From positions 30,001-62,000 of the forward strand of contig JALDRA010000001.1 in assembly GCA_031316235.1 (NCBI GenBank): a stretch of 32,000 bases of DNA. Direction: 5' to 3'. A program made the position numbers and the translations under genes. The DNA comes from Candidatus Scalindua sp. (lineage in GTDB: Bacteria; Planctomycetota; Brocadiia; Brocadiales; Scalinduaceae). The notes under the pieces are model-generated. The model did no database searches. It was not told where the DNA came from and was given only the letters and a program-made list of their open reading frames with translations. Below, piece by piece: positions 1 through 32,000 of this stretch; the first letter of the stretch is position 1, and each line of letters begins with the position of its first letter.

Positions 1-300
1 TCGCTTCAAGGTCTCCAATAGTCGTCATAAGCAGCTTAATCTCAAAACAATTATGAGACTCAATAAATCCCTGAATACTCTTATATAGCTCCGTTACTTT
101 ATCTTTGAGTCCGCCCCTGACTCACTCTTCCACTTCTGTTCGAGTTATCTTCTCTTGGGAATATAAAAGATTGATCAAATTCCTACCTGTTACACCAAAC
201 AAAACAGAAACTATCGAGTCTATCTTTATGTTTGCTGTTTCCAATACCTTATGTACACACCCTAATATAATCTCGCAAAGACTCCGTATACTTCTTCTTG
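1..300 (-). pseudogene. IS110-family transposase fragment (5'-truncated, in-frame stop, runs off the left window edge)
   Basis: Minus-strand translation reads ..VHKVLETANIKIDSIVSVLFGVTGRNLINLLYSQEKITRTEVEE*VRGGLKDKVTELYKSIQGFIESHNCFEIKLL.. This fits the conserved linker region of IS110/IS1111 DEDD transposases (LE.ANIKL..V.SD..GVSGR...L..GE). A TGA interrupts the frame near 120. There is no room for the N-terminal DEDD domain before the gene ending at 416. Confidence 0.5.
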
Positions 301-415
301 AGGATCACAAACTCTCTACATTGTGAATCTCTTTACTAGAAAACCAATCAATCTTAAACTTACATTCATGATCCGATAAAACAGCGCTAACTATGAGAGT
401 TGCCTATCAAAATCA

Positions 416-1684
416 TTATGGTATTATCTTCACCCCGGTTGGAGCTGCTGGTAGTAAATTTGCTGAGGTAGCGGCTATGACATAGTCTATCGTATGTATA
501 TTTGAACTAGGTGCATTGTGACCGTCTCCATTCGCAACAGAAGAAACATCTTTGATAGCAAAATAGATACGGTTCCCACCTACTTCTATGGTATCTGGTA
601 ATGTAAATCTTGTCCAGACCGGTCGTTTCCATGAATTTGGTCTCTTAATTTGCTTTGTAGTTCCAACCTCATGATATACTGGATCGATTATTAGTGCTGA
701 TGAATAATTAGTGTTTGTTATAAGAGCAGTTGAATAGCGAATCTCAAAAGTTGATTTTGAATCGTTATTATAATTACTAAACGAATTATCATTAAAACCT
801 ATTTCCCACTTGTCAGTATTTGGCCAATATCCAACCCATACAGATGTTATTGATATGTCATTTTCATCCTGATTAGATGTGTAAAGTTCAATTTCATCCA
901 CCCAATATGCTGTAGGGCTTGATTGAGCTTGCCTTATTTCAAGGTAAAAACTATTCATATATTCATAATAGTTTTTAGGGCTTGCAGGATTATCTTGAAC
1001 CTCACCTAGAGAAGCACCACGTTTATGTTGTGGATGCCTATCTAATAAAACATGTAGCCAGGCATCATCATTAACAGTCAAATAGTGATAGTAATGTTGA
1101 CCATTTGCTTCTGTAGGGCAATCTTTTCCAGCACCATAGCTTCCTCCTGGCCAGCATAAATAGGTTCCAAAATGAATGTTATAAGTACTTATATTACTGC
1201 TATCTGCTTGTGGATCTTTAATGCCAGTTGGTTTGAAATAAAAAGAAAGTCTATCAGTTGTATTGTCAGCAATACCTTGTGAACCAAAGTTATCCGACCA
1301 AAAATACCACCAACAAGACTGATATGTATTAGACACACCGGTATCATAAACTTTTAAGGATGCTCCGATAGATGTACTAGGTGCTCTCTCGTTGACATCT
1401 AGAAGCGCACTATTAGAATTACCATAATCTGTTTTTTCATGAATTCTTGGCATCCAATTTGAGTTTCCAGAAACGAATTGGCCATCATCATAACGCCAAC
1501 CAACAGCTCCATAATCATTTGCGCCATGAGGATACCAAGACCAACCTGACCAACTAGTACCATCTACATTTATATCATTCCAATCAAGAAGTTTAGCAGC
1601 AAAAATATAGTTTGTACTACATAAAAAACTTAACAATAAAAGAACAAAAATGTTTATTATTATCTTATTAATCACTTTCAACAC
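416..1684 (-). CDS. secreted hypothetical protein, Trp/Tyr/Asn-rich
   Basis: 422-aa ORF with a clear signal peptide (MLKVINKIIINIFVLLLLSFLCSTNYIFA/AK). I can assign no catalytic motif in the mature part. The C-terminus (..PAAPTGVKIIP) is not a PEP-CTERM sorting signal. Confidence 0.7.
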   Translation of the reverse strand: MLKVINKIIINIFVLLLLSFLCSTNYIFAAKLLDWNDINVDGTSWSGWSWYPHGANDYGAVGWRYDDGQFVSGNSNWMPRIHEKTDYGNSNSALLDVNERAPSTSIGASLKVYDTGVSNTYQSCWWYFWSDNFGSQGIADNTTDRLSFYFKPTGIKDPQADSSNISTYNIHFGTYLCWPGGSYGAGKDCPTEANGQHYYHYLTVNDDAWLHVLLDRHPQHKRGASLGEVQDNPASPKNYYEYMNSFYLEIRQAQSSPTAYWVDEIELYTSNQDENDISITSVWVGYWPNTDKWEIGFNDNSFSNYNNDSKSTFEIRYSTALITNTNYSSALIIDPVYHEVGTTKQIKRPNSWKRPVWTRFTLPDTIEVGGNRIYFAIKDVSSVANGDGHNAPSSNIHTIDYVIAATSANLLPAAPTGVKIIP

Positions 1685-1721
1685 TCCTTATAAAAATTAC
1701 ACACTAGAGTAAAATAAGTTT

Positions 1722-1934
1722 GTGTTTTTGTCGCCCTATTCACCAAATCTGAATTTAATAGAAAGACATTGGAAATATTTCGATAAAACGATATGTGAGG
1801 TGGCCTGGTTTTTCAAGACCATTTTCTACTATTTTTTAGATGCATTAACCACATACATTACACTTTTTGATGGATCGCAAACCATTCCTCCTTGCTTATT
1901 TTCCTTATCTAAAAATAATCATTTTTGCCGCTAG
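1722..1934 (+). pseudogene. IS630-family transposase C-terminal fragment
   Basis: SPYSPNLNLIERHWKYFDK matches the conserved (S)PxLNPIExxW block at the end of the IS630/Tc1-mariner DDE domain. No upstream transposase body is present. Confidence 0.5.
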
Positions 1935-1941
1935 CTCCCTT

Positions 1942-1991
1942 TATATCTCCCATAATGTACCTCAACCGGAAACCAAATCGGTTTTAGTATA
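1942..1991 (+). repeat. MITE family 1, short form (copy I)
   Basis: tatatctcccataatg..ccggaaaccaaatcggttttagtata carries both termini of the 113-bp element (tatactcatctcataatgg...aaaccaaatcggttttagtata) with the middle missing. Confidence 0.6.
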
Positions 1992-2632
1992 CATGGGACA
2001 ATCAACCTCAGAAACCAAATGAGCTATGGCATATTGATATATCATATATTCCTTATGGTATAAATGAAAAAAGCAAAACAATATACTGGTATCTCATTGT
2101 TGTCTTAGATGGATATTCTCGTTATGTTATCACCTGGGACCTTTTCCCCGACATGACAAAAGAACTAGGATTTCATATGGTAGACCAAGCCCTTTTTCTT
2201 GCTCAATTGCCTGATGATCACCGGCCAAAACTCTTAAGTGATAATGGTAAACAGTTCAGGTCGAAAAATGCCAGGAAGTTCTTCAAGGGTCTCCTTAATA
2301 TTAAACAGATATTTACTGGCATCAAGCATCCTGAAACCAATGGAAAATTAGAGCGTCTTTTTAAAAGCGTAAAATATGAAGCTCTTTACCGTGATGTTTA
2401 CTCTACGTCTGGTGAGGCAAAGGAAATCCTTGTGCGATTCTTTGACTACTATAATAACCACAGACTTCATCAAGGCATAGGATACTTGACTCCCAGAGAG
2501 GCATATTACAGCTTAAATCAAGACTATTCTCACAGACGTCAAAATGCAAAGGTAAACAGAATTAACCAAAGGTATCTATATTGGAATAACTCAGGAGAAA
2601 ACCTTAACAATTTCAAAGAGCTAAAAACTTAA
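1988..2632 (+). pseudogene. IS3/IS481-type transposase, integrase-core (rve) domain only, 5'-truncated
   Basis: The frame is open from 1988 with no start codon until 2153. It reads ..LWHIDISY..VVLDGYSRYV..LSDNGKQF..HPETNGKLERLF..YNNHRLHQGIGYLTPREAY, a full DDE triad context. The N-terminal HTH region is absent, and the fragment begins exactly where MITE copy I ends. Confidence 0.8.
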
Positions 2633-3060
2633 TTTTGTGTTGACACATTCCGTGGCCAGACCCGGCCTGTAAGTTCTGATTCTATTATCTTTTATGATGC
2701 TACAGTTCTTCTTGGAACAGCTAATGTCAATCAAACAAATAAACCAGTTCGCCTTGTCGGATACCGTATTAATGGCAAAAAATACTGGGTTGCTACAGAT
2801 CGATATGACATCTCAGAGGAAGAAGATGCATGTGTTTATAAGCTTCGCTGGGATGTCGAGATATTCTTTGGATGGTGGAAACGCCATCTCAAAGTTTATC
2901 ACCTTATTGCAAGATAACAATAAGGGCTCATAGTACAAACCCTTGCAGTGCTAATTACGTATCTGCTCATTGCCATTTATTGCCACAACAATTTTAACGA
3001 AAAAGTGACCAACAAAAGAGTCAGAGAGTTAAGAATCAAAATTAAGAATGGCGCTTCCAA
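2633..3060 (+). pseudogene. IS4-family transposase C-terminal fragment (no start, stops and frameshift)
   Basis: The frame ending at 2917 reads ..KPVRLVGYRINGKKYWVATDRYDISEEEDACVYKLRWDVEIFFGWWKRHLKVYHLIAR*. YxxRWxIExFFxxxK is the IS4/DDE_Tnp_1 C-terminal signature. The expected tail continues in another frame (..LITYLLIAIYCHNNF..). Confidence 0.7.
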
Positions 3061-3127
3061 CTTTGATTTCCCAACCTGCAGCACGGGCGGGAACCAAAGT
3101 GATTCCAGAAAACAGAAAAAAGATTTT

Positions 3128-3577
3128 GCTAGCCTGGATTTCCACGTAAGCTAATTCACCTAAGAATGTAACCATATTTCTCGAATTTGAGCTATCTGAA
3201 ATTGTTCAAAACCTTTGTTTTACTTGATGACTGTCTTTGTTGTTGTCAAGCTTACAACCTTTCTTACTTATCAAAATAGTTAATGTAAATAGTTGTTGTG
3301 TAGTTGGTAGAATGGTGGTAGAATTGTAGCGAATTTATACTTTACCTTACAGATTCTATATATTTAGCTATTCTATCGACATGGCAATAAAAACAAGCAA
3401 GTCACAATTAGAAGATAAGTTAATCAATTGCCTAAGTGACGAGTCAAGATTCTTTTTAGAGCAACAGCTTCCAAAACAACGACAGTACGAAGCTCTAAGA
3501 GCATAGTATAATGACATTGAGATAGAATTTCGTTCTGCTTTCTTAGTTTAATTAATTACGTGAAAATCCAGGCTAGC
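3128..3577. repeat. 28-29 bp imperfect inverted repeat pair enclosing about 390 bp (IS ends or a MITE-like unit)
   Basis: 3128-3156 is gctagcctggatttccacgtaagctaatt. The reverse complement of 3550-3577 is gctagcctggattttcacgtaattaatt, matching at about 26/28. The first arm overlaps the tail of the IS4-like fragment. Confidence 0.6.
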
Positions 3578-3719
3578 GCAAAAACCTAACCGGATGACGT
3601 TGAGACGGATTAAGAAATACAAGGAAATATATCCTATTTATTGGCTGAAAATTTACAAATAATTGGCACAAACACCTAAAAACATTTTGAAATGAGTATA
3701 TCCTTATCATACAAAAGAG

Positions 3720-5570
3720 CTATTGATCAATAAAGTGTTTGTGCCAGAGTTCAAAGATGAGCATCGTCCACATATGAAAGCTGTTGTCTCGCCTACCTGA
3801 TTGATGCTCATCCAATATATTTTTAATATGTTTTCTTTTAAAATATCCTCGTTGTAAAGCGTCTTTACTCAAAAGGATATCATATGAATAGTCTTTGAGT
3901 TCATTCCTGAACCATAGCTTAAGTGGGATACTAAATCCATGTTTTCTTTTTCTGAATACTGATGAAGTTAGTACATTCTTCAAAGCTTTCTTAAATATTA
4001 CTTTTTGGTTACCGCCTTGAATCTTTTTGCACGGTGGTATTGTAGCAGCATATTCTATAAGTCTGTAATCAAGTATTGGAACCCTGACTTCTAAAGATTT
4101 TGCCATACTTGCTTTATCTACTTTTACAAGTATGTCATCAGGGAGGTATGTCTTGCTATCAAAATACAAATATTTTGTAATTGCATCTTTATCATTCACA
4201 TTTCCCAAGTAATTTAAAGTTTGTTTTTCAATTGAAGCAGCAAAATCCTTTGAGTAAAGGTAATTTTTCATCTCTTCAGAAAAGCAACAGACTCTTTCAA
4301 GATATCTTTGCATATTACCATGTGATATATACTGCAAATAATTCTTCCCAACAAAATTCCTTGGCATTATATTGCCAACTGTACCAAGCAAGTACTTTCT
4401 TATACATCTAGGTAATTTTAGAAAAATCTTATCCCTATCTGAAGTTAAATATCTTGTATATCCAGCAAATAATTCGTCACCACCGTCTCCAGATAAGATC
4501 ACCTTAACATGCTCACTTGCAAGTTTTGATACATAATAGGTTGGAATAGCAGATGAATCTGCGAAAGGTTCATCATAAGACCATACAAGGTCAGGAAGAA
4601 GTTTTATAGCATCTGGTTCAACTATCATTTCATAATGTTCCGTGTGAAATGTTTCAGCAATAAACCTAGCATCATTTAGCTCATTAAATCTGTCCTCTTT
4701 AAAGCCAATAGAAAATGTCTTAATTTTCCGGTCAGACAATTGACTCATTAGTCCAACAATTGCACTTGAATCTATACCGCCTGACAGGAAAGCACCAACC
4801 GGAACATCACTTATTAATCTCATTTGTATAGACGATTTCAATATATTAATTATATTTTCCACGTCATCTTCATCGCTCCTGTTATAATTATATTCATACT
4901 TAATATCCCAGTATTGTCTAACATCAAGGATGCCATCTTGTAAAATAGCATAATTGCCAGGAAGAAGCTTGTTTATTCCTTCAAAAATTGTCCAGGGGGC
5001 AGGGATATAACCATAACTAAGGTATAAATCTATCGCATTAGCATCAATCTTTCTGGGAACTGAATGGTCCTTTATAATTGCTTTCAATTCAGAAGCAAAT
5101 AATATTTTTTCTTTATCTAGATAATAATAAAGAGGCTTTATACCTATTCGATCTCTGACAAGAAATAGCTTCTCTTTTTTTGAATCCCATAAAGCAAAAC
5201 TAAACATACCGTTCATCTTGTTTAAGCAAGATTCTTGCAATTCTTCATAAAGATGAACAATTACTTCTGTATCCGTCCTACTTTTAAAATTATGCCCTTT
5301 ATACAAGAGCTCTTTTCGTAATTCAAGAAAATTGTACACCTCACCATTATACACTATTACAATTGATCCATCTTCATTGAAGATGGGCTGATGGCCTCTA
5401 TCAAGGTCGATAATACTAAGCCTTCTATGCCCCAGCCCTACATTTTTATTTGCAAAAAATCCTTCATCATCAGGGCCACGGTGTATAATGGCATCACACA
5501 TAGACTTTATTAAAGATTTGTCTACACGGTTGTTTTTATCTAAATTAATTCTCCCTACAAAACCACACAT
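3720..5570 (-). CDS. asparagine synthase (glutamine-hydrolysing) family amidotransferase, EPS-locus type
   Basis: 616 aa. It has the N-terminal MCGF nucleophile Cys2 of class II glutamine amidotransferases, the SGGIDSS PP-loop ATP-pyrophosphatase motif, and full AsnB length. It lies in a polysaccharide locus, like the exosortase-associated AsnB paralogs. Confidence 0.9.
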   Translation of the reverse strand: MCGFVGRINLDKNNRVDKSLIKSMCDAIIHRGPDDEGFFANKNVGLGHRRLSIIDLDRGHQPIFNEDGSIVIVYNGEVYNFLELRKELLYKGHNFKSRTDTEVIVHLYEELQESCLNKMNGMFSFALWDSKKEKLFLVRDRIGIKPLYYYLDKEKILFASELKAIIKDHSVPRKIDANAIDLYLSYGYIPAPWTIFEGINKLLPGNYAILQDGILDVRQYWDIKYEYNYNRSDEDDVENIINILKSSIQMRLISDVPVGAFLSGGIDSSAIVGLMSQLSDRKIKTFSIGFKEDRFNELNDARFIAETFHTEHYEMIVEPDAIKLLPDLVWSYDEPFADSSAIPTYYVSKLASEHVKVILSGDGGDELFAGYTRYLTSDRDKIFLKLPRCIRKYLLGTVGNIMPRNFVGKNYLQYISHGNMQRYLERVCCFSEEMKNYLYSKDFAASIEKQTLNYLGNVNDKDAITKYLYFDSKTYLPDDILVKVDKASMAKSLEVRVPILDYRLIEYAATIPPCKKIQGGNQKVIFKKALKNVLTSSVFRKRKHGFSIPLKLWFRNELKDYSYDILLSKDALQRGYFKRKHIKNILDEHQSGRRDNSFHMWTMLIFELWHKHFIDQ

Positions 5571-5816
5571 AAGCTTAACAATAAAACGCTAATCTCCTTA
5601 TGTAAAGAACTTAACTAAAGTTATTGATCTTTTTCAAAAAACAATTAAGTCTCTTTAAGTTTAAGTAAACCCTAAGTCAGTACTAGCTGCACACAGGCTG
5701 TGTAACAATTAAGATTGTTATCCCCCTATCTACAGAAAACAAAATGTCTCTTCAAAAGAATTCGGGAGTAAGCCTCGGTTCCGGCAAATTTCCAAATGTA
5801 TGGTATAGAGCAATTT

Positions 5817-6240
5817 TCATTGACACATTCCGAATTTTATGATAGTGAGTTTTGATTTACCATTAAAACCTTCCACAATTCCAATAGAAAGAAGCTCTTT
5901 CACACGAAACCAATTTAAAATCTCCTCTTTATGTTTCCTTAAATTCTTTAAGATCTTTTTAACAGGTTTAATCTTTGATCGAGCAGTTAAAAATAGGGTG
6001 TTTCCTTCTACTAAATCTAGTTTTATGTATAATTTAAAGCATTGCCTTAACACTTCTTTTAAAGCCTTTTTGCTATTACGTCTGAAATTTGCTATGGTTT
6101 TATGATCAGGCTTTAGCCCTCCCATTAAACCATATAAATGAACAACTATAATGTTCTCTCAAGCTTTCTCGATCTTCTCCAAGCGTAAGAATTTCCTTAT
6201 ATCAATAGCTTCACCCTCGCTTAAAGATCATATTGAAAAT
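5817..6240 (-). pseudogene. fused IS debris: IS1182/IS5-type N-terminal fragment joined to an ISL3-type C-terminal fragment
   Basis: GGLKPDHKTIANFRRNSKKALKEVLRQCF is the IS1182/InsH N-terminal motif, and its upstream part (..RKLERTL*..) carries stops. The 3' half, ..ILNWFRVKELLSIGIVEGFNGKSKLTI, is the ISL3 C-terminal motif (..NG.VEG.N.K.K). Confidence 0.6.
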
Positions 6241-6665
6241 TACCTATTTTTTACAATTTATTTCTATTTTTATGTCTTCCATGGATAGTGATTCTACAAA
6301 AAAATCGAATGCTCTCAATGGGCTTCATCTCCTACGTATTCTTCTATATTTTTAAGAAATAAGATCGTCTGACATATATTTCCTTTCTTATATGCCAATT
6401 GCCTAGTTACACCTTCCTTCTCGTACTGAATAGAACCCATGGCCTACCAGACACAACGAAGTATGAAAGTAGCACTTATTGCTACAAATATCCTATCTGT
6501 CTCAAAACACTTACAGTTATTTTTAATCGTATCACAAGTTTTCATATAAATTTATAACAATTCCTGTTCAAGTTGTCTATATAATAACATCAGAGTAGCA
6601 ATACCCTACTGAAAAAAATAATTATGATACAACCTGTAAACTAGTGATCCGAAAATTCCAGTCAA

Positions 6666-7949
6666 TCATGCCTGCCTTCCCTCTGATAATGACTCATACG
6701 AAAGATTTAAGAAAATACAAAATAATGCTAAAAGCCAAATTTGTACCTCTGCTTTTATGAAGTTACCAAATTGCCCAGCAATAAAGCAAGCGGCAAAAGA
6801 GGAACCTAGCATTACCCTATACATTGCCAACGAAGAAGGTAAACCAACTTGATCTGCATACTTAAGCTGTATAAGTTTAAATATTATCCATATATTCAAC
6901 AATACGAACAATAATGCTCCAGGGTAACCTTGCTCAACAAGCACAGCCATAAATGTGTTATGTGCGGACCTTCCAGTTGTACTAGATGACAAAAGTTCTT
7001 CTGGCATATATTCAAAGCTTAACACTACATGACCACCGGAACCAGCACCCAATGGGTTCTGACGAGCCATTTCAAAACCGTAACGAGCTATATCAATTCT
7101 AGATTGAGCGCTTGCCTCACGTTGCCCATATTCATTTGTTTCAAAAATTGTACTAAATCGTTCCCAAAACTGATCATGGGCTAGAACCATAAGCAATATT
7201 ATCCCCAACGATAAACATCCTAAGACAATTGTCCGCTTGCTCTTAGGACACAAATAGATAGAAAATATACCACCTATTGCCATTCCAAGCATAGACCCCC
7301 TGCTAGAAGTTAAAATAATACAATTTAAAATGAATGGCGCTGCTCCTAATGCAATCCACTTATTCTTACCTTTAATTCCTAGAAACATGAAGCCAGCAAA
7401 GATTATCCCTGTAATCATATGCATGCCCAATGTATTTGCGTCATTAATGCCTGGACCACCTATCGTTTCGAATCTGCCAGAAACGTTACTCCGGAATGCT
7501 ATCCAACCAAAAATAAAGCATCCTACTATATGAGCTAGCGAAAATATCTCTAAGCCTGGTTCGTCACTAACAATTTTATAAATTATGTAATAAAGAATAA
7601 TATATTTAGTAAAAAGAAGGCAACTTTCCAAATGTTGTTTCTCACTTAGTGCCCAAAAACTTTGAATCCACATCCAAGCAGTATAAAATATTAATATGCG
7701 TATCCCCCAATTAGCATGCCATGGAGAACATATTTTTTGAGGTTTCCGTAATATAGTAGCAATAAGAGTTATTAAAGCCGCGATTAAAGACCAGCGTAAA
7801 CTTGGCAACGCTGAACCCCACCATCTTTCTGGTGGAAAATTATAAAACACCCAAAAATAAGACATTAAGCCAAAAATAGGATTCCTAATACAAGCAAGGA
7901 CAATAAGAATGAAAAATACTAATACAAAAACTATTGCTGTTACACTCAA
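6666..7949 (-). CDS. O-antigen ligase/polymerase-like integral membrane protein (exosortase-locus O-glycosylation ligase type)
   Basis: 427 aa with about 10-12 hydrophobic helices and a Wzy_C-like loop region (..ILTSSRGSMLGMAIG.. then ..GAGSGGH..SAHNTFMAVLVEQG). It lies in an EPS locus. The ORF track starts at TTG with GGAG about 10 nt upstream, so the start is uncertain. Confidence 0.65.
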   Translation of the reverse strand: MSVTAIVFVLVFFILIVLACIRNPIFGLMSYFWVFYNFPPERWWGSALPSLRWSLIAALITLIATILRKPQKICSPWHANWGIRILIFYTAWMWIQSFWALSEKQHLESCLLFTKYIILYYIIYKIVSDEPGLEIFSLAHIVGCFIFGWIAFRSNVSGRFETIGGPGINDANTLGMHMITGIIFAGFMFLGIKGKNKWIALGAAPFILNCIILTSSRGSMLGMAIGGIFSIYLCPKSKRTIVLGCLSLGIILLMVLAHDQFWERFSTIFETNEYGQREASAQSRIDIARYGFEMARQNPLGAGSGGHVVLSFEYMPEELLSSSTTGRSAHNTFMAVLVEQGYPGALLFVLLNIWIIFKLIQLKYADQVGLPSSLAMYRVMLGSSFAACFIAGQFGNFIKAEVQIWLLALFCIFLNLSYESLSEGRQA

Positions 7950-8147
7950 AGTTACTTCTCCACTTAAATATGAAAATATTCAGACATTATTATGAAATGC
8001 TATGCATTAATCGCATTGATTCTTTCTTACATCTGTATCAACGTATTTAGCTCTAAAGAACACACCAGTGTAATGTCATGTTTGATATGTCGCATGAAAT
8101 AGGTTATAATTTTTTTATAACCAAAATTTTTTCTAGAGATTTAGATT

Positions 8148-9054
8148 ATGAAGAACTATATAGTACAACGCAAAGGCAATCGAGTATATAAAAAAAAGAC
8201 AGATGGTGACTTTGAAGCCCCCCTGATAGCGTTAAGTTGTAGCTTGCCACCAGAAGGTTTTGCAAGATGGTCGTTGCGATTATTGGCAGACAAGGTAGTA
8301 GATCTTGAATATACTGACAAAATTTCCCCCGAAACAATACGTCGTATCTTAAAAAAACGAAATTAAGCCTTGGCAACGAAAAGGTTGGGTAATACCACCA
8401 AAAGAAAATGGCAGTTTTGTCGCTAACATGGAAACGGTGCTGGATGTATACAAACGTCCATATGACGCTAAGTATCCAGTAATATGTATGGACGAGTCAC
8501 CAAAGCAACTTATATCAGAGACAAAGATGCCAATTTCTGCTTCACCAGGGTAACCAGCTAAGTATGACTATGAATATAAGCGTTGTGGAGTGTGTAATAT
8601 TTTTCTAGTCTTTGAACCATTGGCCGGGAAACGTATAGTAAAAATAACAGAAATAAGAACTAAACAAGATTGGTCATATTTCCTGGAAGACATTGTTATT
8701 AACCATGAGCATTCGGACATAATAACATTGGTAATGGACAACTTTAATACTCATGATGCTGGATCGTTGTATGAAACGTTTGTGCCTGATAAAGCAAAAG
8801 GAGATTTTGGATAAATTTGAGTTTGTATACACCCCAAAGCATGGTTAGCTGGTTAAATATGGCAGAAATCGAGCTGAATGTGCTTGCGAGGCAGTGTTTA
8901 AACAGGCGGATTGATAATATTACAAAGGTAAAAAAAGAAGTACAGTCATGGTAAAAAATTTAGAAACAATAAAAATTCAAACGCTAACTGGCAGTTTACT
9001 ACGATTGATGCCAGGATAAGATTACCCAAACTTTACCAGACACTTTATGGATGA
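8148..9054 (+). pseudogene. IS630-family transposase, degraded (frameshifts and in-frame stops)
   Basis: The N-terminal HTH part spans 8148-8366. After an A-run the reading continues in another frame (KKNEIKPWQRKGWVIPPKENGSFVANMETVLDVYKRPYD..VICMDESPKQL). There is a TAA at about 8551, then ..ITLVMDNFNTHD.., a further shift, then KFEFVYTPKHGSWLNMAEIELNVLARQCL. Confidence 0.8.
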
Positions 9055-9419
9055 CGTGACACTAGAGCAAATTTAAACCATTATTCAATAAAAGAACTTT
9101 TACACCCTTATTAGCTCCAATAAATTTATTGACACTGTAAAAAACCACGTCCTCTGGGCGTGGTCAGAGAACCAAAGCCATGCCTGTTATTCTTTGCTGA
9201 GTAAGAGTGAACCGACTTTGTCAAAGTTACTATTTTACAATGGATGCTTTCTGCTGTTTGGTATTTGGAACCGTACAAATGTTAGTTAGATTCTCTTCTT
9301 GGAGATTAAATAATTCACTTTGGCAGCAAAAGAAAATAAATATCATAACTATGCCATAACGATAAACTTATCCCCTTCTAGGGGTAAACTCAAAGCCACC
9401 TGCTCCGCGGGTGAATTCT

Positions 9420-10634
9420 TTACATATTAGAGTCATATTTTTCTTTCAAAACAATGTCATATACTTTCAAAACTTGCTTAGCACAATTGTCCCACGTCCT
9501 GTCTTGCATCGATTTACAAATCTTTAATCTGTTCCAATTTTGACGCAACGCTCTTTTAATACTATTTTCCAGTTCAATCTCGTCATTTACATTTACTACA
9601 TACCCCATTGAATCTTCTTCTATGATATCAGCAACAGAGCCAACTTCCGTTGCAACAGCTGGCGTTCCACAAGCGAGTGCCTCCATCAAAACATTAGGGC
9701 ACCCTTCTCCTCTACTGGCTAAACAGAAAACATCTGCAGCATTATACCACATGGAAAGTTCATGAAAGTCTTTGCTACCAACAAAGAGAACATTTTTTAG
9801 TTTTAGCGAAGATATTTTCCCCTTTAATTGATCAAGATAATCCCCTTCAGGACCTACTTCACCAATAATATATAGCTCAACAGAAAAATCTTTATTGATG
9901 TTTGGTAACACGTTAATAATTTTATCAAATCCCTTCCTGTAAATAAGTGAGCCAACCGAAATAATGACTTTCTTTCCAGAAGGGATACTTAGTTGTTTTC
10001 GGCAATAGTCTTTATTTTTTATATTAAACCTTGTAAGGTCAACTCCATTAAAAACTAAGAAGATTTTTTTTTCGTGAACGCCTATTTGCCTTACTAACTC
10101 CTTTAATTCTGTACTCAAAACAACAATAGCATCCGCTTTCTTTAACACCTTGTTAATGATTAATTTTCTTAAGCTATTTTCACCAATATACAAAGCCTCT
10201 TTTCCACGAATAGTAACAATAAAATTTTTTTTTAATAAACACGCCCAAATAAATCCGGTCAAAGAATCAGGATAAGTCCAATGAATATCAATTAGATCTA
10301 TTTTATCTTTATCAGATTTAGAAATTTTATAAATATGAGAAAAAGTTGCGAAAAAGTATGAAATTGAATCTATCCATTTTAAGTATCGTGGAATAACAGG
10401 AAAACGCGGATGGAACACGTTTAAACCATCAACATTTTCATTGAGTTGCACTTTTTCGTAATTTTGGAACCTTCTAATATTGCTCATGAAAGGAAAAAAA
10501 GGAATGGGAGCTATAACATTTATATTACAGTATTTATTAAGTGCAAGTACTCTATTCAAAACAAAAACACCAAATTGAGGGTATTTAATGTTTGGAAACA
10601 AGTGACTTAAAACTAGAATATTGTATTTCCCCAT
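9420..10634 (-). CDS. glycosyltransferase family 4 (GT-B, group 1)
   Basis: 404 aa with the C-terminal EX7E-type motif region ..ASRGEGCPNVLMEALACGTPAVATEVGSVADII. ATG start. Confidence 0.85.
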   Translation of the reverse strand: MGKYNILVLSHLFPNIKYPQFGVFVLNRVLALNKYCNINVIAPIPFFPFMSNIRRFQNYEKVQLNENVDGLNVFHPRFPVIPRYLKWIDSISYFFATFSHIYKISKSDKDKIDLIDIHWTYPDSLTGFIWACLLKKNFIVTIRGKEALYIGENSLRKLIINKVLKKADAIVVLSTELKELVRQIGVHEKKIFLVFNGVDLTRFNIKNKDYCRKQLSIPSGKKVIISVGSLIYRKGFDKIINVLPNINKDFSVELYIIGEVGPEGDYLDQLKGKISSLKLKNVLFVGSKDFHELSMWYNAADVFCLASRGEGCPNVLMEALACGTPAVATEVGSVADIIEEDSMGYVVNVNDEIELENSIKRALRQNWNRLKICKSMQDRTWDNCAKQVLKVYDIVLKEKYDSNM

Positions 10635-10752
10635 AAAGTTTAACTGTTTAAATTATCACCTAATTTAGGTCGTTTTCGTGTGATTAAAACCTAAATCAAG
10701 TAAATGGTTCTAATAGATGAAGGCTCTTTTAAAAAGGAATTTCTTTAAATTC

Positions 10753-12624
10753 TCATGCAAACCGAATATGCCATTCTTCAAGTACCAATAATTGCCACAA
10801 AACACGGTGATGGTCAACATGCCCTGATAAATGTTCATCCAGGACTCTCCTAATCATATTTGTTTTAAAATATCCTCTTTCGATTGCTTGTTTAGACAAA
10901 AGTGTATCAGATACATAATCAGAAAGTTCGTTTCTAAACATAATTTTCAAAGGAGTAGGAAAACCCATCTTCTTTCTCTTGATAATATCAATGGGTAACT
11001 TACTCTGCATCAGTTTTTTCAGTAAATATTTAGTTGTTCCCGCTCTAACTTTATATTTTGAAGGTACTGTGGCCGCAAACTCAACAAGACGATGATCAAG
11101 AAAAGGAACGCGTAGTTCCAAAGAAGCAGCCATAGACATTCGATCCGCTTTTATTAAAAGATCATCCACTAACCATGTTTTTGTGTCAAAATATAGCATT
11201 CTACTAAGAGAATCACTGTTCGCTGTATTTTCAAAAATAGATGAAATAAAACTATCATTGCTATTTTCTTCTCTCGTTAAATAATCTCTAAATTCTTTGT
11301 GATATAAATCGTCCTTAAATTTCTCATCATAAGAAGAAATCCCCTTGTAACGGTTTACCAAACTTTTAGTGCTTAATATAAAATATTTATGTACTTTCTG
11401 AGAAGAAATAAACTTGCTAGCTGCACCATAAATGAATTTACTAAATGTTGTCCCAAAAATGCGCCGATAGTTTTCAATAGCGAGATTGTAAACATAAAAA
11501 TCGTATCCTCCAAAAAGCTCATCTGCTCCTTCACCACTCAAAACGACAGTTACATGCTTCTTGGTTAACTTTGATAGATAATACAAAGAGATTGCAGCGG
11601 ATTCAGTTACGGGCTCATCCATATGTTGTACATAGCCCGGAATAAATTCCTTAAATTCTTTTGAAGTTAACATCAGTTCATGATGATCTGTATTGAAATA
11701 GTCGGATACTTGCTTAGCATAGTTTGTCTCGTTATATTCAGGTCCAAAATCGTATGCAACCGAAAACGTTTTCAATCGCTTTGCCACTCTAGTAGCTAAA
11801 AGAGCAACAACCGAACTGGAATCAAGACCGCCACTCAAAAAAACACCTAATGGGACATCACTCCTTAATCTCAAGTTAATTGCATCATTTAACAAAGTTT
11901 CCAATTGATCGACATAATAATCTAATCCTTTGTCCGTATCTTGCGAAAATGTGAAATCCCAATATTTTGAAACCTTAAATTCGTCTTTACTATATATAAG
12001 ATAGTGGCCAGGTAGCAGTCTTTTTATCCATTTATTGAGAGTATTTTCTCCGGGTATATATCCAAAACTCATATAAGAATCAATTAATTGAAGGTTAATT
12101 GATGATTTATCTTTTTGTAGAGATACAATACATTTGACTTCCGAGGCAAATAAAAATCGTGCCCCATTAAAAGAATAATAGAATGGTTTAATGCCTATAC
12201 GATCCCTTGCCGCGAATAATACTTTTCTTTTACAATCCCATATAGCAAAAGCGAACATACCTATTAATCTATTTAAACAATCCGTACCCCAATAATCATA
12301 AGCGTATAATAAAACTTCCGTATCTGTAGAAGTTTTAAAATTATACTGAGCCGTCTCTAATTCTTTTTTTATTTCTAAATAGTTATATATCTCTCCATTG
12401 AAAACAATATGCAAACTATTATCCGAATTACACATTGGTTGTTTCCCTGATGGTCTCGGATCGATAATGCTTAACCTCCTATGGCCCAATGCAACGCCAT
12501 CAGACGTTAATATTTTAATACCGCAATCATCCGGCCCCCTATATGATATAAGATCACGCATTTTCACAATATCGCTTTGCGTAGGAGGAGAAGAAAAATC
12601 TAGAATACCAACAATTCCACACAT
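10753..12624 (-). CDS. second asparagine synthase family amidotransferase
   Basis: 623 aa with an MCGIVG N-terminus and the SGGLDSS PP-loop. It is collinear with the 3720-5570 product but clearly diverged. Confidence 0.9.
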   Translation of the reverse strand: MCGIVGILDFSSPPTQSDIVKMRDLISYRGPDDCGIKILTSDGVALGHRRLSIIDPRPSGKQPMCNSDNSLHIVFNGEIYNYLEIKKELETAQYNFKTSTDTEVLLYAYDYWGTDCLNRLIGMFAFAIWDCKRKVLFAARDRIGIKPFYYSFNGARFLFASEVKCIVSLQKDKSSINLQLIDSYMSFGYIPGENTLNKWIKRLLPGHYLIYSKDEFKVSKYWDFTFSQDTDKGLDYYVDQLETLLNDAINLRLRSDVPLGVFLSGGLDSSSVVALLATRVAKRLKTFSVAYDFGPEYNETNYAKQVSDYFNTDHHELMLTSKEFKEFIPGYVQHMDEPVTESAAISLYYLSKLTKKHVTVVLSGEGADELFGGYDFYVYNLAIENYRRIFGTTFSKFIYGAASKFISSQKVHKYFILSTKSLVNRYKGISSYDEKFKDDLYHKEFRDYLTREENSNDSFISSIFENTANSDSLSRMLYFDTKTWLVDDLLIKADRMSMAASLELRVPFLDHRLVEFAATVPSKYKVRAGTTKYLLKKLMQSKLPIDIIKRKKMGFPTPLKIMFRNELSDYVSDTLLSKQAIERGYFKTNMIRRVLDEHLSGHVDHHRVLWQLLVLEEWHIRFA

Positions 12625-12655
12625 TTAGTAATTTTTAATAATGAAAATAAAATTT

Positions 12656-12774
12656 TATATGGGCCTGTTGCACAAACCAAAATCCAGTCATTCTCAATGC
12701 TATATATAGTAGTGTGTTTTAATAGTTGCTACATTATATAGATCATTATTTAGTTTGTGCAACAGGCTCATATA
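12656..12774. repeat. 119-bp unit closed by 22-bp near-perfect inverted repeats
   Basis: 12656-12677 is tatatgggcctgttgcacaaac. The reverse complement of 12753-12774 is tatatgagcctgttgcacaaac, matching 21/22. The arms are 75 bp apart, in the gap between the AsnB-like gene and a GT4 gene. Confidence 0.7.
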
Positions 12775-12809
12775 TAAGTTATATTATTGAAGTATTATTT
12801 TCAATAACA

Positions 12810-13916
12810 TCATAAAGAATACAATCTAGAATATGAATCTATCATATTATGAATAGAGAAGCGTTCTTCAACCAATTTCCTATTAAATATCCCCATTTTT
12901 TTTCTTAAAGAATCATCTTCTAATATCTTATCGATATGGTTCAAAAACATCTCACTGTCTCCCAATCTAACAAGGTAACCACCTTCACGATTAACAACCA
13001 ACTCACCGTTACCACCTACATCATACGCAATAATCGGAAGGCCACAAGCCATAGCTTCCAGAATAACATTTGATATCCCTTCGCTTAGTGATGGTAATAC
13101 AAAAACATCAAAACACTTCAACACAAGGTGAACATCGTCTCGATTCCCCATAAGAACAACACGCCCCTTTGCATCCATATCATTTATGATACTTTTTAAA
13201 TTGTACATTTCAGGTCCATCTCCAATAATAACTAACTTATACCCGGAATCTTTTGATATCGTGCCTTTAACCAACTGATCAATATTTTTACCTTTATCAA
13301 GCCTTGCTACAGCGCCAACAATCATTTGATCATCACTCCAACCATGTATCTTTCGAATACTAGAATTATCTGATGGAACAAATTTTTCCACATCTACACC
13401 ATTAAAAATTACATCAATTTTTCTTTTAATTTTATACACTTGTATCATTTCATTTTTTAACTTATCAGACAAGAGCAATAAATGGTCTACACGATTAAAA
13501 ATATATTTTTTAATTAAGGTGTTAAGCTTCTTGTTGTCATCAATATCTTCAAAGTGTCGTCCGTGCTCTGAATAAATTATCTTATCCAAACCAGCAATCT
13601 TTGCTGGCAGAAAACCTTCCAGCATCGTAGCCCAATTTCTAAGATGTAAAATATCAATCTTCTCTTTTCGAAATATTTTAAATAATTTAAAAAAGACTTT
13701 AATATCATTACCATTACGTTTATTTAATTCATAAAATTTAACTTCATTATTTTTTTGAATTCTTTCTTTAATTGAACCTACTTTGGTTAGTGAACAGATA
13801 ATGTGCTGGAATTTTTCTCTATCTAAATTATTAACTATATTTATTAACCCATTTTCCAAGCCACCTATACCATCAAATGAATATACTAAATGACAAACCG
13901 TTGTTTTAGTTTTCAA
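12810..13916 (-). CDS. glycosyltransferase family 4 (GT-B, group 1)
   Basis: 368 aa with ..PSLSEGISNVILEAMACGLPIIAYDVGGNGELV.. typical of GT4 sugar transferases in EPS loci. Confidence 0.85.
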   Translation of the reverse strand: MKTKTTVCHLVYSFDGIGGLENGLINIVNNLDREKFQHIICSLTKVGSIKERIQKNNEVKFYELNKRNGNDIKVFFKLFKIFRKEKIDILHLRNWATMLEGFLPAKIAGLDKIIYSEHGRHFEDIDDNKKLNTLIKKYIFNRVDHLLLLSDKLKNEMIQVYKIKRKIDVIFNGVDVEKFVPSDNSSIRKIHGWSDDQMIVGAVARLDKGKNIDQLVKGTISKDSGYKLVIIGDGPEMYNLKSIINDMDAKGRVVLMGNRDDVHLVLKCFDVFVLPSLSEGISNVILEAMACGLPIIAYDVGGNGELVVNREGGYLVRLGDSEMFLNHIDKILEDDSLRKKMGIFNRKLVEERFSIHNMIDSYSRLYSL

Positions 13917-14092
13917 TTGTTCAACAAAATCTAATAAATACTAAAAAACAAACCTTATTGTAGAATTTAATGAGTCTTTTCTAACAGAAAAACAATTTTG
14001 GTTTAGTGAAATGCACTACAATACGAAAAAAAACATCTATATTGCATGGATAATAAAAGTCATCGCCATTCGTTTAGGCTAAATGGAAGTGA

Positions 14093-14275
14093 CCTATCTG
14101 CACGCCATTTAAGATATTTTTATCACATTGGGCAAAATATCTTAAATGGCAAGAAGTGGCCATGCAATTTCGTACTTCATGGAAAAATGTATTTGAGTTG
14201 ATCGAAAATGTTGTTGAATATGGATTAAAGCATCGCATCTTAGATAATATCAACGCAATTGGCATTGACTTATAG
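14093..14275 (+). pseudogene. ISL3-family transposase internal fragment
   Basis: A 61-codon open frame without a start reads PICTPFKIFLSHWAKYLKWQEVAMQFRTSWKNVFELIENVVEYGLKHRILDNINAIGIDL*. It resembles the ISL3 HTH region (..L.W.EVA..F..SW..V...V...V..GL..R.L..V..IGVDE). Confidence 0.55.
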
Positions 14276-14302
14276 CGCAAAAACCAAACCAGACAACACT
14301 GA

Positions 14303-15097
14303 CTACTTCTGTAAATTAGGTCTTTTAAAGATGTATTTATGCTTCCTAAAATAATATATCAGGCCTTTAACATGATTTATTTTGAACATATTTATTTTTA
14401 GACCTCGTGATATTTCCTGAGCATTATGGATAGCCTGTACCTCTGGACAATATAATACTTTGTAGCCTTTCTTCCACACACGGAGGCAATAATCAACGTC
14501 TTCCGGGGCATAAAAGATATTTTCATCCAGTAAACCAGTCTGTTCAATCACTTTTCTTTTTAACACCCAAAATGCCGAAATAGCATAATTAACCTCTTTA
14601 GGTTCTTGTCCTTGTGACAACATATCTTCTCTGTTTTCCATTGTTTTAAGGAAAAGATAACGAAACATCTTTGAAAAAATAGTCGGAAAAGTGTCTGTTG
14701 ATTTCTGTAATTTACCGTCAGGGTAAGTCAGCATTGGGGCAACTAGACCAACTTTTTCATTGTTGTTAAGGATTTTAATTAATTTTTCTACTGAACCACT
14801 AGATACCACAACATCACAATCCAAAATTACGATATACTTACCTTTAGCCCTCTTTAATGCCATATTTCTAGAATACGTTGTGCCTGTATTGCAATCTAGT
14901 AAGATTGGCAATATCTTATCACTATAAGTATCCTTATAATCATTGATAATAGATCTTGTACAATCTGTAGATCCATTATCAACTAGAAATATTTCATATA
15001 TAAACTTACTATTGTCAAGAGAAGTTAATAATGTAGTGAGGCACTTCCTAACGTGGCATTCAGAATTCCATGTCAATATAATAAATGATATATCCAT
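14303..15097 (-). CDS. glycosyltransferase family 2 (soluble GT-A type)
   Basis: 264 aa: ISFIILTWNS..VDNGSTD..ILDCDV (DXD) ..EDVDYC. Confidence 0.85.
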   Translation of the reverse strand: MDISFIILTWNSECHVRKCLTTLLTSLDNSKFIYEIFLVDNGSTDCTRSIINDYKDTYSDKILPILLDCNTGTTYSRNMALKRAKGKYIVILDCDVVVSSGSVEKLIKILNNNEKVGLVAPMLTYPDGKLQKSTDTFPTIFSKMFRYLFLKTMENREDMLSQGQEPKEVNYAISAFWVLKRKVIEQTGLLDENIFYAPEDVDYCLRVWKKGYKVLYCPEVQAIHNAQEISRGLKINMFKINHVKGLIYYFRKHKYIFKRPNLQK

Positions 15098-15520
15098 TGA
15101 TTAATCACTCTGATCTAAAATTATTTTCAAAAAATTGTCCGTTAAAAATCAGAGTGTGAAGAATCTTGAATCTTGGAAGCAGCCAAATCACAGGCAATTG
15201 CAGACATCCTCCGTACAACAATCAAAACATCCGGCAACACAAGCATCAAAGTAAGTTGAAAGGGCTTCATCGCCTCTACAGAGTTCTATTATATATATTA
15301 TTAGCAAATAAATTTTTGAATATTGTTGTTGAATGAACTTACAAAGTTCACTCATCTATTATAAAGTTTGTAATTATTTAAACTATAAGACAGTGTTGCC
15401 CGGTTGGGTTTTTGAACTTGCGTATAGGAAATAGGTATACTAATCATTTAGAAAGCAATTTTAAAAGTTCAAATATTGTTGTTTTATAAAGCATCATTAA
15501 ACCTGTATGATCAATTATAA

Positions 15521-17497
15521 TTAATAGTGGTTATTACCCGGGGGGATTTTTAATACATTAAAAGCACCATCGATACTTGTATAAACAGCATATTTTGAAA
15601 GATTTTCAAATCTTAATTGTGGGTTGACACTCCCAGGATATTTTTCAGTATAATCTATTATCCATACAGTCTCTTTTATATTATTTAGTAAGTTAACGAG
15701 ATCGTCGTATTTATACATCAAATATGCACCGGTCCAAAACTCTTTTGTTCCATTTAATATTGATATAGCGGAAAACTCTATATTCTTGTCGCTCTTAAAA
15801 ACATAACTTATTCTTTTTAAATAATGACAACAAGGTAACTCCTTAATAATAATGATGTCATTCTCTCCAGCATTCTTGTCAATAAAATTTGCGGGGGACT
15901 TAAAATCGCATCTAGGATAAAAGTGAATTGCTTTTTGTAAATCATGATGCATTCTAAAATTTATCTGTGGTGAACTTATGTTCCATAAATGATTAATTTC
16001 GAAGTCATCAGTATTTACAAATATAAATATTGCAAAAAAAAAGAATATTAATGATTGACACTTAATGCTTCCAAATCGTTCTGCTAAATATTTAATAAAG
16101 TAAAGCAATACCAATATAGCAACTGGATACAAAAAAAATCCATATCTGGTAGTTCTGTAATTCGTAGGCAAAATTCCCAATAAAGATGTACATGATATCA
16201 TCACAAATATTAATACTCGTAATTGACATGTCTTATTATTTTCTCTGTTAACAAAAAGGAGAAAAGTGATATATAAAGCCGCAATTAAAAAGCAAATGGA
16301 AATAATCGGAATAGCGTTTCCCCAAGGAAAGATTAATGCATCAAAAATATTAGGATATTTAAAAAGTACAACTAAAATCTTCTTTATACTTATACTTGAC
16401 AAGTTTTCAAATTCGCCAATCCATTTGTTAGTAAAAATACCATATAAAAGCCAAAAATTAAAAGTAATTACTACGCAAGCTATAGTTTTTTGTATTGCTT
16501 TATTTTTACTGTCTTTAATGTCAACCTTATTTATAACTATCATGGCTAACATTACAAGTAAAAGCAGGCCAAACATTTGAGCCAAGCTTAAGAAAACCAA
16601 TATTGACATTATAGTTTTCTTATCATTCGTCAAATATATGTCTTTCCACAATCTATATACGGCATAGATATTAATTGAAAATACTAACACATAAGCGAAA
16701 AACCATTCCCTTAATTGAATAATTGTGTTTAAGAAATAAAGGTCAGGAAAGATGGAATTTTTCGAACCTATAAATTTTTGATATTCTATAGGAAGATGAC
16801 TAGAGGTTCCGAGGTGTCTGAAATCAAACTTCAAATAGAAATATCCACATAACAGTATCACGGAACTTGCAAGAATATGTTTTCTTATCTCACCAACAGA
16901 TCCAAATAGCAATGGCAAAAACAATAGTAAAAGTATAAAAATCGTAGCTTCATGAACAAATATACTGCAGATAGCAATGGCGTACAACCATTTAATTTTA
17001 TTTTGATCTTTGTCAACTATAACGTTTAACAAAATTAACAAAAACCACAAAAATGCACATTGAAAAGCTGTGTACATTCTTACAAATCTTGATAACTCAA
17101 TTTCCCATAACGATATACTAAAAATACAGATAGCCGCAAGGCCTAATGTTTTCCCTCCGATCCTTCTGCCTAATAAATATAATGCAGGAAAAGACAGTAG
17201 ATTGAAAAATAAAGAGCCATACCTGAGAGTACCTTCATTAAATCCCCAAATTAAAGATATAAATGCCTCAAAATATTGGAATAATAACCCACGGGTATAA
17301 TATCCACCATATTCAAATTTTGGAATTCCATAGTCCAGGATCTTGCTTACAGAAGTTGCAATAAAAAATTCATCTACCGCAAAACACCATTTCCCAATAT
17401 CAACAAATCTGAAATAAATCCCTGATGCAATAAAAAATAATACAATAACAGATATTAATTTATTTTCGATATTTAGTATTTTTGATGTGTTATACAT
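15521..17497 (-). CDS. large polytopic membrane protein, probable GT-C fold (ArnT/PMT-like, GT39/83) glycosyltransferase
   Basis: 658 aa with about 13 or more hydrophobic segments followed by a soluble C-terminal domain of about 150 aa. An acidic motif follows the first helix (FAVDEFFIATS), as in ArnT/PMT enzymes. Assigned by architecture only. Confidence 0.55.
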   Translation of the reverse strand: MYNTSKILNIENKLISVIVLFFIASGIYFRFVDIGKWCFAVDEFFIATSVSKILDYGIPKFEYGGYYTRGLLFQYFEAFISLIWGFNEGTLRYGSLFFNLLSFPALYLLGRRIGGKTLGLAAICIFSISLWEIELSRFVRMYTAFQCAFLWFLLILLNVIVDKDQNKIKWLYAIAICSIFVHEATIFILLLLFLPLLFGSVGEIRKHILASSVILLCGYFYLKFDFRHLGTSSHLPIEYQKFIGSKNSIFPDLYFLNTIIQLREWFFAYVLVFSINIYAVYRLWKDIYLTNDKKTIMSILVFLSLAQMFGLLLLVMLAMIVINKVDIKDSKNKAIQKTIACVVITFNFWLLYGIFTNKWIGEFENLSSISIKKILVVLFKYPNIFDALIFPWGNAIPIISICFLIAALYITFLLFVNRENNKTCQLRVLIFVMISCTSLLGILPTNYRTTRYGFFLYPVAILVLLYFIKYLAERFGSIKCQSLIFFFFAIFIFVNTDDFEINHLWNISSPQINFRMHHDLQKAIHFYPRCDFKSPANFIDKNAGENDIIIIKELPCCHYLKRISYVFKSDKNIEFSAISILNGTKEFWTGAYLMYKYDDLVNLLNNIKETVWIIDYTEKYPGSVNPQLRFENLSKYAVYTSIDGAFNVLKIPPGNNHY

Positions 17498-17634
17498 ATG
17501 ACTGTGTTAGTTCTAGTGCTTATAATTGAAATATGTGATAATGGTTTTTATTGAGTTAAAATTTCCTTGCCGTTGATGATTATGTGATACCCATAAAGGG
17601 TAAACGGTTTTGCACCTCATTGCACTTCAAATTT

Positions 17635-18033
17635 AATAGAACACAGAACAACACGGATTACGCATATTTTAAGGGTTTTTGTGTCTGATCATTGGTAAAT
17701 ATTTTTCTCTTAAATTCGGCTCTCTTCTCAAATTTTAGCAGAAGTCCTACTTGGATTTTGGCTGCTTTCAAATAATTATTCAATTGAAATTCATGAACTT
17801 CGCAAATAGTCCCAGCCACTTTTAATGGTAACACTACAACCAATTTTACTTAATTCCATTACCATCGCATTTTCATTAGTTTTTTCTAAAACCCCAATAC
17901 CAAGTTTGTTGTTTACTTCATAAAATGATTTTATTATTCTTCCTGTAATATCCTTGTCTAGAATTTAATTTTTATATCATAAATTTTTTTATCTGTGAAA
18001 TATCCGTATCCTCAGAGTTATCCGTGGTCTATT
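17635..18033 (-). mobile_element. decayed class-1 GxxExxY cassette with both bounding repeats
   Basis: The left arm at 17635-17660 is aatagaacacagaacaacacggatta. The right arm at 17988-18033 is tttatctgtgaaatatccgtatcctcagagttatccgtggtctatt. The interior is collinear with 19585-20097 apart from an internal deletion. Confidence 0.65.
17658..17964 (-). pseudogene. GxxExxY protein pseudogene (class 1)
   Basis: It aligns at nucleotide level to 19621-20079 but lacks about 30 central codons. The start codon is changed: intact cttgtgtaacat versus ccttgtctagaat, so ATG becomes ATT. Confidence 0.75.
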
Positions 18034-18145
18034 GTACTCATCTTATAATGGTTTTCGGATAAAATCCGAGAAAAAACGGAGCGAGTATAACTGCAACCAA
18101 GCTTTGTTTTTTAGAAAAAGCTAAAACCAAAGCGGTTTTAGTATA
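18033..18145 (+). repeat. MITE family 1, full length (copy A)
   Basis: tgtactcatcttataatggttttcggataaaatccgagaaaaaacggagcgagtataactgcaaccaagctttgttttttagaaaaagctaaaaccaaagcggttttagtata. It abuts the cassette arm at 18033 and ends 10 bp from the FemAB-like stop codon. Confidence 0.85.
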
Positions 18146-18155
18146 TCCTTGTATA

Positions 18156-19247
18156 TCACAAACTTACATATTTTCTGATTGCAGGACCTATACGGTTTGT
18201 TACACAGAGTGGTAATTTCTGCCATATTTGTTCTATTTTTTCCCTATTTGATGAAGTTGTTGCATTAAAGTTAAGTTTCTTGCCGTTCATAATTATATAA
18301 TTCCAAAATAGAGGAACAGGCATTGAACTCCATTGCAGTTTAAATTTATAGGTACCTTCATCAGGTGTAGATCGACCAAAATCAAATTGCACATACCCAT
18401 TATCAGCAGAGAATTTTAAAAAATTCCAGTAAAGGAGCATATTGGGTGAAAGGCGGTTGTACTCACGTAAAGTAGATGCCCATGAGACCCAAACACTCTT
18501 ACTAGTGCTTAAAATAATTCCACCACCAACCGGTTTATTACTATAATAAACTAATCCTAAACGGGCGTTCTCACCATAATGTCGTAAGATATTTCTAAAC
18601 CATTCTTTTGAGTGAACGGGTGAACCAAGCTCCCTCATGTTTCTGCAAAAAACCAGATAAAATTCAGCAAAATGTTTAATATCACCCCAAACAAAATCCA
18701 ATCCATTTTTCTCAGCCTTACGAATTTGACTGCGTAGTTTAGATTTGAAACTAACCATCAGCTTATTAGACGACGATGGTATTTCAAGTAACATGCTGAC
18801 TTTATGAGATTGAGTATTTACTTGTAAATCCTGTTCCTGAGAAAATGTGGTTAAGTTATGGCTGCGTAATTCTATTCGTTTTGCCTTTAGTTTCCTGGCC
18901 ATTGATGTCGCTTCCTTTATGAGTTTGTCTCGTGCTTCATTACAACTGCTCAATATGCCACCCAAATCACAATATGGTAAAGAAACCAACTGACCAGACA
19001 AGAGTGGTGGTTTCATAAATATTAAAGGTAATACCCCAAGTAACTTCCCGCTTTCTCCTGCCATCAGGTAGTATCCCTTGTGTTTGTAAGCATCTTCAAC
19101 AGCCATTTTCCATGCAAAAAGATGGTATGCTGAACCATTCGGATGAGACAATATATACTCATCCCACGCTTCCCTGTCTTCAATGCTAGCTAATCTTATA
19201 TTCATGCTTCTTGGTTCAACGGTTTTTTCATAGAACACAGACGACAC
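18156..19247 (-). CDS. FemAB-family protein of the PEP-CTERM/EPS-locus type
   Basis: It has the GNAT-like FemAB architecture with ..FDFGRSTPDEGTYKFKLQWSSMPVPLFWNY.. near the C-terminus. The track start at 19247 is GTG and lies inside a cassette repeat. ATG at 19205 (MNIRLASIEDREAWDEY..) is the more likely start. Confidence 0.75.
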   Translation of the reverse strand: MSSVFYEKTVEPRSMNIRLASIEDREAWDEYILSHPNGSAYHLFAWKMAVEDAYKHKGYYLMAGESGKLLGVLPLIFMKPPLLSGQLVSLPYCDLGGILSSCNEARDKLIKEATSMARKLKAKRIELRSHNLTTFSQEQDLQVNTQSHKVSMLLEIPSSSNKLMVSFKSKLRSQIRKAEKNGLDFVWGDIKHFAEFYLVFCRNMRELGSPVHSKEWFRNILRHYGENARLGLVYYSNKPVGGGIILSTSKSVWVSWASTLREYNRLSPNMLLYWNFLKFSADNGYVQFDFGRSTPDEGTYKFKLQWSSMPVPLFWNYIIMNGKKLNFNATTSSNREKIEQIWQKLPLCVTNRIGPAIRKYVSL

Positions 19248-19581
19248 GGATAACGTAGATTATCACGGATTATTTTCCGATTATTGTTAAAAACTTCTGT
19301 AACATCCTTGTGAAGCATTAAATTCTAACATCCTATCTTTATTTATCAGTGAAACATCCGTGTTATTACTGTTGTCCGTGTTCATTTGATAGAACGCAGG
19401 GGCCACGGGTTGACACAAAATTTCACGTGTTTTATTTCTGGTCATTGATAAAGATTTTTCTGTATTGTCCTTGCCTAACATTGGATTGTTTCAACCTATT
19501 TTTGTTTATCTGTGAGACACCCGCGTTATCGGTGCTATCCGTGTTCTATTGATTGAACGCAGATAACGCGGGTGGCATAGG
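19231..19581 (-). mobile_element. two gutted class-1 GxxExxY cassettes in tandem, separated by palindromic repeat junctions
   Basis: Remnant r1 keeps ATG (19316-19318) plus about 12 codons (MLHKDVTEVFNN). Remnant r2 keeps ATG (19479-19481) plus about 11 codons (MLGKDNTEKSL) fused to the last few codons and 3' UTR (19417-19446). The repeat junctions are at 19338-19416 and 19501-19581. Confidence 0.6.
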
Positions 19582-19610
19582 TTTTCACAGGTTTTGTTTT
19601 TGATCATTGG

Positions 19611-19723
19611 TATACTCATCTCATAATGGTTTTCGGATAAAATCCGAGAAAAAATGGAGCGAGTATAACTGCAACCAAGATTTAGTTTCCGGTAAAACCG
19701 AAAACCAAATCGGTTTTAGTATA
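19611..19723 (+). repeat. MITE family 1, full length (copy B), with TA target-site duplication
   Basis: The filled site is cattgg-TA-tactcatc...ggttttagta-TA-aatattttt. The paralogous empty site at 17691-17705 is cattgg-TA-aatattttt. Confidence 0.85.
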
Positions 19724-20079
19724 AATATTTTTCTCCTAAATTCGGCTTTTTTACCAAAATTTAGTAGAATGCCTACTTCTATTTGGGTTGCTTTCAAATA
19801 GTTGATCAATTGAAATTCATGATGTTCACAAATAGTCTCAGCCACTTTTAATTCTACAATAACCAAATCATCTACTATTAGGTCAGCATAATAGTCTCCA
19901 ACTTCCTCCTTGTCATAATAAACTTTAATATTTTTCTGCTTAGAAACAGTACAACCAATTTTACCTAGTTCGATTGCCATCGCATTTTCATAAACTTTTT
20001 CTAAGAACCCAAAACCTAGTTTGTTATTTACTTCATAAAAAGCTTTTATTATTTTCCCAGTAGTATTCTTGTGTAACAT
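19621..20079 (-). CDS. GxxExxY protein (PD-(D/E)XK fold), class 1, C-terminus replaced by MITE read-through
   Basis: It has GFLEKVY (GxxExxY) and D..VELK motifs. Homology to the paralogs ends at ..AEFRRKIF. The last 44 codons are translated from MITE copy B, and the ancestral stop lies at 19585-19587. Confidence 0.85.
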   Translation of the reverse strand: MLHKNTTGKIIKAFYEVNNKLGFGFLEKVYENAMAIELGKIGCTVSKQKNIKVYYDKEEVGDYYADLIVDDLVIVELKVAETICEHHEFQLINYLKATQIEVGILLNFGKKAEFRRKIFILKPIWFSVLPETKSWLQLYSLHFFSDFIRKPL

Positions 20080-20224
20080 TAAATTCTTATATCATACTTT
20101 GTTTATCTCTGAAATTTCCGTGTCATCAGTATTATCCGTGTTCTATTATCCAATCAACTATTTGAACCCATTTATTTCGGAAGGAAATCATCTAATATCG
20201 GAATGATGCACTGCACTCCATTTG

Positions 20225-21088
20225 TCAAGCAACAGTTTCAGTCATCTTATGTTGAGGGCTAATTGGCCCGAATTTGAAATCTTTAAGTAACTTACCAAAA
20301 CGTTCTTTCGTTTTTACCAAATTATGGTATGTTCTGAATCTTGATAAAAATTTTGCGCCATGAATTCTTGGTTGTTCCGGATCTATCTCCCAGGGATGTA
20401 AGTAAAATATAAATGGTTGATTGTCGCTAGTATTGATCTTGTGTAAGGCCATTCTCGTAAACCAGTAAGGAAACAAACGAAAATAGCCACCACCTGAAAC
20501 AGGAATATTTAGTCCCAGTAATCTGGATGTTGTAATTGGGTATTCAACCAAATCATGTTCGACTAATTTATATTCAAATCTTGGGGCATCAGGCATACCA
20601 TAAAGATCATGTGTTATCGGGAAAACACTAGAATCATATTCAAAACCAGCTTCAGCCAGGATTTCAAACGCCCAAAGAGACTTCCTGGTTATTGAATAGC
20701 TTGGTGCTCTGTATCCTAAGATCTTTTTCCCGGTAATATCCTCCAAAATATTTTTGGCTTTTGTAATGTCTCTTCTAAATTCATCAGGGCTTATATTGTA
20801 TATAAGCTGATGCCGATAACTATGACAGGCTACCTCATGACCATTAATATCTATCTCTTTAACTATTTCAGGGTACTTTTCTGCAACCCATCCAAGGATA
20901 AAAAAAGTCCCTTTTATTTCATCTGTTTTAGAAAGTATCTCTAACAACTTTTTAGTATTCTCAACTACCCGACTCTCATAATTCCCCCAATCTTCAAATC
21001 TTATTTTATTTGAAAAAGCAGAAACCTGAAAATAATCCTCTACATCTATAGTTAAGTAGTTTGTAACAATGCTACCCTGATTTGTCAT
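20225..21088 (-). CDS. polysaccharide deacetylase, exosortase-A/PEP-CTERM locus type (Polysacc_deac_1 + DUF3473)
   Basis: 287 aa: ..YLTIDVEDYFQVSAF.. then ..GTFFILGWVAEKYPEIVKEI..GHEVACHSYRH.. matches the characteristic N-terminus of this family. It lies next to the FemAB-like gene, as in described XrtA loci. Confidence 0.85.
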   Translation of the reverse strand: MTNQGSIVTNYLTIDVEDYFQVSAFSNKIRFEDWGNYESRVVENTKKLLEILSKTDEIKGTFFILGWVAEKYPEIVKEIDINGHEVACHSYRHQLIYNISPDEFRRDITKAKNILEDITGKKILGYRAPSYSITRKSLWAFEILAEAGFEYDSSVFPITHDLYGMPDAPRFEYKLVEHDLVEYPITTSRLLGLNIPVSGGGYFRLFPYWFTRMALHKINTSDNQPFIFYLHPWEIDPEQPRIHGAKFLSRFRTYHNLVKTKERFGKLLKDFKFGPISPQHKMTETVA

Positions 21089-21177
21089 TTTTTTGATAAA
21101 CTGGTATAATTAGGACAAATTATTGTTATTTAGGAATTCAAATCCTTTATATTGTGTTTTTCAAACTCTTTTCTATG

Positions 21178-22140
21178 CTAGGCCAAGTTAGATCCTTTGT
21201 CGCTGCACTCATCTGAAAGATATTCTTCAATAGTGTATTCTTTCAGTCCTCTGGAATGAGTAAATATTATTACCTCCCCTATGAGGCCAATCGATAAAGT
21301 CTGTACACCTAAAACCATTAATAAAACTCCAAGCAGCAAAAGTGGTCTGTCTGATATACCTCCAAAACCTAGCAATTTATACATTACAAGATAACCGTTT
21401 ATTAGGCTCCCTATTCCAAACAATGTTGTTCCAATTAATCCAAAGAAGCGAAGAGGTTTCATGGTAAACTTTGTAATAAAAAATATAGTAAGTATATCAA
21501 GCAAACGGCGCAAATACACACCTGTCCTCACTAATCTTATAGCGGTATCTTCCTTTCTCTGCCTTGCTTTTATCTCCTTTATCTTAAAACCATATTTATC
21601 CGCCAGTATTGGAATAAACCGATGCAAGTCTCCGTATAAGCTGATTTCTTCAAAAACCTTTCTCTTCATCCCCTTAAGTCCGCAGCTGATATCATGAAAA
21701 TGAGTTGAAGTTATTTTCCATATGAACCAGTGAAACATGAAAGATTGAATTCTATTAATTCTTGCATCAATTCTTGGGTAACGCCTTGTTAATATCAGAT
21801 CCCAACCATTATTCAATTCTTTCCAAATTGTCTTTACGCTTTCGGGCTCTACCTGAAAATAAGATGCCAGAGTAAAAAGATACTTACCCTGAGCAGTTTC
21901 TAATCCAATAGATAATGAAACTGCTTCACCAAAGCTTTTTGCCAGCTTTATGACCTTTATTGAAGAATTCTCGCTCTTCAGCTTCTTTAGTTGCTCGATA
22001 ACCTGATGATATTCTCCATTTACTACAAATATAAATTCATAGGTTTTGCCAAGTTTATCAAACTCGGAGGAGAACTCAGAATATAATTTACGCAGATCGT
22101 CGTATCGTTCTACTACCGGAACAATGATTGAAATATCCAT
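21178..22140 (-). CDS. GT2 polyprenyl-phosphate sugar transferase (GtrB/ArnC/DPM1-like) with C-terminal TM helices
   Basis: 320 aa with an N-terminal GT-A domain (ISIIVPVVERYDD..), HRFIP, and two hydrophobic helices at the C-terminus (..FFGLIGTTLFGIGSL.. and ..LLLLGVLLMVLGVQTLSIGLIGEVI). Confidence 0.75.
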   Translation of the reverse strand: MDISIIVPVVERYDDLRKLYSEFSSEFDKLGKTYEFIFVVNGEYHQVIEQLKKLKSENSSIKVIKLAKSFGEAVSLSIGLETAQGKYLFTLASYFQVEPESVKTIWKELNNGWDLILTRRYPRIDARINRIQSFMFHWFIWKITSTHFHDISCGLKGMKRKVFEEISLYGDLHRFIPILADKYGFKIKEIKARQRKEDTAIRLVRTGVYLRRLLDILTIFFITKFTMKPLRFFGLIGTTLFGIGSLINGYLVMYKLLGFGGISDRPLLLLGVLLMVLGVQTLSIGLIGEVIIFTHSRGLKEYTIEEYLSDECSDKGSNLA

Positions 22141-22144
22141 TTTT

Positions 22145-22619
22145 TTAGCCCACTAAATTCACGAAAAAACACGAAAATACTTTCCTGCTTATAAGACCTC
22201 ATAAGATAAAACGTTCGTATTCAAGTTTTGGATGATGTCCAAAATTCACAAGAATACCCAATCTGAATTTAGTAGAATTTAAATAGTTCAAAATTTGTGA
22301 TCTATGCTCATTCGCAATTTTTGATAATGCTTTGATTTCTACAATGATTTTGTTATAACAAAAAAAATCAGGTTTATATACTTGTCTCAATATTTTATCT
22401 CGATATTTAAGTTGCAATTCTTTTTGAGCTTGAAATGGAATATTCTGTAAACTAAATTCAATTTCTAAACACTCCTGATACACCAACTCTAGAAAGCCAC
22501 ATCCCATTTCTTTATATACGTTATAACATGCACCAATAATCGAATAACTTTCATCTGCATAGATAATTTCAGATTTCATTTATTTTCTTTCGAGTTATTT
22601 CGTGCATTTCGTGGGTTAA
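22145..22619 (-). mobile_element. class-3 GxxExxY cassette bounded by 33-bp terminal inverted repeats
   Basis: 22145-22177 is ttagcccactaaattcacgaaaaaacacgaaaa. The reverse complement of 22587-22619 is ttaacccacgaaatgcacgaaataactcgaaag. They match at 27/33 positions, and each arm has three (C)ACGAAA units 9-11 bp apart. Confidence 0.75.
22199..22579 (-). CDS. GxxExxY protein (PD-(D/E)XK fold), class 3
   Basis: 126 aa with GFLELVY, PDFFCY..IVEIK and ..LVNFG motifs. ATG start. Confidence 0.9.
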   Translation of the reverse strand: MKSEIIYADESYSIIGACYNVYKEMGCGFLELVYQECLEIEFSLQNIPFQAQKELQLKYRDKILRQVYKPDFFCYNKIIVEIKALSKIANEHRSQILNYLNSTKFRLGILVNFGHHPKLEYERFIL

Positions 22620-22685
22620 AATATTTTCTAATTTTACTTCTACAGTCTTTTCGATTTATCAGTGCAGTCTCTAATCTGTATTTTA

Positions 22686-23636
22686 TTATAATATTTCAAT
22701 TGATGTTATTCCTCTTCCGTATTTCTTCTTAGTGTCACCCGTTTTTTGTATCATTTCACTCAGAAATCCAAGCATCAACATATGCGCAAATAAGAAAAAG
22801 AGTAAAATTGTAATTGAAGGAATAATTAGTGAGAAAGAATCTAAAACAGCTATATTCAGATACAAACTTATTGAAAAAAACATAAGGACTACTCCCATAG
22901 CCAGAAAAGGGAGGGCCAGTATTCCAAACCAAAGACCATGAGCGCCAGAGAATCCCAGTAACATCTTTATCGTAAATATATCAAGAAAGACCTTCCATAT
23001 CCTTGATAATCCGTATTTGCTCGTTCCAAATTTTCTGGCATGATGGTTAACGACAATTTCTGTATACCTTGCACCCATAATGGATGTCATTGCCGGGATG
23101 AAGCGATGCATTTCGGAATATAGTTTTGTCTCTTTTATCGTAGCACTTCTGTACGCCTTCAAAGAGCATCCGTTATCATGAATCTTTACTCCGGTAATTT
23201 TTCCTATCAACCAATTGGCAATTTTTGAAGGAACTTTGCGGGAGACTAATTTGTCTTTCCGGTTCTTTCTCCATCCACATACTATATCGTAACCTTCTTC
23301 AATCTTTTCAAGGAATCGGGGAATATCTTCAGGGTCGTTCTGCAGATCTCCATCCATACTAATAACGATCTTGCCCTTTGCGTGTTCGAAACCCGCCTGC
23401 ATGGCAGGAGTCTGTCCGTAATTTTTCCGGAATTTTATTACCTTGAGACGAAAATCACTTTGGCGAATAGCTTTTGCCCGTAAGAAGGTGGCATCACTGC
23501 TTCCATCATCTACAATGATAATTTCGTAATTCGTGTGTAATCCCTTCATCACTTGTGTGACAGAATCATACAAAGAACGAATACTTTCCTCTTCATTGTA
23601 AAGGGGAATTACGATTGAAACATCAATATCAGACAT
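22686..23636 (-). CDS. GT2 polyprenyl-phosphate sugar transferase (GtrB/ArnC-like) with C-terminal TM helices
   Basis: 316 aa: VSIVIPLYNEEESI..VDDGSSD..ISMDGDLQNDPEDIP..CGWRKNRKD..SLKAYR..EMHRFIP..SKYGLSRI, then two or more TM helices. This is the classic bactoprenol/undecaprenyl-phosphate glycosyltransferase pattern. Confidence 0.85.
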   Translation of the reverse strand: MSDIDVSIVIPLYNEEESIRSLYDSVTQVMKGLHTNYEIIIVDDGSSDATFLRAKAIRQSDFRLKVIKFRKNYGQTPAMQAGFEHAKGKIVISMDGDLQNDPEDIPRFLEKIEEGYDIVCGWRKNRKDKLVSRKVPSKIANWLIGKITGVKIHDNGCSLKAYRSATIKETKLYSEMHRFIPAMTSIMGARYTEIVVNHHARKFGTSKYGLSRIWKVFLDIFTIKMLLGFSGAHGLWFGILALPFLAMGVVLMFFSISLYLNIAVLDSFSLIIPSITILLFFLFAHMLMLGFLSEMIQKTGDTKKKYGRGITSIEIL

Positions 23637-23893
23637 AAGGTTGTCAATGCTTTAAACATTCCGTGTTACGCGTTGCGTGTTACGGGTCTGTCTCGTCGTC
23701 AACTGTAAGTAGCAAAATTAATAACTGGCCAGTTAACCGTTGGTCAACTGAACCGTCAAACTGGAACCGTACCAAACAATTACTCCATCGCTTAATATGT
23801 ACATAGCTCCGCTCTCTGGGTTACATCGGTTAATGCAACTTTTTAAATTTTAAGAGCCTTATGTAAACCACTAATCTGAATACAACAGTCAGG

Positions 23894-24033
23894 TATACTC
23901 ATCTTATAATGGTTTTCGGATAAAATCCGAGAAAAGACGGAGCGAGTAAAGTCCTCGGCGCCTTTTGTCCGGGGATACCATTAACCAGACTTTGGTTTTT
24001 AGAAAAATCTAAAACCAAATCGGTTTTAGTATA
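23894..24033 (+). repeat. MITE family 1, long variant (copy C)
   Basis: It has the same termini as the other copies. The internal taactgc is replaced by about 34 bp (aagtcctcggcgccttttgtccggggataccatt). Confidence 0.8.
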
Positions 24034-24144
24034 TATACCTGAGGTATAAGAGAATTAATGGAACAAATTTCATTATTATAGCAAATCCTTCGACTAAACA
24101 TTAATTGTGTATATTCTCATGCCATGAGTCATAAAGCACTACGA

Positions 24145-24287
24145 GTGGTTGAACTAAAATTACCATATATTGCATTGCTATAATAATTCTGTGATCCTCA
24201 AGCACATACTTACGATCAGTTATGAAATTATTACTCATCTTGCATCTGGGTAGTTTTGGCTCAACCACAGAGTTTCCGGTTAAGCAC
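24145..24287 (+). repeat. MITE family 2 (copy 1)
   Basis: It is collinear with 27527-27671 at roughly 70% identity by eye. It starts gtggttgaactaaaattacca and ends ..tgggtagttttggctcaaccacagagtttccggttaagcac. Confidence 0.65.
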
Positions 24288-25080
24288 TAAACAGGTACAT
24301 ACAAAAAAATAGAAAATGGCTGCCTGTTCCTGCAGCATCATTTTTGTTCAAAAAATCATCATTCTGTATAAATAATTAAGGTGCCAAAGAGATCTTTTCT
24401 GGCAATATCCGAGTTAATACCATTCCTCCTGTCTATGCGTAAGGACCTGTCAGAGCTTAACGCACAGACAGGCCACGCACTTCCATAATTGCTGCCTCGT
24501 CCCCGCCAGAATGAGCATCGCCCCGGATAAATCCGTTCTCCAACCCGATTGACGAATGTAGGTGTATGTACGGATAAACATAAAAAATAGTTTTAAACTA
24601 TGTATACAATAAAACTAACTGACCGTATAATTTAATTTCGTCTATTCGTTTTCTCTGTGGTTGTTTACAATATTGTTATGAGTTACAAACACTGTTCCAT
24701 TTGAAACAAAAAAATGTTTTATGCCTATATTCTTATATAGATCCTACTTAGGAAGCAATTGGTATTACACAATAGTGAGCAGGTGTTAGTTTTTTAACAT
24801 TATACACGATAGAGAACTTTAGGAATAATCTGATACAGTAGAAAAACAGCAAGTTAAGGAGTGTAAAAAAACTAACACTACCCTGTTAATTTACTAACAA
24901 TAATTATAAGGTACCTTAGCTATGCGTGTTTTGTTTATAATCTTAGGTAAGGTTTTGGGAGCTTAGAAATATAAAATAACAGATGAGAATAGTAACGTTT
25001 CGGTTTTGTAAAACAAATTGTCTGTTCTATTTGTCCCCTCTAGAAAGAGGGGTGGATGCGCAAGCAGACGGTGTGTGTAG

Positions 25081-25131
25081 TATTGCTTATCTTATAATGA
25101 TTTTCGGATAAAATCCGAAAAAATTAGTATA
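25081..25131 (+). repeat. MITE family 1, short form (copy D)
   Basis: tattgcttatcttataatgattttcggataaaatccgaaaaaattagtata. It directly abuts the class-2 cassette arm at 25132. Confidence 0.75.
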
Positions 25132-25685
25132 TCACGCTAAGACGCTAAGATCGCAAAGTAAAAAAACTTTTAAAATCTTTTATATACATCTGTTTTGCAA
25201 TAAAACCTTTTTCTTCGTAGCAGGCTAACTGTAATTTATCAAGTGATTTCACGGAACATGCGTAATGAGGTTATTCTTCCAATCTATTTACTATGCGTGT
25301 GATACCATCCTTCATCAATGCCTCACCAAAGTTGAGCAAAAACCCCAACTTCATCCCAGTCAGCCTCAGATAGGTAAGCAATTGTTTTTTGTGGACTTTT
25401 GTAACAGCTTCAACGGATTTCAACTCTAAAATCACTTTGTTTTCAACAATAATATCAGCTTTAAACGCTTCCTCAAACTTTATACCGTTATATTCAATTG
25501 GTATTGTTACCTGCCTTTGAACTTTCAGTTTACGTCTACCAAGTTCACGCACAAGAATAACTTCATAGACTGTTTCAAGCAACCCTGGACCTAGTTCTTT
25601 ATGTAAAACAATAGACTCATCAACCACAACCTTGCCTATTTCATTTTCTGTCATTCTTCTTTGCGATCCCTGCGGCTTTGCGAGA
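25132..25685 (-). mobile_element. class-2 GxxExxY cassette bounded by 27-bp inverted repeats
   Basis: The reverse complement of 25132-25158 is ctttgcgatcttagcgtcttagcgtga. 25659-25685 is ctttgcgatccctgcggctttgcgaga. They match at 21/27. Confidence 0.7.
25271..25654 (-). CDS. GxxExxY protein (PD-(D/E)XK fold), class 2
   Basis: 127 aa with GLLETVY, ADIIVENKVILELK and ..LLNFG motifs. ATG start. Confidence 0.9.
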   Translation of the reverse strand: MTENEIGKVVVDESIVLHKELGPGLLETVYEVILVRELGRRKLKVQRQVTIPIEYNGIKFEEAFKADIIVENKVILELKSVEAVTKVHKKQLLTYLRLTGMKLGFLLNFGEALMKDGITRIVNRLEE

Positions 25686-25700
25686 TTCTATTTTTTGATA

Positions 25701-25782
25701 TATACTCACCAGATAATGGTTTTCGAACACATTACGGAAAAAAAACTGAGCGAGTATACCAGCAACCAGGCTTTCGTTATTA
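25701..25782 (+). repeat. MITE family 1, degenerate and 3'-truncated (copy F)
   Basis: tatactcaccagataatggttttcgaacacattacggaaaaaaaactgagcgagtataccagcaaccaggctttcg.. Similarity fades before the stop codon of the next gene at 25814. Confidence 0.6.
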
Positions 25783-25813
25783 CTATTTATGCCGAATAGA
25801 TATGCTATTGTTA

Positions 25814-27271
25814 TTAGACCATTTGAATATATTTCTTCTTACTCTTTGCAATCACTACATCCAACCCGGTTGAATTTAACTCTGTCTTTAATACTTTTTT
25901 AGCCTGGAAATCTCCATGAACAAGGAAGGTTTTTCCGGGTTTTTGCCTGAATCTTTTTACCCAGCGTATCAGGTCATTCTGCCCTGCATGAGCCGAATAC
26001 CCGGATATTTCATGAACAGCAGCCTTTACGCTTATCCGCTTACCATCAATCATTACATAACCCTGGCCTTTTTTGTCATGACTGCTATAATTGAGTATTT
26101 CTCTGCCCAATGTCCCGGAAGACTGGTATCCAATAAATATAATATCGCTTTTCCGGTCCGGCAAAAATTTTTTAAGATAATTCATAACCCTTCCTCCCGT
26201 ACACATGCCGCTGCCTGCTATGACAATTGCCGGACCACCTTCTTTTTTTAACCGTCTTATGACCTTCATATGATCTTTATGGTTTATAATACTCGTAATT
26301 CCCGGAAAGAGAAAGGGATCATCTCCCCTTTTAAGCCGCTTCTTTGACTCCTTATCCCAATAAGATTTAAGGCCAGAATACAAGTTTACAAACTTATTTG
26401 CCAGGGGTGAATCAACTATAACAGGAAGCATCGGAAGTTTGCCGGATTCGACAATTCCGTTAAGTTCATAAAGCAGCTCCTGTGTCCTTCCAACGGCAAA
26501 GGCTGGAATGATAACTATTCCATTGTCTGAAAGAGACCTATTTAGTGTTTCCAGCAAGACATTACGTCGATCCTTCCGTCCCTTATGAATCCTGTTTCCA
26601 TAAGTTGACTCAAGCACAAGAATGTCTGCGCGATAAGGCGAACGGGGAGAACTCAAGATTGGAGCATATGGGGCTCCAAGGTCTCCAGAAAAAACAACTC
26701 TACCCCCTTTCATACCGTTTGTCCGGCGATGTCCTTTGCCTGATGTGACATCAACCTCAATAAAAGCACTGCCAAGAATATGCCCAGCGGGATGAAATTT
26801 AATACGGAATGTATCAGACACGGTTATCCACTGTTTATATCTACATGGTACTATACGTTTTCTTAGTATATTAATCACATTTTGGATAAGTCTATGGTTT
26901 CTGGTGAAACCTATCTTGAGAGCATCAATTATCTGTTCCGGAACCAGGAATGCAGTTGGTACTGAAGTATAGATTGGGCCCGTATAGCCAGCAGCAAGCA
27001 GGTATGGGAGACGGCCTATGTGGTCAATATGGGCGTGTGTAAGGACTAATCCCTTAACGTTTGAGATGCCAAAGTCTATTTTTAATTCACGGTGATCTCT
27101 TGCTTCCTTTCCCTGAAAGATACCGCAGTCAATCAGCATGCTTTCAACCTCATATGAAATTTGATGACACGATCCGGTAACGCCTTCCGTGGCACCATGA
27201 AATTGTAAGCTCATTGTCATGAGGAAATCAAAAGTCGAAGAATAGAAAAGACAGGAATCGTGAAGGATCAA
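25814..27271 (-). CDS. MBL-fold metallo-hydrolase of the beta-CASP (CPSF/RNase J-like) RNA-processing family
   Basis: It has the HAHIDHIGRLP (HxHxDH) motif, a beta-CASP middle region, and C-terminal ..ISGYSAHAGQNDL..VHGD.. motifs. The family normally starts M..F.GA...VTGS, so ATG at 27220 or 27214 (MTMSLQFHGATEGVTGSCH) is more likely than 27271. Confidence 0.85.
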   Translation of the reverse strand: MILHDSCLFYSSTFDFLMTMSLQFHGATEGVTGSCHQISYEVESMLIDCGIFQGKEARDHRELKIDFGISNVKGLVLTHAHIDHIGRLPYLLAAGYTGPIYTSVPTAFLVPEQIIDALKIGFTRNHRLIQNVINILRKRIVPCRYKQWITVSDTFRIKFHPAGHILGSAFIEVDVTSGKGHRRTNGMKGGRVVFSGDLGAPYAPILSSPRSPYRADILVLESTYGNRIHKGRKDRRNVLLETLNRSLSDNGIVIIPAFAVGRTQELLYELNGIVESGKLPMLPVIVDSPLANKFVNLYSGLKSYWDKESKKRLKRGDDPFLFPGITSIINHKDHMKVIRRLKKEGGPAIVIAGSGMCTGGRVMNYLKKFLPDRKSDIIFIGYQSSGTLGREILNYSSHDKKGQGYVMIDGKRISVKAAVHEISGYSAHAGQNDLIRWVKRFRQKPGKTFLVHGDFQAKKVLKTELNSTGLDVVIAKSKKKYIQMV

Positions 27272-27431
27272 TTCAAAACGACTAATGGCTTAAGGTTCGT
27301 AGTTGATGGCTCATGGGTGTGGTTCTCCAAAAACTGATCTGCTAACTCATTGGGTAGAATTACTAACACAATGAAAATTTAACAATTTCAAGTTCTGCCG
27401 CTTAAGTGTTCAATACTCTATTCATGCAGAA

Positions 27432-27481
27432 TATACTCATCTCATAATGATTTTCGGATAAAATCCGAGAAAATTAGTATA
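27432..27481 (+). repeat. MITE family 1, short form (copy E)
   Basis: tatactcatctcataatgattttcggataaaatccgagaaaattagtata. It abuts the class-2 arm at 27482, as copy D does. Confidence 0.8.
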
Positions 27482-27785
27482 TCACGCTAAGACGCTAAGA
27501 ACGCGAAGCATAAAGATTTTTATATAGTGATTGAACGAAAACTACCCATCTACTGTGTTGCTGTAATAATTTCTTAATCCTCAAGTACATTAGTACGTTC
27601 CGGTTGCGAAATTACTACACGCCTTGTATCTGGGCCGTTTTCGTTCAACCACAGGGTTTCCGTTCAAGCACTATATACATCTTTTTTTTTGCATACCTTT
27701 CTGTTTTGCAATAGAATCATCAATTACAACCTTGCCTATTTTATTTTCTGTCATTCTTATTTGCGATCCCTGCGTCTTTGCGTGA
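27482..27785 (-). pseudogene. gutted class-2 GxxExxY cassette (both arms kept, gene reduced to about 14 codons)
   Basis: The arms are 27482-27508 (tcacgctaagacgctaagaacgcgaag) and 27759-27785 (atttgcgatccctgcgtctttgcgtga). The start codon at 27752-27754 is followed by MTENKIGKVVIDDS (intact copy: MTENEIGKVVVDES), then joined to the 3'-flank sequence at a shared caata. Confidence 0.7.
27527..27671 (+). repeat. MITE family 2 (copy 2) with TA-rich target duplication
   Basis: It starts gtgattgaacgaaaactaccca. The reverse complement of the 3' end is gtgcttgaacggaaaccctgtggttgaacgaaaacggccca, so the TIR is about 16/18 and is duplicated at the 3' end. It is flanked by tatata on both sides, whereas the uninterrupted paralogous site at 25181-25186 has a single tatata. 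Confidence 0.65.
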
Positions 27786-27800
27786 AACTATTTTTTGATG

Positions 27801-27913
27801 TATACTCATCTCATAATGATTTTTGGATAAGATCCGAGAAAAAACGGAGTGAGTGTAACTGCAACCAGGCTTTGGATTTTAGATAAATCTAAAACCAAAT
27901 CGATTTTAGTATA
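27801..27913 (+). repeat. MITE family 1, full length (copy G)
   Basis: tatactcatctcataatgatttttggataagatccgagaaaaaacggagtgagtgtaactgcaaccaggctttggattttagataaatctaaaaccaaatcgattttagtata. Confidence 0.85.
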
Positions 27914-27935
27914 TGCCAGACCAGAGAGCCATAGT

Positions 27936-28487
27936 TTAGAATATATTCTTTAATCTCTTGTTAAAGCCTTTAAGGCCCGGTGTTTCAATGATATCATTAT
28001 CTCTGTATATCTTAAAAAGTTTATAAGCAGTATTGTCCAATAGATATATCTCTATAGACTCATCCTCCGGAATTACGATCCAGTATTCCTTTACACCAAA
28101 TTGTGCATAAAGTTTCTTCTTTTGAACCATGTCTCTATAGGCACTGCTCTTGGAGATTATCTCTATTGTTATACAAGGGGCTCCCTGGATATTCTTTTCT
28201 CCTATGATATTCAGCCTCTCCTTTGAAATAAACATAATATCAGGTTGAACCACATTTCCCTCATCAAGGTATACATCGCACGGCGTAAAAAATATCTCCC
28301 CAAGGTTCTTTTCGTTTACAAACTTCTCTAACAAAAACTCCAGCTTTCTTAGAATCCTTTGATGTCCTGTAGTTGGAGATGGAGTCATAAGTAGTTCCCC
28401 CTCTATAAGTTCATACCTCTTATCATCAGACATCATAACATAATCTTCATACGTATATTTTTTCTTCTTTTCAATAACTTTTGTCAT
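27936..28487 (-). CDS. Uma2-family (DUF820) PD-(D/E)XK endonuclease
   Basis: 183 aa: ..YTYEDY..DDKRYELIEGEL.MTPSPTTGHQ.. then ..VVQPDIMFISKE.. and ..APCITIEIISKSS..D...K...YA..GV.EYWIV. This is the typical Uma2 pattern. Confidence 0.85.
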   Translation of the reverse strand: MTKVIEKKKKYTYEDYVMMSDDKRYELIEGELLMTPSPTTGHQRILRKLEFLLEKFVNEKNLGEIFFTPCDVYLDEGNVVQPDIMFISKERLNIIGEKNIQGAPCITIEIISKSSAYRDMVQKKKLYAQFGVKEYWIVIPEDESIEIYLLDNTAYKLFKIYRDNDIIETPGLKGFNKRLKNIF

Positions 28488-28761
28488 AGGTATCCTCCTA
28501 CCCGGTGCAAGCCGGTAAAGGAAATAAGATTTACGAATTACAATTTACGATTTTTATTGATGTTTTTAATGCAGCACTAAAAATAGAAACCAGCTCATTT
28601 GTTTCATTTTTCTTTAATACACCGAAGGTTAAAGTAGAAGGGTAAGTTTCCCCATTTTAATTTTTCCCGCCAAGAGCGTTCATACTTTATCAAGAAATAA
28701 TTTTAGCATTAAAAATATTATACCTGATAACACTGGGTGCATTCCCAATTTATTGTAAAAT

Positions 28762-30180
28762 TTATTTAACAATTCGAAGACTTCTCTTAAATTTTTTATT
28801 TTTAATTCTTTCCTGGTCGTCCCTTTTGTATTTTTCGATAACTTTATCGTAAGTACCGTTATATTTCGCGCATCTGATCTTGAGTATGTTATTAGCGTTT
28901 TGGATATACCACCAAGCTCCTGATCGTTTAAGCCTTGTATGGCTAATGAATTTATTGGCGCTTTCAATAGCACCGCTGCCAATGTGATATCCTCCACGCT
29001 TGGCGGAACTGTAATCCATCTTTTCACAATGATTTGTGAGATAGGTATAAAACTTGTCAATTTTATCTTGAATATCTTGAGTTCGGGCTTTCATCTTTCC
29101 AAGACCGCCAAGCACCTCTTCATGGTAACCATAATATATTCTTGTCAGAGTCGCCTCACACCACTGTAGAGACTCTCTTGTCTCTTTTCCGTAATGGGCA
29201 TTGGCTACACCATGGACATACTCCGAGCAATGGTAATAGTCGAGAATCTCTTTTGCCGAGGGAAATATTTCTTTACATCGGTTCCAGATCCAGGGAGCAC
29301 CGTCTCCTATAATTCCCAGGCGTATCTTCTCGTGGGGAATAAGCCCGGCTTCTTTGATCTTAACCAAGTATTCTGCTAATTCGTGATCTGCACAAACCTG
29401 GTGCCAGCTAATTAAATGAATAATAGTTTGACCATCGATGAGATACAGTCTAAAACCTTTAATCTCTTTGTATTCTCCCTTGCCTCTTTTCCCTTTACGG
29501 GGGTGAGGACTTGGCTCGGGACGCATCGGCCCGTGGGCTCCATCCAGGGCAAGCATCATAATGGGACGACGAAACTTATCCACTGAGAGGTTTTCTATCT
29601 GCTTATCAATCTCTTCCCTGGGCGGGCAGACATCCAAAATTCCCACTTCTTGACCAATGGCATTCGTGGTCTCATGCATATGATGTTCACTCAGCTTTAC
29701 TCCGGTTATTCTCTCGTAGGTTTCGCTGGCCGTCTCATAGGCCGTTTCGCTTGACAACCAGGCTTCCACATCTTGCACATCATATTGCTTCGATGATTCA
29801 GACAATCCAAGGGCTTCGTCTAAAGGATAGTATCCTAAACGACACGCTCTGCAATAAAAATAAGGCCTGGTTAATTCAAATTGTCCGGCAAGGGTTTGGA
29901 TAGTCTTGGATTGTTTTCCTTGTCTTTGCATACCCTTGCCGCATTCGGGGCAATCGCAGCTTTGCTGATTCAATAAATGTCCAAATTTCCTCTCTATGAA
30001 CCCAAGAATCAGTTGTCCTAATATCTCCGCTCTCTCTTCGAAAACAGCTTTTGAGATTTCTCCTAAATCTTCCATTGAGTACTCTTCCTCAATCTTATCC
30101 AATCGGGTGTCTAAAAAACCATAAAATAAAGCTCTCCAGTTATCGGATGACTCTATCTTTCTTTTCACCACACAAGTCAA
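28762..30180 (-). mobile_element. ISKra4-like transposase gene (apparently intact); element ends not defined
   Basis: 472 aa with the zinc-ribbon pair CDCPECG...YFYCRACRLGYYPLDEALGL followed by a DDE-type body (..LALDGAH.., ..IIGDGAPWIW.., ..DYYHCSEY..). This architecture is characteristic of ISKra4-family transposases. The track start is TTG, and the true start may be internal (MEDLGEI..). Confidence 0.75.
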
Positions 30181-30203
30181 AAATACCCCCTTTCAAAAGA
30201 CTT

Positions 30204-30869
30204 CTATCGCTCCCTGAATACATCTATGGCGAATAGTAACGCCTGACGTTCTAATACAGGCATGGATTTAAGTTTCGCTGTCCACCTTTTGGTCTTCCTC
30301 TTTATCCGTTCCCGCTCACGAAAGTTATTGCCAAGATAACGATAGTCGTGCAGTCCTACCGGAACACTATAGTTCATCCATAACCACTCCGTTGCTACGC
30401 CATGATGACAGACGGCCTGAAAAGAATGTGTCTGCCAGCTACGCAATGATTCTTTGTATAAGGTTGACTCGTAACCGGATATCATCACCATGCAGGGAAG
30501 AGTTTTCAAAACTTCCAAAAGTTCGATGTGCTGCGCACGGCTATAGTCATATTTATATAGCCGTCCATACTTTTTCCTTGTCTCGCGAAGATATGGTGGG
30601 TCACAATATACCAGTTCTTTTCCTGTGAAATGATAATTATTCAGATAATTAATTGCGTCATCATGGACCAGTTCAAAACCTATTGGATGCATATTTGTCC
30701 ACATCTCAACAACTTCCGAGTCAATTTCTATCCCAAAATTACTCCTGGCAGGTCGTTTGTTCCGTATAACAGCGCCACCACCCAAATGAGTCTCTATGTA
30801 GACATCATGGGGTGGCATAAGATTGATTAACTTTTGGAATACACCTCCTTTGCCGCCTGGATAATTCAT
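30204..30869 (-). CDS. DNA N6-adenine methyltransferase, D12 (Dam-like) class, short form
   Basis: 221 aa with N-terminal YPGGKG (AdoMet-binding motif of D12 enzymes) and the catalytic DPPY (..VYCDPPYLRE..). No adjacent restriction-enzyme candidate is present. Confidence 0.7.
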   Translation of the reverse strand: MNYPGGKGGVFQKLINLMPPHDVYIETHLGGGAVIRNKRPARSNFGIEIDSEVVEMWTNMHPIGFELVHDDAINYLNNYHFTGKELVYCDPPYLRETRKKYGRLYKYDYSRAQHIELLEVLKTLPCMVMISGYESTLYKESLRSWQTHSFQAVCHHGVATEWLWMNYSVPVGLHDYRYLGNNFRERERIKRKTKRWTAKLKSMPVLERQALLFAIDVFRER

Positions 30870-31011
30870 GGAAGAATTATCGTTGAAAACAACGAGGAAG
30901 TCAAGATCTTTTATTATATTTTACAAAAAATCGGGAATGCTCCCATAACACTCCTATCTGTCCAATCCAGAAAACAAATGTCCATTTGATTATATCGGAC
31001 TTACTCTTTTC

Positions 31012-31124
31012 TATACTCATCTCATAATGGTTTTCGGATAAAACCCGAGACAAAATTGAGCGAGTATAACTGCAACCAAGATTTTGTTTCCGGTAAAGCC
31101 GAAAACCAAATCGGTTTTAGTATA
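31012..31124 (+). repeat. MITE family 1, full length (copy H)
   Basis: tatactcatctcataatggttttcggataaaacccgagacaaaattgagcgagtataactgcaaccaagattttgtttccggtaaagccgaaaaccaaatcggttttagtata. Confidence 0.85.
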
Positions 31125-31537
31125 TCTCAATTCTATGTTTTCCACACTCCTCAGTGATTTCCTGGTTCAACCTACCGGTTTCTTCGGTAAGTCGTCTTTC
31201 AAACCTTTCTTCGGCAAACACTATAATCTCCTCGTGATTACGGGAACTTCTTCTTGTTCAATTGAAAAATAATCGCTACAAGGTATCACACGTTACAATA
31301 ATATAGCCTGCTCCCTTTAATAATTCAATTTGCTTTTGCATTAAAGCTATTCCTTACCTGGCAGAGCCAGAACCAAAAAGGAATAAATTTTATATGTGTT
31401 CTTGTTCGGCCAGGTTGTTAAATGAAAACCTGACCACCTGTGCCGAACATTGCAGTATTCAAAAAGATCAGAAAATCAAGATATTGCAATTTAGAGACTA
31501 AGTGGTATCTGAAGCGGAAAGCTAAAATATCTCAAGA

Positions 31538-31627
31538 TTTCGTGTAATTCTGTGCTATTTCGTGGGCTATTAAAGAAAAATTCTTTGGAATCATGTTGCC
31601 TGCCCACTGATACCACGAAAGAACACT
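31538..31627. repeat. gene-less tip-to-tip doublet of the class-3 cassette repeats
   Basis: 31538-31568 is atttcgtgtaattctgtgctatttcgtgggc. After a 34-bp spacer, 31603-31627 is gcccactgataccacgaaagaacac. These are the same TTTCGTG/CACGAAA and GTGGGC/GCCCAC elements as at 22145-22619, but the GCCCAC tips face each other. Confidence 0.6.
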
Positions 31628-31758
31628 ATTACTATAGCTCTATTCCCGACTTGTCTTACGATAATGCATTCTTGCCTAAATATGAGGATTGAAACCAAAA
31701 AAGAGGAATCCCGTTAGAGACATAAGCCCTAACGGGATACGTGACTCACTAATTAGAA

Positions 31759-32000
31759 TCAAGGAGTTGTTCTTACTCTCAAGGGAGGGGAAGGTGGAAT
31801 TGTGTCTATAGTGCTTCCATTAAAAAGAACCTGGACTTCGTCCGCGGTGAGTGCTCGATCGTAAATACGCAGGTCATCAATTTTACCGTTAAAAGGAATT
31901 GAAATCGGTGTCGCAACGAGATCGTTACTACTCCAGCTTGCAGCCCCTAAAACGATTGGTTCGAAGTTACCACTTCCCCCTGATGTAATTCCTAATCCTC
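31759..32000 (-). CDS. C-terminal end of a LamG/concanavalin-like domain protein (partial, continues past the window)
   Basis: The minus-strand frame is open to the window edge: ..GAASWSSNDLVATPISIPFNGKIDDLRIYDRALTADEVQVLFNGSTIDTIPPSPPLRVRTTP*. F.G.IDD(L/V)RIY.RAL...E is the LamG_3-type signature. The stop codon is at 31759-31761. Confidence 0.65.
   Translation of the reverse strand, partial: GLGITSGGSGNFEPIVLGAASWSSNDLVATPISIPFNGKIDDLRIYDRALTADEVQVLFNGSTIDTIPPSPPLRVRTTP

Follow-up and report, generated by a model that had tools for sequence, protein, structure and literature searches.

The 32,000-nt stretch of Candidatus Scalindua DNA analyzed here (the window) holds an XrtA/PEP-CTERM EPS operon, inside which lie three intact GxxExxY paralogs, one decayed copy, and three gene-less copies that arose by internal deletion. 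An earlier note on this DNA had described three diverged GxxExxY classes near one another, and profile searches bear this out. The class 1, 2, and 3 proteins share 32 to 37% identity, and the window paralogs score 130 to 140 bits with TIGR04256 (cutoff, 35 bits; E values of 1e-38 to 1e-41) and 133 to 139 bits with PF13366 (PDDEXK_3; cutoff, 22 bits). We compared these 32 kb of the source genome with loci of up to 20 kb each from relatives, covering 148 GxxExxY genes from other genomes and metagenomes.

The full-length class 1 element (positions 19552 to 20146; minus strand, as are all elements described here except the solo arms) was delimited by a TIGR04256 match (E = 4e-38), by reading of the sequence, and by homology to the other class 1 copies. 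It comprises a 5' arm (20098 to 20146), a gene (19621 to 20079), and a 3' tail plus arm (19552 to 19611); the upstream arm reads ATAGAACACGGATAAtACTGATGACACGGAA...CAGAGAT, and the downstream arm reads ...CCGCGTTATCTGCGTTCAAT. The gene starts at 20079, and its native coding part runs to 19723, where an unrelated 111-nt MITE, D1 (19612 to 19722), interrupts the element. Only because D1 lies within its 3' end does the ORF reach 152 amino acids. The class 1 element, a first gene-less mini element (19389 to 19549, placed by alignments of its ends), and a second one (19230 to 19385, placed by sequence reading and end alignments and abutting the FemAB start region) form, in that order, a head-to-tail array. 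Each mini element retains both arms, ∼10 codons, and the 3' tail, and tblastn of the first gave no GxxExxY match. The supposed tip-to-tip doublets at 19338 to 19416 and 19501 to 19581 are actually junctions within this array. A decayed class 1 copy (17636 to 18032; tblastn fragments at 17697 to 17816 and 17827 to 17964, with aligned ends) has both arms intact and an ORF broken by five stop codons and an internal deletion. Among the four class 1 copies in the window, homology is confined to the stretch between the termini.

The class 3 element (22149 to 22615) was identified by a profile match to its gene (22199 to 22579) and has a 5' arm reading CCCACGAAATGCACGAAA.. and a 3' arm reading TTTCGTGTTTTTTCGTG..GTGGG. 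The class 2 element (25131 to 25686) was recognized from its inverted repeat, its sequence, its CGCWAAG clusters, and its likeness to a relative's locus, L145, in which a class 2-like gene bears CGCAAAG arms. It consists of a 5' arm (25659 to 25686; TCTCGCAAAGCCGCAGGGATCGCAAAG), a gene (25271 to 25654), and a 3' arm (25131 to 25163; CTTTGCGATCTTAGCGTCTTAGCGTGA) that lies about 110 to 120 nt past the stop codon, beyond a 3' untranslated region (UTR). The class 2 remnant previously placed at 27712 to 27754 is indeed a remnant; its extent was too narrow, since direct and inverted repeats and tblastn show it to be part of a 305-nt mini element (27482 to 27786) made up of a 5' arm, 19 codons (the N-terminal remnant, 27698 to 27754), a deletion into the 3' UTR, and a 3' arm. 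This mini element also holds a second, unrelated MITE at about 27527 to 27680. The class 2 element and its mini derivative may represent a segmental duplication, because D1 flanks are common to them past the arms on both sides. Finally, the gene-less motifs at 31538 to 31627 are outward-facing solo arms of the class 3 type, TTTCGTGG and CCCACGAAATAGCACAGAATTACACGAAA separated by ∼50 nt, with no strand assigned.

The class-specific inverted arms could be read directly in the sequence as the earlier note had described them. In the window, an arm is composed of 2 to 4 copies of its class motif at 9- to 10-nt spacing, the two arms being inverted, and the three motifs occur 9, 11, and 14 times against expectations of 1.5, 3.6, and 3.8 from dinucleotide-preserving shuffles, every one of which gave lower counts. 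More generally, an element spans ∼470 to 600 bp, and each of its ends carries 2 to 5 copies of a 6- to 8-nt motif and a conserved outer terminus (ATAGAAC to GTTC(A/T)AT in class 1, GCCCAC to GTGGGC in class 3). Spacing is 9 nt in 48 cases and 10 nt in 21. The possibility that the arms are ordinary promoters or terminators was checked, and no match to sigma-70 promoter or terminator patterns was found.

Inverted arms within a transcribed unit could also act as RNA: they would pair in the polycistronic transcript, and RNase III or the element's own nuclease would process the stem, releasing or silencing the ORF, as in the processing of intervening sequences (IVSs) of 23S rRNA. The elements do lie within operons, with 92% of the upstream neighbors co-oriented; in both the minimum free energy and the centroid fold of the class 3 element, the two arms pair with each other; and tRNA-splicing endonucleases are among the weaker structural matches of the GxxExxY model. 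We nevertheless consider an RNA-level element improbable. The fold of the class 3 element has a z-score of just −0.56, and a stem does not need arms built as direct-repeat arrays. Arm-to-arm identity is higher in the motif cores (0.91) than elsewhere (0.81), and A/G mismatches are about as frequent as G/A mismatches (53 versus 52); this lack of a G:U strand asymmetry gives no pointer to selection for an RNA stem. In orthologous elements (L013 and L018), the spacers are not complementary between the arms. A gene-less element found in both orientations at one site (see below) and the duplications of whole units are DNA-level events, and all loci lie away from 23S rRNA.

The association of arms with GxxExxY genes extends well beyond the window. 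When the flanks of relatives were checked, inverted repeats that exceeded the 99th percentile of shuffled sequences were found around 70% of 77 class 1-like genes and 56% of 71 genes of the class 3 set, compared with 1% of 149 control genes; arms were not detectable in the remaining 30 to 44% of the sampled GxxExxY genes. Phased-repeat regions are concentrated in the 9.4% of sequence that adjoins GxxExxY genes (132 of 260, with 24 expected; P = 1e-64). The motifs might have flanked unrelated genes as well, but a strict detector of complementary arm pairs returned 39 around a GxxExxY gene, 18 that were short gene-less units, and 0 around any other kind of gene. The motif differs among protein groups: C[GAT]GAT in class 1-like, CACGAAA or CACGGAA in class 3-like, CGCAAAG in class 2-like, and CGAAT(T) in other clusters. 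That repeats co-vary with protein class, as the earlier note had proposed, holds across unrelated samples (adjusted mutual information [AMI] between arm motif and protein subfamily, 0.49; P < 0.0005), and arm and protein distances are correlated (Mantel r of 0.41, compared with 0.15 for distal control flanks). Co-inheritance alone could produce this co-variation.

These data bear on whether GxxExxY is merely cargo of a MITE-like element whose arms are moved in trans by a transposase encoded elsewhere. Gene-less copies occur, one of them has an 8-nt direct repeat resembling a target-site duplication, and DNA integration by PD-(D/E)XK enzymes is not known, all of which would fit. However, GxxExxY is the only gene found between arms in many phyla, and the arm motif shifts along with the GxxExxY subfamily. 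The flanks displayed contain no recurrent transposase, the exception being a Y1_Tnp gene 2.6 kb from the element in L181. A passenger role therefore seems doubtful to us.

The protein itself resembles a nuclease. PF13366 is the sole family matched by the window proteins; profile searches gave zero transposase family matches, and the HUH/Y1 transposase family PF01797 was not matched. The D...ExK catalytic motif is intact, with D71, E81, and K83 invariant (class 3 numbering), and G28, E31, and Y34 are likewise invariant. An AlphaFold2 model (pLDDT of 94) has an alpha-alpha-beta-beta-beta-beta-alpha-beta core and is closest in structure to Cas4 SSO0001, lambda exonuclease, and LHK-Exo. As modeled, the protein is a minimal Cas4/RecB-like PD-(D/E)XK nuclease. 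Cas4/RecB nucleases are its closest fold relatives (4ic1; E = 4.5e-4, TMq = 0.58), and weak Cas4 profile matches were also seen. Unlike Cas4, the GxxExxY protein is about half as large, no cysteine is invariant among its three classes (Cas4 has a set for an Fe-S cluster), and no cas gene neighborhood was found in the displayed loci. The family includes >11,000 protein clusters at 50% identity from bacteria and at least one archaeon, and its cross-phylum spread is evident.

Comparison of related loci reveals the element as a discrete unit; at corresponding sites, it can be present, missing, without its gene, or inverted. Empty sites were sought at EPS loci, and none of the three insertions seen in the window is present in the syntenic loci of other Scalindua, which at the class 3 position have a 54-nt gap between two GT2 genes. 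When the window class 3 element is aligned with class 3-like elements from three further contexts, the arms delimit the homology: across these four unrelated gene contexts, the elements are 75 to 79% identical and homology stops exactly at the arm termini. The tight junction between Na_Ca_ex and ORF111-LpxB, which two element subclasses entered independently, was found in four states: empty (L186), occupied by a full element (L167 and L179), or occupied by a 76-nt gene-less element that points one way in L182 and the other way in L183. Between the latter two loci, the element is precisely inverted, with 72 of 76 positions matching in reverse orientation versus 49 of 76 in the same orientation, and the flanks are the same. 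An 8-nt direct repeat (ATGACATT), offset from the arm ends, flanks only this mini element. Compared with mismatched pairs, flanks show no excess of direct repeats, and no general target-site duplication is apparent.

PD-(D/E)XK homing endonucleases exist, e.g., I-Ssp6803I, and the GxxExxY insertions do lie between conserved genes, with one junction occupied in several lineages, as a free-standing homing endonuclease gene might be. The nuclease would cut empty alleles at a specific target, and its gene would be copied in by recombinational repair, the arms being halves of a palindromic target. We regard this as very improbable: copies have unrelated sequence outside their arms, L186 shows no arm-like palindrome at its empty site, and the arms move together with the gene. 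The likeness to such genes lies in a small nuclease gene between conserved host genes with a sporadic phyletic distribution; GxxExxY units differ in carrying inverted arrays of their own and in having gene-less derivatives. No conserved target was found in the flanks of GxxExxY copies, which have only A/T richness in common.

Purifying selection on the genes is strong: pN at syntenic sites ranges from 0.06 to 0.21 against a pS of 0.5 to 0.85 (dN/dS of 0.1 or less), and the arms keep 70 to 80% identity where synonymous sites approach saturation. Copies are retained at orthologous sites across genera, one protein was found in 79 collection blocks in the same context every time, and no sign of recent spread was seen in the sampled loci. 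The family is rare on plasmids (7 of 72,556 records) and was looked for in phages without success. Of 134 upstream neighbors, 123 are co-oriented with the gene, with median gaps of ∼90 nt, and the neighbors in displayed loci are EPS, LPS, and housekeeping genes. Long vertical retention, arms conserved in place, a copy fixed in a single context, and the lack of an apparent general target-site duplication could all describe a resident host gene with a cellular role, its arrays serving as its own regulatory or insulating sites and its presence or absence reflecting old gain and loss. Yet such a gene would not be expected in four unrelated contexts with homology ending at arm termini, in tandem, decayed, and gene-less copies within one window, or at a junction that was taken by two subclasses and in which an element was inverted between genomes. 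Moreover, a planctomycete and an Ignavibacteria class 1 protein are 72% identical and have the same arms. A host gene thus appears unlikely, but because copies are long kept in place under strong purifying selection, the label "selfish" is uncertain.

The earlier note had likened these units to RAYT transposases with their REP/REPIN repeats. The pattern is similar: a single small gene sits between inverted copies of a short repeat, repeat type follows protein subtype, gene-less doublets exist, and the gene stays put under mostly vertical inheritance and purifying selection. The enzyme and repeat architecture differ, so the likeness is one of pattern only. RAYTs are HUH/Y1 transposases and GxxExxY is a PD-(D/E)XK nuclease; REPs are individually palindromic hairpins, whereas GxxExxY arms are direct motif arrays with a 9- to 10-nt period that form hairpins only where two arms lie close together. 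The window's gene-less copies also differ from REPINs in deriving from the gene-bearing unit by internal deletion. A genome with a RAYT/REPIN system has tens to hundreds of dispersed gene-less repeats; the gene-less GxxExxY copies described here come from the 32-kb window and the relatives' loci of up to 20 kb. Tn7, Mu, and insertion sequences with their MITEs are also discrete units whose inverted ends contain multiple binding-site-like motifs, and DNA transposons share the occurrence in unrelated contexts, nonautonomous deletion derivatives, and empty sites in relatives. In contrast to them, GxxExxY units have no DDE, serine, tyrosine, HUH, or Cas1 enzyme, their sole protein being a 125-amino-acid nuclease; they show no regular target-site duplication; and they are ∼0.5 kb long, promoterless, and strongly co-oriented with host operons. 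ORF-bearing 23S rRNA IVSs, which encode the four-helix-bundle protein S23p, resemble them as short ORFs bounded by inverted repeats inside a transcribed unit. The GxxExxY fold is unrelated, however, its arms are phased arrays, and rearrangement is seen at the DNA level; a conserved 23S segment had no match in ∼180 loci or the window, and an Rfam search of the window found nothing.

We think it probable that these units are compact terminal-inverted-repeat elements and that the nuclease they encode recognizes and cleaves the element ends. GxxExxY (PF13366) would be the single protein-coding gene of its element. The nuclease may bind motif copies of its own class, its protomers lining a single face of the DNA at about one per helical turn, bring the two ends into contact, and cut at the outer termini. 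To our knowledge, PD-(D/E)XK nucleases hydrolyze DNA and are not known to catalyze strand transfer, so insertion would need host repair; rejoining by the host could excise the element, invert it, or insert it where genes meet at tight, A/T-rich junctions. We infer the reading of the arms and the cutting at termini, and likewise the insertion route, from the discrete unit, its class-specific arms, arm-protein co-variation, and the four site states, together with purifying selection on gene and arms, the intact catalytic motif, and the nuclease fold of the AlphaFold2 model, all of which are observed. The nuclease would act in trans on gene-less copies that retain both arms, and expression of the promoterless gene would depend on transcription reading through from its co-oriented upstream neighbor. 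Copies presumably move rarely, most of them staying in place and intact, like RAYT genes with REPINs.

The observation made in the earlier note is confirmed and its interpretation is supported: most relatives carry flanking repeats, the repeats track protein class and, under the strict detector, enclose no other kind of gene, and the arms do not match sigma-70 promoter or terminator patterns. A literature search found no earlier description of such gene-plus-repeat units, and their recurrence in many phyla points to an undescribed sort of mobile DNA element. It may even be, although we put this forward tentatively, that PF13366/GxxExxY units constitute an unrecognized superfamily of prokaryotic mobile elements in which the only encoded protein, a minimal Cas4/RecB-like nuclease, recognizes the phased terminal repeats of its class and cuts both termini, the joining being left to host repair. 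If true, this would be a route of mobility without known transposase or recombinase chemistry, and the pairing of motif and nuclease would be programmable.

The exopolysaccharide (EPS) operon of the XrtA/PEP-CTERM type occupies 15.5-27.3 kb of the window, and every gene there lies on the minus strand, including those for a FemAB-family protein (18156-19247), an XrtA-system deacetylase (20225-21088), two GT2 glycosyltransferases (21178-22140 and 22686-23636), and a beta-CASP nuclease (25814-27271). The deacetylase shares 100% identity with its counterpart in a Candidatus Scalindua sp. MAG, which makes the host an anammox planctomycete. By profile match, three ORFs encode GxxExxY/PDDEXK_3 proteins (E-values 1e-38 to 1e-41): the class-1, class-2, and class-3 genes c1 (19621-20079), c2 (25271-25654), and c3 (22199-22579), whose pairwise identities are just 32 to 37%. 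Read on the minus strand, each gene has a class-specific arm, an array of short motif copies, immediately 5' of its ATG and an inverted arm 3' of its stop, as the earlier note proposed; the decayed class-1 copy and the class-2 N-terminal remnant also lie where that note placed them. Each window arm holds two to four motif copies, and the motifs are far commoner than in dinucleotide-preserving shuffles and clustered at the sites proposed for them.

Other parts of that description needed revision. The class-1 GxxExxY gene is present, but its ORF reads 152 aa because a 111-nt MITE, D1, is inserted after codon 119. What had been taken for gene-less doublets at 19.3-19.6 kb are the points where the units of a head-to-tail array join; in this array c1 is followed by mini1 (19389-19549) and then mini2 (19230-19385), and these copies of ∼160 nt each retain both arms, the first ∼10 codons, and the 3' tail and are thus internal-deletion derivatives. 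The class-2 remnant was correctly located but is more than a remnant, being likewise a mini element (27482-27786). Since D1 sequences outside both arms are common to this mini and intact c2, the pair may have originated by segmental duplication. A further doublet, at 31538-31627, turned out to be outward-facing solo arms. Searched as exact proteins, c3 and c2 yielded at most a 2.8-kb copy of the same locus.

D1 is a 110- to 140-nt MITE-like repeat found at 18030-18146, 19612-19722, 23900-24037, 27794-27914, and 31005-31125, with partial copies at 25095-25140, 25720-25782, and 27440-27490, all in operon orientation. Its inverted ends read ATATACTCAT, and two of its internal hairpins score as terminator-like; three copies directly adjoin a GxxExxY 5' arm on its outer side. 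We rejected D1 as part of the GxxExxY unit: it has inverted ends of its own, occurs alone in Scalindua AMX11 (L164, about 19040-19180), and has one copy inside c1. A second MITE-like repeat, with GTGCTTGAACGGAAAC / GTTTTCGTTCAATCAC inverted ends and an apparent TATATA duplication on both sides, is present at about 27527-27680, within the class-2 mini, and at 24156-24289.

The region has further features of its own. From c2 to the adjacent GT2 gene, ∼1.6 kb (23637-25270) has no ORF longer than 55 aa and no Rfam match, and D1 and the second MITE account for part of this length; in other Scalindua the matching junction spans tens to ∼140 nt. A GxxExxY element may have left a solo arm remnant at 23655-23690, where a phased GTAACACG(N3)..GTAACACGGAAT motif precedes the GT2 start at 23636 by ∼20 nt. 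The beta-CASP metallo-beta-lactamase nuclease (also at L163 2970-4364 and L164 4128-5519) heads the GT2-GT2 block in every Scalindua EPS locus examined; it matches a type VII Cas14 model with an E-value of 3.5e-97, but its 326 bits fall below the cut-off of 800. Adjoining the class-2 mini, a Uma2/DUF820 PD-(D/E)XK protein (27936-28487; E 4e-35) represents a second small nuclease family in the same region. Beyond it, 36-nt inverted repeats that are 83% complementary bound a 2.2-kb segment (28734-30945) with genes for a UPF0236-family transposase-like protein (28762-30180) and for a D12-class adenine methyltransferase (30204-30869); the segment resembles an IS element carrying the methyltransferase as a passenger.

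The association of gene and arms extends far beyond the window. The GxxExxY/PDDEXK_3 family comprises 11,399 clusters at 50% identity (E ≤1e-3). A scan of one genome per species gave 80 class-1-like genes, 58 to 72% identical to c1, in Ignavibacteriota, Bacteroidota, Desulfobacterota, Acidobacteriota, Chloroflexota, Calditrichota, Geobacter relatives, a Parabeggiatoa, and a Methanoperedens archaeon, and a metagenome scan gave 80 loci centred on class 3. The flanks of a gene were scored by the best inverted repeat that pairs the 120 nt before it with the 250 nt after it. By this measure, 70% of 77 class-1-like genes and 56% of 71 class-3-set genes lay above the 99th percentile of shuffles, as opposed to 1% of 149 non-GxxExxY genes from these loci. 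The possibility raised in the earlier note that most GxxExxY genes lack flanking inverted repeats is thus not borne out, with arms undetectable in 30 to 44% of the genes sampled.

Phased-repeat regions, defined as chains of at least three copies of a 5-mer spaced 8 to 12 nt apart, numbered 260 compared with 29 in shuffled sequence, and 132 of them fell next to GxxExxY genes, in flanks that make up 9.4% of the sequence (p 1e-64). Strict complementary arm pairs surrounded a GxxExxY gene in 39 cases, bounded gene-less units of <330 nt in 18, and belonged to outward-facing neighbours in 6; none enclosed any other kind of gene, so the motifs do not flank unrelated genes equally often. The gene could be a passenger in someone else's MITE, which would explain part of these data. 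The elements are almost absent from plasmids (seven records in a plasmid search, one of which, from Fusobacteria, has two gene-less hairpins 5' of the gene and the 3' arm after it); no match came from a GenBank phage search, and an IMG/VR scan in which c2 was aligned first found no relatives.

Class-1-like arms begin at the outer end with (A)ATAGAAC, followed by head-to-tail units such as GAACACGGAT|GACACGGAT|TGGACGGAT. Arms usually have two to four copies, and consecutive copies are spaced by 9 nt in 48 cases and by 10 nt in 21. When the two arms of an element are compared, identity is 91% in motif cores and 81% in other aligned columns. Arms that paired as an RNA stem and were processed would explain part of the data. 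However, A/G and G/A mismatches between arms are equally frequent (53 versus 52), and therefore there is no strand-specific tolerance of G:U pairs; moreover, when the orthologous elements L013 and L018 are compared, corresponding arms resemble one another, and the spacers of one arm do not complement those of the other. The arms look like arrays of binding sites, unlike a selected RNA or single-strand stem. We also rejected a reading as ordinary promoters or terminators, which the earlier note had considered: no sigma-70 promoter or terminator pattern matched the arms, and the terminator-like matches are the D1 hairpins. In the closest relative, the 215-nt deacetylase|FemAB gap (L162 10870-11085) carries phased TGAACC repeats that are direct, not inverted, a different repeat type where the window has class 1.

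Across unrelated samples, flank class tracks protein class, as the earlier note predicted. The arm motif is C[GAT]GAT for class-1-like proteins, CACGAAA for class-3-like proteins (CACGGAA in a sub-group), and CGAAT(T) for neighbouring protein clusters; a class-2-like gene from another metagenome (L145) has ACCGCAAAGACGCAAAGGCCGCAAAGA, the same motif as class 2 of the window. Adjusted mutual information between protein cluster and motif class was 0.49 (permutation p<0.0005), and the Mantel r between protein distance and arm 5-mer distance was 0.41, compared with 0.15 for control flanks 410 to 500 nt away; shared descent feeds both figures, which therefore show that arms and gene travel together and stop short of proving recognition. 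Residue 15 of c3 (helix 1; window about 22535-22537) is Arg in three CACGGAA-arm elements and Ile, Met, or Gln in ten CACGAAA-arm elements. It is a possible base-reading residue, a weak lead from 3 versus 10 sequences, the three perhaps being one clade.

The units have sharp boundaries. Homology among the four class-1 window copies is confined to ATAGAAC..GTTCTAT, outside which the sequences are unrelated. Class-3-like genes 75 to 79% identical to c3 occur in four contexts, GT2|GT2 (the window), UDP-glucose dehydrogenase|GT4, Na_Ca_ex|LpxB, and 229-aa protein|radical SAM, and in all of them homology starts at ..GCCCACGAAA and stops at TTTCGTGGGC... Other Scalindua EPS operons keep the gene orders betaCASP-GT2-GT2 and deacetylase-FemAB with gaps of 54 to 120 nt, and these syntenic operons have no GxxExxY gene at the three window sites; in the closer relative L162, another junction is occupied by a fourth class, whose arms carry CACAGAG.

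The most informative junction, at which several states were found in five Scalindua assemblies, separates a Na_Ca_ex gene from a conserved 111-aa ORF that precedes lpxB. It is empty in L186 (..TAGATAAAATGACATT..), holds a full class-3-like element in L167 and L179, and holds a 76-nt gene-less element with CAC(N)AAG-type arms in L182 and L183 (2569-2690). The 76-nt element lies between 8-nt direct repeats, ATGACATT, offset 2 nt and 13 nt from the arm ends, and the repeat recreates the start codon of the downstream ORF. Between L182 and L183 the core is inverted and the flanks are unchanged: 72/76 positions are identical when one core is reversed versus 49/76 in the same orientation, and the core is self-complementary at only 50/76. 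Judged from these alignments, the difference is a DNA-level event: either the DNA was broken and rejoined precisely at the element termini, or the element was inserted anew at this site in flipped orientation. The flip is hard to credit to homologous recombination because the arms share just ∼6 perfectly matched terminal bases. No general signal of a regular target-site duplication was seen in the flanks. A homing endonuclease gene would also explain part of the data. Among the loci with inspected gene tables, a single transposase-like neighbour was found, a Y1_Tnp gene (PF01797, IS200/RAYT-type; 705-1364) in L181 that precedes a class-3-like element by 2.6 kb.

The elements also persist. In several pairs of loci from different genera, the element occupies the same syntenic position; non-synonymous differences are 6 to 21% and synonymous differences 50 to 85% (dN/dS ≤0.1 where computable), and the arms are still 70 to 80% identical. 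Recent multi-copy spread was rejected for a class-3-like protein seen in 79 collection blocks, whose context was identical every time. A co-oriented gene lies upstream of the element in 123/134 cases, with gaps of ∼90 nt, which, given arms that match no sigma-70 or terminator pattern, fits expression of the GxxExxY gene by read-through. A resident regulator with operator arrays would explain part of the data, but it, like the RNA stem, the MITE passenger, and the homing endonuclease gene, conflicts with at least one of the following: sharp unit boundaries, four states at one site, no other enclosed gene, and unrelated flanks. Taken together, the data support the GxxExxY unit being a compact element bounded by terminal inverted repeats, whose ends are class-specific phased-motif arrays.

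The single gene of this element appears to encode a minimal RecB/Cas4-like nuclease, a reading that structure prediction supports. All three window classes and 47 class-3-like homologues share, without exception, the D, E, and K of D...ExK as well as the G..E..Y motif. AlphaFold2 predicts the fold with confidence (pLDDT 94), and the solved structures nearest to the model are Cas4 SSO0001 (E 4.5e-4, TMq 0.58), lambda exonuclease, and LHK-Exo, with DUF820/Uma2 and Bax1 ranking next. Sequence search found no solved relative, and PADLOC and PHROGs gave weak Cas4-like core matches only. A 2012 survey of PD-(D/E)XK proteins lists the function of the PF13366/TIGR04256 family as "Unknown" (PMC3424549). 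Within the incomplete coverage of our full-text search, that survey and incidental mentions were all that bore on the function or mobility of the family, and, in keeping with the earlier note, none described GxxExxY genes as repeat-bounded units, which is absence of evidence only. A link to 23S rRNA intervening sequences was rejected, with no 23S sequence near any locus.

We infer with moderate confidence that the nuclease itself reads the class-specific arrays and cuts at the element termini; host repair would then finish inversion, excision, or insertion, and gene-less copies would be acted on in trans. Such units resemble RAYT/REPIN systems in evolutionary behaviour, with one resident gene between cognate inverted repeats, vertical persistence, and gene-less derivatives, and resemble transposons with multi-site ends and MITEs in layout. 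They belong to neither family by its defining features, because enzyme class and repeat architecture differ and target-site duplication is not regular; the likeness to RAYTs drawn in the earlier note thus holds for the flanking repeats and gene-less derivatives, but not for repeat architecture.

Travel as repeat-bounded units gives the very large PF13366/TIGR04256 family a hypothesis that can be tested at the bench, through cognate-arm binding and terminal cleavage, and would explain the abundance of GxxExxY genes in EPS and LPS operons. It also makes the GxxExxY protein a candidate partner of orphan intergenic repeats, or at least of some of them. Should the nuclease prove to be the mobilising enzyme, these elements would represent a new enzymatic basis for DNA mobility and a naturally diversified set of short-motif readers.

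What the first reader, a model, noticed from the sequence alone, without database searches (positions are those of the whole stretch)
19231..20147. Tandem array of three class-1 cassettes in a decay series, joined by palindromic junctions
Reading along the minus strand, the order is as follows. First the arm at 20098-20147. Then the intact gene, followed by the junction at 19501-19581. Then remnant r2, with ATG at 19479-19481, about 11 codons MLGKDNTEKSL, and the last codons plus 3' UTR at 19417-19446. Then the junction at 19338-19416 and remnant r1, with ATG at 19316-19318 and about 12 codons MLHKDVTEVFNN. Finally a lone arm at 19231-19270 overlaps the annotated GTG start of the FemAB-like gene. 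The 19501-19581 junction contains a perfect 13-bp stem (19518-19530 cacccgcgttatc, 19562-19574 gataacgcgggtg) with a 31-nt loop. Repeated gene-plus-palindrome units superficially resemble an integron cassette array. The two remnants show precise loss of the gene body while both junctions survive, which suggests recombination or excision between defined sites rather than random decay.
Basis: seen in the sequence. Interest (0 to 1): 0.7.

Follow-up and report, generated by a model that had tools for sequence, protein, structure and literature searches.

The report
Nuclease-gene cassettes with inverted-repeat arms
The three repeated units are real: they are copies, in different states of decay, of a small selfish cassette (a GxxExxY nuclease gene between two inverted-repeat arms) that is found with the same arms in many unrelated bacteria, mostly as gene-less hairpins, and that I could not find described in the literature I could search.

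Summary
Window 19230-20147 (minus strand) carries three head-to-tail units sharing a ~45-nt left arm, a 5' leader with a start codon, a 3' end and an inverted right arm. The "palindromic junctions" are the right arm of one unit abutting the left arm of the next.

Corrections:
- A fourth, degenerate unit lies beyond FemAB (17636-18032).
- The "intact" gene is hit at codon 120 by a 109-nt MITE-like repeat.
- The FemAB GTG start is probably an over-extension.

The gene is a GxxExxY protein (TIGR04256/PF13366, a minimal PD-(D/E)XK nuclease). Proteins 75-84% identical, with the same ATAGAACACGGAT... arms, sit between operon genes in unrelated contigs (records name Ignavibacteriota, KSB1, Bacteroidota). 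The arm 22-mer occurs in at least 120 metagenome contigs, mostly as 60-150-nt gene-less hairpins, some in tandem arrays. A second subfamily in the window travels with different arms.

It is not an integron: no integrase, no attC-like site, arms on both sides of each gene.

Best reading: a DNA-level selfish element with MITE/REPIN-like non-autonomous derivatives. The mobilising chemistry is only inferred. No target-site duplication of 3 bp or more was seen, and no RNA-stem signature. Neither Rfam nor the searchable literature describes it.

The parts
20104..20147 (-). Left (5') arm of unit A: A|ATAGAACACGGATAATACTGATGACACGGAAATTTCAGAG. It has the ATAGAAC terminus and CGGAT-type cores at about 9-nt spacing.
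   Evidence: (D2). The same arm consensus flanks close homologues in other organisms.
19723..20079 (-). GxxExxY (PD-(D/E)XK) coding sequence of unit A, codons 1-119. The catalytic D66, E76 and K78 and the GxxExxY motif are intact.
   Evidence: TIGR04256 E = 4e-38. PF13366 E = 8e-39. Invariant columns. AF2 core pLDDT about 85-98.
19613..19721 (-). 109-nt MITE-like repeat inserted in codon 120 of gene A. It is flanked by TA (19722-19723) and TA (19611-19612). It extends the annotated ORF to 19621 with a 33-aa tail.
   Evidence: A 5-7-copy repeat family in the window (D1/D3/D4/D6). Insertion point inferred from unit U4 and the homologue consensus. Tail pLDDT below 50.
19585..19610 (-). Displaced original 3' end of gene A (..T N D Q K Q N L stop).
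   Evidence: Matches the family consensus C-terminus KIFTNDRK...
19552..19590 (-). Right (3') arm of unit A, ending ..GCGTTCAAT. It holds one strand of the 13-bp perfect stem (19562-19574).
   Evidence: (I7).
19506..19549 (-). Left arm of remnant r2 (ATAGAACACGGATAGCACCGATAACGCGGGTG...). It holds the other strand of the 13-bp stem (19518-19530).
   Evidence: The duplex R(A) x L(r2) is -35.6 kcal/mol, z = -7.1.
19429..19505 (-). Body of r2: leader, ATG (19479-19481), about 9 codons, then the fused 3' end of the gene. It is an internal deletion derivative.
   Evidence: Alignment; ORF list.
19389..19428 (-). Right arm of r2 (..CCTGCGTTCTAT).
19341..19386 (-). Left arm of remnant r1 (AATGAACACGGACAACAGTAATAACACGGATGTTTCAC..).
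   Evidence: (D2).
19272..19340 (-). Body of r1: leader, ATG (19316-19318), about 9 codons, fused 3' end. The deletion endpoints are the same as in r2, within about 3 nt.
19230..19271 (-). It is overlapped by the probably spurious GTG start of FemAB (19247).
   Evidence: (I1, I2). L(r1) x R(r1) is -33.4 kcal/mol, z = -6.2. Orthologue starts.
17636..18032 (-). Fourth class-1 unit (U4): left arm, dead start codon (ATT, 17962-17964), GxxExxY pseudogene with an 89-nt deletion, right arm. It lies in the next spacer, downstream of FemAB.
   Evidence: (D2, D5, D8). The C-terminal fragment hits TIGR04256.
22147..22617 (-). A different class of the same architecture: an intact 126-aa GxxExxY gene (22199-22579) between CCCACGAAA-type inverted arms.
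   Evidence: Arms z = -4.4. Homologues elsewhere carry the same arm class.
25131..25687 (-). A third class: a 127-aa GxxExxY gene (25271-25654) between ATCGCAAAG-type inverted arms.
   Evidence: Arms z = -5.4.

Best explanation
The region is a local pile-up of one family of small selfish DNA cassettes inside an XrtA/PEP-CTERM exopolysaccharide operon of a Candidatus Scalindua genome.

One cassette consists of:
- a ~45-nt left arm: terminus A|ATAGAAC, then three or four CGGAT cores about 9 nt apart, then TTTCAC;
- a short leader;
- a ~124-codon GxxExxY gene, a minimal PD-(D/E)XK nuclease;
- a right arm that is the inverse of the left arm.

The window holds four class-1 copies. One is gene-bearing but hit by a MITE. 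One is a pseudogene in the neighbouring spacer. Two are internally deleted minis that keep both arms, the leader, the start codon and the gene's 3' end. Where two units abut, a right arm meets a left arm, and that is what produces the palindromic junctions.

Shown:
- the architecture;
- gene and arms inherited together across unrelated lineages, for two protein subfamilies, each with its own arm sequence;
- gene-less arm-to-arm hairpins that far outnumber gene-bearing units and also form tandem arrays;
- location in short spacers between co-oriented operon genes.

Inferred:
- the cassette spreads as DNA;
- the nuclease recognises its own repeated arm motifs, as duplex, hairpin or cruciform, and makes the breaks that start copying, with host repair or replication finishing the job;
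- the hairpins and the r1/r2 minis are non-autonomous derivatives made by internal deletion, as MITEs are to transposons or REPINs to RAYTs;
- arrays grow by insertion next to a resident copy or by unequal recombination between arms.
For: Architecture and repeat structure in the window.

Gene identity and catalytic residues.

Weak structural neighbours, all minimal PD-(D/E)XK nucleases: Cas4 SSO0001, Hjc, lambda-exo-like.

All six GxxExxY units in the window are bracketed by significantly complementary arms, z = -3.6 to -6.2.

Same arms plus a 75-84% identical protein sit in six unrelated genomic contexts: TPR/unknown genes, ABC|ABC, OEP efflux, M20 peptidase|OTCase, Cas4|Cas1 and sensor kinase. 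All are co-oriented with their neighbours.

Class-2 protein homologues (69-71% identical) in an Ignavibacteriota MAG and in a hydrogenase operon carry class-2 arms.

Of 81 adjacent L-to-R pairs, 67 are 60-150 nt apart, and several contigs carry multiple copies. Deduplication of pairs 60-160 nt apart gives 81 distinct hairpins.

Tandem arrays of hairpins with a 107-114-nt period occur in L035 and L155. A gene followed by a mini with an MLHK relic occurs in L052.

A hairpin sits between phage genes on a viral contig.

A and U4 are about 80-85% identical but occupy different spacers on either side of FemAB, so at least one copy event in this locus was not a tandem duplication.

The orthologous deacetylase|FemAB spacer is 65 nt in a related Scalinduaceae genome, against 1019 nt here.

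Arm mismatches show no bias to sense-strand G.U pairs (21 against 23) and are mostly transversions (63). This argues against an RNA-stem constraint and for conserved DNA motifs.
Against: No transposition chemistry is known for a 124-aa PD-(D/E)XK domain on its own.

No target-site duplication of 3 bp or more was found; a 2-bp TA/AT duplication cannot be separated from the palindrome.

No exact empty/occupied site pair was recovered.

Gene-to-arm geometry is not uniform. L033-L035 have whole hairpins on both sides of the gene, and L027 has L[L-R]gene-R.

In class 1 the arms show no own-unit specificity (matrix).

Covariation between the arms of a hairpin could be driven by host G+C content and relatedness.

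r1 and r2 are not each other's closest relatives, so their history is unresolved.

The rest of the source genome could not be read.
Confidence: 0.7

Rival explanations
1. Homing into hairpins. The arm-to-arm hairpins are an independent repeat family. The GxxExxY gene is a homing-endonuclease-like invader that cuts an uninterrupted hairpin near its centre and is copied in by repair, using the two arms as homology. L-gene-R is then an occupied target and L-R an empty one.
For: Gene-less hairpins are far more numerous than gene-bearing units. In most cases the gene lies exactly between the inner ends of the arms. PD-(D/E)XK homodimers typically read symmetric sites (general knowledge). Each protein subfamily comes with its own arm class.
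Against: The r1/r2 minis and the L052 mini keep relics of the ORF. At least some gene-less forms therefore derive from gene-bearing ones by deletion, not the reverse. Genes also occur outside hairpins, in L033-L035. The model leaves unexplained how the hairpins themselves spread.
Confidence: 0.15
2. RNA-level element, like a 23S rRNA intervening sequence. The arms pair in the polycistronic transcript, RNase III cuts the stem, and the small ORF is excised or expressed without harming the operon. The junction hairpins are processing or stabilising sites.
For: Co-orientation with the neighbours, in short operon spacers, in 8 of 9 independent contexts. Strong predicted stems. A 23S_rRNA_IVP-family gene in L031 has the same arm-gene-arm layout with different short repeats. 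IVS elements with terminal inverted repeats and such ORFs are established knowledge.
Against: There is no excess of sense-strand G.U over A.C mismatches, and transversions dominate. The pentamer cores are conserved as sequence in both arms, not merely as pairing. One class-2 copy (L180) lies between oppositely oriented genes. No Rfam family matches. An RNA role would not explain spread to new loci and new phyla.
Confidence: 0.1
3. Integron-like or other site-specific recombination cassette array. Each gene-plus-palindrome is a cassette captured and excised by a recombinase at the palindrome.
For: Head-to-tail, co-oriented units are separated by imperfect palindromes. One junction has a perfect 13-bp stem.
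Against: No integrase or recombinase in the window. The termini do not match the attC cores. The first unit starts with a lone left arm and the last ends with a lone right arm, so the palindromes are two half-sites of different units. Solitary cassettes elsewhere carry one arm on each side. The second junction is not a significant hairpin.
Confidence: 0.02
4. Purely local history. A single ancestral insertion was tandemly duplicated and then decayed, with no ongoing mobility of the minis.
For: Tandem hairpin arrays with nearly identical spacers in L035 and L155 look like simple local duplication. L027 shows a duplicated arm with the same flanks.
Against: The units are only 68-80% identical, with no nearest-neighbour pattern. 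U4 lies in another spacer with no duplication of FemAB. The same arms are dispersed over many contigs and phyla.
Confidence: 0.03

Closest known systems
REPIN-RAYT systems (REP doublets and their single-copy Y1/HUH transposase)
   Same: A small gene is flanked by inverted copies of a short repeat. Gene-less hairpin doublets are much more numerous than the gene. There is no obvious target-site duplication. The elements are intergenic and often clustered.
   Different: The protein is a PD-(D/E)XK nuclease, not an HUH/Y1 enzyme. The terminus is ATAG, not the GTAG/CGTC tag. The arms are about 45 nt, built from 9-nt periodic cores. The gene is multi-copy and horizontally spread across phyla, rather than vertically kept.
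MITEs and their parent TIR transposons (e.g. Correia/NEMIS elements)
   Same: Terminal inverted repeats. Internally deleted non-autonomous derivatives; r1/r2 are textbook-like deletion intermediates. Dispersed copies.
   Different: No DDE, serine or tyrosine transposase. No duplication of 3 bp or more. The minis are almost pure hairpins.
23S rRNA intervening sequences carrying an S23p/23S_rRNA_IVP ORF
   Same: A ~120-codon ORF is bracketed by inverted repeats and embedded co-directionally in a host transcript. An IVP-family gene with an analogous arm layout was seen in L031.
   Different: The element here lies between protein-coding genes, not in rRNA helices. The ORF family is different. There is no RNA-stem substitution signature.
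Integron gene cassettes and attC sites
   Same: Co-oriented promoter-less small genes in an array, separated by imperfect palindromes.
   Different: No IntI, no attI, no attC core motifs. The palindrome halves belong to different units. Each gene has an arm on both sides.
Free-standing homing endonuclease genes (phage seg/mob genes; the PD-(D/E)XK homing enzyme I-Ssp6803I)
   Same: A small nuclease gene without its own obvious promoter is wedged between conserved genes, and its distribution is patchy among relatives.
   Different: Homing genes do not carry conserved terminal inverted repeats or produce hairpin derivatives.
Short tandem repeats in inverted pairs (GGGAATC pairs in Xanthomonas, PMC4692102; cyanobacterial STRR heptamers, from my own knowledge)
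   Same: Intergenic arrays of 7-9-nt units occur in convergent pairs able to form stem-loops.
   Different: Those were described as repeats only. No link to an enclosed small nuclease gene was made in the paper read.

Membership tests
GxxExxY protein (TIGR04256 / PF13366 PDDEXK_3) | HMM score above the curated cut-off | tested here: met
   130 bits against a cut-off of 35. 133 bits against 22. The two other copies in the window score 135-140 bits.
GxxExxY protein (TIGR04256 / PF13366 PDDEXK_3) | GxxExxY motif and the PD-(D/E)XK catalytic triad | tested here: met
   G24, E27, Y30, D66, E76 and K78 are invariant in 43 sequences. The alpha-beta core is predicted with high confidence.
Integron cassette array | Adjacent IntI tyrosine recombinase with attI and Pc | tested here: not met
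   None of the 22 non-overlapping ORFs of 90 aa or more in the 32-kb window hits an integrase model.
Integron cassette array | One attC per cassette, 3' of the gene, with R''/L''-L'/R' cores (RYYYAAC...GTTRRRY) | tested here: not met
   The termini are ATAGAAC/GTTCTAT. Arms lie on both sides of each gene. The array begins with a lone left arm and ends with a lone right arm.
MITE / TIR transposon | Terminal inverted repeats | tested here: met
   Arms are complementary at z = -3.6 to -6.2. They are conserved across organisms.
MITE / TIR transposon | Target-site duplication | tested here: inconclusive
   No direct repeat of 3-8 bp was found at 81 hairpins. A 2-bp duplication is confounded with the palindrome.
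MITE / TIR transposon | Autonomous partner encoding a recognised transposase | tested here: not met
   The only enclosed ORF is a 124-aa PD-(D/E)XK domain.
REPIN-RAYT | Y1/HUH RAYT gene flanked by REPs with a GTAG/CGTC tag | tested here: not met
   The protein fold is PD-(D/E)XK. The terminus is ATAG.
23S rRNA intervening sequence | Insertion within a 23S rRNA helix and excision by RNase III | tested here: not met
   Rfam finds no rRNA or other RNA family in the window. The units lie between protein-coding genes. RNase III cleavage is not testable with these tools.
Free-standing homing endonuclease gene | Cleavage of the cognate empty allele and copying by repair | not testable with these tools
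   Only distribution data are available: the spacer is 65 nt in L003 and 1019 nt here.

The most novel reading that the evidence does not exclude
GxxExxY cassettes are a previously unrecognised class of prokaryotic mobile element whose only protein is a ~124-aa PD-(D/E)XK nuclease. The nuclease acts on its own 9-nt-periodic inverted arms. The abundant ATAGAAC...GTTCTAT hairpins found across phyla are its non-autonomous offspring. The 23S-rRNA-IVS-protein cassettes would be a parallel family with the same layout.
Probability: 0.35. Interest if true: 0.85.

Novelty: new variant of a known kind. Interest (0 to 1): 0.62.

Why it matters
PF13366/TIGR04256 is a very large family: thousands of close hits came from a single query. 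Its function is listed as unknown (PMC3424549).

Three findings turn an annotation curiosity into a testable model:
- these genes travel with subfamily-specific inverted arms;
- they sit inside operons;
- they leave behind hairpin relics, which are common in metagenomes.

The model gives a candidate substrate for the nuclease, namely its own arms. It offers an origin for a widespread class of long intergenic hairpins. It also offers an explanation for why such genes turn up in cas, polysaccharide and transporter operons, where they can be mistaken for functional partners of the neighbouring genes.

For genome annotation, it flags spurious start codons and ORF extensions created by arms and MITEs. 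The FemAB GTG start and the 152-aa ORF are examples in this window.

Tried and rejected
- Exact-protein look-ups of the window's FemAB and GxxExxY proteins found nothing on record, so the rest of the source genome could not be read.
- Rfam found nothing in the window at gathering thresholds. It gave only sub-threshold miRNA-hairpin look-alikes on ten hairpin-bearing loci.
- A PDB sequence search found no hit at E <= 10. The fold search found only weak, generic PD-(D/E)XK neighbours.
- The promoter/terminator scan showed no enrichment.
- Empty-site hunt at the Cas4|Cas1 junction: the Cas1 relatives examined (86-89% identical; three contigs each for P0122 and P0129) carry other inserts there (a nucleotidyltransferase pair; an unknown 216-aa gene with its own hairpin repeats). 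No clean empty site was obtained.
- Target-site-duplication test: negative for 3-8 bp.
- Sense-strand G.U bias test for an RNA stem: negative, but the sample is small.
- Test of whether each left arm pairs best with its own right arm: it does not. R(r1), the arm closest to the consensus, pairs best with every left arm.
- Literature searches for GxxExxY, PF13366, IVS-protein cassettes and the arm sequence itself found no description of the architecture.
- I considered that the 13-bp perfect stem marks a special site. I dropped the idea because L(r2) pairs even better with R(r1), at -43.9 kcal/mol.
Full report
CONTEXT

The window is a minus-strand XrtA/PEP-CTERM exopolysaccharide locus. It encodes the XrtA-system polysaccharide deacetylase (20225-21088), the FemAB-family XrtA-associated protein (18156-19205), glycosyltransferases, asparagine synthases and an O-antigen-ligase-like protein. 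The closest FemAB orthologues are in Candidatus Scalindua and Scalinduaceae MAGs, at 64-70% identity. The window's own GxxExxY proteins are recorded as coming from a Candidatus Scalindua sp. MAG with a 4.15-Mb contig (P0001, P0241). The finding lies in the 1019-nt spacer between the deacetylase and FemAB. In a related Scalinduaceae genome (L003) that spacer is 65 nt. In two others (L001, L002) it is 188-214 nt and holds short-repeat relics of other kinds.

CHECK OF THE OBSERVATION

- three in-register copies of the 50-nt arm;
- three copies of the leader/start-codon segment;
- a 116-nt, 72%-identical direct repeat spaced 163 nt;
- the lone arm at 19230-19255, complementary to the other arms;
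- the perfect 13-bp stem.

A 17-mer arm pattern hits five times in the window against 0.19 expected. An alignment of the units shows that r2 and r1 each keep four things: the left arm, the leader, the ATG plus about nine codons, and the last codons with the right arm.

- A fourth unit of the same class lies at 17636-18032, in the spacer after FemAB. Its start codon is ATT and it has an 89-nt frameshifting deletion.
- The 'intact' ORF is hit at codon 120 by a 109-nt MITE-like repeat with TA/TA flanks. That repeat has five full copies and further partial copies in the window. The true C-terminus, TNDQKQNL, lies downstream at 19585-19610 and matches the family consensus. The repeat-derived tail is predicted to be disordered.
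- The FemAB GTG start that overlaps the arm is probably wrong, because the orthologues start at the MNIR methionine, which is 19205 here.

ANATOMY

Reading the minus strand, every unit has the form:

A|ATAGAACACGGAT..(two or three more CGGAT-type cores about 9 nt apart)..TTTCAC - leader - ORF - inverse arm ..GTGTTCTAT|T

Left and right arms of each unit are significantly complementary, z = -3.6 to -6.2 against shuffles. The array starts with a lone left arm and ends with a lone right arm, so each junction palindrome is a right arm meeting the next unit's left arm, 2-3 nt apart. Only the first junction is an exceptional hairpin (-32.8 kcal/mol, z = -5.4); the second is not (z = -1.3). The perfect 13-bp stem is not a unique pairing, because L(r2) pairs even better with R(r1).

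THE GENE

The gene belongs to TIGR04256/PF13366, the GxxExxY proteins. The catalytic D66, E76 and K78 and the G..E..Y motif are invariant in 43 aligned sequences. The AlphaFold model has a confident alpha-alpha-beta-beta-beta-alpha-beta-beta core. Its PDB neighbours are weak and generic for minimal PD-(D/E)XK nucleases: Cas4 SSO0001, archaeal Hjc and lambda-exonuclease-like enzymes, with TM about 0.4-0.47. No solved structure matches by sequence. A superfamily survey lists the family's function as unknown (PMC3424549).

THE SAME CASSETTE ELSEWHERE

A protein search returned thousands of close relatives. The best 120 are 71-84% identical. For some of them the source records name very different phyla: KSB1, Bacteroidota, Calditrichota, Ignavibacteriota, Margulisiibacteriota and Zhuqueibacterota.

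I fetched genomic context for six of these proteins. Every one is flanked by the same arm sequence. For example, in L031:

ATAGAACACGGATAAAACGGATAACACTGATTTTCACGGATTTT - ORF - AAAATCCGTGTAAATCAGTGTTATCAGTATCATCTGTGTTCTAT

The contexts are unrelated to one another:
- between two ABC ATPase genes;
- behind an outer-membrane efflux gene;
- between an M20 peptidase gene and ornithine carbamoyltransferase (a Stygiobacter sp. record);
- between cas4 and cas1;
- among TPR and unknown genes;
- between an unannotated 307-aa gene and a sensor kinase.

In all six the gene is co-oriented with both neighbours, and the spacers are only tens of nucleotides long.

The two other GxxExxY genes in the window (33-34% identical to class 1) have the same layout with different arms, of CCCACGAAA type and ATCGCAAAG type. 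Homologues of the class-2 protein in an Ignavibacteriota MAG and in a hydrogenase operon (69-71% identical) carry class-2 arms. Protein subfamily and arm sequence are therefore inherited together.

An unrelated small-ORF family, 23S_rRNA_IVP, shows the same arm-gene-arm layout in L031, with TCAGC-type short repeats.

GENE-LESS DERIVATIVES

The contig names point to many different projects and samples. Only 5 of the 121 loci contain a GxxExxY ORF. Of 81 adjacent L-to-R pairs, 67 are 60-150 nt apart, and some contigs carry several copies. Deduplication of pairs 60-160 nt apart gives 81 distinct hairpins.

Further observations on these derivatives:
- Tandem arrays with a 107-114-nt period occur in L035 and L155.
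- In L052 a gene is followed by a 152-nt mini that still contains an MLHK start relic. This closely parallels unit A followed by r2 in the window.
- One hairpin lies between phage structural genes on a viral contig.
- Variable arm positions match between the two arms of a hairpin more often than in 500 shuffles. Host G+C content and relatedness may contribute to this.

The window's r1 and r2 are informative because they are intermediates. They show that gene-less forms can arise from gene-bearing cassettes by internal deletion that spares the arms.

HISTORY OF THE ARRAY

The r1/r2 deletion joins the 5' ..ACAG to the 3' GAAAAATNTTTANCAATGA.. at a short A-rich imperfect direct repeat that is present at both ends of the full gene. 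This points to slippage or microhomology rather than a dedicated recombination site. U4 carries a different deletion.

The four units are 68-80% identical to one another in their shared modules. r1 and r2 are not nearest neighbours. Either a deletion derivative was copied long ago, or the same deletion happened twice. I cannot tell which.

A and U4 (80-85% identical) lie in different spacers, and FemAB between them is not duplicated. At least one copying event in this locus was therefore not a tandem duplication.

HOW IT PROBABLY WORKS

Several observations fit a DNA-level selfish element with non-autonomous derivatives. Its logic resembles MITE/transposon or REPIN/RAYT pairs:
- gene and arms are co-inherited across unrelated lineages;
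- gene-less hairpins are numerically dominant;
- copies are dispersed and also tandem;
- the elements are confined to spacers;
- the distribution among relatives is patchy.

The step I infer, without evidence, is that the encoded nuclease recognises the repeated cores of its own arms and makes the initiating breaks. The tests I could run gave these results:
- No target-site duplication of 3-8 bp at 81 hairpins. The palindrome simply extends to A|...|T.
- Mismatches between arms show no excess of sense-strand G.U (21 against 23) and are mostly transversions (63). The arms therefore do not look like an RNA stem under selection (small sample).
- No Rfam family matches.

A homing variant of the model remains open: the gene invades pre-existing hairpins, using the arms as homology. 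So does an RNA-processing role in addition to the DNA-level one.

Geometry is not uniform. In L033-L035 whole hairpins flank the gene, and L027 is L[L-R]gene-R. The elements clearly rearrange locally.

COMPARISON WITH KNOWN SYSTEMS

- It is not an integron. There is no recombinase in the window, no attC cores, and there are arms on both sides of each gene.
- It is not a REPIN-RAYT system. There is no HUH enzyme and no GTAG tag.
- It is not a classical MITE pair. There is no recognised transposase and no duplication.
- It is not an rRNA intervening sequence, because of where it lies.
- It is a member of the GxxExxY protein family.

Searches of the held literature found no description of the cassette, its arms or the hairpins. 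They found only notes that IVP-family genes turn up in cas loci (PMC3936711) and that inverted pairs of heptamer repeats exist in Xanthomonas (PMC4692102). Non-open-access sources and database comments could not be checked.

VERDICT

The integron-like reading is rejected. The region is best described as a decaying cluster of a widespread nuclease-bearing, inverted-repeat-bounded selfish cassette. The mechanism of spread is still unknown, but it can now be tested.

Noticed in passing
window 18035-18145, 19613-19721, 23887-24034, 27794-27914, 31005-31125; partial copies at 1964-1994, 25700-25782, 25086-25130, 27436-27480: A separate ~109-nt MITE-like repeat (TACTAAAACCGATTTGGTTTT...CTCGGATTTTATCCGAAAACCATTATAAGATGAGTA) with TA/TA flanks and two internal hairpins. 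Copies sit at or inside the edges of GxxExxY cassettes. One disrupts gene A.
   Followed up: partly
window 19793-19806 and 20153-20166: A perfect 14-nt inverted repeat. One copy encodes the conserved INYLK codons of gene A; the other lies just upstream of A's left arm. It may be a relic of an inverted GxxExxY fragment.
   Followed up: no
window 19205-19247: The GTG start of FemAB adds 14 residues that run into the right arm of r1. The orthologues start at the ATG at 19205.
   Followed up: yes
window 22147-22617 and 25131-25687: Two further intact GxxExxY cassettes of other classes, each with its own inverted arms (CCCACGAAA type; ATCGCAAAG type). The window therefore holds six GxxExxY-derived units in 32 kb of a polysaccharide locus.
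   Followed up: yes
L031 1510-2007: A 23S_rRNA_IVP (four-helix-bundle) gene sits between an RND adaptor gene and an ABC gene. It is bracketed by inverted arms made of TCAGC-type 8-9-mers, the same layout as the GxxExxY cassettes.
   Followed up: partly
L001 5787-6000; L002 5813-6000: The orthologous deacetylase|FemAB spacers of two other Scalindua-like genomes carry runs of TGAACC-type short repeats. L002 also has a CCCACGAAA-type arm relic. The same spacer has therefore been hit by other classes.
   Followed up: partly
L177 445-1500; L174 385-1500: The cas4|cas1 spacer of relatives holds other inserts. One is a 216-aa gene flanked on both sides by direct copies of two hairpins (GCACAAGTCGCTGACTTGTGC and GGTCAAGTCGGCGACTTGACC). 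The other is a nucleotidyltransferase gene plus a 92-aa gene.
   Followed up: no
L173 3550-3660: A gene-less class-1 hairpin lies between two large ORFs of an IMG/VR viral contig. This is a possible route for horizontal spread.
   Followed up: partly
window 27936-28487, 28762-30180, 30204-30869, 2153-2632, 5817-6125: Other mobile or selfish-looking genes: a Uma2-family PD-(D/E)XK gene, a UPF0236 protein, a Dam-like methyltransferase fragment and IS3/IS481- and ISL3-like transposase fragments.
   Followed up: no
window 12650-12780 and 27527-27652: Two other long imperfect palindromes (32-nt arms at 88% and 27-nt arms at 81% complementarity, about 70 nt apart) in spacers of the same locus. They were not classified.
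   Followed up: no

Follow-up and report, generated by a model that had tools for sequence, protein, structure and literature searches.

Multiple phased sites mark the ends of several transposable elements, including the TnsB sites of Tn7, L1-L3 and R1-R3 of Mu, and the subterminal repeats of hAT and CACTA elements. Free-standing homing endonuclease genes are represented by seg and mob of phages, and I-Ssp6803I is a homing enzyme of the PD-(D/E)XK type; we know of no such gene with inverted site arrays at its flanks. Intervening sequences of rRNA that contain a small ORF are regarded as selfish in the available part of one source (PMC4990558). In REPIN/RAYT systems, as far as the accessible text of two sources describes them, a small nuclease-type gene is flanked by an inverted short repeat (PMC3337134, 10.1101/2022.05.22.493013). 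At 50% identity, 1.84 billion representatives yield 30,863 clusters of the GxxExxY protein family (PF13366/TIGR04256); the sole survey to include this family enters its function as 'Unknown' (PMC3424549).

We analysed a 32,000-nt stretch of Candidatus Scalindua sp. DNA (the window), in which a GxxExxY gene with a pair of inverted arms lies between two GT2 glycosyltransferase genes. We designated the subfamily of this focal gene c2, and a second and a third GxxExxY subfamily c3 and c1, respectively. The features of the focal locus are as follows.

21178-22140, minus strand: downstream host gene, GT2 glycosyltransferase, 320 aa (context, outside the cassette)
22143-22176, minus strand: 3' arm, TTTCGTGttttTTCGTGaatTTAGTGGGCTAAAA in gene sense, 2 nt from the ATG of the downstream GT2 gene
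22199-22579, minus strand: GxxExxY protein gene, 126 aa (PF13366, TIGR04256)
22588-22621, minus strand: 5' arm, TTTTAACCCACGAAAtgCACGAAAtaaCTCGAAA in gene sense, with 8 nt between the arm end and the ATG
22622-22685, minus strand: 64-nt leader, reaching from the upstream GT2 stop codon to the 5' arm
22686-23636, minus strand: upstream host gene, GT2 glycosyltransferase, 316 aa (context, outside the cassette)

A repeat finder paired the two arms over 34 nt with 85% complementarity. Local alignment of the 120-nt gene flanks gave a score of 24, far above that of 500 dinucleotide shuffles (9.6 ± 1.4, maximum 16; z = 9.9), and these shuffle tests ruled out chance or low complexity as the source of the arms. 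On the plus strand, the left arm contains CACTAAA at 22151 and CACGAAA at 22160 and 22170, spaced by 9 and 10 bp; the opposite arm contains CACGAAA, CACGAAA and CTCGAAA with the same spacing. The focal motif is thus three CAC(G/T)AAA heptamers per arm, 9-10 bp apart. Exact CACGAAA occurred 11 times in the window (3.6 ± 1.9 expected), with 4 of the 11 located in the focal arms. The initial annotation had described a 475-bp unit with three phased heptamers in each arm, whose left arm (22145-22177) agrees at 27 of 33 positions with 22587-22619 read as the reverse complement. The identity and the phasing were both reproduced, and the arms and gene are as claimed, but the insertion spans all 545 bp of the gap, including the 64-nt leader. 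This leader contains a degenerate heptamer pair (CACTGAT..ATCGAAA) and the direct repeat D4, and may be a decayed older arm. To call the focal arms transposon TIRs would be premature in the mechanistic sense. A terminator reading was ruled out, as no terminator-like site was found within 21900-22900. A known RNA family was also ruled out, since an Rfam search of the window at E ≤ 1 gave two spurious matches only, both away from the cassette; no tRNA or rRNA (the latter by Rfam) was detected in the window.

The proposed position of the unit, in the 545-bp gap between the two GT2 genes, was confirmed. Orthologues of the downstream GT2 gene in L167, L169 and L170 shared 72-78% amino-acid identity with it, and comparison of the junction with these relatives located an empty site: in L169, a related Scalinduaceae contig, the orthologous GT2|GT2 junction reads TAAaaaATG and lacks the leader as well. 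Thus, the 545 bp in the Scalindua window is an insertion, which bears out the earlier suggestion of an insertion into an operon spacer. The focal cassette occupies, in sense orientation, a former 3-nt spacer between GT2 genes of an exopolysaccharide operon. In the related contig L167 this junction is occupied by another GxxExxY cassette, different from the focal one, and by a solo c2-type 3' arm; in L170 it is occupied by unrelated filler DNA.

The assignment of the 126-aa product to a nuclease fold was upheld by profile matches to PF13366 (PDDEXK_3; E = 1.5e-40, 138.6 bits, cut-off 22) and TIGR04256 (E = 5.7e-41, 139.5 bits, cut-off 35). The protein contains the N-terminal GxxExxY motif and the nuclease residues D71, E81-x-K83 and Q95-xxx-Y99. 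G28, E31, Y34, D71, E81 and K83 were invariant across the protein alignments; Q95 and Y99 were invariant in the 7-sequence alignment, and in the 41-sequence alignment Y99 was invariant and Q95 at least 90% conserved. An AF2 model (pLDDT 93) was best matched in Foldseek by Cas4 SSO0001, lambda exonuclease and RecE (top PDB entries 4ic1, E = 4e-4, 3slp and 3h4r; TM-score ~0.57), while a PDB sequence search with the protein gave no match. Judged from these profile and model matches, the focal protein is a predicted RecB/Cas4-like PD-(D/E)XK nuclease of the GxxExxY family. It was the sole match in the focal cassette to Pfam/NCBIfam: no DDE or HUH transposase and no serine or tyrosine recombinase was found there. 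PADLOC defence models gave weak Cas4-like or PDC-M36A matches only (E ≥ 2e-4).

To compare the cassette with its relatives, we used 80 c2 loci from many phyla and 80 c3 loci. Homologues that are 75-79% identical occur in unrelated contexts, yet with the same arms, and c2 members in many other phyla are 56-71% identical. A CCCACGAAA-nn-CACGAAA-nnn-CACGAAA arm lies upstream of the homologues in L002-L010 and in most of L007-L086. At the 80 c2 loci, the density of triple-heptamer arrays was 3.0/kb and 2.45/kb at ≤ 250 nt from the gene and mostly 0 beyond 750 nt (at most 0.22/kb per 250-nt bin), a distance profile that ruled out a genome-wide REP-like repeat. A motif-agnostic search for flanking inverted repeats with z > 4 was positive at 86% and 73% of loci, compared with 4% and 0% of displaced controls. 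The c2 motif was present at 63 of the 80 c2 loci and the c3 motif at none of them; conversely, the c3 motif (CGCAAAG, period 8-9) was present at 67 of the 80 c3 loci and the c2 motif at none. The CAC/CGC variant showed no correlation with GC content. The occurrence of both types in a single window, each with its own protein subfamily, ruled out a host-factor or GC-driven motif. Within a subfamily, no signal of fine protein-motif co-evolution was found (within-class identity 0.64-0.66, between-class 0.63). In Bacteroidota and Spirochaetota, distant members are flanked by analogous arms that consist of other motifs.

Both neighbours were co-directional with the gene at 49 c2 loci and both opposite at 4; the corresponding numbers for the c3 set were 28 and 2. 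Coding sequence flanked 158 of the 160 loci, and none lay in a non-coding or rRNA context. No conserved partner gene was found, the 136 neighbouring genes representing 164 Pfam families; this, with the weak PADLOC matches, ruled out membership in a known anti-phage defence system. A phage or plasmid vehicle was ruled out too, as 50,697 phage records contained no member of the family and, among plasmids, members were found on 7 large plasmids or chromids only. These results show that GxxExxY members come as a fixed module of the gene and its cognate inverted arrays of phased heptamers, and that unrelated operons carry this module as a sense-oriented insertion between their genes.

We then considered whether the arms act as RNA. 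As in an rRNA intervening sequence, they could pair within the polycistronic transcript into a stem of ~30 bp, cleavage of which by RNase III would excise or insulate the nuclease mRNA and make the insertion tolerable to the operon, with the heptamer periodicity being incidental. Consistent with this, the arms are closed in the minimum-free-energy as well as the centroid fold of a 496-nt transcript, cassettes within operons are in sense orientation, and the last heptamer of the 5' arm adjoins the start codon, so that pairing could control translation. There is also a precedent in the intervening sequences, in which, by the available part of the source, a small ORF has complementary flanking ends (PMC4990558). 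However, the fold z-score of the whole transcript was only -1.3. Variable heptamer positions were alike at similar rates whether they would pair or not (79% versus 76%; 69% versus 67%), indicating no covariation between would-be pairing heptamers; the arms therefore behave as site arrays and not as a selected stem. The arm mismatches comprised 14 GU, 21 AC and 26 transversions, with no G-U excess, and the G/T variation at heptamer position 4 creates uncompensated G-A mismatches. The lack of covariation and of G-U bias ruled out a selected RNA or cruciform stem. In addition, the motif is conserved across phyla and specific to the subfamily, neither of which a mere stem needs, and at many loci arm numbers are unequal or the gene stands between complete hairpins instead of inside one, the latter arrangement accounting for ~12% of c2 loci. 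We consider an RNA-level element improbable. The arm spacers are variable, with only 65% matched, and the heptamers remain invariant at a synonymous divergence close to saturation (dS 0.7-1.6). This pattern fits sequence-specific sites, presumably bound by a protein. Of the earlier proposal that the phased repeats are protein-binding sites and not a terminator, the part concerning the terminator stood and the array-like conservation agreed with the rest; protein binding itself we infer.

If the arms are ends, they could be recognised by a transposase encoded elsewhere, the GxxExxY gene being cargo of a non-autonomous passenger, for example an addiction or defence gene; a MITE, or a transposon in which each end has several transposase-binding sites, would be the model. 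Multi-site phased arms do resemble ends of the Tn7, Mu or hAT type. Transposase fragments are present in the window (ISL3, 5817-6125; rve, 2153-2632), and the L003 cassette has a Y1 transposase gene at a distance of 2.6 kb. Target-site duplication was examined in three ways. The 8-bp sequence TTATAAAA flanks the L167 insertion at either end and is present a single time in the empty L169 junction, a possible duplication; its TTATAA is palindromic and resembles the outer arm. Weak global tests of flanking direct repeats indicated a mild excess (7 loci versus 3.5 ± 1.7 expected; 4 versus 1.9 ± 1.4), and the mean length of shared k-mers at the flanks was 3.5 versus 2.4 ± 0.3. On the other hand, no transposase recurs as a conserved neighbour, and few arms lie at a distance from the gene. 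The match of arm type to nuclease subfamily is perfect across phyla, so each host would have to provide a fitting transposase in trans. We regard such a passenger as very improbable.

The window contains further cassettes and derivatives of them.

25131-25686, minus strand: c3 sibling cassette with gene 25271-25654 (127 aa)
27470-27795, minus strand: c3-type internal-deletion derivative (direct repeats D7 and D9; arm alignment score 19)
19552-20146, minus strand: c1 sibling cassette with gene 19717-20079
19228-19527, minus strand: two tandem gene-less c1-type units, 19393-19527 and 19228-19389 (direct repeats D2 and D10)
17635-18033, minus strand: frameshifted c1-type pseudogene with arms (direct repeats D5 and D8)
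31538-31626, minus strand: gene-less c2-type arm remnant, TTTCGTG..GTGGGC, an interval of 41 nt, and GCCCACGAAAtagCACAGAAttaCACGAAA

The c3 protein is 32% identical to the focal protein, and the arms of its cassette (25654-25686 and 25131-25163) consist of CGC(A/T)A(A/G)G heptamers with a period of 8-9. Its derivative retains both arms and approximately the first 20 codons, the remainder of the gene being replaced. The c1 cassette has weaker and longer arms with ACACGGAT-type units, and a 120-nt D1 repeat between the gene and the 3' arm; the gene-less c1-type units retain arms, the initial ~10 codons of the gene and the 3' flank. The pseudogene is 83-85% identical to the c1 cassette at the nucleotide level and gave HMM matches in two frames (17827-17967 and 17697-17912). 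This local duplicate was the closest pair in the window, where no multiple near-identical copies were found. The three intact genes are only ~33% identical to each other, and the GxxExxY paralogues within one genome are old. A further inverted repeat, at 3128-3577, contains no ORF.

A resident, non-mobile host nuclease could also be envisaged, with the arrays serving as a pair of operators, to both of which the protein would bind so as to loop the DNA and keep read-through out of its own gene, and the patchiness reflecting ordinary horizontal transfer and loss. The nuclease gene is under strong purifying selection (dN/dS 0.08-0.17), its 5' array immediately precedes the start codon, recent identical copies were not seen, and Scalindua species retain one cassette at a single site, Na/Ca-exchanger|LpxB, suggesting long vertical residence; all of these are compatible with a host gene. 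In contrast, presence, absence and a change of occupant at one orthologous junction, insertion into housekeeping operons that are unrelated to each other and lack a conserved partner, gene-less and tandem derivatives, and the spread of c2 members at 56-71% identity through many other phyla are typical of selfish DNA and argue against a resident host nuclease, to which we give little credence.

We favour a compact selfish cassette whose arms are the putative cognate binding sites of its own nuclease, a reading that we judge to have an even chance of being correct. It would consist of a solitary GxxExxY gene bracketed by inverted three-heptamer arrays, with heptamers about one helical turn apart and of a sequence specific to the nuclease subfamily. 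The cassette has no terminator and is probably expressed via operon read-through. Most likely the arrays are bound as double-stranded DNA by the nuclease of the cassette and would form its cis-acting ends, at which the nuclease would act to move or copy the cassette, whether through excision and insertion or through break-induced copying; the heptamer sites may also permit autoregulation. The insertion, the linkage of gene and arms across phyla, the subfamily motifs, the lack of pairing covariation, the co-orientation, the purifying selection and the decay derivatives are all observed and support the selfish cassette. We infer that the cassette is mobile, and that the nuclease binds the heptamers and catalyses this mobility. 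As a counterpoint, near-identical copies that would point to recent transposition were not seen, and a lone hydrolytic PD-(D/E)XK nuclease is, to our knowledge, incapable of strand transfer by itself. The long residence of one cassette at Na/Ca-exchanger|LpxB, the c2 loci in which the gene stands between hairpins, the missing fine-scale co-evolution of motif and protein, and the closure of the arms in the RNA folds also weigh against the selfish cassette. That GxxExxY cassettes form a new class of autonomous bacterial mobile element of ~0.47 kb, the smallest known, driven by the nuclease through heptamer-array ends into operon spacers, seems to us possible and rather doubtful.

The gene-plus-arms design, found across many bacterial phyla, may represent a new kind of minimal selfish DNA element; a full-text literature search with the family names and arm sequences returned nothing relevant. 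The module supplies the GxxExxY family with concrete, testable biology, namely a defined DNA ligand on which binding and cleavage could be assayed, and a defined unit in which mobility could be. Mobilisation by the nuclease, if it occurs, would add a new enzymatic route by which DNA moves, in a module of motif and nuclease pairs that is unusually small and looks programmable. If the autonomous-element reading is true, more than 30,000 'function unknown' clusters would be an unrecognised transposon or homing superfamily. Even without mobilisation, polysaccharide, respiratory and other operons often harbour these cassettes as hidden passengers, and the cassettes are relevant to annotation, to the inference of operon structure and to recombination hot spots at such loci.

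Compared with known systems, the cassette combines features of several. With classical insertion sequences it shares inverted ends (34 nt, 85%, z = 9.9), but it contains no known transposase. An integron cassette has a single 3' attC, whereas GxxExxY cassettes have triple-heptamer arrays on both sides of the gene; no integron integrase was found among the ORFs of the window or the neighbours of the homologous loci. The ends of Tn7, Mu, hAT and CACTA are likewise inverted, each with several copies of a short motif. Unlike these elements, the cassette lacks a DDE or other known transposase, its sole protein is a predicted hydrolytic nuclease of 126 aa, and recent copies were not seen. Homing endonuclease genes are also solitary nuclease genes between conserved host genes with presence/absence polymorphism, but the GxxExxY family is absent from the 50,697 phage records.

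The focal protein has the fold and the D, ExK and QxxxY motifs of the Cas4/RecB/lambda-exonuclease domain, and Cas4 profiles match it weakly. It differs from them in being a bare core of only ~125 aa, encoded outside any CRISPR or helicase context. The rRNA intervening sequences (the Coxiella burnetii 23S sequence with S23p; those of Leptospira) resemble the cassette in length (~0.4-0.5 kb), in their single small ORF, and in having complementary ends inside a host transcription unit. They lie, however, in a helix of 23S or 16S rRNA and not between two GT2 genes, their ORF is of the S23p four-helix-bundle type and not a PD-(D/E)XK nuclease, and the arms of the cassette are conserved-motif arrays without pairing covariation.

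REPIN/RAYT genes encode a Y1/HUH transposase instead of a PD-(D/E)XK nuclease, and their palindromic REP repeats are dispersed in hundreds of copies; the cassette arm is a direct array of three heptamers, and the arrays are confined to ~250 nt of the gene. Several divergent gene copies per genome also set GxxExxY apart from REPIN/RAYT. Within what the accessible text of the sources describes, the two nevertheless have in common a gene flanked by inverted cognate repeats, gene-less hairpin doublets, a repeat family of its own for each gene family, and a persistence that can be long and vertical (PMC3337134, 10.1101/2022.05.22.493013).

A repeat finder placed the arms of the focal cassette at 22143-22176 and 22588-22621 (34 nt, 85% complementary, 411 nt apart), and re-reading of the sequence bore out the features given for this unit in the initial annotation. 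Each arm contained three heptamers, CAC(G/T)AAA or CTCGAAA, with a spacing of 9 and 10 nt. Exact CACGAAA was three-fold over-represented in the window, and 4 of its 11 copies fell in these arms. Local alignment of the 120-nt upstream flank of the gene with the reverse complement of its downstream flank scored 24, compared with 9.6 ± 1.4 (maximum 16) for 500 dinucleotide-preserving shuffles (z = 9.9); the arm identity thus exceeded that of shuffled sequence. The view that the arms are not a terminator also held, as no terminator-like site was present in 21900-22900. No Rfam family matched the focal region. The window contained further genes and derivatives of the same family.

GxxExxY genes and derivatives in the window (c2, subfamily of the focal gene; c1 and c3, the other two subfamilies)
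22199-22579, minus strand: focal GxxExxY gene (c2), 126 aa, full-length PF13366 and TIGR04256 member
19717-20079: intact GxxExxY gene (c1), about 33% identical to the focal protein
25271-25654: intact GxxExxY gene (c3), about 33% identical to the focal protein
19228-19527: two gene-less c1-type units, first codons and 3' flank of the gene kept
27470-27795: c3-type internal-deletion derivative
17697-17967: frameshifted c1-type pseudogene
31538-31626: c2-type arm remnant

The focal protein matched PF13366 (PDDEXK_3) with E = 1.5e-40 and NCBIfam TIGR04256 ('GxxExxY protein') over its full length. In alignments of its homologues, G28, E31, Y34, D71, E81-x-K83 and Y99 were invariant, and Q95 was at least 90% conserved. 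The pattern D...ExK...QxxxY characterizes the RecB/Cas4/lambda-exonuclease branch of PD-(D/E)XK nucleases. The AlphaFold2 model was confident (pLDDT 93), and its top structural match in the PDB was Cas4 SSO0001 (4ic1; E = 4e-4, TM 0.57), followed by lambda exonuclease and RecE and then by tRNA-splicing endonucleases (E about 0.04). A PDB sequence search with the protein returned no sequence-level relative, and PADLOC and PHROG gave weak Cas4-like matches only. The family comprised 30,863 clusters at 50% identity (E ≤ 1e-3). It included natural tandem two-domain fusions of 250-295 aa (P0361, P0363-P0365 and about 35 others), which hint at a dimeric working unit and suggest that the single-domain protein may work as a dimer. 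The sole survey listing the family enters its function as 'Unknown' (PMC3424549); a full-text literature search with the family names and arm sequences found nothing relevant.

Homologues 75-79% identical to the focal protein were located between UDP-glucose dehydrogenase and GT4 genes (locus L002), between an unknown gene and a radical-SAM gene (L003), and between Na/Ca exchanger and LpxB genes (L004-L006); the last site was also occupied in L008-L010, from several Scalindua species. All of these homologues carried CCCACGAAA-nn-CACGAAA-nnn-CACGAAA just 5' of the ATG and an inverted copy past the stop codon. In Ca. Scalindua rubra (L006 3480-3600, the same as L008), the 3' arm was interrupted by some 110 nt of inserted sequence with a short inverted repeat at its ends (ccctgttag...ctaacaggg); this insertion may be a separate small MITE.

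Scanning one genome per species yielded 551 relatives, and the best 80 of these (56-79% identity) were taken as the c2 set. Their hosts were Planctomycetota, Ignavibacteriota, Calditrichota, Verrucomicrobiota, Acidobacteriota, Cloacimonadota, Nitrospinia and others. Within 250 nt upstream of these 80 genes, arrays of at least three phased heptamers had a density of 3.0/kb, and within 250 nt downstream it was 2.45/kb; in bins more than 750 nt away, it was mostly 0 and at most 0.22/kb. By a motif-agnostic test, 86% of c2 loci versus 4% of displaced controls had a significant inverted repeat (z > 4) in their flanks, and only 4 of the 75 c2 loci with adequate flanks were arm-less.

The arms were specific to the nuclease subfamily. 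The c1 gene of the window had ACACGGAT-type units, and the c3 gene had CGC(A/T)A(A/G)G heptamers with a period of 8-9. Eighty metagenomic loci of the c3 subfamily showed the same design, with CTCGCG/CTCACG-CAAAG n CGCAAAG n CGCCAAG arms. The c2 motif was found in 63/80 loci of the c2 set, where the c3 motif was found in none; conversely, 67/80 c3 loci had the c3 motif and none had the c2 motif. More distant members had analogous arms built from other motifs: CACAGAG three times within a 28-nt inverted repeat in Bernardetia, arms with ACACGGATTCG in Treponema, and phased ACAAATC in Prevotella.

To examine the focal site, we compared contigs with orthologues of the downstream GT2 gene (74-80% amino-acid identity). 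The four genomes were about equally distant (GT2 genes 76-83% identical in nucleotides). In the Scalinduaceae relative L169, the two GT2 genes were three bases apart (...TAAaaaATG...). This empty junction, together with the four-genome comparison, indicated that the entire 545-bp gap of the window is inserted DNA. Insertion into a GT2-GT2 operon spacer, as initially proposed, was therefore upheld; the proposed 475-bp extent was not, since the inserted DNA fills the full gap. At the same junction, L167 carried another, distinct GxxExxY gene (127 aa; 48% identity to the c3 copy of the window) with CGC(A/T)AAG-type arms; after it, a solo 3' arm of c2 type (TTTCGTGcTTTTCGTGGG) immediately preceded the downstream ATG. 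This arrangement points to serial occupation of a single site or to replacement there. L170 had 400 nt of unrelated filler. The junction has been filled, refilled or emptied on more than one occasion. The counterpart of window 22141-22685 was L167 2998-3500, and the GxxExxY subfamily at the junction differed among Scalinduaceae. At the ends, conservation stopped at (G)CCCAC. As a candidate target-site duplication, TTATAAAA was present on both sides of the L167 insertion and once in the empty L169 site. However, TTATAA is a palindrome similar to the outer arm, and flanking direct repeats showed only a mild excess in global tests.

If the arms were instead an RNase III-processed stem, they would act by pairing in the transcript. 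A predicted RNA fold still closed the focal arms, so that RNA-level processing is possible as a secondary effect. We compared arms at 30 loci that had a clear triple array on either side of the gene. Their heptamers were conserved (consensus CACGAAA; position 2 A/G, position 4 G/T/A), whereas the 2-3-nt spacers were variable and agreed between the two arms in only 65% of cases. Mismatches showed no G-U bias in the sense transcript (14 G-U, 21 A-C, 26 transversions). At the two variable heptamer positions, heptamers that would pair and non-corresponding heptamers of the same locus were alike in 79% versus 76% and 69% versus 67% of cases; would-be partners were thus no more alike, and nothing indicated that pairing between the arms has been selected. 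Synonymous positions in the gene were near saturation (dS 0.7-1.6; dN/dS 0.08-0.17), while the heptamer motif was held constant.

Arm-gene-arm was the commonest layout (35/75 c2 and 27/51 c3 loci). In about 12% of c2 loci the gene lay between two complete gene-less hairpins, others had extra arms, and tandem gene-less units stood beside genes, as in loci L003/L007. A further, improbable rival reading is that the cassette is a passenger of a transposase acting in trans. A Y1 (IS200/IS605-type) transposase gene was located at L003 705-1364, 2.6 kb upstream of the cassette amid tandem gene-less hairpins; no such gene recurred beside other cassettes. GxxExxY genes were solitary: their 136 neighbouring genes represented 164 Pfam families, including nuo subunits, GatB, ABC transporters and GT2, and none of these was a conserved partner. 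Both neighbours were co-oriented with the gene in 49 c2 loci versus opposite in 4 (28 versus 2 for c3), and packing was tight, the median distance between the upstream stop codon and the start of the GxxExxY gene being 71 nt in the c2 set. The family was absent from 50,697 phage records, occurred on only 7 large plasmids or chromids, and showed no apparent rRNA location among 160 loci.

A protein identical to the focal one is recorded from a MAG of Candidatus Scalindua sp., an anammox planctomycete, where its contig measures 4.15 Mb. The window (35% GC) is an exopolysaccharide locus (GT2, GT4, two asparagine synthases, Wzy, DUF3473 deacetylase, FemAB-like acyltransferase), with all larger genes on the minus strand except one small integrase fragment. 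Interspersed rve integrase and ISL3 transposase fragments and genes for a Uma2-family nuclease and a beta-CASP RNase-like protein (2153-2632, 5817-6125, 27936-28487, 25814-27271) are consistent with a recombination-rich region. The 406 nt between the arms of a 22-nt inverted repeat at 3128-3149/3556-3577 (95% complementary, GCTAGCCTGGATTTCCACGTAA) contain no ORF of more than 49 aa, and the unit may be another eroded small element. A 32-nt inverted repeat at 12650-12681/12749-12780 (88% complementary, 67 nt between arms), in the spacer of asparagine synthase and GT4 genes, is unrelated in sequence to the heptamer arms. Just upstream of the upstream GT2 start, at 23655-23690, GTAACAC occurs twice in gene sense at a distance of 12 nt, which may represent a lone arm from a further type of cassette; the L170 filler contains the similar GGGTTACGTGTT. 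A repeat of about 120 nt, 'D1', occurs on the transcribed strand between genes of the polysaccharide locus (18026-18145, 19604-19723, 23887-24036, 27794-27913, 31005-31124; partial copies 25086-25125, 25712-25790, 27436-27480, 1964-1994) and adjoins GxxExxY cassettes or is broken by them. RNAalifold predicted two hairpin domains, of which the first had a compensatory change, and Rfam had no match to the repeat. D1 may be a MITE or may act in cis as RNA, e.g. as an antitermination element of a long eps operon.

Together, the results support a discrete, heritable, horizontally spreading module, which combines a minimal nuclease gene with two arrays of cognate sites and lies in sense within operons of the host. 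Most economically, the arrays would be binding sites for the encoded nuclease, acting as cis-acting ends of a selfish cassette. The 5' array abuts the start codon, which would also allow autoregulation; a resident autoregulated nuclease is a less probable rival reading, against which the varied sites and the empty L169 junction speak. We infer the mobility of the selfish cassette from its distribution and from occupied and empty junctions, not from recent copies. For a hydrolytic nuclease alone, insertion might proceed by break-induced copying or by joining with host assistance.

It is quite possible, though less likely than not, that the GxxExxY cassette constitutes a new class of mobile element. 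It resembles rRNA intervening sequences in size, single ORF and complementary ends, but lies outside rRNA, and its ends lack covariation as a stem. Like REPIN/RAYT systems, it has a gene flanked by cognate inverted repeats and gene-less doublets, but a Y1 transposase is absent and the repeats are not scattered. In end design it is similar to transposons that have several binding sites at their ends, but it lacks a known transposase. Free-standing homing endonuclease genes are likewise solitary nucleases between conserved genes, but do not have the flanking site arrays. Because it fails a defining feature of each of these systems, we classed it as a selfish, inverted-repeat-bounded gene cassette.
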